From Eledone cirrhosa (taxonomy: Eukaryota), in contig OZ024752.1 of assembly GCA_964016885.1 (NCBI GenBank), positions 44,392,001 to 44,456,000 of the forward strand: DNA of 64,000 nt. Reading direction: 5' to 3'. Of this stretch, positions 1 through 64,000 are shown piece after piece. A program made the translations under genes and the position numbers. Position 1 is the first letter of the stretch. Each line of letters opens with the position of its first letter. Below the pieces are notes generated by a model. That model was not told where the DNA came from and searched no databases. It saw only the letters and a program-made list of their open reading frames with translations.

Positions 1-838
1 AGTTATGTATATGCACTTATAGATATGTACGTGCAGATATGCACCTATAAGTATGTACATGTAGATATGTACATGCACGTATGTACATGTAGATATGTAC
101 ATGTAGATATGTACATGTAGATATGTACATGTAGATAGGCCAACATTGCTGTATCTAAAGCAATGTATCTGAGATCAAACAATTGAAATATTGGTTTCTG
201 AAATAAAAATTCATAGCAACATTCGATATTTTCCGATAATTTCCTCAAATCCACATGAAAACTAAGGATTGGATTTAATATTAAAGATTTTTCTAAAACA
301 ATTCAATTTCTTTCTTCTTCTCTATTTCTATTTCGGGATCTTTTCTCATAAAAGGAAAGACCAGTTGCAGGAATCGATTATATATAAATGTAGATAACTG
401 GAAAATATCAATAATGTGATTTCCTCTGAGTAGATAGCTGTCAGAACCGATCTTAGGATCCAACACATGTTTACTTTCTATCGAATATTAAACCATTTTA
501 AAAATTGATCTGTCCTGATGATGTTCCATTAAAAACATTTAAAAAAAATTATTTGATTATATATACCATAAATAAGTGTGTATATATATATATATATATC
601 AAATAATGAAAAAAGTAGGCGTGGGAAAGAGTGTATATATATATATATATATAATTTGCACTATATATATATATATATATATTGTTTTCTAACATAAACG
701 AGCTAAATAGATCATAGCGTTAGGAATGGGTTGATTTAAAGAACTGGACTAGAAATAAAGTGGTTAAAAATGTATACACACTTCAACAATAAGGAATGTG
801 ACATAATGAAGGAATTATTAAGAGAAAACTCCAGTTAC

Positions 839-1024
839 CTGCATAACACCTGAATCCAAAACACTATAAACCTTGTACAAGTATTTGTAATTTTATAAGA
901 ATTCCTTTTCTTCGTTTGAAAATAATTAAAGAAAGTAAAAAGAAACCAGGACGGATATTATTTGTGTTGTTAAAAGTCCAGGTGAGAAGTGGATTTATTC
1001 GTCGAAAGATTTGGTGAATTTCTT
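839..1024 (-). other. Candidate 5' exon (mostly UTR) ending ATG-CAG at a splice donor; the gene would continue off the left edge
   Basis: Minus-strand acceptor atgatttacag| at 1025 and donor atgcag|gtaact at 838. A CpG-containing unique island at about 1420-1690 upstream may be a promoter or first exon. Confidence 0.3.
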
Positions 1025-1087
1025 CTGTAAATCATATATTTACATGTTAACAACACATGTACAGACTACGGTATAGCAACTGGGTAT

Positions 1088-1181
1088 GTGGTCCTATATA
1101 TATATATATATATATGCGTGTGCGTATTTGGTCCTGTGTATATATATATGTGTGTGTGTGTGTGTGTATTTGATCCTGTGT

Positions 1182-1219
<38 letters not shown>

Positions 1220-1270
1220 ATTTGGTCCTGTATATATATATATATGTATTTGATCGTGTATATGTGTATG

Positions 1271-1339
<69 letters not shown>

Positions 1340-1352
1340 AAATGTGTATGTT

Positions 1353-1385
<33 letters not shown>

Positions 1386-1693
1386 TTATATATATATATG
1401 TATGTGTGTATATAGATAGAACGGTGTGGCCTGGTAGTAGTTTCTACTGGTCAGAGAAGACGAAGGAAAGAGAGAGAAACTGTGAGACTAGAACAACATT
1501 GTTGTAAATAGTGGCTGAATATTCCGTATAGAAGTTATGTTGTTTTACGTGAGAGAAGAGAGAAACTGTTTTGTTCTCCTCAACTCGGCCGATTCCAGTG
1601 AACGACGTTTCTCCTTCCTCAATACTGGGGAGGACAGCGAGGGGATGAGTTGTATAGAGGAGGAGGAGAACTAGAAAGTGCGCGCAAGTAAAA

Positions 1694-1724
<31 letters not shown>

Positions 1725-3052
1725 CAGGAGGAGGAAGAGAGGGAGGAAGAGTGTGTGAGAGAGGATAGGAGGCGGAAGAGTGTGTGTGTGTGTGAGAGAG
1801 AGAGATAGGAGGCGGAAGAGTGTGTGTGTGAGAGAGAGAGATAGGAGGAGGAAGAGAGTGTGTGTGTGTGTGTGAGAGAGAGATAGGAGGAGGAAGAGAG
1901 TGTGTGTGTGTGAGAAAGAGAGAGATAGGAGGAAAGAGTAAAGAACGTTAGAGAGAGAGGAAGAGAGTGTGTGTGAGAGAAAGAGAGAGAGAGGGATAGG
2001 AGGAGAAAAGAGTAAAGAACGTTAGAGAGAGTGTGTGTGAGAGAAAGAGAGAGAGAGGGATAGGAGGAGGAAAGAGTAAAGAAGGTTAGAGAGTGTAGGA
2101 CTCTATTTCTTCTCCTCTCTCTCTGATATAAACCCCAGTGTCCATGTCTTCCTCCCCCGTCCCTTATTTCACCTTATTTCATCACAGCACTGATGATAGC
2201 AGTAAACTATCTCTCTCTATAACATCTCTCTATATATATATATATATAATATCTCTCTCTCTATAATATCTCTCTCTCTATAACATCTCTCTCTCTATAT
2301 ATATAATATCTCTCTCTCTATAATATCTCTCTCTCTATAACATCTCTCTCTCTATATATATATATAATATCTCTCTCTCTATAATATATCTCTCTCTATA
2401 TATATAATATATCTCTCTCTATAATATATCTCTCTCTATATATATAATATATCTCTCTCTATATATATAATATCTCTCTCTATAACATCTCTCTCTCTAT
2501 AATATCTCTCTCTATATATAATATCTCTCTCTCTATAATATCTCTCTCTATAACATCTCTCTCTATAACATCTCTCTCTATAATATCTCTCTCTATATAT
2601 AATATCTCTCTCTCTATAACATCTCTCTCTCTATAATATCTCTCTCTCTATAATATCTCTCTCTCTATAATATCTCTCTATATATCTCTCTCTCTCTCAC
2701 ACAATCTCTCTCTAACGCCCCCCCCCCCTACCTCCCTCTCTCTCTCTCTATCCCCCCTCTCTCTCTCTATCCTCCCCTCTCTCTCTCTCTCTAAACAGGC
2801 TCCGCTGTGTCTCAGAAAGTAGTAACGTCCGCCTGGCCCACATCATAAACCTAAACTAGTTTAACGGGCATAAGGTGCACTAGGGACATTTCTAGTGTAG
2901 TAGTGGTAGTATTAGTGGTAGTGGTAGTAGTAGTAGTAGCAGCAGCAGCAGTAGTAGTATTGGTGGTAGTAGTAAACAATTGTTTATAAAGATAGTGAAC
3001 AAAGATCTGCAATCATTAGCAACATTTTTATTAGCATGTGTTTATATGTGTT

Positions 3053-3109
<57 letters not shown>

Positions 3110-3178
3110 ATATATATATATATGTGTGTGTGTGTGTATATATATATATATGTGTGTGTGTGTGTATATATATATATA

Positions 3179-3211
<33 letters not shown>

Positions 3212-3220
3212 GTGTGTGTG

Positions 3221-3251
<31 letters not shown>

Positions 3252-3300
3252 ATATATGTGTGTGTGTGTGTGTATATATGTGTGTGTGTGTGTGTATATA

Positions 3301-3333
<33 letters not shown>

Positions 3334-3394
3334 GTGTGTGTGTGTGTATATATATATGTGTGTGTGTGTATATATATATATATGTGTGTGTGTG

Positions 3395-3425
<31 letters not shown>

Positions 3426-3480
3426 ATATATATATGTGTGTGTGTGTATATATATATATGTGTGTGTGTGTGTGTATATA

Positions 3481-3519
<39 letters not shown>

Positions 3520-3675
3520 GTGTGTATATATATATATAGAGAGAGACACACACGTGTGTGTGTGTATATATATGTGTGTGTGTATTTATATATAGAGAGA
3601 GACACACATATGTGTGTATGCATATATATATACATGCATACACACGTGCGTGTATGCATGTATATATATATATAC
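1088..3675. repeat. Compound microsatellite blocks (TA/TG, GA-rich, CT/TATAA, TA/TG) with short unique islands
   Basis: Directly visible dinucleotide arrays at about 1095-1415, 1695-2095, 2205-2790 and 3045-3675. Confidence 0.95.
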
Positions 3676-3944
3676 AGATAAATTTACCACTCAGTGGTAG
3701 GGTCTAAACCGTATAAAGAACTCAATGTAATCCGTATGTAGATGTCGTGAAGCAAAGTTTAAAATACAAAAATGTTTATCAACGATATAATTCAATTGGA
3801 TACAGAGTCAAATTTTGTAATATGTTTTACATAGATCAATAATTGAATGAACATACAGGGAACTTCCCCCCCAGAAACGATCGTAAAATAATGTGTTTTA
3901 CTATGAATTAACAGTTTTGTGTTTAATTTCATTGTTTTAATATT

Positions 3945-3950
<6 letters not shown>
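3676..3950. mobile_element. Rearranged copy of the Penelope-like family at 25569-26131, retaining only the 3' half of the hammerhead
   Basis: gataaatttaccac...cgtataaagaactcaat...tacagagtcaa resembles the reverse complement of 26000-26131. It is followed by GAAACGATCGTAaaataat, which matches 25914-25932. Confidence 0.6.
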
Positions 3951-3979
<29 letters not shown>

Positions 3980-4729
3980 GTGTGTGTGTAATGCAATTAC
4001 GAATTAATGAATGGGTGTATACATGCTTGTTCATAAACACTCTAATATATACATTATATATATGCTTGTTTATATATACTCTAATATATACAGTATATAC
4101 ATACTTGTCCCTATATAAACACCCTAGGATTTATAAACAAGGGGTTAAATTAAAAAGTAGAACAAGAAAGCTGACTTAAGATCATCCATCATCTTATACC
4201 ATTGGAAGTATTTTGTCGGTAGTTAAATAAATGTTCCTTGCTATCACCTTTAAAAGTCTTCTAGCTAAAAGAACCAGTTTTCTTTTACTTTCAATAAGAA
4301 TTTATTCTAGCTATTGGATTTTAGAATATATTATTTCCATTCAATAAATTAAGTGTATCACAGGTTTCTTTAGAATTCTCAAATTCTTGAGCATTAAATG
4401 GAAGTTTTTATATTTTCATTGCTCATCTATCAAAAGTTTTTTTTTTTAAATTCAGGAAAAATTGCATATCATCAAGTTGGGGGCCAAAGTTAGGAAATTT
4501 AGGGGTTGAATCAAAAGATGAGTCATGACCATACTTCGTAACTATACTGAAGGGTCAAACTAGAAGAGATGGATGTAGGGTAGTGAGTTGGGGCAGTAAC
4601 GGGACAGGATGGTAAGATAGGGGTAAAGGAAAAGTAGTCGGGGGTAAGGTTAGATAGAAGACATAAGAGCAGAGGGTTGTATCTGTAACTGATGAGTGGC
4701 AGCACAAACTGTGAGGTAAGAGACCACCT

Positions 4730-5995
4730 TATGTGACTGGCTATCAGGGAGTGAGTGAGGGTTACTGAGGTTTTGTGAGGTGTGACTGGCTATCAGGGAG
4801 TGAGTGAGTGAGGGTTACTGAGGTTTTGTGAGGTGTGACTGGCTATCTGAGACTGTGTCGGGGTTACTGAGGTTTTGTGAGGTGTGACTGGCTATCTGAG
4901 ACTGTGTCGGGGTTACTAAGGTTTTGTGAGGTGTGACTGGCTATCTGAGACTGTCAGGGTTACTGAGGTTTTGTGAGGTGTGACTGGCTATCTGAGACTG
5001 TCAGGGTTACTGAGGTTTTGTGAGGTGTGACTGGCTATCTGAGACTGTGTCAGGGTTACTGAGGTTTTGTGAGGTGTGACTGGCTATCTGAGACTGTCAG
5101 GGTTACTGAGGTTTTGTGAGGTGTGACTGGCTATTTGAGACTGTCAGGGTTACTGAGGCTTTGTGATGTGTGACTGGCTATCTGAGACTGTCAGGTTTAC
5201 TGAGGTTTTGTGAGGTGTGACTGGCTATTTGAGACTGTCAGGGTTACTGAGGCTTTGTGATGTGTGACTGGCTATCTGAGACTGTCAGGTTTACTGAGGT
5301 TTTGTGAGGTGTGACTGGCTATTTGAGACTGTCAGGGTTACTGAGGCTTTGTGATGTGTGACTGGCTATCTGAGACTGTCAGGTTTACTGAGGTTTTGTG
5401 AGGTGTGACTGGCTATTTGAGACTGTGTCAGGGTTACTGAGGTTTTGTGAGGTGTGACTGGCTATCTGAGACTGTCAGGTTTACTGAGGCTTTGTGAGGT
5501 GTGACTGGCTATCTGAGACTGTCAGGTTTACTGAGGTTTTGTGAGGTGTGACTGGCTATCTGAGACTGTGTCAGGGTTACTGAGGTTTTGTGAGGTGTGA
5601 CTGGCTATCTGAGACTGTCAGGTTTACTGAGGTTTTGTGAGGTGTGACTGGCTATCTGAGACTGTCAGGTTTACTGAGGCTTTGTGAGGTGTGACTGGCT
5701 ATCTGATACTGTCAGGTTTACTGAGGTTTTGTGAGGTGTGACTGGCTATCTGAGACTGTGTCAGGGTTACTGAGGTTTTGTGAGGTGTGACTGGCTATCT
5801 GAGACTGTCAGGTTTACTGAGGTTTTGTGAGGTGTGACTGGCTATTTGAGACTGTCAGGGTTACTGAGGTTTTGTGAGGTGTGACTGGCTATCTGAGACT
5901 GTCAGGTTTACTGAGGCTTTGTGAGGTGTGACTGGCTATCTGAGACTGTCAGGTTTACTGAGGTTTTGTGAGGTGTGACTGGCTATTTGAGACAT
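4730..5995 (+). repeat. Minisatellite, 47-49 bp unit, about 26 copies
   Basis: Unit ggttactgaggttttgtgaggtgtgactggctatctgagactgtcag. Confidence 0.95.
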
Positions 5996-6079
5996 ATCTG
6001 CCATTGTTGTGTTGACTCCATTGGTGAGCTGACCAACCATTATTCAGGATAAAATACCAGTTTTATCTCTTTACTTTAA

Positions 6080-6282
6080 CCCTTTACTATTTACATTACT
6101 CTATACTATTGTATTTTCAAGGTAAAGGCTTTATCTCACATAATATTGAAGCTATGAGATTTTGATATTTTTTATTTTGAGAACAATACCTTAATATTAA
6201 TATGAGTGGCCAGTTACAGCCAGTTTGAAGAGAAAAAGGTGAGAGAATTCTAGCCAGATACGGCTGGTTTAAATGGCAAAGG
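6080..6282. mobile_element. piggyBac-type MITE; related copies at about 15150-15260, 17245-17490, 29155-29225, 30450-30685 and 53920-53985
   Basis: TTAA on both sides, imperfect termini CCCTTTAct.ttta / taaatggcaaagg, and a body shared with the other copies (ttttgagaacaataccttaa, gccagatacggctggtttaaatg). Confidence 0.7.
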
Positions 6283-6835
6283 TTAATGGGTTATGTTACT
6301 GTGATGGAATTTGTTGAGTAAATCAGGTCAAATGTACTGCAATATGAGTCCAACAGAAGTCTTTTCTTTAACTGGAATTTTATGAAGCAGTTTTACTGTA
6401 TTGTTATCCAGTTAACATTTATTCTCTTAAACCATTTAATAGGTTTATAGTCATCTCTAGACTACATGTCTACAATAATAACATAACCAGGTCTACACAT
6501 ATACATGGTTTATGTGTAGGCCTGTACACATACACCCTCTCTCTCTCACACACACACACATATACATGGTTGTATGTGTACAGCTGTACACAACCTCTCT
6601 CACACACATATATATATGTTTGTATGAGTACGGCTGTACACATGCATCCCTCCCCCCTATCTCTCGATATCTAAAGAGAATCTGCTCTGATGCTTCAACC
6701 TTCCGTTTTTTTAATAGCTCTTCTGTCTGTTTTAGTGATTTTTCAGCTCTACTTGTGTGTATTTTATATATACACATATATATACATAAATACATATATA
6801 CACATACACACATACATGTACATAATACACAGATG

Positions 6836-6884
<49 letters not shown>

Positions 6885-7230
6885 GAGAGAGAGAGAGAGA
6901 GAGAGAGCAGCTCAAAGCACCCCACCATATAATAATATTGACATTGTCTTTACAACAATATTTCCAGGGTCCTCTCTAAATGTGAGATGTGTGTTAATAT
7001 TGTTTTGATGTTGAACCCTAATTTACTTCTCACATTGACTTCATTAACAACAGGAAGATGCCTACTTTCTCTTGGACTAAGTCTTCAATTTCATGCCTGC
7101 CTGAGTAAGCAGTTAAAAGCATTACTGGCTCTTCTTCTTCTTGTATTTCTGTTGACAAGGGAAACCTATTAATGTTTCATCATTACTTTTAAGATGATAG
7201 ACTTCACTGGTTATAGCTGACTTCTTTATC

Positions 7231-7430
7231 TTTAGACCTCACCCCTTCCTTGTGGCTACACTGTACTGAATAAAACACAGTTTAGACCTCACCCCTTCCT
7301 TGTGGCTACACTGTACAGAATAAAACACAGTTTAGACCTCACCCCTTCCTTGTGGCTGCACTGTACAGAATAAAACACAGTTTAGACCTCACCCCTTCCT
7401 TGTGGCTACACTGTACAGAATAAAACACAC
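7231..7430 (+). repeat. Tandem repeat, 50 bp x4
   Basis: Unit tttagacctcaccccttccttgtggctacactgtacagaataaaacacag. Confidence 0.95.
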
Positions 7431-9017
7431 ACATTCTCTACACACTGGCTGCTACTTAAACACACACACACTGCACTACACACTGGCTTCTACTCTCTTT
7501 ACAGAGTCCCAAGTGTCTTTTTATGTTTTAGATTGACATGAGAGGAGGTAAAAATGATGTGAAAATTTACAGCTCAACCTACATTCCCCAGAGTTTCTCA
7601 TCTGTTATTCATTATATGGTAGTTATATGTCATCAACAGTTTTTTTTTATCTCACCACCCTGTTCATTGATCTGACCCCAGTTTAAATAACCTAGTAGGG
7701 TTCCTTCTTAATCTTTACAACAAATACATCTCCTTGTCTACTTGTTTAGGACTACAGTTTCACTTGGAGACTCAAATATTCTTATATTACTAATTGTTTA
7801 AGATATTTTACCAAAGCTGAAATGTTATAACTTGTTCTCCTTTTTTGTGTATCATTTGAAGTATTAAATAACTTTTTGATTTCTTTCTAAACCAAGGAAT
7901 GAATTATTTTTTTTATATATTTACTGTATTTTAGTTTAGTTTGTTCTAGAAATATCTACATAAATGTTGATACAATATAGTTACAATATAAATGATATAA
8001 AACTATGATTGTATAATATATAAATGTTGATACAATATAGTCACAATATAAATGATATAAAATTATGATTGTATTATATATAAATGTTGATATGATATAA
8101 AACTATGATTGTATTATATATAATGGTTGATACCATATAATTATACAATATAGTTACAATATAAATGCTGTAAAACTATGATATATATAACAAGTTTACA
8201 TCATAAAAGGTGTAATTATGTCTTGAAGTAAATAAGAACTATTTTGTGATATCTAATATAAATGTTTGAAATGTGTGGGAAGTGAGTTGACAATATATTA
8301 CTGGGGAGGGGATAGGGGGACATTTTAGACATTTTAAAAATAAACAAAAAACACTCTGTTAACCATTTAATAAATTTAATAGGTTTTTCCTGTGAAGATA
8401 TTTTGATACCATCGGAATATTGAAACATTGATATCTCAGTAACAAAAGATTGTTGTTCTGTTGTATTATGTAAATTCTATTAGATATTTCTCTCTGATAG
8501 CAAGAGTTGTTAATATATTTCATGAGAGAATACTTGGAAATATCTAGAGCAGTGGATAGGGGGGTGGGTAGGTACTGGTGTGTTGTTGTTGTTGGTGGTG
8601 GGTGGGGGCTGGTTTGTTGTTGGAGGGTGGGGGTTGGTTTGTTGTTGTTTTGGAATTAATTTCAGAAATTCCTTCCTCGTACATGTAACATTGTGTTTAG
8701 ATTGAAAAATGTTAAGAAAAGAAAAGTAGTAGAGTAAAAAATGGAAAGTGATGGGACACATATTTAAGTGATGAGTTAAAAGTTGACAGGAACATAGTTA
8801 CAATAGACTTCTTCATAGAAATACCTTAAAAAAGAATGGCAAAAATTAGTGAAGAATATTACAGACGTTCTTCCTATTTTAACTGTCAGTTCTGAAGAAA
8901 TGTATAACTTCAACTCCATTTAACAAAGTAAGTCGGCTTTCTTTCTTTTTTTTTTTTTAATTCCTATAAAAATGTTGAAGAAATACTGAAGAGAAGATAT
9001 TTTATTTGAGTTCTTAC

Positions 9018-9191
9018 AATGTCCTTTGTCTCCTTGAATGACTGAGCAAACCTCCAGCGGAAATTATCTTCAGTTAGAATTGCCTAAACAATGTAAATCG
9101 TAGTAGTTGATAGATTTTAACTTTGTTTGTCTCAGCAGAACGGTTTCTATTGATAAAGTATAGCATTAGTAACTTGGCCTCTACATTAATG

Positions 9192-9223
<32 letters not shown>

Positions 9224-10145
9224 GGTGGTGGTGTTGTTTCATAACTCTTCCTCTTGTAACTCTTGGCTCCAATGGAACTGGTGTTGCGTTTCTACTTTTT
9301 AATATATATGTTATTGTTTTTTTTTAATAACATATACATTATACATTTGAAGTGTGTGTGTAGGTAGGTGGGTGGGTAGGTATGTATGTAGGTGGGTGGG
9401 TAGGTAGGTAGGTAGATAGATATATTTCTTTATTAGCCACAAGGGCGCACAAGAAAAGGGGACAATACAAAGACATGCCGGGGATTTTACATACAGTCGT
9501 GTAAAAAATATAAAAACAAACAATTACAACAATCGAAATCCCCAATAGGGGGGAGGCACCACAAATGGGTTGTTTAATACCCCGTCGATAGAACAACCCT
9601 CAACTCCAGGAGCGTGTTGTGCAAGTGCTCCTTTCTACCTTTTGCTCTCTTCCTCAACCTACAGGCTTATAAACAGAGAAGGCCCAATCACTCGGGCCAT
9701 TTTTGCTTCATTCACCCACCTTTCAGTAAATTTACTGGGGTGCAGTGCCTCTCTCTCCACCCTGATTCTACTTCTAAAGAGATACTTAAAGAAGGGAATC
9801 AATTGTTGTCCGGAGAGAAAGGCATCTCTCCTCAGATAGATAGATAGATAAATAGGTAGGTAGGTGGGTGGGTGGGTAGGTAGGTAGGTAGGTGGGTGGG
9901 TGGATAGGTAGAGAGGCATATATAGAGGGATGGGTATATAATAGGTAGAGAGGTAGTGTGTTACTGTATTTTATCGCTGTAAGCTTCTTTGTAAAATATC
10001 TACCAGCTGGAAAACCAGAATAAGTGGTCAAAATCGATTTTGTATCAATGTGAGACAGATCCTTATCTTCGGGTAAAGGCTTTAAGTTACAGCCCGCTGT
10101 GAATGATAATTTTGGTGATCAGTGTATCAATTTAATGATACATGC
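9018..10145 (-). pseudogene. Three exon-like segments of a possibly decayed minus-strand gene
   Basis: 10145-9965 reads ACIIKLIH*SPKLSFTAGCNLKPLPEDKDLSHIDTKSILTTYSGFPAGRYFTKKLTAIKY. A phase-compatible segment from about 9291 reads KTQHQFHWSQELQEEEL*NN. 9083-9018 is an open 66-nt exon, AILTEDNFRWRFAQSFKETKDI, with tttag| and |gtaaga signals. Confidence 0.4.
9420..9835 (-). mobile_element. 5'-truncated 3' end of a non-LTR retrotransposon (L1/Tx1-like C-terminus plus 3' UTR)
   Basis: ORF end FLSGQQLIPFFKYLFRSRIRVEREALHPSKFTERWVNEAKMARVIGPSLFISL*, then a UTR ending aataaagaaat. TAGA/TAGG microsatellite lies on both sides. Confidence 0.55.
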
Positions 10146-10232
10146 CTTAGAAATTATATAAAGCAGGCTTGTTTCAGACTTAATGTCACTTTGGCTTAAT
10201 GCTATCCACAGACACCCTTATGTAAGAATATA

Positions 10233-10292
<60 letters not shown>

Positions 10293-10722
10293 TATAAGAG
10301 AATGTGGCTGGGATATGAGTCATGCTATATCTTAACCATAAAACTTTTTACAGCTTATCTCCTGATTCTGTGTCACTGTGGCAATAATGATATCGCCACA
10401 TTTTTTATATTGTTATTTCTATACTTCTCTGGTGGCTTTATATTTATTACACAACATCAATGATGTGGTTGAAGTGGTAATGGCGGTGGTGTGGTGGTGG
10501 TGGTGGTGGCGGTGGTGTGGTGGTGGTGGTGAACTTCTGTGCTATTCAACTGTTTGTTCTTCAATAAACTTTAGCTCCATCACAAACATGGCCGTCTTCC
10601 AACAACAACAACAACAACAACACCAGTATTCGTTTACATAAGTTCAAATTCAGTCCATGATTTTGAATTTATTGAATATAAATAATAATAATATATGGTT
10701 ATTTACTTTTCTCTTACTACAG

Positions 10723-11004
10723 AAAGCAAATCATTATTTTTCAAATATAACAAATTCTGTATTCACCAAAATATTGTAGATTCTTTTATAAATTGAAGAA
10801 AAAAAATATGTAGAAATTGAGAATCAGCAAATTAATTACTTGAATATGGGAAATTTAAACCGTAGTGGTACATTTACCCATGGTTGGGAACCTTTAAATT
10901 ATTTTATTCTACCCTACCCCAGACAGATGAAAGATATATTTCATGAACAGAATTTCAGAATGTCTAAATTGAGAGCAATCAAACTCTATATAGAACAGAT
11001 CTAA
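10723..11004 (+). pseudogene. Exon-like segment with two premature stops
   Basis: Strong acceptor atttacttttctcttactacag|, then one frame KANHYFSNITNSVFTKIL*ILL*IEEKKYVEIENQQ...KLRAIKLYIEQI*, of which 70 codons are open. Confidence 0.35.
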
Positions 11005-11544
11005 TCTAATCTAAGTTTATTATCTTCTACATTTAGACAATATGTCATTTCAATAATATTAAATCTTATCTTTTTTTAAATCTAATTTTTTGTGTTTATA
11101 TTTGTATTATATGTTGTGTCTTTACTCAGTAAGCATTATATTATATTTTTATACAACTGTGAATAAAAGACAATTTAATTTATCTCAGTAGTTTGAAAAT
11201 CTAAGAAGAAATAAGTAGAAATTATCAACTTTATAATCTTTGATCAGTTAATTACAATTATTTCATGTTTTATTTGTTGGTTAACATTTCAATAATATAA
11301 GTAAAACAATTATTGAACTAAAGTTTGAGATTTCAATTTTAAAATGTCTCTTTCAATTAGATTTCAATAAATTAATTGTTAATGAATTTGATAAATAGGT
11401 TTCTTGGTTTTCTGCATCTTTGAGAAGAAATTCAAATTCAAATTAGTCAGCCTGTTGTATAACTGCCAAACATTTTACAGATAATATGGAGTTAAATGTT
11501 AATAAAACTACAACAGATAAGGTTTTATTGATACACTCTATATG

Positions 11545-11750
11545 TATGTAAAGTGGTCGTGTTGGGGTCACAAAAAGAACCCAGTCCACACTGTAAAGTG
11601 GTTGGTGTTACGAAGGGCATCTAGCTTTAGAAACCAAGCCAGAAACATAAGCAAGACATGGTCAGCTGATCTGGTTTGTCTCACAACAGGACAACTTGTG
11701 TAACCCATGTTAGCGTAGAAAGATGGACGTTAATCAGTGATGAGGATGAT
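11545..11750 (+). mobile_element. SINE 3' part with RTE-type tail
   Basis: gaagggcatctagctttagaaacc...catgttagcgtagaaagatggacgttaa followed by a gat-repeat tail. Confidence 0.7.
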
Positions 11751-11778
11751 ATAGATAAATATATGTTGTATGCTGCTA

Positions 11779-12091
11779 TCATCATCATCATTTTACGTCC
11801 GCTTTTCCCTGCTTGCAAGGGTGGGACGGGAACTGATTCTGGCTTGATTTCTACAGCTGGATGCCCTTCCTAACACCAACCTCATTTCCAGTGAGTGCTG
11901 GGTGCTTTTTTTCCGGGGCACCTCCACGATCACTTTGCAGTGGAATGATAGGGACCCCAGCTGAGTAAACTGGAGCAATATGAAATAAAGTGTCTTGCTC
12001 AAGGAAACAACACAGCACCCGGTCTGAGAATTGAACTCACAACCTTTCGATTGCAAGGCCAATGCTCTAACCACTAAGCCATGTGCCTCCA
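11779..12091 (-). mobile_element. Near full-length tRNA-headed SINE with RTE-type 3' tail (family B)
   Basis: Minus strand: ggaggcacatggcttagtggttagagc (A box), gagttcaattc (B box), gtttccttgagcaagacactttatttc core, gaagggcatccagctgtagaaa, (GAT)n tail. Confidence 0.85.
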
Positions 12092-12855
12092 TGTATGTAA
12101 ATATATGTAAATAAGATAAACTTGCCTTTTGATCATTGAATTAAGTAATTTGTTGTTTAGACCTGACACCCCCCCCCCCCCCCCCCTCCCCCGGTCTTAC
12201 CTTATCAAGCAGACCTATGGTCATTAGACCCTATACCATCCCCAGTCAGACCTTTCATCAAACACTTTCCAACCATTGACCATATCTCTGTGTGTATCTA
12301 GAAGTTTTATTTAATGGAGACACTGACTTTGATAAAAGAAACTCTTTAATTTGACCAATTAGTTTCAAAGTTAAATACAAGAGCATCCCTTGAGTAATGT
12401 CATCTTTTACAATCTACTCTTCATTTTGCCTGAAATGTTCTAGGGGGTAATTATTGGCACAAGAAGCCAAGATACTAGCTTGGCTTTATATAAACTCTTT
12501 ATTAAACACATTAAACATAGTTGGTTAAGCCAAGGATGTAATGCTTATGTAGTCATTAGCATAATACCCACAAAAAATGGCTGGCTTTATTTAAATGCGG
12601 AATAAATTATGCAAATGTGTGTGTGAAATAGTAAGATAATAATATTGACTTTTATATATCTTGAAAAGAAAATCTTTGTCAGGGAAATTATTGGATTTTT
12701 CCAAATATAGGGTCTTTTTAGAAACTTTCAATGTTTATTTTATGTTTTGCCGTCTGAAGAACTCTGGCTATCTAAACTGACAGTCCTCAGTGAAATATGT
12801 ATAACAGGGTTTTAAATAAACTTGAATCAACTGAATATAGTCCTCCGGTCTTTTA

Positions 12856-12893
<38 letters not shown>

Positions 12894-13859
12894 TAGATAT
12901 CTCAGGATGGATTCAGTGTGAAACTGGTTAGACCATTACTCAACACAGTACTCAATACTTGGGGTAGTAGAGTATGGATATATTATAAAGAGTTGGGATG
13001 ATGTTATATATATATATATTTCGCTAGAAACTGTTGCCAGCATCAATTTATCATAGTGGTAAGACACACTCAACCAGAATTCAAGAGACACAAAGTTAGA
13101 CTCTTCATTGTTGCTGATGTCCACTTTTTCTGAGGTTAAGGATATTTTACACTATTTTCTGAAGCTATTATTTTTTTACAGCAATTTCTATGTTTGGATT
13201 CCACCATTTCATATTTATTTACTTGTCTGTATTGAAACTCCTTGGTTTTCTAATAAAATAAACCAACATTAAGAATAAGTCATTAACTTAGCATTAATAT
13301 ATACAACAATGAAACTGGCAGCATTATTTTTTGTTTTGTTCTTGTTTGAGTGGTTTGAAATCCTAACTGTTATGTTGTTGGTTGTAATTCTGTCATGACA
13401 ATATATTCAGTTTAGCAGACTGTTATTAGATTCCAGCATCAGTTTATGTTAAAGTAGCCAGTTAAAGAGAAATACATGCAGATTCTTCCGAGTACAGAAA
13501 ACACACATAAACAAATAAACCTTGTTAGTAGAGGAATAAACAATGATTGTTTATTATTTCTAATATTATATATAGTATTATATATTTTATATAATATATA
13601 TAGTATATAATATATATTATATATTCTATATATATAATATATCATTAATTTAACAGATGTAGAAGAAAAAGCCTGTGAAGACCATGGCTATAACCCTTTT
13701 CATATCAAACCTCCTGAAAGTTGCCCTGTTTTTAGAATAATTTGCTGTTTATTTCAAAGTGTTTGTATTTTAAAACCTTTCATTACAATTTCACACAACC
13801 TTTGTTATGTCTCAAACATCAGCTCAGTAATTATATATTTAGTTATATTACTGTCCAGT

Positions 13860-14220
13860 GCATGGATCACCCTCTGATGAGTTAATTAGTACCATGTCAC
13901 CTACAAATTCTGGCTGACTGATCCTTCACCCACCTGTCTTGATATCACTTCCAACCTGGCTGAGGCTGCACATGTCAAACCTTCTTCTTGTTGCTCTTGC
14001 TCAGCGAGGCTGGGGTCATCCTAGGCGAGGAGTCCCAAAGCATCGTCATGCTTAGAGGTGACCAGGTCTACCAGCACCATCCATCACTGATGGTTCCGTG
14101 CCAGCTTCTCTGCATCCACCAAGGTGATGTCGAGCCTCTGGAGATCTTCCCTGATGATATTCAGCCATCTGGTGCAGGGCCTGCTGCAAGGGAGACCTCT
14201 TCCATGTCAAACCTGTTCAT
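13860..14220 (-). mobile_element. Degenerate LINE 3' fragments (RTE-like)
   Basis: GC-richer block. The minus strand reads like an RTE C-terminus (RWLNII...RGSTSPWW) and ends in aagaagaag. Confidence 0.45.
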
Positions 14221-14697
14221 GATAAATTCAATATATTGTTGGCTAACATATAAAAAGTACTCACTGTTTATTTACAATCTTATTAGCTACAATGATTTAC
14301 ACACTACATAAATAGCCATATATCTTAACAGGAGAAACTAAGTCTGGATTATTAGTTTATTTACTACTTCAGGGAATGGACTTTATTAAACCATGTAAAT
14401 ATAATCAGTCCTTGAGACTTCCTTATATATCTAGAGTAGCTAGATAACAAGTAGGGTTTGTAGTTTCTAATGAAGTATTTAAAAAAACAAACAGTGAAGG
14501 TCATTAATAGTTCAAGTGGGTTCTCCAAATAATCTTTTCTATCAGTGAAGAGAAGTTAAGTGGTTGTTTCTTGTGTCACAGGATGGGCATGTGTCTGTTA
14601 CCACAGTATGTGTCTATGGTACCACAGTGTGTGTCTATATATGTGTAGTGGGGGAGTATTCTTTTCATTTGATTTCAATAAGACCTGCTTACCTTTT

Positions 14698-14850
14698 CTT
14701 AGTGGTTAGAGTGTCAGTTTGATTCTCGGTCAGGACTTTGTGTTGTGTTCTTGAGCAAGACACTTTATTTCACATTGCTCCAGTTCACTCAGCTGTAGAA
14801 ATGAGTTGTGATTCATGAGTTGCTAGCATGGAAAGATGGATGTTAAATGG
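14698..14850 (+). mobile_element. Internally deleted family-B SINE
   Basis: ttagtggttagagtgtc...tgtgttcttgagcaagacactttatttcacattgctccagttcactcagctgt...gctagcatggaaagatggatgttaaatggtggt. Confidence 0.75.
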
Positions 14851-15431
14851 TGGTGGTGATGGGGATAGTACTCAATATATGTTAAGTTTGTTCATGTATT
14901 GAAAGCAAAGGTTTCACCTTCCAGTCACTTTGAGGAACATGAGGGAAAGAGAAAACATGAAGTAGCAATGGATGAAAGTCTCAGCTTCACATAAAATGAT
15001 ATATAAAGCATGGTTTCGTATGTGATGGCTGAGGGAAACTAAACACAGAGATAGGTTGTTTGTATATTACCAAATCTAATGTGGTTTAATGCTGGAAGGT
15101 CTTTTGGGTGGGATTTCATTAAAAACTACACCCTCTCCATATATCACACATGCCATATCACCTCTTTCTGTTCAAACCAGCCGTAACTTGTTACTCATAC
15201 TAATGTTAAGGTATTGTTCTCAAAATAAATAACATCAAAATCTCATAGATTCAATATTATGTAGGATAATTATGTAGGATAATTATGTGGGATAATTACG
15301 TAGGATAATTAAGTGGGATAATTATGTGGGATAATTATGTGGGATAAAGCCTTTACCATGGAAATACAACAGTAAATATATATTTATAGAGAGAGAGTAA
15401 TGTGAATGGTGAAGGGTTAAATATGACCAAA

Positions 15432-15465
<34 letters not shown>

Positions 15466-18400
15466 TTGTGCTTGTGTGTGTGTGTGTGGTTGTGTGTGTG
15501 CGCGTGTGTGTGTGTGTGGTTGTGTGTGTGCGTGTGTGTGTGTGTGTGGTTGTGTGTGTGCGTGTGTGTGTGTGTGTGGTTGTGCGTGTGTACACATGCA
15601 TGTATCGGAGGAGGCAGGATTATGTTCAGACATGCACATATTAGTGTTTCTGTATTTCTGGATATAAACGAAACTTGTGAAACAAGTCGTCAGCTCTAAA
15701 GCTCGTTAATTCATTCAATATGAAATGTGTTAGTTTTAACCCTTTAAACTTTCTTTCATTCAACCAAAAATGCCTACACATAAAATTGGATTTGTTATGC
15801 GTGACTGACTTGGTTCATATCTAATCTCATTTCTGTCTGCATGACTAATTCCACTTGAATCAAACTAGTCTCCTGTATCTTTATTACAACACTAGTGTCT
15901 CATTAGTCCCCCCACCCTGACTTTATACATATTTCTGTTCACTGAACATACAATTACATTGACTCCAGGAGAATTGTCCACCTCTTTTCCTCTTCATTCC
16001 TCACTGAACATTGCATTAAGTATGCATCTCAATAGAGCTTAGTATCTACTAATGTAACATACCATAAAACAAGTGGACATATCATTAGTATGTATCTCAA
16101 TAGAGCTTAGTATGAGCTTAGTATCTACTAATGTAACATACCATAAAACAAGTGGACATATCAATAGATTCACTGGAATCTATTCTACTTTGACACTAAA
16201 TCTATATTTCTTTCTTGGTTCACCCCATATTTTACTCCATTTTTCATATCAGCCATCAGCAAGTCTTTAGTTTAGCTGCTGAGATGTCTTAGGAATTCCT
16301 TTTACCATTTTAGGGGACATACTTCTATTGTATCTCTTGGTGTAGTTTAGGGGACATACTTCTATTGTATCTCCTGGTGTAGTTTAGGGGACATACTTGT
16401 ATCTCTTGGTGTAGTTTTGATCTTTCAACCAAAGAAAACATTGTGTATAAGCTATTAGAGTAGAAATGTGTGTGAGTATATGTGTATATTTGTGTGTGTA
16501 TATGAGTATGTGTGTATATGTATGTGTATGTATGTGTGTGTGCACAGCGCTTCTGCCATAAGTGTTTGTAGACAATATTTTCTTTAATACTTTTCCAGCT
16601 GAAAGATCAAATATACTTTCTTCAGTTTGGTCTTCTCTCAATTCTCTCCCCCAAAACACCAAACTTCCATATACCTCCATTAAATGTCATCCGTTTTCTT
16701 TCTTTTTACTTATTTATTTTTTCTTTGAAGTTTTCTTAACAATAAAAGAATTATATTTAACGTGTATGCTCAAAATATTAATATATTCTTGGAGATATGA
16801 ATAAATTTTTCAACTCGTTCGTTTGAAAAATGAAATCTAATTTCTGGAAAGGAGATTCTTAGAATTTAAAATATTGATAAAATATTTTCCTAATTAAATA
16901 CGACTACGAAATTAGGCCAACCTTAATATGATAATGTTGGGATTTATCACATGAATGAACCACAGCAAAATTATTCGGCTTAGCTTTCTTGATAGATTAT
17001 TTGATAATATGCAGTAGTATTGTTCACTTTTGACAAAAAGAAACAAAGCAAAGAACTATTTCATTGATACAAACTTAAGGAGAAAGTTTTACAAACTTAA
17101 TTCTTCTAAGCTATTATTTAATTTTACCCTCTTCAGACAGTTTCTGAAACTACTTTCAAGAGTGTGTTTTTGTGTGTGTGTGTTTTTTTAGGGGAGTGGG
17201 GTGGGGTATTTTATAATGATTAATTATTTGCATATTACTGAGTAACCCTTTAGCTGTTACATTAATCTATATTTACTATTGTATGTTCACGGTAAAGGTT
17301 TTACCTCACATGATATCAAATCTATGAGATTTTCATATCTTTTATTTTGAGAACAATACCTTAACCCTTTACCATTTACATTATTCTATATTTACTATTG
17401 TATTTTCATGGTAAGTGCTTTACCTCATGTAATTATCTCAGAGGTGAGAGTATTCTGGCTGGACACAGCTAGTTTAAATGCTAAAAGGCTAAAGAAAAAA
17501 ATTGTAGAAGCTCATTTTAGAGACTTTAATTTCCTTGATAAATAAAATTAAAATTAAAAAGTTAATAAATGTGTTGAGGATTCTTCATCAGAATACAGTG
17601 AACCCTCTGTCAGCCCACCATGCTAGACAGGTTCTTATTTATTTGCTCTAAAATGATGAAAGTTGATCAAGGTCAGTTTTGAATTCAGTGCCCAGAAAGT
17701 CATAATACCTTAACATCAGCAATATCTCTGATATTCTAACAACTATGATGCTCTAACGACTCTGATATTCTAACGACTCTGCCAATTTGCCAGCCTCCAA
17801 GTTGAAATTAACAAATTTTATTCTGTCTTTCTTCATTATGGCTTGATCAGAAATGGTTATTGGTTCTTTCTTGTGGAAATGTAAACTGAAAGCCATATGT
17901 CTCTCATCCAAAATTCATACTTACCACATTGTTGGCATGAAATCAAACTGTTTTGTCTCCTTCTGAAGACTAAATGGGATGTAGATAATGAGATTGCAGT
18001 CGTACATTTGATATTCTGCCAGACAGTAAAGTGTCATCAATAAATTGTCTTCATTTTCTTTCTACTATTCTTCTTTAAAGAATATTCCTGTTTTATATAT
18101 ATCATACTGTCTTGGCATTAAACAAGTGTATATAGAAGTCTATTTCTGTTGTAAGAGCTAGCACAACTTTATATTAGTTTAACAAAACTTCAAGATTTTT
18201 TTATTTCATCATTGTATTACATAAAAGTAGATTAGTTCAACTTGATTTTATTAGAGTCTCTCTTTCACAGACATTTTACTTCAATAAATCTTCTTCCACT
18301 CTATTTCATAGCCACTCTCCAAAATGACCTTCGCTTGCCTAAACATAATAACTGGAGATTATTCACTCCTAATAAATAAACATTTGTGCATAATTAATAA

Positions 18401-18697
18401 TTTTATTCTTTTTTTTTTTTAAAGTTATTAATCATTAAATTTCCTCAGTCTTTTGTAATAACGCATTTAAAGATTTTTGAAGAACTATATCAGAGTTTAT
18501 GGATTTTTTAAAAACCATTTTTACTGAATTCTTTCATTAAAAGTTGGAAACTAAACAACGTTATCAGTGTAAATCTTAGATTCTTTCTTATATTCTTTAA
18601 CTGGTTTCACCGAATTAGAAAGACAGGAGAATGGACAGTAGCAGAAAAAAAAAAAATTTCTTTGAGAAAAACAGGTCTTTTCATGTCACCATCTCTT

Positions 18698-18728
<31 letters not shown>

Positions 18729-18732
<4 letters not shown>

Positions 18733-18895
18733 AAACCACTTCACTACTGGATGGAGGTGCATGGCCACCCTGGCATATCACAATGATTGCGTAAGCATCT
18801 GACGAAGTCACATGAATAACCATGTAACAGAAATATATATAATGCAATAAACAATTGTGGTGATTTAATCCCGGCCTAACTAGCATTATTTGATA
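18729..18895 (+). mobile_element. About 165-bp hammerhead-bearing element (Penelope pLTR or retrozyme-like) inserted in (TA)n
   Basis: Bounded by (TA)n, with ends tgtcaaa / tttgata. Contains a hammerhead core followed directly by AATAAA. Confidence 0.55.
18795..18845 (+). ncRNA. Minimal type I hammerhead ribozyme
   Basis: gcat-CTGACGA-a-GTCACATG-aataac-CATGTAAC-a-GAAA-T-atat-A-TA-atgc: stem I gcat/atgc, stem II 7 of 8 pairs, minimal stem III. Confidence 0.6.
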
Positions 18896-20114
18896 TATAT
18901 ATGTATATATGTATATATATATATATAGAGAGAGAGAGAGATAGTTATATAAACAAGATTTTGTAGAGTCTCCATCTACTAAATTTCACTGTCGAAGGCA
19001 ATGGTAGGAAGGCCTTGCCCTAAATACCATGTATTTGAATTAAATTTAGAATCGTATGGTTTGTGAAGCAAACTTCTTAACCACACGGCCATACCTGCAC
19101 TCCTATCATCATCATCATTACATCAAGTCTTTCCCATCTAACATGGACTACTTAATTTATATTTTATTTCTTGACATTGGAGAAATATTGATATTATTAG
19201 TATTATTATTATTAGTATATATGTGTCCGTTCCAATATCTCTGTTTACATATCAGCTAAACCAATTGTTCGTTAAGAGTGTATTTATAGATTAACTCTGG
19301 AAATAATTAGTTTAAATGTTTGCTTTCCACCGTTGAACACTATTTTTATGCTAGATTGCATGTATGTACTTTATGCTAGCATGTACGTACTTTATACTAG
19401 TATGCATGTATGTACTTTATGCTGGCTAGCATGTATGTACTATGTTAGTATAAATATACTTACTATATAGCAATCTCTCTAAACAATATGTATTTGAAAT
19501 GACATGCTTATGAAGCCAACTCGGTAAGTACATAACCATCCGTCACTTTATATAGAAACAGAAATAAAATGACTGGATTGTCAGAAGTGGAGTACTTTTA
19601 TGATAGGCCTGCCTGATAAAGGCTTCTGTGGAGCAGCTGAAGAACATCAAATAAAACCTTTAGTTATAGAATCTCTTTGCTCAAAGTTACACAGTGAAAG
19701 TAACATTGTTAAAACAGCAATAGTTTGCTTTGATGTCCCAAAAGAAATCTAAGATGCTGTGTAATATATCAGTAAAATATGGCAACAAAACAGGTTATAA
19801 CATGTAGTATACGACTTAGATCATATAACATGTAGTATACGACTTAGATGTTTAGATTCACAGTGAAGGAGGTGGTTAGAGATGTTTATCGATAGAAGGA
19901 TTTGTAGTATTTGTTTCAGTTCTCTGAGTTCAAATCTCACCAAGATCAACTTTGCCTTTTATTCATTCAAGGTTGATAAAAAAAAAGTACCAGTTAAATA
20001 TTGGGGTCGATTCTTCCTGAAGTAGAACCTGTAAAATATCTAACCCAATGTTCTACTATAGCTACACTATTTTTTACCTGTAATTCCACCACCCTTGTAA
20101 TTCATAGATATTCA

Positions 20115-20196
<82 letters not shown>

Positions 20197-20199
<3 letters not shown>

Positions 20200-20373
20200 A
20201 GAATGGAGGCGGAAAAAGCCAGTTAGAGCATTACTCACTAGAGTAATCAATACTTTGGGTAGTAGAGTGGGTAATAGGAAAACATTCAGGACCCCGACGG
20301 CTGAGCTCTGGCCGTTTCAACAGCTAGATCATTGAAACGGCCGGAACTCAGCCATTGGGGTCCTGAATGTTTT
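20197..20373. mobile_element. Interspersed repeat with a terminal 42-bp fold-back; related copies at about 12935-13000, 56790-56900 and 62636-62746
   Basis: Arms 20279-20320 and 20332-20373 match at 38 of 42 positions around an 11-nt loop. The motif caatactt.gggtagtagagt.ggtaatagga is shared with the other copies. Confidence 0.65.
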
Positions 20374-20396
20374 TGTATATATATACACATATATAT

Positions 20397-21353
20397 ACTA
20401 GACATGAAAAATGCGCAAGCTCAAAAGTGCCACAGAATGTTATAATAAACCTTCAAAAGTGTGGGACTAGAGTTGTTGCTAAAAAATATTGTAATCATTA
20501 TATATCGTACATTCTGTGGCATCCTTTATAAAAATAGCTTAAACCAACGAAGCCTTTATTTTTACGCTATTTCACTTAGTTAATTCTTAGAGTGTAACAT
20601 ATAAAAATATGATTTACAACTATAAAATAAATTAATTAATATAATAACAGAGCTGCGGAGCTGAAATTTAGGAAATAATGGAGTATCGGATCCTGAGTTG
20701 GAGCCAGTCAATTTTTGACCGACTCCGCAGCCCTGTATAATACATTTCATATTAAAGTTATTAATAAACCTATTTTACACTTCATGCAAATTACCACGAG
20801 ATATTGATATTAGATATAAGATACAGCGCAATATCTACAGCTGTAAAAGTACGAAAGCGAAGTAATAATAAGTGGCTTAAGGTAATTCCAATATGAAAGT
20901 TTGTAGTGATAAAAATTTGATAATGCAATACGATTGTTAATATTATAGTTCTATGAAAATGTAACAATAGATAACTAAATTATTTTACTATTAGTATATT
21001 TAAGAAATTATCATTATAGATTTGATCGTTCATATAAGCATCATATTAAGTTTCAACACAATTATTTTGTTACTATGAGTATATGATAATAATATTACGT
21101 AATTATTTATAGCTGTTATTACATTAAACATAGATGTATTTATTTTTATATGTTACACTCTAAGAATTAACTAAGTGAAATAGCGTAAAAATAAAGGCTT
21201 CGTTGGTTTAAGCTATTTTTATAAAGGATGCCACAGAATGTACGATATATAATGATTACAATATTTTTTAGCAACAACTCTAGTCCCACACTTTTGAAGG
21301 TTTATTATAACATTCTGTGGCACTTTTGAGCTTGCGCATTTTTCATGTCTAGT
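20397..21353. mobile_element. Foldback element with 213-bp inverted arms
   Basis: 20397-20609 is the reverse complement of 21141-21353. The spacer is 531 bp and AT-rich. Termini are ACTAG...CTAGT. Confidence 0.85.
20648..20735. mobile_element. hAT-type mini MITE nested in the foldback spacer
   Basis: TIRs CAGAGCTGCGGAG / CTCCGCAGCCCTG and an 8-bp TSD tataataa / tataatac. Confidence 0.7.
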
Positions 21354-22467
21354 TTAATATTTTTTTAAGGCAACGCTTGTAATAACTCTAGTTAAACAGG
21401 ATATATATTAATAATAAATTATCGTTGTAATGTAATTAGATTATGTAATTGTTATTATAAATTATCTTATAAATATTAGTGTAAGATGTATAAAAATATT
21501 TTCAGACTTTTAATATAAACAACTACAAAAAACAATCAATATTAAATCAATATATTATACATAATAGAAAACATAAAATATACAATACAAAAACAAAATA
21601 TTTACATACATTTGCAATTATCAGTGTATATACATTTTCTTTATATTCCCTGAGCAAATTAATAAGATTTGTTTTTATTGTACATAATTTGATGACTTGT
21701 TGGAGTGTATTAAAAGATAGCAACAATTTGTGATTAAATTGTTATCTTAAGCAACTCACTTTTTAATAGTTGTTGGCTGAGCGAAATTGTAAAAGCCTAT
21801 GAGCAAATATAAAAAAAAATACACAAACAACATTTCCTTGTGTTATTACAACATTAGATAAAATAATTGAGCAATGTCGTTATATTTTGCTCTTATTGCA
21901 CATTAATAGTGTTTCTATTTTTCGGCACAAATCCATTACGGCAGTCCATTACTGGTACTTTATTTTATCGAATTAGTAAGTATGAAAGTCGAAGTTAACC
22001 TCGGCAGGATTTGAACTTAGAATGCAAAGGACCATAACAATACTGCAAAGCATGGTGTCTGACGCTCTACCAATACTTGTGTTGAGCTGGTCATTAATTT
22101 ATGGTGGTCGTGCGTGAAGTAGAGCAATCGCTAGTTGAAATATTATGAACAAAACATTTTTATTTGCCGAAGAACATATTTTCAATACTGTTTGTGAATG
22201 TGACGAAGGAAATACATTCTGATATGGAACAGTGTACAAAGTGTGTCTGTGAATAACATAATGTTACCTCATGTTGTTGTCAAGACATAATGGATTTCGT
22301 TTATCCAGTTAGAAGATGAAACCTAGCCATCTCGGATTAGTTATATTTCATGCCATGTGTAAACGTGTTTGAGGATAGCAAAATATGCGCGTTAATTATA
22401 ATAATTAGTTAATAATATTACAAAATATACCTAATTAAACTCTTTGCTTGAAATTTTATCATTCTTC

Positions 22468-22543
<76 letters not shown>

Positions 22544-22768
22544 ATCTAGTCCTTCGCTCAAGATTAATCTATAAGTTTAGATGTTTGCCTTCGTTTAAGT
22601 AAATATTACAGTAAGATTTTTAATATAAACAACTGCAAAAAACAATTAATATTAAAACGAAAAAATTATCAATGATAAAAGAAGCGGATGCAACTTTTTT
22701 TTTTATAAAGTTATATTCCTGTTTCTTTAAAGAACATTTCATTTTTGTTCTATTGTAGGCGAAATAAT

Positions 22769-22954
22769 TGTTTCTACTTTAGGCACAAGGCCAGCAAATT
22801 ACCCAGTACATTACTGGTACTTTATTTTATCGACCCCGTAAGGATGAAAGGCAAAGTTAACCTCGGCGGGATTTGAACTCAGACTGTAAAGGGACGTAAC
22901 TATGCTAGAAAGCATGGCGTCCAACCCTCTACCGATACTGCCAATTCACCGCCC
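22769..22954 (-). mobile_element. tRNA-headed SINE with Nin-like central domain (family A) and 15-bp TSD
   Basis: TSD tgtaggcgaaataat at 22754-22768 and 22955-22969. The minus strand has gagttcaaatcc (B box) and tttgcctttcatccttacggggtcgataaaataaagtacc. Other copies at about 19865-20012, 21910-22075, 23105-23152 and 50605-50680. Confidence 0.9.
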
Positions 22955-24139
22955 TGTAGGCGAAATAATGCAATGGTTTAATAGGGAAGATATAACTTAC
23001 GAATTATGTCTCTAACCGTGTAACGCTTTTTAAGTAGATAACTACAATTGAAAATACTAAAGAAATGGAACCAACAATTCAATTTGAAAGTCGTCTAGTG
23101 ACAGTGTATTACTGGTACTTTATTTTATCGACCCCGTAACGATGAAAGGCAAAAATGCAAATGCTTAAAATTTAAATTGCCTTAATTCTATCGTCTGCTG
23201 TTTCATTAAAGGGAGATTATCGTCTGTATTTAATTCTATCGTCTACTGTTCCACTAAACAGATATACCTCCACTATCGTCTCTATTTATACATTTTAACT
23301 TATAACTTATACACATTTGATTTGAAATATTTTATCTAGTCCCCCCTCTCAATATTATGATGATTTCTTTCGAATGAAACAGTTCTAGTCCTGTAGAAGC
23401 CATTTATATATATAATTGAACTGAGTTAAAAATTCACAATATTTATAATTAAATAAGCTCATATATATATGTGTGTATTTATCTGTTTATTGTATTATAT
23501 ATAATGTGTGTATATACAGGATGTCCCCCAAAAATATATACACACTTCAACAGCATTCTAATAACTATTGCCTGTACAGGTAATCAAAGTGTCAATCGAA
23601 TGTTAGTTTCGTGTTTTAACAGTACAAATTTACAATACACACATAAAACCAGTGTATATACATACATGAGTGTGTATACACATACATGAATGTGTATATA
23701 CAATATATATGTATATATATATATAGACACATGTATTCACGGTGCAACGGTACATTAAAATATAGATGCGGGAGAGGGGGTGTATATATAGGGGCGCTGG
23801 GGATAAAGGAGTGTAAAGCGCGTGTAATTGATATATTGAAGGAGAGGAGCGTGCAGCGATAGAGTAACAAATATATAGAGAGGGGGAGAGATGGTATTGA
23901 AGGGGAGGAGTGCAAAGCGAAAGAGTAAGAGATATAAATAGAGACGGAACAGATAGAGAGAAACAGGCGTAAGTAACAGTGGAAGAGATATAGAGAGAGG
24001 TACTCTGATTGGTTGAAAATTAGCCAATGACATACGATCACCACCACGGCTATCCCCGAAAAATTTTTAAAGAAGCTAGGCATATATGTTAGAACACGAA
24101 AAGTGAACATTCTGTGTTTCACACTTTTCGTGTTCTAAC

Positions 24140-25571
<1,432 letters not shown>

Positions 25572-25635
25572 AAATATTAAACAAATAATGAATAAAACAA
25601 TGAAACAGTTCCTTATATTAAACAAAAAAAGTTCA

Positions 25636-25782
25636 TTATTTAACGATCGTTTCTAGGATATATATGTGTTAGAATTGGCATGCATATTCAACAGATCTAT
25701 GTACAAAATTATACAAAATTATACAAACTATCAAGATTAAATATACATACCAAACACACATATATGCCGTCTTCAGAAATAA
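25636..25782 (-). ncRNA. Mirror-image hammerhead ribozyme on the minus strand
   Basis: Exact reverse complement of 25785-25931, a consequence of the palindrome. Confidence 0.65.
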
Positions 25783-25784
25783 AT

Positions 25785-25931
25785 TTATTTCTGAAGACGG
25801 CATATATGTGTGTTTGGTATGTATATTTAATCTTGATAGTTTGTATAATTTTGTATAATTTTGTACATAGATCTGTTGAATATGCATGCCAATTCTAACA
25901 CATATATATCCTAGAAACGATCGTTAAATAA
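25785..25931 (+). ncRNA. Type I hammerhead ribozyme with extended stem II
   Basis: ttattt-CTGAAGA-[about 115-nt hairpin]-GAAA-C-gatc-G-TT-aaataa. Confidence 0.65.
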
Positions 25932-26129
25932 TGAACTTTTTTTGTTTAATATAAGGAACTGTTTCATTGTTTTATTCATTATTTGTTTAATATTTTATCT
26001 TGACTCTGTATTCCGTTTATCTTTCACCGAAAGTGATTTTTCATTACATCTCTTCTTTCCATGATATCCGGAATATATTGAGTTCTTCATACGGATTGGA
26101 CACTACCGTAAACTCTTGGTAGATTTATC

Positions 26130-26831
<702 letters not shown>

Positions 26832-26965
26832 TCATATCTTTTATTTGATATTCCTCTGAATAGATTGAATCACTTCACAAACACAAACATGTGATTGATT
26901 AAACACTGAATCACAGTTTAATAACTGATCAGATGTAATTAAGGTATTTAGCTGTATCAATATGT

Positions 26966-27010
<45 letters not shown>

Positions 27011-27224
27011 TGAGAAAAGGGTAGAGAGAGGCAGGCAATATGTGAGAGTAGGGGGAAATATGACTCATAATTAAATTGTAATATTAATAATTTACTGAAG
27101 AGTTGACCTCATCACTGAGTTGTTGGTCTTCATTGTAATTTATTATTATTATCATTATTATTATTATGCAGCATTTAGTTACAGTCCCTTACATTCTGAA
27201 TTCAAATCCTGTGGAGGTTAGCTT

Positions 27225-27872
27225 TGGCTGGCTGGTTGGTGGCCTGGTTGGTTGGTGGCCTGGTTGGTTGGTGGCCTGGTTGGTTGGTTGGTGGCCTGGT
27301 TGGTTGGTTGGTTGGTTGGTGGCCTGGTTGGTTGGTTGGTTGGTTGGTTGGTGGCTTGGTTGGTTGGTTGGTTGGTTGGTTGGTGGCCTGGTTGGTTGGT
27401 TGGTTGGTTGGTTGGTTGGTTGGTGGCCTGGTTGGTTGGTTGGTTGGTTGGTTGGTTGGTGGCCTGGTTGGTTGGTGGCCTGGTCGGTTGGTTGGTTGGT
27501 TGGTTGGTTGGTGGCCTGGTTGGTTGGTTGGTTGGTTGGTGGCCTGGTTGGTTGGTTGGTTGGTTGGTTGGTGGCCTGGTTGGTTGGTTGGTTGGTTGGT
27601 TGGTGGCCTGGCTGGTTGGTTGGCTGGCTGGTTGGTTGGTTGGTTGGTGGCCTGGTTGGTTGGTTGGCTGGCTGGCTGGTTGGTTGGTTGGTTGGTTGGT
27701 TGGTGGCCTGGTTGGTTGGTGGCCTGGTTGGTTAGTTGGTTGGTTGGTGGCCTGGTTGGTTGGCTGGCTGGTTGGTTGGTTGACTGGCTGGCTGGTTGGT
27801 TGGTTGGTGGCCTGGTTGGTTGGTTGGCTGGTTGGTTGGTTGGTGGCCTGGTTGGTTGGTTGGTTGGTTGGT
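27225..27872 (+). repeat. (TGGT)n tetranucleotide array with GGCC variants, abutting a truncated SINE head
   Basis: Directly visible. It is preceded by ttctgaattcaaatcctgtggaggttagcttt from family A. Confidence 0.95.
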
Positions 27873-28292
27873 AGAGAAGGTGGTAGAGGAGAGGGAGGTG
27901 TTGTGTAGTCAGGGTTAGAGAAATTATATTACTGTAAACATGATGCCTACTGGCTAAATTAACTCCACAGACAAGTTACTGGTCTTCCACTTCAATGCTC
28001 AATAACAACAACAACCCCAAACATACAGCCACTGTCTCCTCTCCTCCATCTCTCATATCCATTTATATTTTTATTTCACATTCATCTTGTTTGTTTTACC
28101 AACAACCCTACCCTGTTGCTAAGTATCACCCTCTCAACCATTATTTGGATTATATCTTGATTGCAAGTAATTCAAAAGACAAGAAAAGAGATTGTGAGAG
28201 GGGGGGGGGGCTTTATTGTTTTATTTGTTTTCTGTTTAAACATAATCACTTCTATTGCATAACTTATGCTATTGTTTCGTCTTGTTGGTTAT

Positions 28293-28522
28293 ATCATCAT
28301 CATCATCATCATCATCATTTTGCGTCCGCTCTTCCCTGCTTGCAAGGGTGGGACGGGTCTTATTCAGCACAGCATCTCTCCACTCGTCACGGTCCTTCGT
28401 CATCTCCACCGTGAGCTTCAACGATCTGAGGTCTGTTCTCACCACCTCCGCCCATGTTTTTCGTGGTCTACCTCTACCACGTCTTCCTTCAACTGGCATT
28501 TCCTGGCACTTCTTCACCCATC
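28293..28522 (-). mobile_element. 5'-truncated RTE LINE 3' end
   Basis: KKCQEMPVEGRRGRGRPRKTWAEVVRTDL...RDEWR followed by a (GAT)n tail. Confidence 0.9.
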
Positions 28523-28537
28523 GGGTGTGTATATATA

Positions 28538-28588
<51 letters not shown>

Positions 28589-28734
28589 ATAATAATAAAT
28601 GTGAAGACTAAAATCCAAAGAGGGCTCGATAAAGATAAATATATATCAAATATATAAGAACCCTAGAGCATATATATTGTATATATATCATCATCATCAT
28701 CATCATCATGATATATATATATATATATATATAT

Positions 28735-28780
<46 letters not shown>

Positions 28781-28783
28781 ATG

Positions 28784-28972
28784 TTGTTTCTACTTTTGGC
28801 ACAAGGCCAGCAATTACCCAGTACATTACTGGTACTTTTATTTTATCGAACCCGTAAGGATGAAAGGCAAAGTTAACCTTGGCGGGATTTCAACTCAGAT
28901 CGTAAAGGGCCGTAACTCTATGCTGCAAAGCATGGTGTCTGACCCTCTACCGATACTGCCAATCCACCGCCC
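28784..28972 (-). mobile_element. Family A SINE
   Basis: Closely similar to 22769-22954. Confidence 0.9.
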
Positions 28973-28994
28973 TCTATATATATATATATAATAT

Positions 28995-29152
28995 GGTGGG
29001 GATTTGGCAGAGTTGTTAGAATATCAGATAGAATCTTTTGCGGTATTCAATCTGACTCTCGACATTCTGACTTCAAATCTCGCCGAGGTCAACTTTGCTT
29101 TTCATCCATTCGACGTTAATAAAAAAAATACCAGTGAAATACTGGGGTCGAT
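28995..29152 (+). mobile_element. Family A-related SINE, head-to-head with the previous copy
   Basis: tggcagagttgttaga...ttcaaatctcgccgaggtcaactttgcttttcatcc. Confidence 0.75.
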
Positions 29153-30925
29153 TCTTTATATTATACACGTATTTACTATTGTATTTTAACGTTAAAGGTT
29201 TTATCTCACATAATATTGAATCTATGAAGCAAATTGAACTCCAGGTACGATTAATGTAGATATGTTATGTACAGATATGTTATATTTCACTGATATATTT
29301 TTCTGATCTGTGAATATTGCTCCATGGTGTGATTAATAAAAATAGAATTAGAAGACAAAAACATATATAATAAACAGGAATAAAACATTGAGAAGATGTT
29401 TTTATCTTTTTGGAATATTGGACTTTTGAAGGAAGAATCAGAGAAACAAATTATTGATATTCACATTATTCTGTAGAATCAGGATATCCATTCCCTTTTG
29501 CTATTGATTTCTCATTTGAACACATGATCCCAGCTCATTTCCTGTCCCCAATACCAAACAGTGTAAATGATAGCTTTCGTTGAGAGGTTAACCTCCCTCA
29601 ACTTACATTCCAGCCTCACTTTCTAGCAAATCTTTAGATTCACCTATAATTATGAATGATGTGGCATTCTGCTAGTTCCTCGAAATAAATATATCTAACT
29701 GAAATTGATTTAATGGGACATGAATAGGAATTTTCTAAGAATCCCCTAAAGAGAGAGTATGTGTACTTTAATGAAGCCTGACCTTTACAACAGCCCTGAA
29801 ATGCATCAGGGACATTTTTCTTTTTTTCTTTTTTCATTCTGTGTTATTTTTCTAAAATTCTAATAACCAACCATCTGAGAATTACCATTCCATATCTGTA
29901 TTATGTTGGAATAATGTCTGCTGTGAATATGTTGGAATAATGTCTGTTGTGAAAGAATTATCTCTATCTCCATATATATATATTTTACCGAATTTTCAAG
30001 ATCAAAACAAATGGAATTCTTGTATAATTACACCAAGAAACAATAAAATGTCTATTTATTGTGCATTTGTGGAATAATTAAGAATTTAATGACTAGTAAT
30101 ATTCTAATCTGCAAATTGTGTTTATTATGTGTTTATTGTGTGAATGTGAAGCTATTCTATAGTTTAAAAATCTAAATGGATATCTTTTTCAAATTTTCTC
30201 TAATTTAGTAGTTCTTTCTATACATTATGACACTTCTGAAACTGTCTTAGATTATTGAATGTGTTGTTTGTATTTGTGTAAAAAGTTGTATGGAATATGT
30301 TAAGTGTCTGGTGATAGAGATGACAATTAAATGTGTTGACGAGCAAGACTGAGATGTGCTAGCATGGAAGATGGACATTAAATAATGATAATGATGTAAC
30401 ATTAAGCTGTCCAAAAGTTGCAGTACAAGCTGTTAGTGTAGTTGGACATTTAACACTTTAGTATTTACATTACTCTATATATATATATTATTTTATTTTT
30501 GTGGTAAAGGTTTTACTTCACACAATTATCTCACATAATATCGAATCTATGAGATTTTGATGTTATTTATTTTGAGAACAATACCTTAACGTCAGTATGA
30601 GCAGCCAGTTACGACTGGTTTGAACAGAAAGGGGTGATAGAATTCTGGCCAGATACGGCTGGTTTAAATGCTAAACCGGGTTAAATTGACATATAAACAG
30701 TTTAAATTGAAAGATTTGTTTCACAGAACCAAGTGGATTGATATTGAAATGGTGGGGAGGAAGTTAGGAAATGTTGTCACTTCTGGATAACTTTGGAAGA
30801 AGCCATCTTGTAGTTAATCCAAATATTCATAAAACCCTAATCAGGTTGACACCATAGAAAGACAGATGGCAGCCATATTGTCTTTCTGTCCCCTTCTTTT
30901 CTACTCTGTCACTTTCCGCATGTGT

Positions 30926-30978
<53 letters not shown>

Positions 30979-31002
30979 CTCTCTTTGTCTCTCACACACA
31001 CA

Positions 31003-31033
<31 letters not shown>

Positions 31034-31114
31034 TCTCTCTCAGTGGATAAATAGGTCAGTAAATTTCAAAACTGTTTATAACTACAGAACAATGTTTATA
31101 ACATTTATTATGAA

Positions 31115-32534
31115 TGTAGACACACAGAGACAGACACACAGAGACAGACACACATAGACAGACACACATAGACAGACACACATAGACAGACACACACAGA
31201 CAGACACACACAGACAGACACACAGAGACACACACATAGACACACACACACATAGACACACACACACATAGACACACACACATAGACACACACACATAGA
31301 CACACACACATAGACACACACATAGACACACACATAGACAGACACACATAGACAGACACACATAGACAGACACACATAGACAGACACACATAGACAGACA
31401 CACATAGACAGACACACATAGACAGACACACATAGACAGACACACATAGACAGACACACATAGACACACACACATAGACACACACACATAGACACACACA
31501 CAGAGACAGACACACATAGACAGACACACAGAGACAGACACACAGAGACACACACATAGACACACACACATAGACACATAGACAGACACACATAGACAGA
31601 CACACATAGACACACACACATAGACACACACACATAGACAGACACACATAGACAGACACACATAGACAGACACACATAGACAGACACACATAGACAGACA
31701 CACATAGACAGACACACATAGACAGACACACATAGACAGACACACATAGACAGACACACATAGACAGACACACATAGACAGACACACATAGACAGACACA
31801 CATAGACAGACACACATAGACACACACACATAGACACACACACATAGACACACACACATAGACACACACACATAGACACACACACATAGACACACACACA
31901 TAGACACACACACATAGACACACACACATAGACACACACACATAGACAGACACACATAGACAGACACACATAGACAGACACACATAGACAGACACACATA
32001 GACAGACACACATAGACAGACACACATAGACAGACACACATAGACAGACACACATAGACAGACACACATAGACAGACACACATAGACAGACACACATAGA
32101 CAGACACACATAGACAGACACACACAGACAGACACACACATAGACACACACATAGACACACATAGACAGACACACACACATAGACACACACACAGACACA
32201 CACACAGAGACACACACACAGAGACACACACAGACACACACACAGAGACACACACACAGAGACACACACACAGAGACACACACACAGAGACACACACACA
32301 GAGACACACACACAGAGACACACACACAGAGACACACACACAGAGACACACACACAGAGACACACACACAGAGACACACACACAGACACACACACAGACA
32401 CACACACAGACACACACACACAGACACAGAGACAGAGACACAGAGACACAGAGACACAGAGACACAGAGACACAGACACACACACACACACACACACACA
32501 TAGACACACACACACATAGACACACACACACATA

Positions 32535-32626
<92 letters not shown>
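31115..32626. repeat. Compound CA / CACATAGA / CACAGAGA microsatellite
   Basis: Directly visible. Confidence 0.95.
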
Positions 32627-32629
<3 letters not shown>

Positions 32630-32822
32630 CTGTTAACTACAGATTAATATTCCTAACATTTTTGTTTATTATAGAAACCAAAGAATTAGGACAGAATTAG
32701 CTTCAAATGTTTTTCTAATTTTCTTGATTTAGAAATTCTTCTCATTTATTTTCCACCCAATTTTATTGTTTGCAGACTTTCTCACATTTTTTTTGATGGT
32801 TTAAAAAAAAAAATTCTTTCTT

Positions 32823-32937
<115 letters not shown>

Positions 32938-32987
32938 GTCTCTCTCTCTCTCTCTCTCTGTGGACAACCTACCACCCTCTTCCCCAT

Positions 32988-33170
32988 TGCCAGTAATCGG
33001 TAGAGCTTCAAACACCATACTTTGCAGCATAGAGTTATAGTCCTTTACGTTCTGAGTTCAAATCCCGTAGAGGTTAGCTTTGCCTTTCATCCTTACAGGG
33101 TCGATAAAATAAAGTGCCCGTAATACACTGGGGGTAATTGCTGGCCTTGTGCCAAAAGTAGAAACAATTA
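32988..33170 (+). mobile_element. Family A SINE
   Basis: gagttcaaatcccgtagaggttagctttgcctttcatccttacagggtcgataaaataaagt...ttgtgccaaaagtagaaac. Confidence 0.85.
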
Positions 33171-33362
33171 TTATAATAAACATTCTAATTTTGTTATTTG
33201 AATATTTTTTTTATTGTTTGTTTTTGTTTTTAAACTTTCACTAAACATTTAGGTCCTGTCTTTCATTAATATTTTGTCTATCATCATCATCTATGTATAT
33301 AATAATGTATATAATAATTAATATATATTATTTTCTCTAATTTATTTTTCTTCTTCTTCCAG

Positions 33363-33482
33363 AAAATTTGTGCGACAATGTTTCAAGCCATTCTCAGCAG
33401 ATATTTCTGATGATGGAGTTTACAAGAAACTATGTACAGAGACAACTCAATATAAAGCTGATTTAACTAATAAAGTAGAGTT
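33363..33482 (+). CDS. Unidentified host gene, exon A (phase 2-2)
   Basis: ttcttcttccag| ... |gtaagt; KFVRQCFKPFSADISDDGVYKKLCTETTQYKADLTNKVE. Confidence 0.85.
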
Positions 33483-33710
33483 GTAAGTATAGACTTGTGT
33501 TCTATTTTGATACTTTTCTTAACATATTTCTAAAGAAAGATTGATTCAGTTGCTTAAATATCTCACCTCTAAATCTTCTACTAAACCCTTTATCTAATCC
33601 TTCCTCCCCTGTAATTCTAACATCTGATCCCAATCTTCCATCCTATATTCTTCCTATATCAACCTCCAGATATTCAAACTGAGCCATTAACTATTAAAAG
33701 AGGTGATCAG

Positions 33711-33861
33711 TTAAAGAGACTCTCCAAAGACCTTCCACCTTTGTCTAATTATTTCATCAGTTCCAAGTTGAGTCTCTAGCATGTCTAATTTTCCTATCAG
33801 TAGCTGTGTTAATGTGTGCCATGTCCAAGTAGCTGTTGGCATCTCCTTTACCAGAACAATT
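33711..33861 (-). pseudogene. Antisense exon-like segment in the host intron
   Basis: ttttttcag| then 49 open codons, IVLVKEMPTATWTWHTLTQLLIGKLDMLETQLGTDEIIRQRWKVFGESL*. Confidence 0.35.
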
Positions 33862-33971
33862 CTGAAAAAATGATTTGTTTAATAGACTGCCACTTTATTA
33901 TATGGTGCTTTGTCAGTTTCATTCATAAAATAAACTATATATATATAATAAGCTATATCCAGATATATATA

Positions 33972-34362
33972 TAATAAACTATATCCAACAGAAGTAATAA
34001 ACTATATGCAACAGATGTAATAAACTATATGCAACAGTTGTAATAAACTATATGCAACAGATGTAATAAACTATATCCAACAGATGTAATAAACTATATC
34101 CAACAGATGTAATAAACTATATCCAACAGATGTAATAAACTATATCCAACAGATGTAATAAACTATATCCAACAGATGTAATAAACTATATCCAACAGAT
34201 GTAATAAACTATATCCAACAGATGTAATAAACTATATCCAACAGATGTAATAAACTATATCCAACAGATGTAATAAACTATATCCAACAGATGTAATAAA
34301 CTATATCCAACAGATGTAATAAACTATATCCAACAGATATAATAAACTATATCTAACAGATA
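33972..34362 (+). repeat. Minisatellite, 23 bp, about 17 copies
   Basis: Unit taataaactatatccaacagatg. Confidence 0.95.
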
Positions 34363-35180
34363 TACCTGTAATTCCAATTGTCCTTTTATTTCAGACATTT
34401 GTAAAGCAAACACAACATATGCTAATTATTTGTATTGAAACAATAATGTCTGTTTATTCTAGGATGTATAACTCTAGCTTAGCTTTTCCAATTATTTCAG
34501 AATTGTTTTCAATTGATTAACAGTTCTGCATGACTTCATTTCAATTTCTTTTGTTTTCTTTGTTACAGCCAGTTGTTGGCAATTTAAAGTGAATGTATTT
34601 AGCAACTTCTGCAGTCTATTAGACTTTTCTTTTGTTAGAGAGACTATATAAACTTGTACTCACAATATCATACCTTCAGTGCATATTGCCTTAATTACAA
34701 TTCATTCAGAATACCTTCTCTTTCTTCTCCCAGCCTTTCAATGTGAACTGTCGTTTCACTCAGAAAGCTCTAAACATTATCTCCAGTTTCTATTCTTCCT
34801 CTTCTTTCTTTCTTTTTCTTGTTATGTAAGAAATCAATACTATTATTTTTTCTGTGTATTGTATCTTGTATGCATGAATGATCTCGACGAGAGCGAAGCT
34901 TTTCAGTCTTTTTTTAATATTGAAATAGAATCAGTTGTGATATCCACCTTAGTCAAAAGCTACTTCTTTCTTTATTTGATGTCTTTTAAAATATATTTTA
35001 GTTGTTTTTTTTTATCAAAATCTCAGAGAAAAATGTTGTAATTTTCTGTGTTTTAAGAATTATCAATCCACTTTCATCAACAGTTCACAGTTCTTCACAG
35101 TTCACAGTTGTTTGTTAAAAATATCATCCTTTGAATTATTTCTTTTTTTAGATATAGATTCAAATATAAAACAAGTTTAT

Positions 35181-35400
35181 ATCATCATCATCATCATCAT
35201 CATTTTTAGATCTGTTTTCCATGCTTGCATGGGTTGGACATGTCCTTCTCGGCACAGCATCTCTCCATTCGACGAGTTCCTTTGTTAGCTCCTCTATGAT
35301 CCTCAGTGATTTGAGATCAGTTCTCACCAAGAACCTCTGTCCAGGTCCTCCTCTACTGCATCTTCCTTCCACTGGCATTTCCTGGCACTTCTTCAGCCAT
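35181..35400 (-). mobile_element. 5'-truncated RTE LINE 3' end
   Basis: MPVEGRCSRGGPG...RTDLKSL...EWRDAV followed by a (GAT)n tail; homologous to 28293-28522. Confidence 0.85.
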
Positions 35401-36096
35401 ATCTCTTTGATGAGTTGTAGTGCACCTGAGCACTGTACACAATAATTTCATCATTATTATTATTATTATGATATTACTATGCTAGTCATTGCCTGTGATA
35501 TCTTCCTGTACTACCTGATTGACTCTGAGAATATCCATTATCTTCCTGCTTGTCTATTCTGCCATATCTTTAATTCTGCTCTCAACCATTTAGATCTTCT
35601 ATACAATATATAGATATTCTTATATATTTTATATATATTACAAAGATAATATTCCCACAAGTGGAGAAGACTAGAAAGCTGTAAAGCTCTGTTTACTCTG
35701 TGTACTGGAAGTTTTTTAGTTGAATTACATTTTAGAATTCCATCTTATGGATGTAGCTTAAGGTTGAAACACACTTAAAATATAAATCACATCATTTTTT
35801 TTATAAATGTAATTCTTAAAATTTCATTTCAAAATTCAGAATGAAAAATATGTTGTACCTCCTTCCAACATTCCTCATATAAAGGATGTCTTATGATTAT
35901 ATAAACTCTTTCTTAGAAGAAAATTAGATAATTGTAATTTGTTTTGAGATTATGATATGTTTTAACTGTGTTTCCTATAACTTTTGTATTTGTATTTTTA
36001 TATCTCTTTAACATGGGAAGAATTGTCGGAGAAGTTCTCAAAGTGGGTGATAGAATAGTTTTTTTTTAAAGCCATTTTCACTATTTTATCTTTTAG

Positions 36097-36172
36097 GAGG
36101 AAGAGAAGATTAAGTACTGGGTTATACCCTGATCTGCAGAGACGTATCAAGCTTCCGGAAGCTTCTCTAAAA
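36097..36172 (+). CDS. Host gene exon B (phase 2-0)
   Basis: tcttttag| ... |gtaagt; (L)RKRRLSTGLYPDLQRRIKLPEASLK. Confidence 0.85.
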
Positions 36173-36587
36173 GTAAGTTATTGTTGATTTTATTGTTGTT
36201 GTTCATGTGGTCCTTCTTCTCCTCATTCTTCTTCTAATCACATCACTTAACTGTAAGTAATATATACTAGGGAAGTTACCAGCCTCAGGAAGATGGCCAC
36301 CATTTTATTTACAGAGTACAGGGGACATAGTCTTTTAAGTGTTTAAGGGCCTCAAAAAGACTTTATCTGGCCTTGGTTATAATACTACACTACATTGATA
36401 CATTGGTAGTATTACTACCATTGTATAAAAGGATTTTAGTATTAACTTTAACTAACACTATCAATAAACTGGTAAATATTTAGTTTTCAAATGTATTCTC
36501 TGCATCAGAAATTGCTTGATTTCCTGTTATCTCTAAAGCAATGTCTCACATTTATAGCTGTCTTTATATTGACATAGTATCTCTTGT

Positions 36588-36850
36588 TCATCATCACCGT
36601 TTTACGTCCGTTCTTCCACGCTAGCATGGGTTAGACGGGTTGTCCTGTTGTGGGCAGTGTCTGGTCGGCTGACCATGCCTTGCTCATACAGGAACTGATC
36701 TGGCTTGATTTCTACAGCTGGATGCCCTTCCTAACACCAACCTCATTTACAGTGAGTGCTGGGTGCTTTTTCGTGGCGCCTACACGTCCACTTTACAGTG
36801 TGGGCTGGGTGCTTTTTTGCCGTGGCACCTCCACGACCACCTTGCGGTGG
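36588..36850 (-). mobile_element. Headless 3' half of a family-B SINE joined to the LINE 3' end
   Basis: Homologous to 11779-11943 (ctggcttgatttctacagctggatgcccttcctaacaccaacctcattt). Confidence 0.8.
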
Positions 36851-36865
36851 GGGGGGGGGGGGGGG

Positions 36866-39800
36866 CATATTGTTTATATGCTTCAGCATGTACCCATGGG
36901 AGGTCGGGTACCCTGTATTACTGCGTGACGCCAGAAGTCACGGTCGTGTGTCATTGACTTTGAGAGGTGTAGTTGGGTAAGGTCGGCTCTTATCACCTCA
37001 TCCCAAGTCATCTTGGGTCTCCCCACTCCGCGGTTTCCATCAACTTCTAGTGCTCTGCACCTTTTTATGCAGCTGTCATCCTTCATACGCATCACATGTC
37101 CATACCAGCGTAACCGCCTCTCCTGCACGCAGCATTTGATTCCTCTTATGCTCAGTCTCTCTCTCAATTCATTTATGCTTTGTCGTTCACGTATATTACT
37201 GTTACACATCCATCGGAGCATGCAGGCTTCGTTTCTCTCTAATCTACGTAAGTCTTCCACCTTCAGCGCCCAGGTCTCACTACCATGCAACATCGCTGTT
37301 CGGATACACGCATCATACAGTCTGCCTTTCATTCTGAGGGAGAAGCCTTTTGCAGCTAGCAGTGGTAGTAGTTCCCTAAACTTCTTCCATCCCGTTCTTA
37401 CCCTAGTTATTGTACTTTCTGAGCACCCACCTCCGTTGCTAATTCGGTCACCTAGGTAGCAGAAGCTGTCTACTGTTTCTACAGGGCCCTCCCAGAGATT
37501 GGTGGTACTTGTTTCCTGTGGCTGTTTGCTTGCTGTTTCAGCACAGCTGCTGCATGTGAATCCTACATTCTTAATTAAGCTTCCTGAGATCCCGCTACAT
37601 CTCTTGTGTACCCATTGTTTGCATTTGGGGCAAAGAATGGAGTTCCTACCTACACCTTTCCTACATACTGAGCAAGGCCATTTCCCTGAGGGGATCTGGG
37701 TTCTGTTTTCTCGTCTACTTATAAGGACCTTAGTCTTTGTCATGTTGACTTTGAGGCCCTTTCTCTCTAGTCCCTGCTTCCAGGTTTGGAATTTATTCTC
37801 TAGTTCTACCATAGATTCAGCTATGAGTGCGAGGTCATCAGCATACAGGAGTTCCCATGGGCATCCGGTCTTAAACTCCTCCGTTATTGCCTGCAGGACT
37901 ATGATGAACAGGAGAGGGCTAAGAACAGAGCCCTGGTGGACCCCAACCTGTACGCTAAATTCCTCGCTATACTCATTGCCAATCCTAACTTTGCTGACTG
38001 CTCCCCTATACATGGCTTGTACCGCTTTCACAAGCCATTCATCTACTCCTAGTTTTCTAAGAGCCCACCAGATTACTGCACGTGGAACTCTGTCAAAGGC
38101 TTTCTCAAGGTCGACAAATGCCAAGTAGAGTGGCTTACTTTTAGCTAGGTACTTTTCCTGTAATTGCCTCACAAGGAAGAGCGCATCAGTGGTGCCTTTC
38201 CCTGGAACAAACCCAAATTGCATCTCGTCTATATTCACCCGGTCCCTAATCAGCTGTGCTATAACTCTTTCTGTTACTTTCATGACCTGGTCCATCAACT
38301 TTATACCTCTATAGTTTCCTCTATCTAGTGCATCGCCTTTACCTTTGTAGCAGTTGACAATGATGCTACTGCACCAATCTTTTGGTATGGCCCCCTCTAG
38401 TATTACCTGGTTAACGATACGTGTGGTTATAGTGTGACCTACAGACCCAGATGCCTTCAGCATCTCGGCAGCTATACCCGATGGACCGGTTGCCTTCCCT
38501 ATCTTCATATCTCTGATTGCCTTACTTACTACGCTGCCGCTGACTTGTACTGCTGGTCCCTCTATAGGGTCTACGTGGGGTAGGGTCTCTTCTTCCCATG
38601 CATTCTCCTCATTTAGTAATCTATCATAATGACTCTTCCATGCATCTTTCTTCTCAGCACTTGTGAGGGCAAGCTCACCTTTATCATTCCGGATACACTT
38701 CTCTCCAATGACATCACAACTATCTCTGACACACTGCCTCGCAATCTTGAATACCTCCTGTTTCTGGTCCTCACGTTGTAAAACATGCTTGAATTTTCTA
38801 TCCTCTGCTTCCCTCCTAGCTAAGTATACTTGTCGCCTAGCTTCCCTCTTGGTCTCTATGTAATGTACCCTGCTCCCCCCGTTCTTCCATTCTTTCCATG
38901 CCTGTCTCTTGGCCTTGACTGCTTCATCTACCTTATTGTTCCACCACCAAGTCACTCTCCTCCTGCTTGAGGTCTTACTCCAGCCACAAACCTCATCCGT
39001 CGCCTCTAGTAAGTTATTTTTTAGGAACTCCCAGTTCTCTTCTACGTTAAATGTCTCTATCTGTTCTTCTTTACTGTCGTAGGCGTTGAGTAAAATATCT
39101 TTAAATCTGTTACTGGTTGAGGGGACTTTCAGCTTCCAGATCTTTCTTCTCCAGGTTGGCCTCTGTTTCAGGGCTCGTCTAGTTCTGACCGTGAGGTCGC
39201 TGACAACTAAGCTATGTTGGGATGTACATTCCTCACTAGGGAAGGCTTTTGTGTTTACGACCGTCCATCTGTCACGTCCTCTGATGAGAATAAAATCTAA
39301 CTGACTAGAGTGCTCCCCTGATCTATAGGTGATCAGGTGGTTGTCGGGTTTTTTAAAGTTTGTGTTACATATCGACATGTCATTGGCGTCGCAGAATTCT
39401 AGAAGTCTGAATCCTTCCTCATTCCTTGTGCCAACTCCATGGCCTCCATGTACTCTATTGAAGCCGTCGCAGTGTTTACCTACGTGTCCGTTAAAATCTC
39501 CTGCAATGATTAGGAAGTCCTTGTCGTCTGTTAGAGCAGTAGTGTGTATTAGGGACTCGTAAAACCTATCCTTAAGTTCGTCTGGCAGCCCCGATTGGGG
39601 TGCGTAAGCTGATATTATTGTGGTAATTGTCTTATTCAGGACTAGTCTGAGTTTAATGATTCTTGCATTTACCCTGTACACTGAGATTACTTTATCTACC
39701 CACTTGTCAGCTAATAGTATACCTACACCACCCATCCCATCGTCATTTCCCACCCAGAAAAATTTGTAGCACTGGCTTTTTCCTACAAGGACTCTAGCAG

Positions 39801-39962
39801 ACCCTCCTCTCCATCTAGTCTCTTGCACACAGCATACATCAACTTCCTTTCGCTCTAGCATTTCTACGATTTCTCCTGCTCTTCCTTTCATTGAGCCTAC
39901 ATTGATGGTACCAACTCGGAGTTTTGGGCATTTGTCGACACTCGTAGGGGAGGGTCTCTGGG
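36866..39962 (-). mobile_element. RTE-clade LINE, near full-length, 5'-truncated
   Basis: Single endonuclease-RT ORF. LINE-like sequence ends at about 39962, followed by AT-rich host sequence. Confidence 0.9.
36883..39891 (-). CDS. RTE LINE polyprotein: AP endonuclease + reverse transcriptase + PHD-like finger
   Basis: APE motifs VQETRW, SAYAP, GDFNGHVG, QLDFIL, SQH; RT motifs NYRGIKL, QFGF, FVDLEKAFD, GVHQGSVLSPLLF, YADD, YLG; RTE C-terminal RLRWYGHV and GRPKMTW. Confidence 0.97.
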   Translation of the reverse strand: MKGRAGEIVEMLERKEVDVCCVQETRWRGGSARVLVGKSQCYKFFWVGNDDGMGGVGILLADKWVDKVISVYRVNARIIKLRLVLNKTITTIISAYAPQSGLPDELKDRFYESLIHTTALTDDKDFLIIAGDFNGHVGKHCDGFNRVHGGHGVGTRNEEGFRLLEFCDANDMSICNTNFKKPDNHLITYRSGEHSSQLDFILIRGRDRWTVVNTKAFPSEECTSQHSLVVSDLTVRTRRALKQRPTWRRKIWKLKVPSTSNRFKDILLNAYDSKEEQIETFNVEENWEFLKNNLLEATDEVCGWSKTSSRRRVTWWWNNKVDEAVKAKRQAWKEWKNGGSRVHYIETKREARRQVYLARREAEDRKFKHVLQREDQKQEVFKIARQCVRDSCDVIGEKCIRNDKGELALTSAEKKDAWKSHYDRLLNEENAWEEETLPHVDPIEGPAVQVSGSVVSKAIRDMKIGKATGPSGIAAEMLKASGSVGHTITTRIVNQVILEGAIPKDWCSSIIVNCYKGKGDALDRGNYRGIKLMDQVMKVTERVIAQLIRDRVNIDEMQFGFVPGKGTTDALFLVRQLQEKYLAKSKPLYLAFVDLEKAFDRVPRAVIWWALRKLGVDEWLVKAVQAMYRGAVSKVRIGNEYSEEFSVQVGVHQGSVLSPLLFIIVLQAITEEFKTGCPWELLYADDLALIAESMVELENKFQTWKQGLERKGLKVNMTKTKVLISRRENRTQIPSGKWPCSVCRKGVGRNSILCPKCKQWVHKRCSGISGSLIKNVGFTCSSCAETASKQPQETSTTNLWEGPVETVDSFCYLGDRISNGGGCSESTITRVRTGWKKFRELLPLLAAKGFSLRMKGRLYDACIRTAMLHGSETWALKVEDLRRLERNEACMLRWMCNSNIRERQSINELRERLSIRGIKCCVQERRLRWYGHVMRMKDDSCIKRCRALEVDGNRGVGRPKMTWDEVIRADLTQLHLSKSMTHDRDFWRHAVIQGTRPPMGTC

Positions 39963-40109
39963 TTATATACTTTTAATACCATATTATCACGAAAGACTAG
40001 TCTTTGAGTTTGTTTAAACCATATTCCTGACAATGGCATATATCAATTCTTTTCAGGTTTCTATTTTTTCTTTTCTGCTTGTAATATAATTTTGAAATAC
40101 AAAGTATTT

Positions 40110-40147
<38 letters not shown>

Positions 40148-40369
40148 CATACTTTGAAAAAAAGGTAGGTTGGTATCAGGAAGGGTGTCCCCCACCCCAC
40201 CCTCTCAAAAGTCTTGTCCCAAACCAGGGAAACATGGAAACAGTGGATGTAAAAACGATGATGATGATGATTGTGATGATCATGGTGATGGTGATTCATT
40301 ATTTTTCATGTACATCATCGATTACAATATAAAAACGTTATTTTTATCTGTTCAGGTTTTTGATCAACA

Positions 40370-40498
40370 CTATATATATATTGTGTTGTATATATATATA
40401 TTGTGTTGTGTATGTATGTATATATATATATTGTGTTGTGTATGTATATATATATATATATATTGTGTTGTATATATATATATATATATATATTGTGT

Positions 40499-40544
<46 letters not shown>

Positions 40545-40602
40545 GTTGTGTATGTATATATATATATTGTGTTGTGTATGTATATATATATATATATTGT
40601 GT

Positions 40603-40638
<36 letters not shown>

Positions 40639-40754
40639 GTTGTATATATATATATATATATTGTGTTGTGTATGTATATATATATATATTGTGTTGTGTA
40701 TGTATATATATATATATTGTGTTGTGTATGTATATATATATATATATATTGTGT

Positions 40755-40810
<56 letters not shown>

Positions 40811-41192
40811 GTTGTGTATATATATATATATTGTGTTGTGTATATATATATATATTGTGTTGTGTATATATATATATTGTGTTGTGTATGTATGTATATA
40901 TATTGTTGTGTATGTATATATATATATATATATTGTGTTGTATATATATATATATATTGTGTTGTATATATATATATATATATATATTGTGTTGTATATA
41001 TATATATATATATATATTGTGTTGTATATATATATATATATATATATTGTGTTGTTTATGTATATATATATATATTGTGTTGTTTATGTATATATATATA
41101 TATTGTGTTGTTTATGTATATATATATATATTGTGTTGTTTATGTATATATATATATTGTGTTGTGTATGTATATATATATATATATTGTGT

Positions 41193-41234
<42 letters not shown>

Positions 41235-41515
41235 GTTGTGTATGTATATATATATATATATATTGTGTTGTGTATGTATATATATATATATATATTGTGT
41301 TGTGTATGTATATATATATATATATTGTGTTGTGTATGTATATATATATATATATTGTTGTGTATGTATATATATATATATTGTGTTGTGTATGTATATA
41401 TATATATATATATTGTGTTGTATATATATATATATATTGTGTTGTGCATGTATATATATATATATATTGTCTTGTGTTGTGTATGTATATATATATATAT
41501 ATATATTGTGTTGTG

Positions 41516-41546
<31 letters not shown>

Positions 41547-41555
41547 TGTGTTGTG

Positions 41556-41591
<36 letters not shown>

Positions 41592-41733
41592 GTTGTGTAT
41601 GTATATATATATATGTTGTGTTGTGTATGTATATATATATATGTTGTGTTGTGTATGTATATATATATATATATATATTGTGTTGTGTATGTATATATAT
41701 ATATATTGTGTTGTGTATGTATATATATAGTGT

Positions 41734-41767
<34 letters not shown>

Positions 41768-41860
41768 GTGTTGTGTGTATATATATATACATATATATTT
41801 TGTTGTGTGTGTGTATATATATATACTGTGTCTATGTATATAGTGTTGTATATATGTATA

Positions 41861-41902
<42 letters not shown>

Positions 41903-41930
41903 GTTTATATATATATATATGTGTGTATGT
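40370..41930. repeat. (TA)n-TTGTGTTGTG compound satellite running up to the exon C acceptor
   Basis: Directly visible. Confidence 0.95.
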
Positions 41931-41944
41931 TTGTTGTGTTTCAG

Positions 41945-42052
41945 AAAGCCATCATCCAGGCTGCTACTATGTTAAAAGAATTCTATCCATACCATGTTCT
42001 TCAACGTTTACCAATATCTGAGCAAGAATTCTGGGAAAAACAACAGCTGGAG
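41945..42052 (+). CDS. Host gene exon C (phase 0-0)
   Basis: gtgtttcag| ... gag|gtaaat; [36 protein letters not shown]. Confidence 0.88.
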
Positions 42053-42985
42053 GTAAATGATTGGAAAGGTAAATAGTGATTTCTTTGATACCCTCCAGGG
42101 ACTGCTGCCAACATTTTAATCAATTCTTACAAATATTACACACAATCTTATTCTTTTACCTTCATTATTGTTTTATTACCTTTCTTTGCTTCTTTCTTTC
42201 TTTTCTCCTCCTGCTTCTTCTTTTTCTTTTTCTTTTTCTTTTTCTTTCACTGAGAAAGAAATACATGCAATCCTTATATAAAAAATATATTCCTTTACTT
42301 TTGATTTTTAAATCACACTGAGGTAGATTTGGTGGTGGTGGTTCTGGCAATGTCGGTAGCAGTGTCTTAGAGTAAATCTTAACCAACTCTACCCTACCTC
42401 CAAATATTAATGGACTGGTCCAGAACTAGAGTAAATCTTAACCAACTCTACCCTACCTCCAAATATTAATGGTCTGGTCCAGAACTAGAGTAAATCTTAC
42501 CCAACTATACCCTACCTCCAAAAATTTGAGGATTTGTGTCTTTATATTATAAATACATATTAAAAAAAAAAAGAATTGTTATTTTGTTCTTGTGTGAAGA
42601 CCTTTTTTTTAACCAGGTTTAACTTTCAAGAAACTGAAATTCTCTTGACTCTATTTACCAGGTTTAGCTTGCAAGAAACTCACTGAAATATTTTCGAAAA
42701 ATTTTTTGGTTCCATTAGAAGAAACTGACAACCATTTTGAACTAAAGGTAAGACTATAGATGCATAAATTGTTTTTATTAACCCTTTTGTTACCATATTG
42801 CAAATAAAGGACACTGGCTTTATGTATTTCAAAACTAGATTGTCTTCAATGTTTAGTTTACACAAGTGGACTATTTTATAAACTATCTTTATAGCATTGA
42901 GCACTTTCTTTATACCTATATACCTATATATATATATTCCAATTCCAACCTGCCCATCCCTTCAATCTATCTTATTTCTCATGCT

Positions 42986-43022
42986 TTCTTCTGATGAAGG
43001 ACTAGCATCCAAAAGGTTAAGA
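42986..43022 (+). ncRNA. Degenerate minimal hammerhead in a Penelope pLTR-like remnant (about 42938-43110)
   Basis: tctt-CTGATGA-aGGA-ctagca-TCC-aAAAgGTT-aaga; the expected GAAAC is mutated. Confidence 0.45.
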
Positions 43023-43269
43023 CCCTCTTCCTGCTATATCAAGCGTTAACCTAATATATCCCTTCCATATACTGTACCGATTGTGTTGTTATTTCTGTTT
43101 ACCTTTTACATACATACATATATATATATATTCTCAGCACTTCAAAAGCCAAAATATTCGGTTTCATACATTTTATGAATAAATATTTTATAAATATCGT
43201 ACATGTTTACCTTTCCTTAATATTTCTGAATCTCACTAATCACAAAGTTTAATGATGGTCGTTTGACAG

Positions 43270-43366
43270 GTAGAACACATCAACTTTTCCCGATATACAG
43301 ACATGCTGAAATATGCTGAGTTCCATGATGACTTGGACGAAATTACCCAAATGCACATTCCTGCTG
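43270..43366 (+). CDS. Host gene exon D (phase 0-1)
   Basis: tttgacag| ... ctg|gtaaga; VEHINFSRYTDMLKYAEFHDDLDEITQMHIPA. Confidence 0.88.
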
Positions 43367-43584
43367 GTAAGAAATATTTCTTTTTCTAATAATATATTTT
43401 ACATAAAACTATTTGTGTTTGGTTATCAAACTTAAACCAATCACATCAGTTATCAAGACTACTAAAACTGTATGGTGAGGGTACATAAGACAGGGCCTAT
43501 TGTGATGAGGGTACACAAGACGGGTTTGAGATATTTCAATATTTTTCTAGAAGTTCTGACCCAAATCTGTTTCAATATTTTCAG

Positions 43585-43675
43585 CTGATGTCAGTATACG
43601 GCCCCCCTTTCTGGATTGTGGATTTTTTAACCCCAATCAACATTTAATTCCGACAGCCAAGTGGGATACACCCAG
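43585..43675 (+). CDS. Host gene exon E (phase 1-2)
   Basis: tattttcag| ... cag|gtaata; ADVSIRPPFLDCGFFNPNQHLIPTAKWDTP. Confidence 0.88.
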
Positions 43676-43869
43676 GTAATAATAATTATAATAATAATAA
43701 TTCATTTGTCATGTTTTACATTAATTTTATTACTAGGGACTTTAGTAATCTTTTACAGTCCTGTAGAAGCCATTTCTACATTATATTTTGTATATACTCT
43801 ACTAATGTATTGAGTACCTTACTTGCTGTAGTTACCCCCTATTGAACCCCCAGCCCATATATATATATA

Positions 43870-44058
43870 ATTGGAATGACAACAACAGGATCTAAATCAA
43901 CAAACAAAAGAATTCGATCTTAAAGGACAATAGGAAAATCTGCTTCATAGAATCGAGATGTATCCGAGGATCGCGCGATTTCAGAGTCAGGTTTGATCAT
44001 CACATCGATCGTGCTTCGAGCTGGTCGCCTGGGAAACAACGCTGGGCTTTATTGCTAG
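43870..44058 (+). mobile_element. Helitron-like 3' terminal fragment
   Basis: GC-rich subterminal hairpin gcctggg-aaacaac-gctgggc followed by tttattgCTAG|T. Confidence 0.55.
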
Positions 44059-44081
44059 TATATATATATATATATATATAT

Positions 44082-44338
44082 CAGTGGCGAAGGGTAACCT
44101 GGAAAGCAGGGCATGTAGTCCAATCGCCATGGCGGAAAGTGGGGCTGTGCAGCCTTACCAAATTCCCTCTAAATGACCCTCCCGGTCAAAGCCACATTAG
44201 TATTATCTAGTGTGTGTGTGTGTGTGTTATCTTTTTATGTGTCTACGATTTAGTAAGCAGCCAAAATTCTGCTTGCTTCAACCGTCGCAGTTGATCATTT
44301 CAAGATTCTATAACGCATGCACGCACCCTTTGCCCCTG
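44082..44338. mobile_element. hAT-like MITE in (TA)n
   Basis: TIRs CAGTGGCGAAGGGT / ACCCTTTGCCCCTG, 12 of 14 matching. Confidence 0.6.
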
Positions 44339-44981
44339 ATATATATATATATATATATATATATGGTAATTTCTTATAAATGACACATTTATATATCAGC
44401 AGCAGCACTGCCTTAACCCTTTAAACCAGCCAAGGGACCCCATATGAGATGCCACCTGATGGAGGGGAGCTAGCTAAAGCTATACAGGAGTGCCACCTGA
44501 GGAGGGGGGGGGGGCTAAAGCTATACAGGAGTGCCACCTGAGGAGGGGGGTGGCTAAAGCTATACAGGTGTGCCACCTGGGAGGGGATTGACTAAAGCTA
44601 TGCAGGTGTGACCTATAACAAGAAGTTTACAGCTAGGTGTCATTATGAGTTAAATGTCTTCAAGAAAGAAATTTCCTTCTCTGGGGATAGGAAACTAATT
44701 TGTTTATTGTGTAAAAGGTTGGAACCTTATCAACTATCAAGCCAGTCAGCTGCAACTATCTACAATATAGATTATTGATTTTGCAATAATATTTCTCTTG
44801 AATCACTTCTTTGAAGGTAGATTTCAATGTTGTCCACCCGTAATAATTTCTTATTTCCAGTCAATGATTTCTTTTCATTTGTGATTCTACTTTTAGCCAT
44901 TTTAACATTTAGACATTGAAATTACAAACTTTATGCTCAGTGATTCTGTTGAATGTAATAAACCATCAGCTTTTCTTAGGC

Positions 44982-45235
44982 TTTCTTACATAATATTGCT
45001 TTCTTACTAGATAATATGGCTTTCTTACTACATAATATGGCTTTCTTACTACATAATATGGCTTTTTTACTACATAATATTGCTTTCTTACTAGATAATA
45101 TGGCTTTCTTACTACATAATATGGCTTTCTTACTAGATAATATGGCTTTCTTACTACATAATATGGCTTTCTTACTACATAATATGGCTTTTTTACTACA
45201 TAATATGGCTTTCTTACTACATAATATGGCTTTCT
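44982..45235 (+). repeat. Minisatellite, 21 bp, about 12 copies, abutting the exon F acceptor
   Basis: Unit ataatatggctttcttactac (or ...ctag). Confidence 0.95.
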
Positions 45236-45242
45236 TTTTCAG

Positions 45243-45353
45243 AGAACAGATGTGCCCCTGGAAAAAAGACCATATGCCTCATGTCTTTGATAAACTACAA
45301 ATACCGCTTCCTATTCCACACCCAGCAAGCATTGCTTTAGCTATCTATAACAG
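45243..45353 (+). CDS. Host gene exon F (phase 2-2)
   Basis: tttctttttcag| ... cag|gtttgt; REQMCPWKKDHMPHVFDKLQIPLPIPHPASIALAIYN. Confidence 0.88.
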
Positions 45354-45663
45354 GTTTGTATAACTTTGTATGACTCCATGATTGAACATTTAAAGCCTTT
45401 ATCCTAATATAGTAAATTATAACCACTAGTAAAAAATACTGTAAACATTTGAATTAATAAATACATTTTCTACTAAATAATGAGTGGTTAACAGGAGAAT
45501 TTTCATAAATATTACTAATTTATTGTTTTGACAAAAATTGGTGGTAATGTAAAAGAAAAGAATATACCATTTTCAATAATATTTAACGAATATTGTGGTA
45601 TTTTTTAAATTAGTCCCTGTTTTTCATTTTTTTTCTAACATATAGCATTTGTTTTTTTCTCAG

Positions 45664-46060
45664 GGAAAATGATCAATACCCTATCAACTTTGAAGACCTC
45701 TATTGTCAGAGAATTATCAAGGCTACTAAAGAAGTCCCTTATGTTGATGTTGGACATCTATCTTCACCAGAACTTTTCGAACTTGAACCCAGCACACCAG
45801 ATATCGGTACTTTTGGTGAACCAATCAATCTATTATCCCACCTAGCACAACAGGAAGCTTCTTATTTCTCTGATGACAATGTTGGGGGTGTTACAGGAAC
45901 CAGCAGTCCTGCTCTAGATAGTAATATGACCAATTCAGTACAAAATAGTTCGGTTGATGAACCAGACAAAGATGAAACTGCTGAAGGTCACATTGTCTAT
46001 GAAGAGAATGAAAGGGACAGTAGCTGTATTATTGAATTAAGGGAAATTGCAAATGGATGA
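45664..46060 (+). CDS. Host gene terminal coding exon G with acidic tail and TGA
   Basis: ttttttctcag| then 132 codons, RENDQYPINFEDLYCQRIIK...IIELREIANG*. Confidence 0.88.
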
Positions 46061-46289
46061 AATTACATTATTTTAGAGCTTCTTTTCTATATTATGTAAC
46101 ATTATGGTCAACTGATTATTGTGAGTGTGTATACATAATCTATTAAAACATTATTCACCAGGATGGATGAATTCAAATCATTCACTGTCTCAAATATATG
46201 AAGTCTACTGGTTTCTTAAAACATCACCACCATTTTTTTTTAAATTTAATTTCAACATTGTCTTTATATTGCTCAGGTCTATCTTATTT

Positions 46290-46770
46290 GACTGACTGTG
46301 GTTCAGCTTTGTCTGACTGTGGTTCAGCTATGTCTGACTGTGGTTCAGCTATGTCTGACTGTGGTTCAGCTATGTCTGACTGTGGTTCAGCTATGTCTGA
46401 CTGTGGTTCAGCTTTGTCTGACTGTAGCTCAGCTTTGACTGTAGCTCAGCTTTGTCTGACTGTAGCTCAGCTTTGTCTGACTGTAGCTCAGCTTTGTCTG
46501 ACTCTGGTTCAGCTGTGTCTGACTGTGGTTCAGCTTTGTCTGACTGTAGCTCAGCTTTGTCTGACTGTAGCTCAGCTTTGTCTGACTCTGGTTCAGCTGT
46601 GTCTGACTGTGGTTCAGCTTTGTCTGACTGTAGCTCAGCTATGGCTCACTGTAGCTCAGCTTTGTCTGACTCTGGTTCAGCTTTGTCTGACTCTGGTTCA
46701 GCTTTGTCTGACTCTGGTTCAGCTGTGTCTGACTGTAGCTCAGCTTTGTCTGACTCTGGTTCAGCTGTGC
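46290..46770 (+). repeat. Minisatellite, 21 bp, in the probable 3' UTR
   Basis: Unit gactgtggttcagctttgtct and variants. Confidence 0.95.
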
Positions 46771-46894
46771 CCTATAAATGTTATGATTTATTTTAACCAT
46801 TCAATGAACAACAACTTTGTTCTTATATAATTCATGTGTAAAGAAAAAGAATCCCACAAATCATGTCTGTTCATCATTATATGAGACACTGTAA

Positions 46895-47000
46895 TCCCGG
46901 CGAGGTTAACTTTGCCTTTCATCCTTACGGGGGTCGATAAAATAAAGTACCAGTAATGCACTGGGTAATTGCTGGCCTTGTGCCTAAAGTAGAAACAATT
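46895..47000 (+). mobile_element. 5'-truncated family A SINE with 14-bp TSD
   Basis: TSD atgagacactgtaa (46881-46894) / atgagatactgtaa (47001-47014). Confidence 0.85.
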
Positions 47001-48774
47001 ATGAGATACTGTAACATAACGAGTTATCCTTCTGAACTGGTAAAATTAGTTTCATTTGAGGATTACTTGTGGTTCTTTGTCCTGTTTTAAAATATTTCAG
47101 GTTTCCTAACATGTTTGAAAAGTTAAATTAGTATAGCTTCATTGCCTGACTACATGTTGGTCTGACTACATGTTGGTCTCTCTACATGTTGGTCTTTCTA
47201 CATGTTGGTCTTTCTACATGTTGGTTTCACTAAGCCATTGTGATCGAGATATCACATTAAGACAGTTGAAGTTAAAAGACTGTAAAATATGAGCTTTGTG
47301 TGATTCTCCCATTGTAAAAAATAGTTTGAGGGCAAAACCAGAGAAAAACCAGAGAAAACAAACAAAAGAAATCCGGATCTTCAGCAAGACCTTAAGCAAG
47401 ATCCGTGTTAAGAATGTTTGAAACTTTAGTTGCAGTTGAAACCTTTACTGTGCAAAATATTTTCTAAGTTCAGTAATCCTCTCTAGTTAAATATGTGATA
47501 TCAACTATACACCCTCATAAGGTATAATATGATATATACACCCTCATTAATAATGTATAATATGTGATATCAAATATACACCCTCATAAGGTATAATATG
47601 ATATATACACCCTCATTAATAATGTATAATATGTGATATCAAATATACACCCTCATAAGGTATAATATGATATATACACCCTCATTAATAATGTATAATA
47701 TGTGATATCAAATATACACCCTCATAAGGTATAATATGATATATACACCCTCATTAATAACGTAAAATATGATATATTGAACTGTAAAATATTATTATTA
47801 TTGATAATATGAAAATGTATTTTAATGATCTCCTATACCTTGTGATGCTTTAATGAATAATAATAATAATGCTGATCATTTCTATTATTGGCCATAATAA
47901 CAATGATGATGATGATATTATTTTTTAAATAACTTTCTCAAAATCAAAGGAAATATTTTTTTGTTCCTCTTGCTTCTGAACAAAAAGTACTCTGCCTGTC
48001 CACTACAAAGTATAGAGCTCCTCATATCACTTATATTTATTTAGTTTTAACTAAATTAATTATTATTCATATTCTGCAGATTTAATAATCTAGGATCTAT
48101 GAAGCATTATGTTTTAAAATCAGTGGAGTTAACCCTTTCATGACCAAATTTCTAGTGAAATACACTCTATTTCAATTAATAAATGAAGAATTTTGAGGGA
48201 TTTATTAAAATTATTAATTATTTCATTACTAAGATAGTAACTTAATGTAAGGTTCTTATATAAAATTATGTTGGAAAATTTTAATTTAAATTGGAAACCT
48301 TTAAAATGGGTGACTTTATTTCATAGAACCAGAACTGGTTATGGCCAGGTTGGTAAATAAAGGATTAAAAGATTTTTTTTTTAAAGAAAAATTGTATAAT
48401 TTTTATTTTGGAAGTTATGTGTGTTGTAATATTTCAATTGATAATAATGGTTTATAAAATTAACAAATATTTCAAAATAATTGAGGAGACATCTAATTCT
48501 TGGTTTCTTTAATACCATGTTGAAAAATTCTCATTGTTAATTGTTTTAGTCACCAACTACTATAACAATGTCCATCATATTTTGTGTAAATGTTGTAAAA
48601 TGATATTTTTTGTGAATTTTATTATTAGACAGTGTTTTACCATAATACTTGTAAATGTTGCCGAAATAACAATAAGTATCTCTCTACGCCTCTTGTAAAT
48701 GTTGTAAAAAGAAAAAGGTGTCTTTCATAACTTGTTAAAACTTGTATAAAATTGTATCCATTGTTATGTTGAAT

Positions 48775-49712
48775 TGGTAGAGTACTTTAATGTCTATGGT
48801 AGAGTACTTTAGTGTCTATGGTAGAGTACTTTAGTGTCTATGGTAGAGTACTTTAGTGTGTATGGTAGAGTACTTTAGTGTGTATGGTAGAGTACTTTAG
48901 TGTCTATGGTAGAGTACTTTAGTGTGTATGGTACAGTAAATTATTGTATTTCTCTTCTGTATTATGACAAATCTTGTAACTGCTGCAGTTCGATGGTTTT
49001 AAAACTGTCAAGTTTATACAATCTGTTGTTTCATAACGACTGATACTATTTCAGACACCCATAACATGTAGTGTACACTGTGGTACTCTATACAAATAAC
49101 ATGTAGTGTACACTGTGGTACTCTATACAAATAACATGTAGTGTACACTGTGGTACTCTATACAAATAACACGTAGTGTACACTGTGGTACTCTATACAA
49201 ATAACATGTAGTGTACACTGTGGTACTCTATACAAATAACATGTAGTGTACACTGTGGTACTCTATACAAATAACATGTAGTGTACACCTGTGGTACTCT
49301 ATACAAATAACATGTAGTATACACTGTGGTACAGTTTTGTGTGTTGTCATTGAGTGTATAATGAGAGCAGCTCGTGCCATAATCACTATGGTCCATATAG
49401 CCTTGTTGACTTATATATACACACACATATATATATACATACATATGTGTGTGTGTGTTTCTGCATAGTCAGTTCAATAAGTTTGATTTATATATATTGA
49501 TACTCTGAACTAGAGTTTGATCACCGAACATCTGATCAAGATTTCTTCTTGCCCATTTACCCTTCAGTTAGGTGCAGTGGTTTACCCTGAAGTTAGGTGC
49601 AGTGGTTTACCCTGCAGTTAGGTGCAGTGGTTTACCCTGCAGTTAGGTGCAGTGGTTTACCCTGCAGTTAGGTGCAGTGGTTTACCCTGCAGTTAGGTGC
49701 AGTGGTTTACCC
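48775..49712 (+). repeat. Three separate minisatellites: 22 bp (48775-48935), 35 bp (49060-49330), 25 bp (49556-49712)
   Basis: Units tggtagagtactttagtgtcta; ataacatgtagtgtacactgtggtactctatacaa; tttaccctgcagttaggtgcagtgg. Confidence 0.9.
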
Positions 49713-50331
49713 TCTAAACCACTCCATCTAACATGTATTTGGTTGTGAATGTAAGTTGTGACAAATATGTTTCTGTATTTGTTTTAAGTTTCTATTTAGT
49801 TGGCTATTTAACATTATATCTTCCTGCAGCTTGGAATATGGAATATATATATATATTTTAATTGGAATGAAGTAATCATTTTGTGAGTATGTCCACTAAA
49901 TATGTCATTTAATTACCTTATTTTCTTGTGTATAATACGAGAAATTTCAAAACAAAAAGGTGAAGGCTCATATTATACATGAGTATACATTTTCAGAAAT
50001 TTGTACTAAGCTTAAAAATACTTCTGTGAAATGGCGAGATTGCAAATAAGTGTTGATAAAAATTGTTTAGAAATGGTGTTTGATATATTGGCAATAATTG
50101 AACATCATATTAGCTTGATTGCACATCTTGAAGAAAATTATTAAAAAACATATCAAATTAGCATATTTCTTGAGCATTTGAAAAGTTGTTTTGAGACGGG
50201 AAATGGAATAAACCTGCTTCTACACAAAATATTAAACATCCAATTATTTTACTTTCGTTAAAATCATGAAAAACTGAATATATGTGAGATTGTAATGGAT
50301 AACATAGAAGTTTACAAAAATAATTTCCAGA

Positions 50332-50515
50332 GACAAGGGGCTGGATGTACTCTGACAAAGATGATTGGATAACATCCATGAGCTTGGCTGGTCTCACTTG
50401 GGGATCCAGCCGGATCAGTTGGAAATGGTTGCATCTGACAGGACCTGCTGGAAGGAGTGTTTGAGGACTCTGTCCTCAGTGACCCTCACAGAAATAAGTG
50501 GGCAAAGGAGAAGAT
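50332..50515 (+). mobile_element. Degenerate RTE-like LINE 3' end
   Basis: LDNIHELGWSHLGIQPDQLEMVASDRTCWKECL. Confidence 0.55.
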
Positions 50516-51710
50516 AATAGTTTACTCTAAAAATAACAATAGAATATGAACAGCTTAACTATAAGACAAGATTTGACCGACTCTATATGATAGAAAATGG
50601 CCATGTTGGGGTCGATAAAATAAAGAACCAGTAATACACTGGGATAATTGCTGACCTTGTGTCAAAAGTAGAAACAAATAATTATCAGAATTCATTAGAA
50701 ATTCTCAATTAAAATTTATCTTGAGTAAAATGAACTTTTTTAAAATGTTAACAAAAGATCCATATTCATCTTTCAACACACTTCTTGTGCTAATATTCCT
50801 TAAGAATTCTATAAAGAGAAAATTAAACACCGTAGTTAACTCTATAACATTTCTTTCAAATGTTCCAAAGTTAAAGTTTATTAAAATGGGACTTAAAGAA
50901 ACAACTGTGAGAAAGACACTCAATTATTTTCTCTCCGGTGATTAAATTTAAATATATTTCAAATCTGTTTCTCTCTGAAATTGCATATATGTATGTTGTG
51001 TATGTGTGTACGTATATGTGTATATATATATATGTATATGGATGTGTGTGTGTATATATATAAAGGGAACAAGGATAGTCATGTTTTCAACACACACATA
51101 CACACAGACAGACACCGACCGATATTTTAAAGTCTACCAGAGAAAACTAAAGTTTGATAATATTATTCCAGTGTTCCACAATTTGCCAAGTTATTTTTGT
51201 ATTTCTGTTCACCCCTTGCATCTTGTTAGCCATGTTCTAGAAACTATATTCCATATTCATTTGCAATATTTCCTGCAGTTAGATCATCTCTAAAAGCCTC
51301 TCAGCCAACAATGGAAGTTCTGCTTGTCCAGTAGTTAGCAGTGTCGCCCTATACTATGTCTGTCTCAATACAGTGGAAATCATTGGAGGGTATTGATATG
51401 AAACCTTTATAAAATTGTGATTTCTTTTACAAAACATTAAAAAAAAAGCTAAAACAAACAAAAAATCATCCGTATAAATGAATTTTAACAAGTTTATCTT
51501 TGATTGCAAAAAAACTGTATTTTTGTTTGTTTTTTTTACAAAAATGATCCTACTGATTGGTTTTTTTTTTTTGTAAATTTATTTTTCTTTTTTTAAATAT
51601 TGTAACCAATTTTTACATTGATTTTTCTTTTATATTTTGTAATTTTTTTAAATTCTCTTATCTTGTTGTCTGTGATGTACAGGTTTTTACAAAATATCAT
51701 GCTATTTTAT

Positions 51711-51761
<51 letters not shown>

Positions 51762-52073
51762 TATATGTGTGTGTGTGTGTGTATGTATATATATATATAT
51801 ACCAAAGGTGTAATCTCATACAGTGCTGTATATATTTGTGTGTTTGGAAGATTTAACCCAAATCTATAAAATCATCAGCAGCAGCCATTAACATCGTGTT
51901 TCAATCGTTGATATATTTACACAGAGAAATATTCACTTTACTAGAAGATATATACACACACACATATATATATAATTTATGTGTATATATGTGTATATGC
52001 ATATATATATGTATATAATTCGATTAGTACCTGCTATATTGCAGCTACAACTTTGATTTATACCCAATATATA

Positions 52074-52114
<41 letters not shown>

Positions 52115-52435
52115 AGGACGATTTGTTAAGTCTTCATTCCATTTATTGAGTGGTGACATAAGTTTCACTATTGATCAGCTCAAGGTTGGATCTGTATTGA
52201 ACTGGTCCGACTCTGGATTCAAAAGCTCGTCGGAGATCTGTTGTAGAAAAGACAGAATCTCCGCATCGACTGCTCACCTGGATGAACCTACAGTAACTGC
52301 ACATTAGACTCCCTATATATATGACTCTGGGGTTATAATTATTATTATATATATAATTATATATATATATGTATATATATGTATATATGTATATATATAT
52401 GTATATATATATATATGTATATATATATGTATATA

Positions 52436-52502
<67 letters not shown>

Positions 52503-52881
52503 TTAATAAAAAGCTAAACAAAAGCAATCCCCCCTTCTTCCCTATCTAATTTCTCTGAAGGTATCACCAATGGTGACCTCTCCAGGTAACACGAATGGTG
52601 GCCTATTCGCGGTCTGTAGTCTATTTTTTTATCTGATTTAACTGTGATTAAATTATACAACAGATTGATGGTGAAAGAAGACTTGCACAATAAAACTACA
52701 CTTACTGGTCTTTAATGGAGCTGTTCCTGTCTTCTGAAATGATTTTCTAAACCCCCCACCCCCATTTATCTATATTCTTTTTCACAATTTTATTTCCCCA
52801 CCTCACCCTTTTGGCATTTGCAGAGTTTTGTATTTTTATTTCTCTACATCAATAAACAGAAACATACACACACACACACAG

Positions 52882-52923
<42 letters not shown>

Positions 52924-53017
52924 ATACAAAAAGAGTCAGGGCTTCGACAGCTAGATCCGAGTGTATATATACATATACACATATATATAATATACACAGA
53001 TACATATATCTACACAG

Positions 53018-53104
<87 letters not shown>

Positions 53105-55404
53105 CCCAGCATATCATAACATTTGGTATCCTTTATTAAAAAAATTTGTTTTAAATAATAAACTCCTAAAGACGTTTGTAATAATATGCTGGAGAATTGG
53201 TTTAAATTTTTATTTTTTACTGAAAGTGCATGAATATGCATACATATGCATGTGGGTGCATAATTAGGTTCAGAACTGTTCATCACCCAAGAGGTGACCA
53301 CTCCTAATCAAAAAATTGTTTCTGCATCTGTTCCCCCCCCCCCCCCCCCCCTCTATCATTCATTACCACTTTTATTGTTCCATATATTTTCAAACTTTAG
53401 TTCCACCCTACCTGAAGATTCTCATGAAATCTCTCTCTTCAGTAAACCTCCAGGAAATTCACTTCTCACTTCCCTTTCACCACAATAATGCTTCTATCAA
53501 CAAAAGAAAGAGTAAAAAGCAATTTATTTTGCTTAATATATGTATTGGTCAGGTGCCTGAGCAGCTCATATGTGGAGAGAGCTACGTTTAGCTTATTTCT
53601 GTGGTGTACAAAAGTCAAAATATTCCCAACATTAAAAAAAAATAAACCAATAAAAATATAAAATAACTAACAATATTTTCTTTGTTTTCAATTGAAACCC
53701 TTTCAGATCTGATTATTATAATAGTCAACATATTGAATAATTTCAGATAATGTTATCCTCCTCTGGAGAACTCTGATGAACTCCTTCCTTGTCTTTCTTT
53801 ATTCCTAGAATATATATAATTGCATGAATTCAGTTTGGGATAAATTTCATTAGAAAAATACTGACAATCTTCAGTTAATCCAGGTATGTTGGTTCATTCT
53901 GAATTCTATTTACTGATTAACCCTTTAGCATTTAAACCAGCCAGTCTCACCTCTTTCTGTTCAAACCAGCTATAACTGGCTGCTGAAGAACAAGTTTTCT
54001 TCAAGAAAGATACTTTATTGCCTACTTTATGGAGAAAAGCACAGTTGACATCAGCAGAATTTGATCTGAGCTAGAAACACTATGTCCTATGTACAAGACA
54101 TTACGATGCTCCACAAATTCTGCTAATTCACTGCCTTTTATTGCCATTCTCTCAATATATTGTATTTTAAACTTATTAAAAATCTAGTTTCTATAGTTAC
54201 CTATTCAAATATTGTTCACTTTGTTTATTTTAAGATTTTTTAAAATCACGTTCACTTTTATACTTTGTTTCAACATCATAAACTAAAACACAATATTTAC
54301 CGGTTCCATTTCAATGCACTAGCTTTATTTATTTATTCAATTTATGCGTTGGCAGACTTGTACTAAGAGAAAGGTTTTTTTTTCCATTTCCTTTCTGATC
54401 ATGAATTAATTCAATATTTTATCTTTCGAATTTGTTGTCCACTGTTAAAATATATAAAAAATTCCCTTCTATCCATTTCAAAACAAATAAAATAACTATT
54501 GTAAATCTCTGCAGTACTGTTATGGAAGAGATCAATACGACAGATAGAAAGCTTGAAATAACCTGATAGAAGTCACATCAACGAGGGTCAAATTTCAGTT
54601 TTTTTGGTTACTATTCTAGCTGAGATCAGATTCTCTTTTACAACCAGGAATCTAAATTTGGTCAGAGACATTTATTTGCTACTTATTCTGCAGCACAGGG
54701 AGGGGGGGATATTATAGATAGTAGGAGGTACTGTAGATAGGGAGGGGGAATATTATAGATAAGGAAGGGTAGATGTTGATAGGAAAACACAAGAATGAAC
54801 CTTCTTCTTAACCTACATATTCCTTGGAGGGGTGTGAGAGCAGGGTCCTTAAGTACTCCTTCTAGCAGTAACTCGCTTCAATTGATCCGGCTAGTTCACG
54901 GATGTTATCCAACCATCTTGCTCAGGGTCTCCTGCCAGTTGCTTTTGCCCATAAAATCTGTCGAGCGCTTCATTCCTGAGACATTCTGACCACAATACAT
55001 CACTGGGTTGTCAGTCAGGAGCTCCCAGTGTCACACCTGTGTGACCACAGTTGGTCCAGGAGTCCACTTCTCCCAGTGTCACACCTGTGCTAGTAGTCTA
55101 CCACAGTTTGTCCACTTCTATTGCAACTAACCCTCAGGTGACTATATCGTTATCCACCTGTTCTATAGTTGAACAGTTTTTATAGAAAACTGCTCACTTT
55201 AATACATTTAGTCTTATATTATAACCTACCAACAAAATATTATTTTAGAAATTCTTGTTAAGCAATATTCTAAATATCAGCTTAATAATAAATAAATATT
55301 TTCAAAATTAACTGAAACACAGAAGCAGTGTCTTTCATTAGAAATATGATGAAAGGGTTAAATGCTTTAATTAATCGTTGTATAATGTCTGCTTTAGCTG
55401 CTAG

Positions 55405-55510
55405 CTTTACAGCTGAATGATGTGGAGTAACGTTGAATAAAGTGTCTTGCTCAAGAACACAACCAAAACCTGGTCTGGGAATCGAATTCCCAATTATAAA
55501 ACCCGACACT
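55405..55510 (-). mobile_element. Family-B SINE 5' part
   Basis: The plus strand reads aaagtgtcttgctcaagaacac...gaatcgaa...ctctaaccactaagccatcc. Confidence 0.75.
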
Positions 55511-56400
55511 CTAACCACTAAGCCATCCACATAAACACTTCGCGCATGCGTAATTAAGGTAAATCGGTTTAGGAAAAATAATGGCTGCCTGAAGAACTTC
55601 GTGTTTTCCAACCTGAATAAACAAAACGTAAAAAACTTGGATTTTATTATTTTACGGAGGTAAATTATAGTTTTATTTGGCATACATGACTTTTAGCGGT
55701 CTGAAAAATGAAATGAAATTTATTTTCACTTTCAACGTCATGAAAATGAAACTACATTTATTGGAGGCTTCGATGACATTGTAGAGATCGATGAATCGAA
55801 ATACTTCCATAGAAAGTATCATCGTGGCCAGTGGAGACAAGACCACTGGGTCTTCGGCGCTGTTGAAGGCCATTCTGGACGCTGCTGTAGAAGTCCCAGA
55901 TGGAAACCGTGAGACTCGTACTGTGCCAAGAAGAAGCTTCGTCGCCAACATGGGACCAGCAATCCTTTATTTCCCTCATATCTAGCTGAGTTGGCGACAG
56001 AGAGTTGGTGCCAACAAGTTTGGCGAAATGCTGAACTGTATTGGAGCTATTTACAGGGTGTAGTAAAGATTTTTCTAAGGTTGGTAAATTTAAATTTTAT
56101 ATGCAACAAACGTTTAAATATGTAATTTTTTTCAACACACAGAACGGACTATCAACATTTACAGTCGAAAATGAAAATAATTAATGAAAATAAATGTAGT
56201 TTCATTTTTCAGACCGCTAAAAGTCATGTATGCCGTTTTATTTTGTGTTGAAGATTTTTATTGAAACATTTTATTTCCCTCCAAAATGTCAGAAATAATT
56301 ATTTAACGGATAGTTTACAACTGTCACTAGCACGTGGTGTTGTTATTCACTGTCTTATTTACTACCTGTTAATACGGACAGCTTGTTGTGTTCTCTACTT

Positions 56401-56433
<33 letters not shown>

Positions 56434-56958
56434 ATAGATGTCAGCTTCCACCCTCCAGTTTATATATACACACACGTATATATATATATATGTGTGTGTG
56501 TGTGTATAGATGTCAGCTTCCACCCTCCAGTTTATATATACACACACATATGTATATATATATATATATATGTGTATAGATGTCAGCTTCCACCTTCTAG
56601 TTTATATATACACACACGTGTATATATATATATATATGTGTGTGTGTATAGATGTCAGCTTCCACCCTCCAGTTTATATATACACACACGTATATATATA
56701 TATACATATGTGTGTGTGTGTATAGATGTCAGCTTCCACCTTCTAGTTTATATATACACACACATATATATATATTTATATAGTCCAGAAATAGCCGTCG
56801 AAACGGCTTGAGCTCTGCCGTCGGGGTCATACTTTCTCCTATTACCCACTCTACTACCCTAAGTATTGAGTACTCTGGTTCCTTACCACACCTCCTTCGC
56901 TATATATATATATGTCAACATCAATAAGAGAAGTGATACCGCCACCTAGTGTTCTCTA

Positions 56959-57014
<56 letters not shown>

Positions 57015-57855
57015 GATATAAAGATGTCAGCCACCCTATATCTGTGTATATATATATATACACAGATATAAAGATGTCAGCCACCCTCTAGTGTTCTCTA
57101 CTTTATCGAACACTTAGTATTTTAAAAGATTGTATTATGTCTACCCTCTGACTCCTACATTCCAGCGTGTGTATGTATATATATATACATAAATGTGTTT
57201 GTTGTGGTGCACCTGGGCACTGTGCACAATATTTCATTATTGTTATTGTTATTATATCATGACTCATACACTGTTTATTTTCCTGACATTTGTACATTAT
57301 TCTATGTACTATACATGCACCTTTGATGAGTTGTAGTGCACCTGAGCACTGTACACAATAATTTCATTATTATTATTATTATATAGATGTAGATATATAT
57401 AATGTATAGAGATATGGAAGTATTCTCTCTATCCGAGAAGCGATAAACCTAAGCGGTTGGTCCACTGTTTCTTGTTTGAGGTTGTTCCAGTGGTCGCACA
57501 TCCTGAAGGGGTTCCTAGGACTTGGTGCACCTCTAGCTTCATGTTGTGTCATCATGTAGTCCTGTTGAGCCTCTCTCAAAGGTACATTGTCACAGTTGGG
57601 ACACCTAATGTACTCTACCGGACTTTTCTGGTATTTTAAAAGCTTGTATTATATGTGTATATATAAAACATGGCCCTCTGGTCGCCTCTCAGTGTCAACG
57701 AAGCTACACCATGACGGGAGAATACTTTGGTGATCTAAACCCGATCACAGTATCTCGGAGCGGTGACTTTATATACACACATTCAGGCATCTTATTAGTA
57801 TGTTGTGTATATATATATATGTGTATGTTTATATATATGTATGTGTATATATATG

Positions 57856-57895
<40 letters not shown>

Positions 57896-58025
57896 TGTAT
57901 GTATATATATATATATGTATATGTATATATGTATGTATATATATATATGTATGTATATATATATATGTATGTATATATATATATGTATGTATATATATAT
58001 ATGTATGTATATATATATATGTATG

Positions 58026-58056
<31 letters not shown>

Positions 58057-58150
58057 GTATATATATATATGTATATATATATATGTATATATATATATGT
58101 ATATATATATATGTATATATATATATGTATATATATGTATGTATATGTAT
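55467..58150 (+). repeat. Direct duplication, copy 1
   Basis: Essentially identical to 61313-64000 (offset 5846-5848). Confidence 0.92.
55679..56234 (+). mobile_element. Merlin (IS1595/ISXO2-like) DNA transposon, internally deleted
   Basis: 35-bp TIRs GGCATACATGACTTTTAGCGGTCTGAAAAATGAAA and a 9-bp TSD gttttattt. Transposase remnants IVEIDESKYFHRKYHRGQWRQDHWVFGAVE, VEVPD and RRQHGTSNPLFPSYLAE. Confidence 0.92.
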
Positions 58151-58151
58151 G

Positions 58152-58184
<33 letters not shown>

Positions 58185-59043
58185 GTATATATATATATGT
58201 ATATATATATACATATATATATATGTATATATATGTATATATATATACATATATATATATGTATATATATGTATATATATATGTATATATATATGTATAT
58301 ATATATATATATGTATATATATATGTATATATATATATATGTATGTATATATATGTATATATATGTATGTATATATATGTATATATATATATATATGTAT
58401 ATATATGTATATATATATATATATGTATATATATGTATATATATATATATATGTATGTATATGTATATATATATATATATGTATGTATATATATATATAT
58501 ATATATGTATGTATATATATGTATATATATATATGTATATATATGTATGTATATATATATATGTATATATATGTATGTATATATATATATGTATATATAT
58601 GTATGTATATGTATATATATATGTATATATATATGTGTATATATATATGTATATATATATATGTATATATATGTATATATATATATGTGTATATATATGT
58701 GTATATATATGTATATATATATATGTATATATATATGTATATATATGTATATATATATATGTATATATATATATGTGTATATATATGTGATGTATATATA
58801 TATATGTATATATATATGTGTATATATATATGTATTATATATATATGTATATATATATATGTATCTATATGTGTATATGTATATATATATGTATATGTAT
58901 ATATGTGTATATATATGTATATATATATATGTATATATATATATGTATATATATATATGTATATATATATATGTATATATATATGTATATATATATATGT
59001 ATATATATATATGTATATATATTTATGTTAATATATATATATG

Positions 59044-59074
<31 letters not shown>

Positions 59075-59116
59075 GTATATATATTTATATATATATGATA
59101 TATATATGTATATATG

Positions 59117-59149
<33 letters not shown>

Positions 59150-59665
59150 GTAATATATTATATGTATATATATATATATTATATATATACGTATGATATA
59201 TATATGTATATGTATATATGTATTATATGTATATGTATATGTGTATATAGTATATGTGTATATATATATGTGTATATATATATGTGTATATATATATGTG
59301 TATATATATATGTGTATATTATATATGTGTATATATATATGTGTATATATATATGTGTATATATATATGTGTATATATATATATGTATATATATATATGT
59401 ATATATATATGTATGATATATATATGTATATATATATATGTATATATATATATGTTAATATATATATGTATATATATAGTATATGTATATATATGTACAT
59501 ATAATATACATATATATACATATATATATATATATACATATATATAATATATATATATATATATATACTATATATGTATATATATATATATATAGTATAT
59601 GTATATATATGTGTATATGGTATATATATATATGTGTATATATATATATGTGTATATATTTATAT

Positions 59666-59698
<33 letters not shown>

Positions 59699-59847
59699 GT
59701 ATATATATATATGTATATATATATATGTATATATATATATGTAGTATATATATATATATGTGTATATATATATATGTGTATATATATATATATATGTATA
59801 TATATGTATATATATATATAGTATATGTATATGTATATATATATATG

Positions 59848-59946
<99 letters not shown>

Positions 59947-60093
59947 GTATATGTATATATATATGTATGTATATATATATATATATGTTATATATATATA
60001 TATATAGTATATATATATATGTGTATATATATTATATATATATGTATAGTATATATATATATGTATATATATATATATGTATATATATATATG

Positions 60094-60148
<55 letters not shown>

Positions 60149-60201
60149 GTATATATATATGTATATATATGTATATATATATGTATATATATATGTATAT
60201 G

Positions 60202-60232
<31 letters not shown>

Positions 60233-61147
60233 GTAGTTGTCGTACAATGAAAAGAGCATCTGTGGTACTTTTGCCTGACACAAACCCGAACTGCATTTCA
60301 TCTAGATCGATTCTCTCTCTGATTAGTTGCGCTATTACTTTTTCCGTGACCTTCATGACCTGGTCGATTAATTTAATCCCTCTATAGTTACTCTGTCCTA
60401 GGGCGTCTCCTTTACCCTTGTAACAGTTAATGATGATGCTGCTACGCAGTCCTTCGGAACAACCCCAGTCAGTTCTGTACTATCAGGGTTGTATGCTGGG
60501 TTCGACCATGGTGTGTCCCACCGTTCCACATATATATATGTATGTATATATGTATGTATGTATATATGTATATATATATGTATGTATATATGTATGTATA
60601 TGTGTATATATATGTATATGTATGTATGTGTATGTATATGTATGTATATGTATGTATATGTATGTATATATATGTATGTATATGTATATATGTATGTATA
60701 GTGTATATGTATATGTATGTATGTATATATATGTATGTATGTATATATGTATGTATGTATATATGTATGTATGTATATATATGATGTATGTATGTATATG
60801 TATGTATGTATGTATATGTATATGTATGTATAGTATATGTATATGTATGTATGTATATATGTATATGTATGTATGTATGTATGTATGTATATGTATATGT
60901 ATGTATATGTATGTATATATATGTATGTATGTATATGTATGTATATATATATATGTATGTATATGTATGTATATATATATATGTATGTATGTATATATAT
61001 GTATTTATGTATGTATATATATATATGTATGTATATGTATGTATATATATATATGTATGTATGTATATATGTATATGTATGTATATATGTATATGTATGT
61101 ATGTATATATGTATATGTATGTATATATATGTATGTATATGTATAGT

Positions 61148-61201
<54 letters not shown>

Positions 61202-61312
61202 GTATGTGTATATATGTATGTATATATATGTATGTGTATATATGTAGTACATATACATATACATATGTATACATATACATATACATATGTATACATATAC
61301 ATATACATATAC
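57800..61312. repeat. Very long TA/TATG microsatellite region interrupted by an RTE fragment
   Basis: Directly visible. Confidence 0.95.
60232..60530 (-). mobile_element. Internal RT fragment of an RTE LINE
   Basis: [11 protein letters not shown]...[52 protein letters not shown], a paralog of the 1002-aa ORF. Confidence 0.9.
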
Positions 61313-62246
61313 AACCTGGTCTGGGAATCGAATTCCCAATTATAAAACCCGACACTCTAACCACTAAGCCATCCACATAAACACTTCGCGCATGCGTAAT
61401 TAAGGTAAATCGGTTTAGGAAAAATAATGGCTGCCTGAAGAACTTCGTGTTTTCCAACCTGAATAAACAAAACGTAAAAAACTTGGATTTTATTATTTTA
61501 CGGAGGTAAATTATAGTTTTATTTGGCATACATGACTTTTAGCGGTCTGAAAAATGAAATGAAATTTATTTTCACTTTCAACGTCATGAAAATGAAACTA
61601 CATTTATTGGAGGCTTCGATGACATTGTAGAGATCGATGAATCGAAATACTTCCATAGAAAGTATCATCGTGGCCAGTGGAGACAAGACCACTGGGTCTT
61701 CGGCGCTGTTGAAGGCCATTCTGGACGCTGCTGTAGAAGTCCCAGATGGAAACCGTGAGACTCGTACTGTGCCAAGAAGAAGCTTCGTCGCCAACATGGG
61801 ACCAGCAATCCTTTATTTCCCTCATATCTAGCTGAGTTGGCGACAGAGAGTTGGTGCCAACAAGTTTGGCGAAATGCTGAACTGTATTGGAGCTATTTAC
61901 AGGGTGTAGTAAAGATTTTTCTAAGGTTGGTAAATTTAAATTTTATATGCAACAAACGTTTAAATATGTAATTTTTTTCAACACACAGAACGGACTATCA
62001 ACATTTACAGTCGAAAATGAAAATAATTAATGAAAATAAATGTAGTTTCATTTTTCAGACCGCTAAAAGTCATGTATGCCGTTTTATTTTGTGTTGAAGA
62101 TTTTTATTGAAACATTTTATTTCCCTCCAAAATGTCAGAAATAATTATTTAACGGATAGTTTACAACTGTCACTAGCACGTGGTGTTGTTATTCACTGTC
62201 TTATTTACTACCTGTTAATACGGACAGCTTGTTGTGTTCTCTACTT

Positions 62247-62279
<33 letters not shown>

Positions 62280-62804
62280 ATAGATGTCAGCTTCCACCCT
62301 CCAGTTTATATATACACACACGTATATATATATATATGTGTGTGTGTGTGTATAGATGTCAGCTTCCACCCTCCAGTTTATATATACACACACATATGTA
62401 TATATATATATATATATGTGTATAGATGTCAGCTTCCACCTTCTAGTTTATATATACACACACGTGTATATATATATATATATGTGTGTGTGTATAGATG
62501 TCAGCTTCCACCCTCCAGTTTATATATACACACACGTATATATATATATACATATGTGTGTGTGTGTATAGATGTCAGCTTCCACCTTCTAGTTTATATA
62601 TACACACACATATATATATATTTATATAGTCCAGAAATAGCCGTCGAAACGGCTTGAGCTCTGCCGTCGGGGTCATACTTTCTCCTATTACCCACTCTAC
62701 TACCCTAAGTATTGAGTACTCTGGTTCCTTACCACACCTCCTTCGCTATATATATATATGTCAACATCAATAAGAGAAGTGATACCGCCACCTAGTGTTC
62801 TCTA

Positions 62805-62862
<58 letters not shown>

Positions 62863-63701
62863 GATATAAAGATGTCAGCCACCCTATATCTGTGTATATA
62901 TATATATACACAGATATAAAGATGTCAGCCACCCTCTAGTGTTCTCTACTTTATCGAACACTTAGTATTTTAAAAGATTGTATTATGTCTACCCTCTGAC
63001 TCCTACATTCCAGCGTGTGTATGTATATATATATACATAAATGTGTTTGTTGTGGTGCACCTGGGCACTGTGCACAATATTTCATTATTGTTATTGTTAT
63101 TATATCATGACTCATACACTGTTTATTTTCCTGACATTTGTACATTATTCTATGTACTATACATGCACCTTTGATGAGTTGTAGTGCACCTGAGCACTGT
63201 ACACAATAATTTCATTATTATTATTATTATATAGATGTAGATATATATAATGTATAGAGATATGGAAGTATTCTCTCTATCCGAGAAGCGATAAACCTAA
63301 GCGGTTGGTCCACTGTTTCTTGTTTGAGGTTGTTCCAGTGGTCGCACATCCTGAAGGGGTTCCTAGGACTTGGTGCACCTCTAGCTTCATGTTGTGTCAT
63401 CATGTAGTCCTGTTGAGCCTCTCTCAAAGGTACATTGTCACAGTTGGGACACCTAATGTACTCTACCGGACTTTTCTGGTATTTTAAAAGCTTGTATTAT
63501 ATGTGTATATATAAAACATGGCCCTCTGGTCGCCTCTCAGTGTCAACGAAGCTACACCATGACGGGAGAATACTTTGGTGATCTAAACCCGATCACAGTA
63601 TCTCGGAGCGGTGACTTTATATACACACATTCAGGCATCTTATTAGTATGTTGTGTATATATATATATGTGTATGTTTATATATGTATGTGTATATATAT
63701 G

Positions 63702-63741
<40 letters not shown>

Positions 63742-63871
63742 TGTATGTATATATATATATATGTATATGTATATATGTATGTATATATATATATGTATGT
63801 ATATATATATATGTATGTATATATATATATGTATGTATATATATATATGTATGTATATATATATATGTATG

Positions 63872-63902
<31 letters not shown>

Positions 63903-64000
63903 GTATATATATATGTATATATATATATGTATATATATATATGTATATATATATATGTATATATATATATGTATATATATGTATGTATATGTATGTATAT
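61313..64000 (+). repeat. Direct duplication, copy 2 (runs off the window)
   Basis: Matches 55467 onward. Confidence 0.92.
61525..62080 (+). mobile_element. Merlin element, duplicated copy
   Basis: Identical to 55679-56234 including the TSD and flanks. Confidence 0.92.

Follow-up and report, generated by a model that had tools for sequence, protein, structure and literature searches.

Insertions of Penelope-like elements (PLEs), as the accessible parts of the literature describe them, carry an inverted 5'-truncated copy and a tail of 30-40 bp at one end, and show a preference for (TA)n targets (PMC8557442). Head-to-head inverted repeats, with palindromes at their junctions and pLTRs of 193-218 bp, have been reported as abundant (PMC3846280). 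Hammerhead ribozymes occur on opposite strands at distances of 100-700 bp, and those of metazoan PLEs are weak on their own (PMC4209133); one element, Penelope-13_HM, is listed with a hammerhead on each strand, and the published hammerhead descriptors use spacers of 7-17 and half cores of 35-50 nt (PMC8557442). In work with a purified Penelope-like protein, both strands of the target are cut and extended, and copying begins at two sites within the RNA whose separation equals the tail; the ribozyme of PAc (Poseidon of Anolis) needs its protein, and insertion does not require the ribozyme (PMC11167929). The formation of inverted copies and the function of the hammerhead are named as open questions in these reports (PMC8557442, PMC11167929). 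Among cephalopods, Octopus vulgaris has 190 Penelope-like families, amounting to 6.83% of its genome (PMC13282606).

Here we compare with these systems an element from a 64,000-nucleotide stretch of Eledone cirrhosa contig OZ024752.1 (the window), which combines a perfect palindrome, a one-sided tail and a hammerhead motif. We think it quite probable that the element arose in one insertion, 5'-truncated in both copies, by a Penelope-like reverse transcriptase (RT) and endonuclease (EN), with both (TA)n strands priming and the copies joined head to head.

A palindromic element between two (TA)n arrays

The palindrome (25569-25998) is perfect and has no spacer; its 215-bp arms meet at the axis 25783/25784, exactly as an earlier note on this DNA had claimed, and the first mismatch falls at arm position 216. 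With pure dinucleotide runs left out, the runner-up perfect arm in the window measures 41 bp. A tail of 133 unique bases (25999-26131) follows on the right side only and brings the whole element to 563 bp, and the two large (TA)n arrays that the note had placed around it, of about 1370 bp on the left and 700 bp on the right, do enclose it (Table 1). Variant TA units point the same way in both flanks (direct, not mirror), which argues for insertion into one array and not for a mirrored read. Microsatellite target is present on both sides, a target-site duplication (TSD) is unreadable inside (TA)n, and the output of a general repeat search of the window was dominated by (TA)n.

Table 1. Features of the palindromic element, its flanks and its diverged relative (window positions)
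Feature	Position	Strand	Remarks
Left (TA)n target array	24198..25568		TACA/TAAA variant units near the element, oriented as in the right array
Inverted 5'-truncated copy, pLTR-like arm, short end, without tail	25569..25783	-	Tip meets (TA)n; tip corresponds to family end 25998
Mirror copy of hammerhead motif	25636..25782	-	From exact palindrome
Direct 5'-truncated copy, pLTR-like arm	25784..25998	+	Exact palindrome; one X5 contig is exactly 25785-25998
Leftover stem I 5' strand, 6 nt (10 nt in uninverted copies)	25785..25790	+	Loose ends in X9 (2 contigs) and X6 (2 contigs)
Hammerhead core, first half, CTGAAGA	25791..25797	+	
Stem II, 116 nt; outer helix 32 bp with five G-U pairs	25798..25913	+	
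Core second half with self-complementary stem III (ACGATCGT); predicted cut after 25925	25914..25925	+	Kept in the relative at 3873-3884
Stem I 3' strand	25926..25935	+	
Two downstream mimics of stem I 5' strand (25963-72, 25975-84)	25963..25984	+	Predicted capture of stem I 3' strand
One-sided tail, long end, 133 bp	25999..26131	+	Junction bridged by X4 contig; same end in the relative at 3676
Right (TA)n target array	26132..26830		
Diverged relative	3676..3948	-	Between (TA)n runs; part of the inverted arm (about positions 64-215) runs straight into the tail

Several other features of the window were recorded alongside the element. Within the left array, TACA units give way to TATG variants (about 24350-24850) and then return to TACA, forming an inverted block within the microsatellite. 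Immediately to the left of this array lies an imperfect hairpin of about 64 bp (24082-24145), which has a 17-nt stretch in common with stem II and sits at the end of an element whose direct subrepeats occupy 23834-23943. A 1029-aa open frame on the minus strand (36883-39972) contains endonuclease and reverse transcriptase motifs and is apparently intact, an RTE-like LINE by motif reading, and fragments of its family lie at about 28270-28600, 35160-35450 and 59990-60480. Positions 55467-58000 and 61313-63846 form a direct duplication of at least 2.5 kb and 99.8% identity, each copy of which meets a TA array; the pair is either a recent tandem duplication or an assembly duplicate. A host gene of about 1211 aa (PF25228) has exons on the plus strand at 41950-42070 and 45660-46060, 16-20 kb to the right of the palindrome; of two protein matches to the exon at 45662-46057, one carries a name, Octopus vulgaris, and is 98% identical.

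Build, variation and predicted folding of the hammerhead motif

The right arm holds the parts of a type I hammerhead at the positions given in the earlier note: TTATTT (25785-90), CTGAAGA (25791-97), GAAA-C-GATC-G-T (25914-24) and AAATAA (25926-31), with the cut predicted after T25925. The type I core (CUGANGA, GAAA and NUH) and three helices are present as a motif, and the main cut-site variant, GTT to GTA (33% in X1, one of the public runs considered below), is still NUH. Stem II, which the note had put at about 115 nt, measures 116 nt. Left out of the earlier description were an unpaired C (5' side) and UA (3' side) through which stem II meets the core; a G10.1-C11.1 pair directly beside the core is absent, the C and UA intervening before the G-C pairs. 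Strict hammerhead scans overlooked the motif because of these unpaired letters. The matches that such scans returned at 17591, 33407 and 53874 have no stem II pairing and were set aside as chance, and no hammerhead appears among the 150 of 270 Rfam matches listed, which show only microRNA models on TA/TG repeats. Standard hammerhead searches, with spacers up to 17-50 nt, would miss abundant families with a stem II of 116 nt.

Stem II shows signs of structure at the RNA level, as the note had proposed from three deviations that it read as G-U wobbles. Three T-G pairs are indeed present in the 16-bp helix (25818/25888, 25822/25884 and 25828/25878), and the folding energy of stem II is -42.4 kcal/mol on this strand vs -20.8 on the other; for 25784-25945 the folding gives z = -5.8, with none of 200 shuffles equally stable. 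Variants fit pairing on the ribozyme strand: among the X1 variants listed, seven lie at paired stem positions, and the pairing survives in six of them on the ribozyme strand but in none on the opposite one. The count omits loop, bulge, cut-site and similar variants (25839, 25895, 25925, 25936 and 25959), six tail variants and three variants found mainly in X6. All six that keep pairing are A/G changes opposite U (the chance of six transitions out of six is about 0.04, post hoc). Two-sided covariation in the helices is absent among the listed variants, which offer only these one-sided changes in tables that are different listed subsets, incomplete and unphased. One-sided A/G changes would be expected alike from selection for pairing and from editing copied into DNA.

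Cephalopods have high ADAR activity. In X6, which has the organism code of X1 and is another sample, perhaps of DNA and from another animal, A-to-G at 25892 accounts for 370 of 1074 depth in 17 contigs, vs 0 of 321,727 in X1, and A-to-G at 25830 for 98 of 236 in 7 contigs, vs 4 of 154,574. Among the X6 differences at 25823-25892, A-to-G occurs on the ribozyme strand only and T-to-C does not occur, a pattern that resembles A-to-I editing of the sense strand and that we take as a hint.

Uninverted copies bear on stem I. In two X9 and two X6 contigs, the strand before the ribozyme ends in TTCATTATTT or a G-U variant of it, and TTCATTATTT pairs with AAATAATGAA at 25926-35, so that native stem I has 10 bp and is interrupted by the junction. 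The axis coordinate of the earlier note therefore stands, and its placement one base before stem I does not, since the axis lies inside that helix. Four of the 10 bp are removed by the junction; the six A-U pairs that remain have a duplex energy of -0.1 kcal/mol vs -6.6 for the full helix. When the hammerhead is forced on 25784-25945, it lies 5.5 kcal/mol above the best predicted fold, in which UUUCUG pairs with UAGAAA and conceals the core. The two downstream mimics agree with the stem I 5' strand at 9/10 and 10/10 letters, and in the whole arm they are predicted to pair with the stem I 3' strand at a probability of 0.73-0.97, stem I itself reaching about 2e-5. For read-through RNA, the 215-bp duplex is computed at -357 vs -177 kcal/mol with the hammerhead forced, which places the duplex ahead by 180. 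By these predictions the hammerhead would be off in this copy, both as a single arm and as a palindrome, in folding that does not model dimers, stem III being of the dimer type. Self-cleavage of transcripts from either direction, which the note had envisaged, is unlikely here. The predictions agree with the weakness of lone metazoan PLE hammerheads (PMC4209133) and with the protein-dependent PAc ribozyme (PMC11167929), as reported in the accessible parts of those sources.

The suggestion that further hammerheads lie at 18.8, 20.3 and 43.0 kb was borne out for the first site, by half for the last and not for the second. Positions 18795-18843 (+) hold a whole minimal type I hammerhead motif of unrelated sequence, in an insert of roughly 170 bp between (TA)n runs, with a 4-bp stem I, CTGACGA, an 8-bp stem II flanked by an additional A at either side and a self-complementary stem III. 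At 42985-43030 (+), in an insert between short (TA)n runs, CTGATGA and a short hairpin are present and the GAAA half reads CAAAA, which makes the motif a decayed hammerhead at best. Positions 20283-20372 were rejected as a hammerhead; neither strand contains CTGANGA, and the sequence, about 90 nt long and rich in GC, folds into a near-perfect, MITE-like hairpin (-73 kcal/mol on either strand).

Family ends, inversion junctions and proposed origin

Evidence on the family comes from contigs of public runs, eight of which were compared; part of 25784-26131 is contained in 20 of the 24 runs listed, none of them on record as RNA. X1, which may be the sample behind the assembly, has 1586 contigs on 357 bases, which makes the family a very abundant one, with contig depths here being sums and not copy numbers. 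In X22, raw Hi-C reads sampled at about 1 in 100, 0 of 12,836,656 reads aligned, a count that carries no weight here. Family words are shared across 16 studies and many organism codes; with eight of the 24 runs compared, we do not take this as evidence on host range or horizontal transfer. The near-equal shares of the variant at 25925 in X1 and X4 (33% each) would fit carry-over, and the X4 signal may be low-level carry-over of like DNA. A metagenome scan returned 4 loci with matches of 21-29 nt only, and a viral scan 16 loci without extended likeness. The family may already be catalogued in the O. vulgaris repeat library or in Repbase/Dfam.

Among the 12 of 81 loose-end rows listed, the arm ends at 25998 and passes into (AT)n in six X1 contigs and one X4 contig, variants of the tail end near 26107-26131 and pass into (TA)n in five contigs, and nine contigs continue past the tail end into further sequence. 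One X4 contig (depth 43) bridges 25969-26137, from the arm into the tail. The family has two fixed ends 133 nt apart, 25998 and 26131, each abutting (TA)n, with TTTATCT at both and once more within the tail, where there is no known end. Uninverted copies in X9 and X6 continue upstream of the arm; the family unit exceeds 348 nt, and no tandem monomers are found at this locus. The earlier note is supported in its reading of a real element of Penelope type that targets (TA)n and bears a hammerhead, and the family proves to be high-copy.

Inversion junctions were sought by adding 20 bases of the mirror arm to the query, with only the mirror arm at this axis supplied. X1 contigs that cross the axis have a summed depth of about 5,800 vs 150,000-160,000 at the arm start (3.6-3.8%); some 96% of the arm-start depth lies in contigs that do not cross it, and most family copies do not turn at this axis. 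Eight junction length variants are listed for X1 (-6, -5, -5, -3, -2, -1, -1 and +1), in 20 contigs with a depth of 283-718 each, together with one record with 14 gaps. In X4, from another study, a contig of depth 10 reaches 15 letters beyond 25785 into the mirror arm through a fold-back junction two bases shorter than that of the window, the sole fold-back among the six X4 loose ends listed. No depth across the axis was found in X6, X7 or X9, of which X7 stops short and X9 (about 10) and X6 (160-200) are shallow. Fold-back inside the arm is absent from the six X1 loose-end rows listed (22 contig ends; 25 contigs partly aligned; 14 of 28 rows listed in all), in a region where junctions are harder to detect and short contigs may drop out. 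The recurrence of junctions near the ribozyme is supported by at least eight variants in X1 and one in X4, and clustering at stem I is suggested, not proved, since the query held this mirror arm alone. Because other junction variants lie near the axis, one of them also in a second study, the palindrome is with high probability real and not an assembly artefact.

The relative that the earlier note saw at 3676 was confirmed by alignment (77% over 66 nt, E 2e-8; 65% identity overall). On the minus strand it runs from the arm tip back to about position 64 and then into the tail; the palindrome and the first core half are absent. Its outer ends are as in the palindromic element, its inner ends do not overlap, and it keeps a helix equivalent to the one that competes with stem I (3885-93 with 3930-38).

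In the mechanism that we propose, a Penelope-type enzyme would cut (TA)n, and each cut target strand would prime DNA synthesis from the same RNA sequence with its hammerhead, one copy starting at 25998 and the other at 26131, so that the difference in start sites becomes the tail. Both copies would end at the stem I 5' strand, where stopping would be common without being obligatory, and the joining of their AT-rich 3' ends would lose 0-6 bases or gain one. As the 215 nt are covered by both copies, the process would require strand displacement or a second RNA molecule. A long copy stopping where the short one starts would yield the layout at 3676, and both copies reaching stem I would yield the palindrome; two primers explain why the relative shares the outer ends and has non-overlapping inner ones. 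The ends and junctions are seen directly in the contigs, and from them we infer the priming, stopping and joining. Twin priming is known from L1. The hammerhead is proposed to be inherited cargo of the element end, and the RNA may have come either from the end of an autonomous element (Hydra-like, with a TA target and a similar ribozyme build) or from a small non-coding parasite. Counting against two-sided insertion are the lack of a linked RT or GIY-YIG gene, the unreadable TSD and a tail of 133 nt vs 30-40. No RT or GIY-YIG open reading frame (ORF) is present at the locus, and the two of six tail frames searched gave no credible protein relative and no coding evidence: one 40-aa frame had a single phmmer match, to a tandem-repeat protein (E 2.7e-4, over a short shared stretch), and of three candidates for the second frame none held.

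The main rival is the snap-back or self-priming favored in the earlier note, in which a cDNA or antisense RNA would fold at stem I, copy itself to 25998 and anneal its AT-rich end to the target. Near-zero spacers at a recurring place are what it would produce, a short AATAA...TTATT inverted repeat lies at the turn point upstream of uninverted copies (an X9 loose end), and self-priming, with antisense RNA proposed, is the published reading in the accessible part of PMC3846280. We nevertheless consider it unlikely, and two-sided priming fits better: with inverted and direct parts that do not overlap, the relative at 3676 would need a later deletion exactly to the tail boundary, odd offsets (-1, -3, -5 and +1) occur in 16 of the 20 junction contigs listed, and extension of both strands has been observed in vitro (PMC11167929). 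What stands of the snap-back proposal is the recurrence of junctions at the ribozyme, the layout at 3676 being explained by two-sided priming instead. Perfect spacerless palindromes are also a known library artefact, and our evidence consists of contigs, not raw long reads, with X1 possibly the source sample. A fold-back chimera from library making or assembly is still extremely improbable here, as the mirror ends at the true family end, 133 unique bases lie on one side only, the TA flanks are unmirrored, and several X1 junction variants have depths in the hundreds, with one more in another study.

Inverted arms and the lack of a protein link would also suit a MITE or a fold-back DNA transposon whose hammerhead match is dead or due to chance. 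Such a non-Penelope origin appears highly unlikely given the asymmetric arms with their one-sided tail, the varying junctions and a full ribozyme build with self-complementary stem III that is partly kept in a relative of 65% identity; the stem variants that keep pairing on one strand (6/7 vs 0/7) speak against it as well. We also give very little credence to the palindrome being kept as a regulatory device, whether to supply long dsRNA or to act as a self-cleaving switch in both directions. Its perfect arms and the predicted duplex of read-through RNA would suit that role, but perfect arms are expected from recent insertion, stem I is shortened with the ribozyme fold predicted to be so rare in one arm, and junction lengths differ between copies. 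A further reading, which we hold to be doubtful, makes the hammerhead fold a stop mark and cutter: the downstream helix would act as an off-switch that the RTs unwind, stem I would close and both RTs would stop, and stem II would be an ADAR target with its G-U pairs as editing fossils. Were this so, closure of stem I ahead of the RTs would fix where Penelope palindromes turn, and A-to-I edits of stem II would have been copied into DNA, the G-U pairs not being selected wobbles. Having two start sites separated by 133 nt and a large number of junctions near one helix, the family offers a clean test of two-sided priming, the reading we prefer, vs snap-back.

Comparison with known Penelope-like and hammerhead systems

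The locus has several traits of EN+ Penelope-like insertions, with an inverted copy adjoining a direct copy, a tail at one end (at 133 nt, outside the usual 30-40), a hammerhead motif in the terminal repeat and a (TA)n target. The earlier note had called it the best candidate for an undescribed system, which does not hold, as the accessible parts of the literature already describe inverted pLTRs whose junctions are palindromic and that carry a tail on one side (PMC3846280, PMC8557442), as well as opposite-strand hammerheads (PMC4209133) and Penelope-13_HM. The Pen2a, Pen2 and Pen3a units of A. vaga (PMC3846280; scheme in PMC8557442 Fig. 2) share head-to-head copies of ~200 bp, a junction palindrome, a tail at one end and an AT-rich target. 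The present element differs in that no ORF lies between the copies, the junction falls within stem I, the TSD is unreadable and the tail is longer (133 nt vs 30-40).

Hydra-clade PLEs (Hydra-1_Obim, Penelope-13_HM and Penelope-17_HM), as far as the accessible descriptions go, share the (TA)n target, a type I hammerhead near the end and a self-complementary stem III, and in many members of the clade, as here, the base of stem II is flanked on either side by additional unpaired letters. The CTGAAGA core is that of Hydra-1_Obim, and Penelope-13_HM has an inverted 5' copy and its two hammerheads. For stem II plus loop, the Hydra rows give 11-24 nt and the longest of all 34 rows 53 nt (accessible part of PMC8557442 File S2), vs 116 nt here. 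The likeness to this clade is one of target and ribozyme build only, the RT/EN protein not being recovered here. Four probe motifs gave no sequence link to Hydra-1_Obim in files whose line breaks may hide matches; in the accessible consensus files of PMC8557442, the probes ACGATCGT and GAAACGATCG had 0 matches and the other probes scattered chance matches. The Naiad clade, in the accessible accounts, lacks a canonical hammerhead and has an N-terminal EN. A stem II this long would escape the published descriptors, so the hammerhead motif here does not exclude Naiad.

The minimal and dimer-type hammerheads of metazoan PLEs (PMC4209133, accessible part) share with this one a weak palindromic helix III, an extra base after A9, opposite-strand pairs and a low expected monomer activity. 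Helix II has 7-8 bp there vs the 32-bp outer helix here, and a downstream helix competing with stem I is not mentioned in that part of the source. Animal non-LTR retrozymes, which are thought to be derived from and moved by PLEs (PMC7229834; bioRxiv 10.64898/2026.07.22.740005; both in their accessible parts), are likewise non-coding and low in GC, with a type I hammerhead, a 1-bp stem III and a palindromic tetraloop; they form tandem monomers and circular RNA, whereas no tandem occurs at this locus. PAc (PMC11167929, accessible part) shares two internal start sites downstream of the hammerhead and an AT-rich target, and its use of uncut RNA as template, with a ribozyme that is silent without protein, may be likened to this element. 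Its start sites are 30-40 nt apart and inside an ORF, vs 133 nt apart and without an ORF here. The literature consulted, mostly openly readable and in its accessible parts, contains no PLE hammerhead with a stem II this long, no tail of 133 nt and no junction inside stem I. The layout of the element is that of a known kind of Penelope insertion, and what is unusual is its ribozyme arm and its tail.
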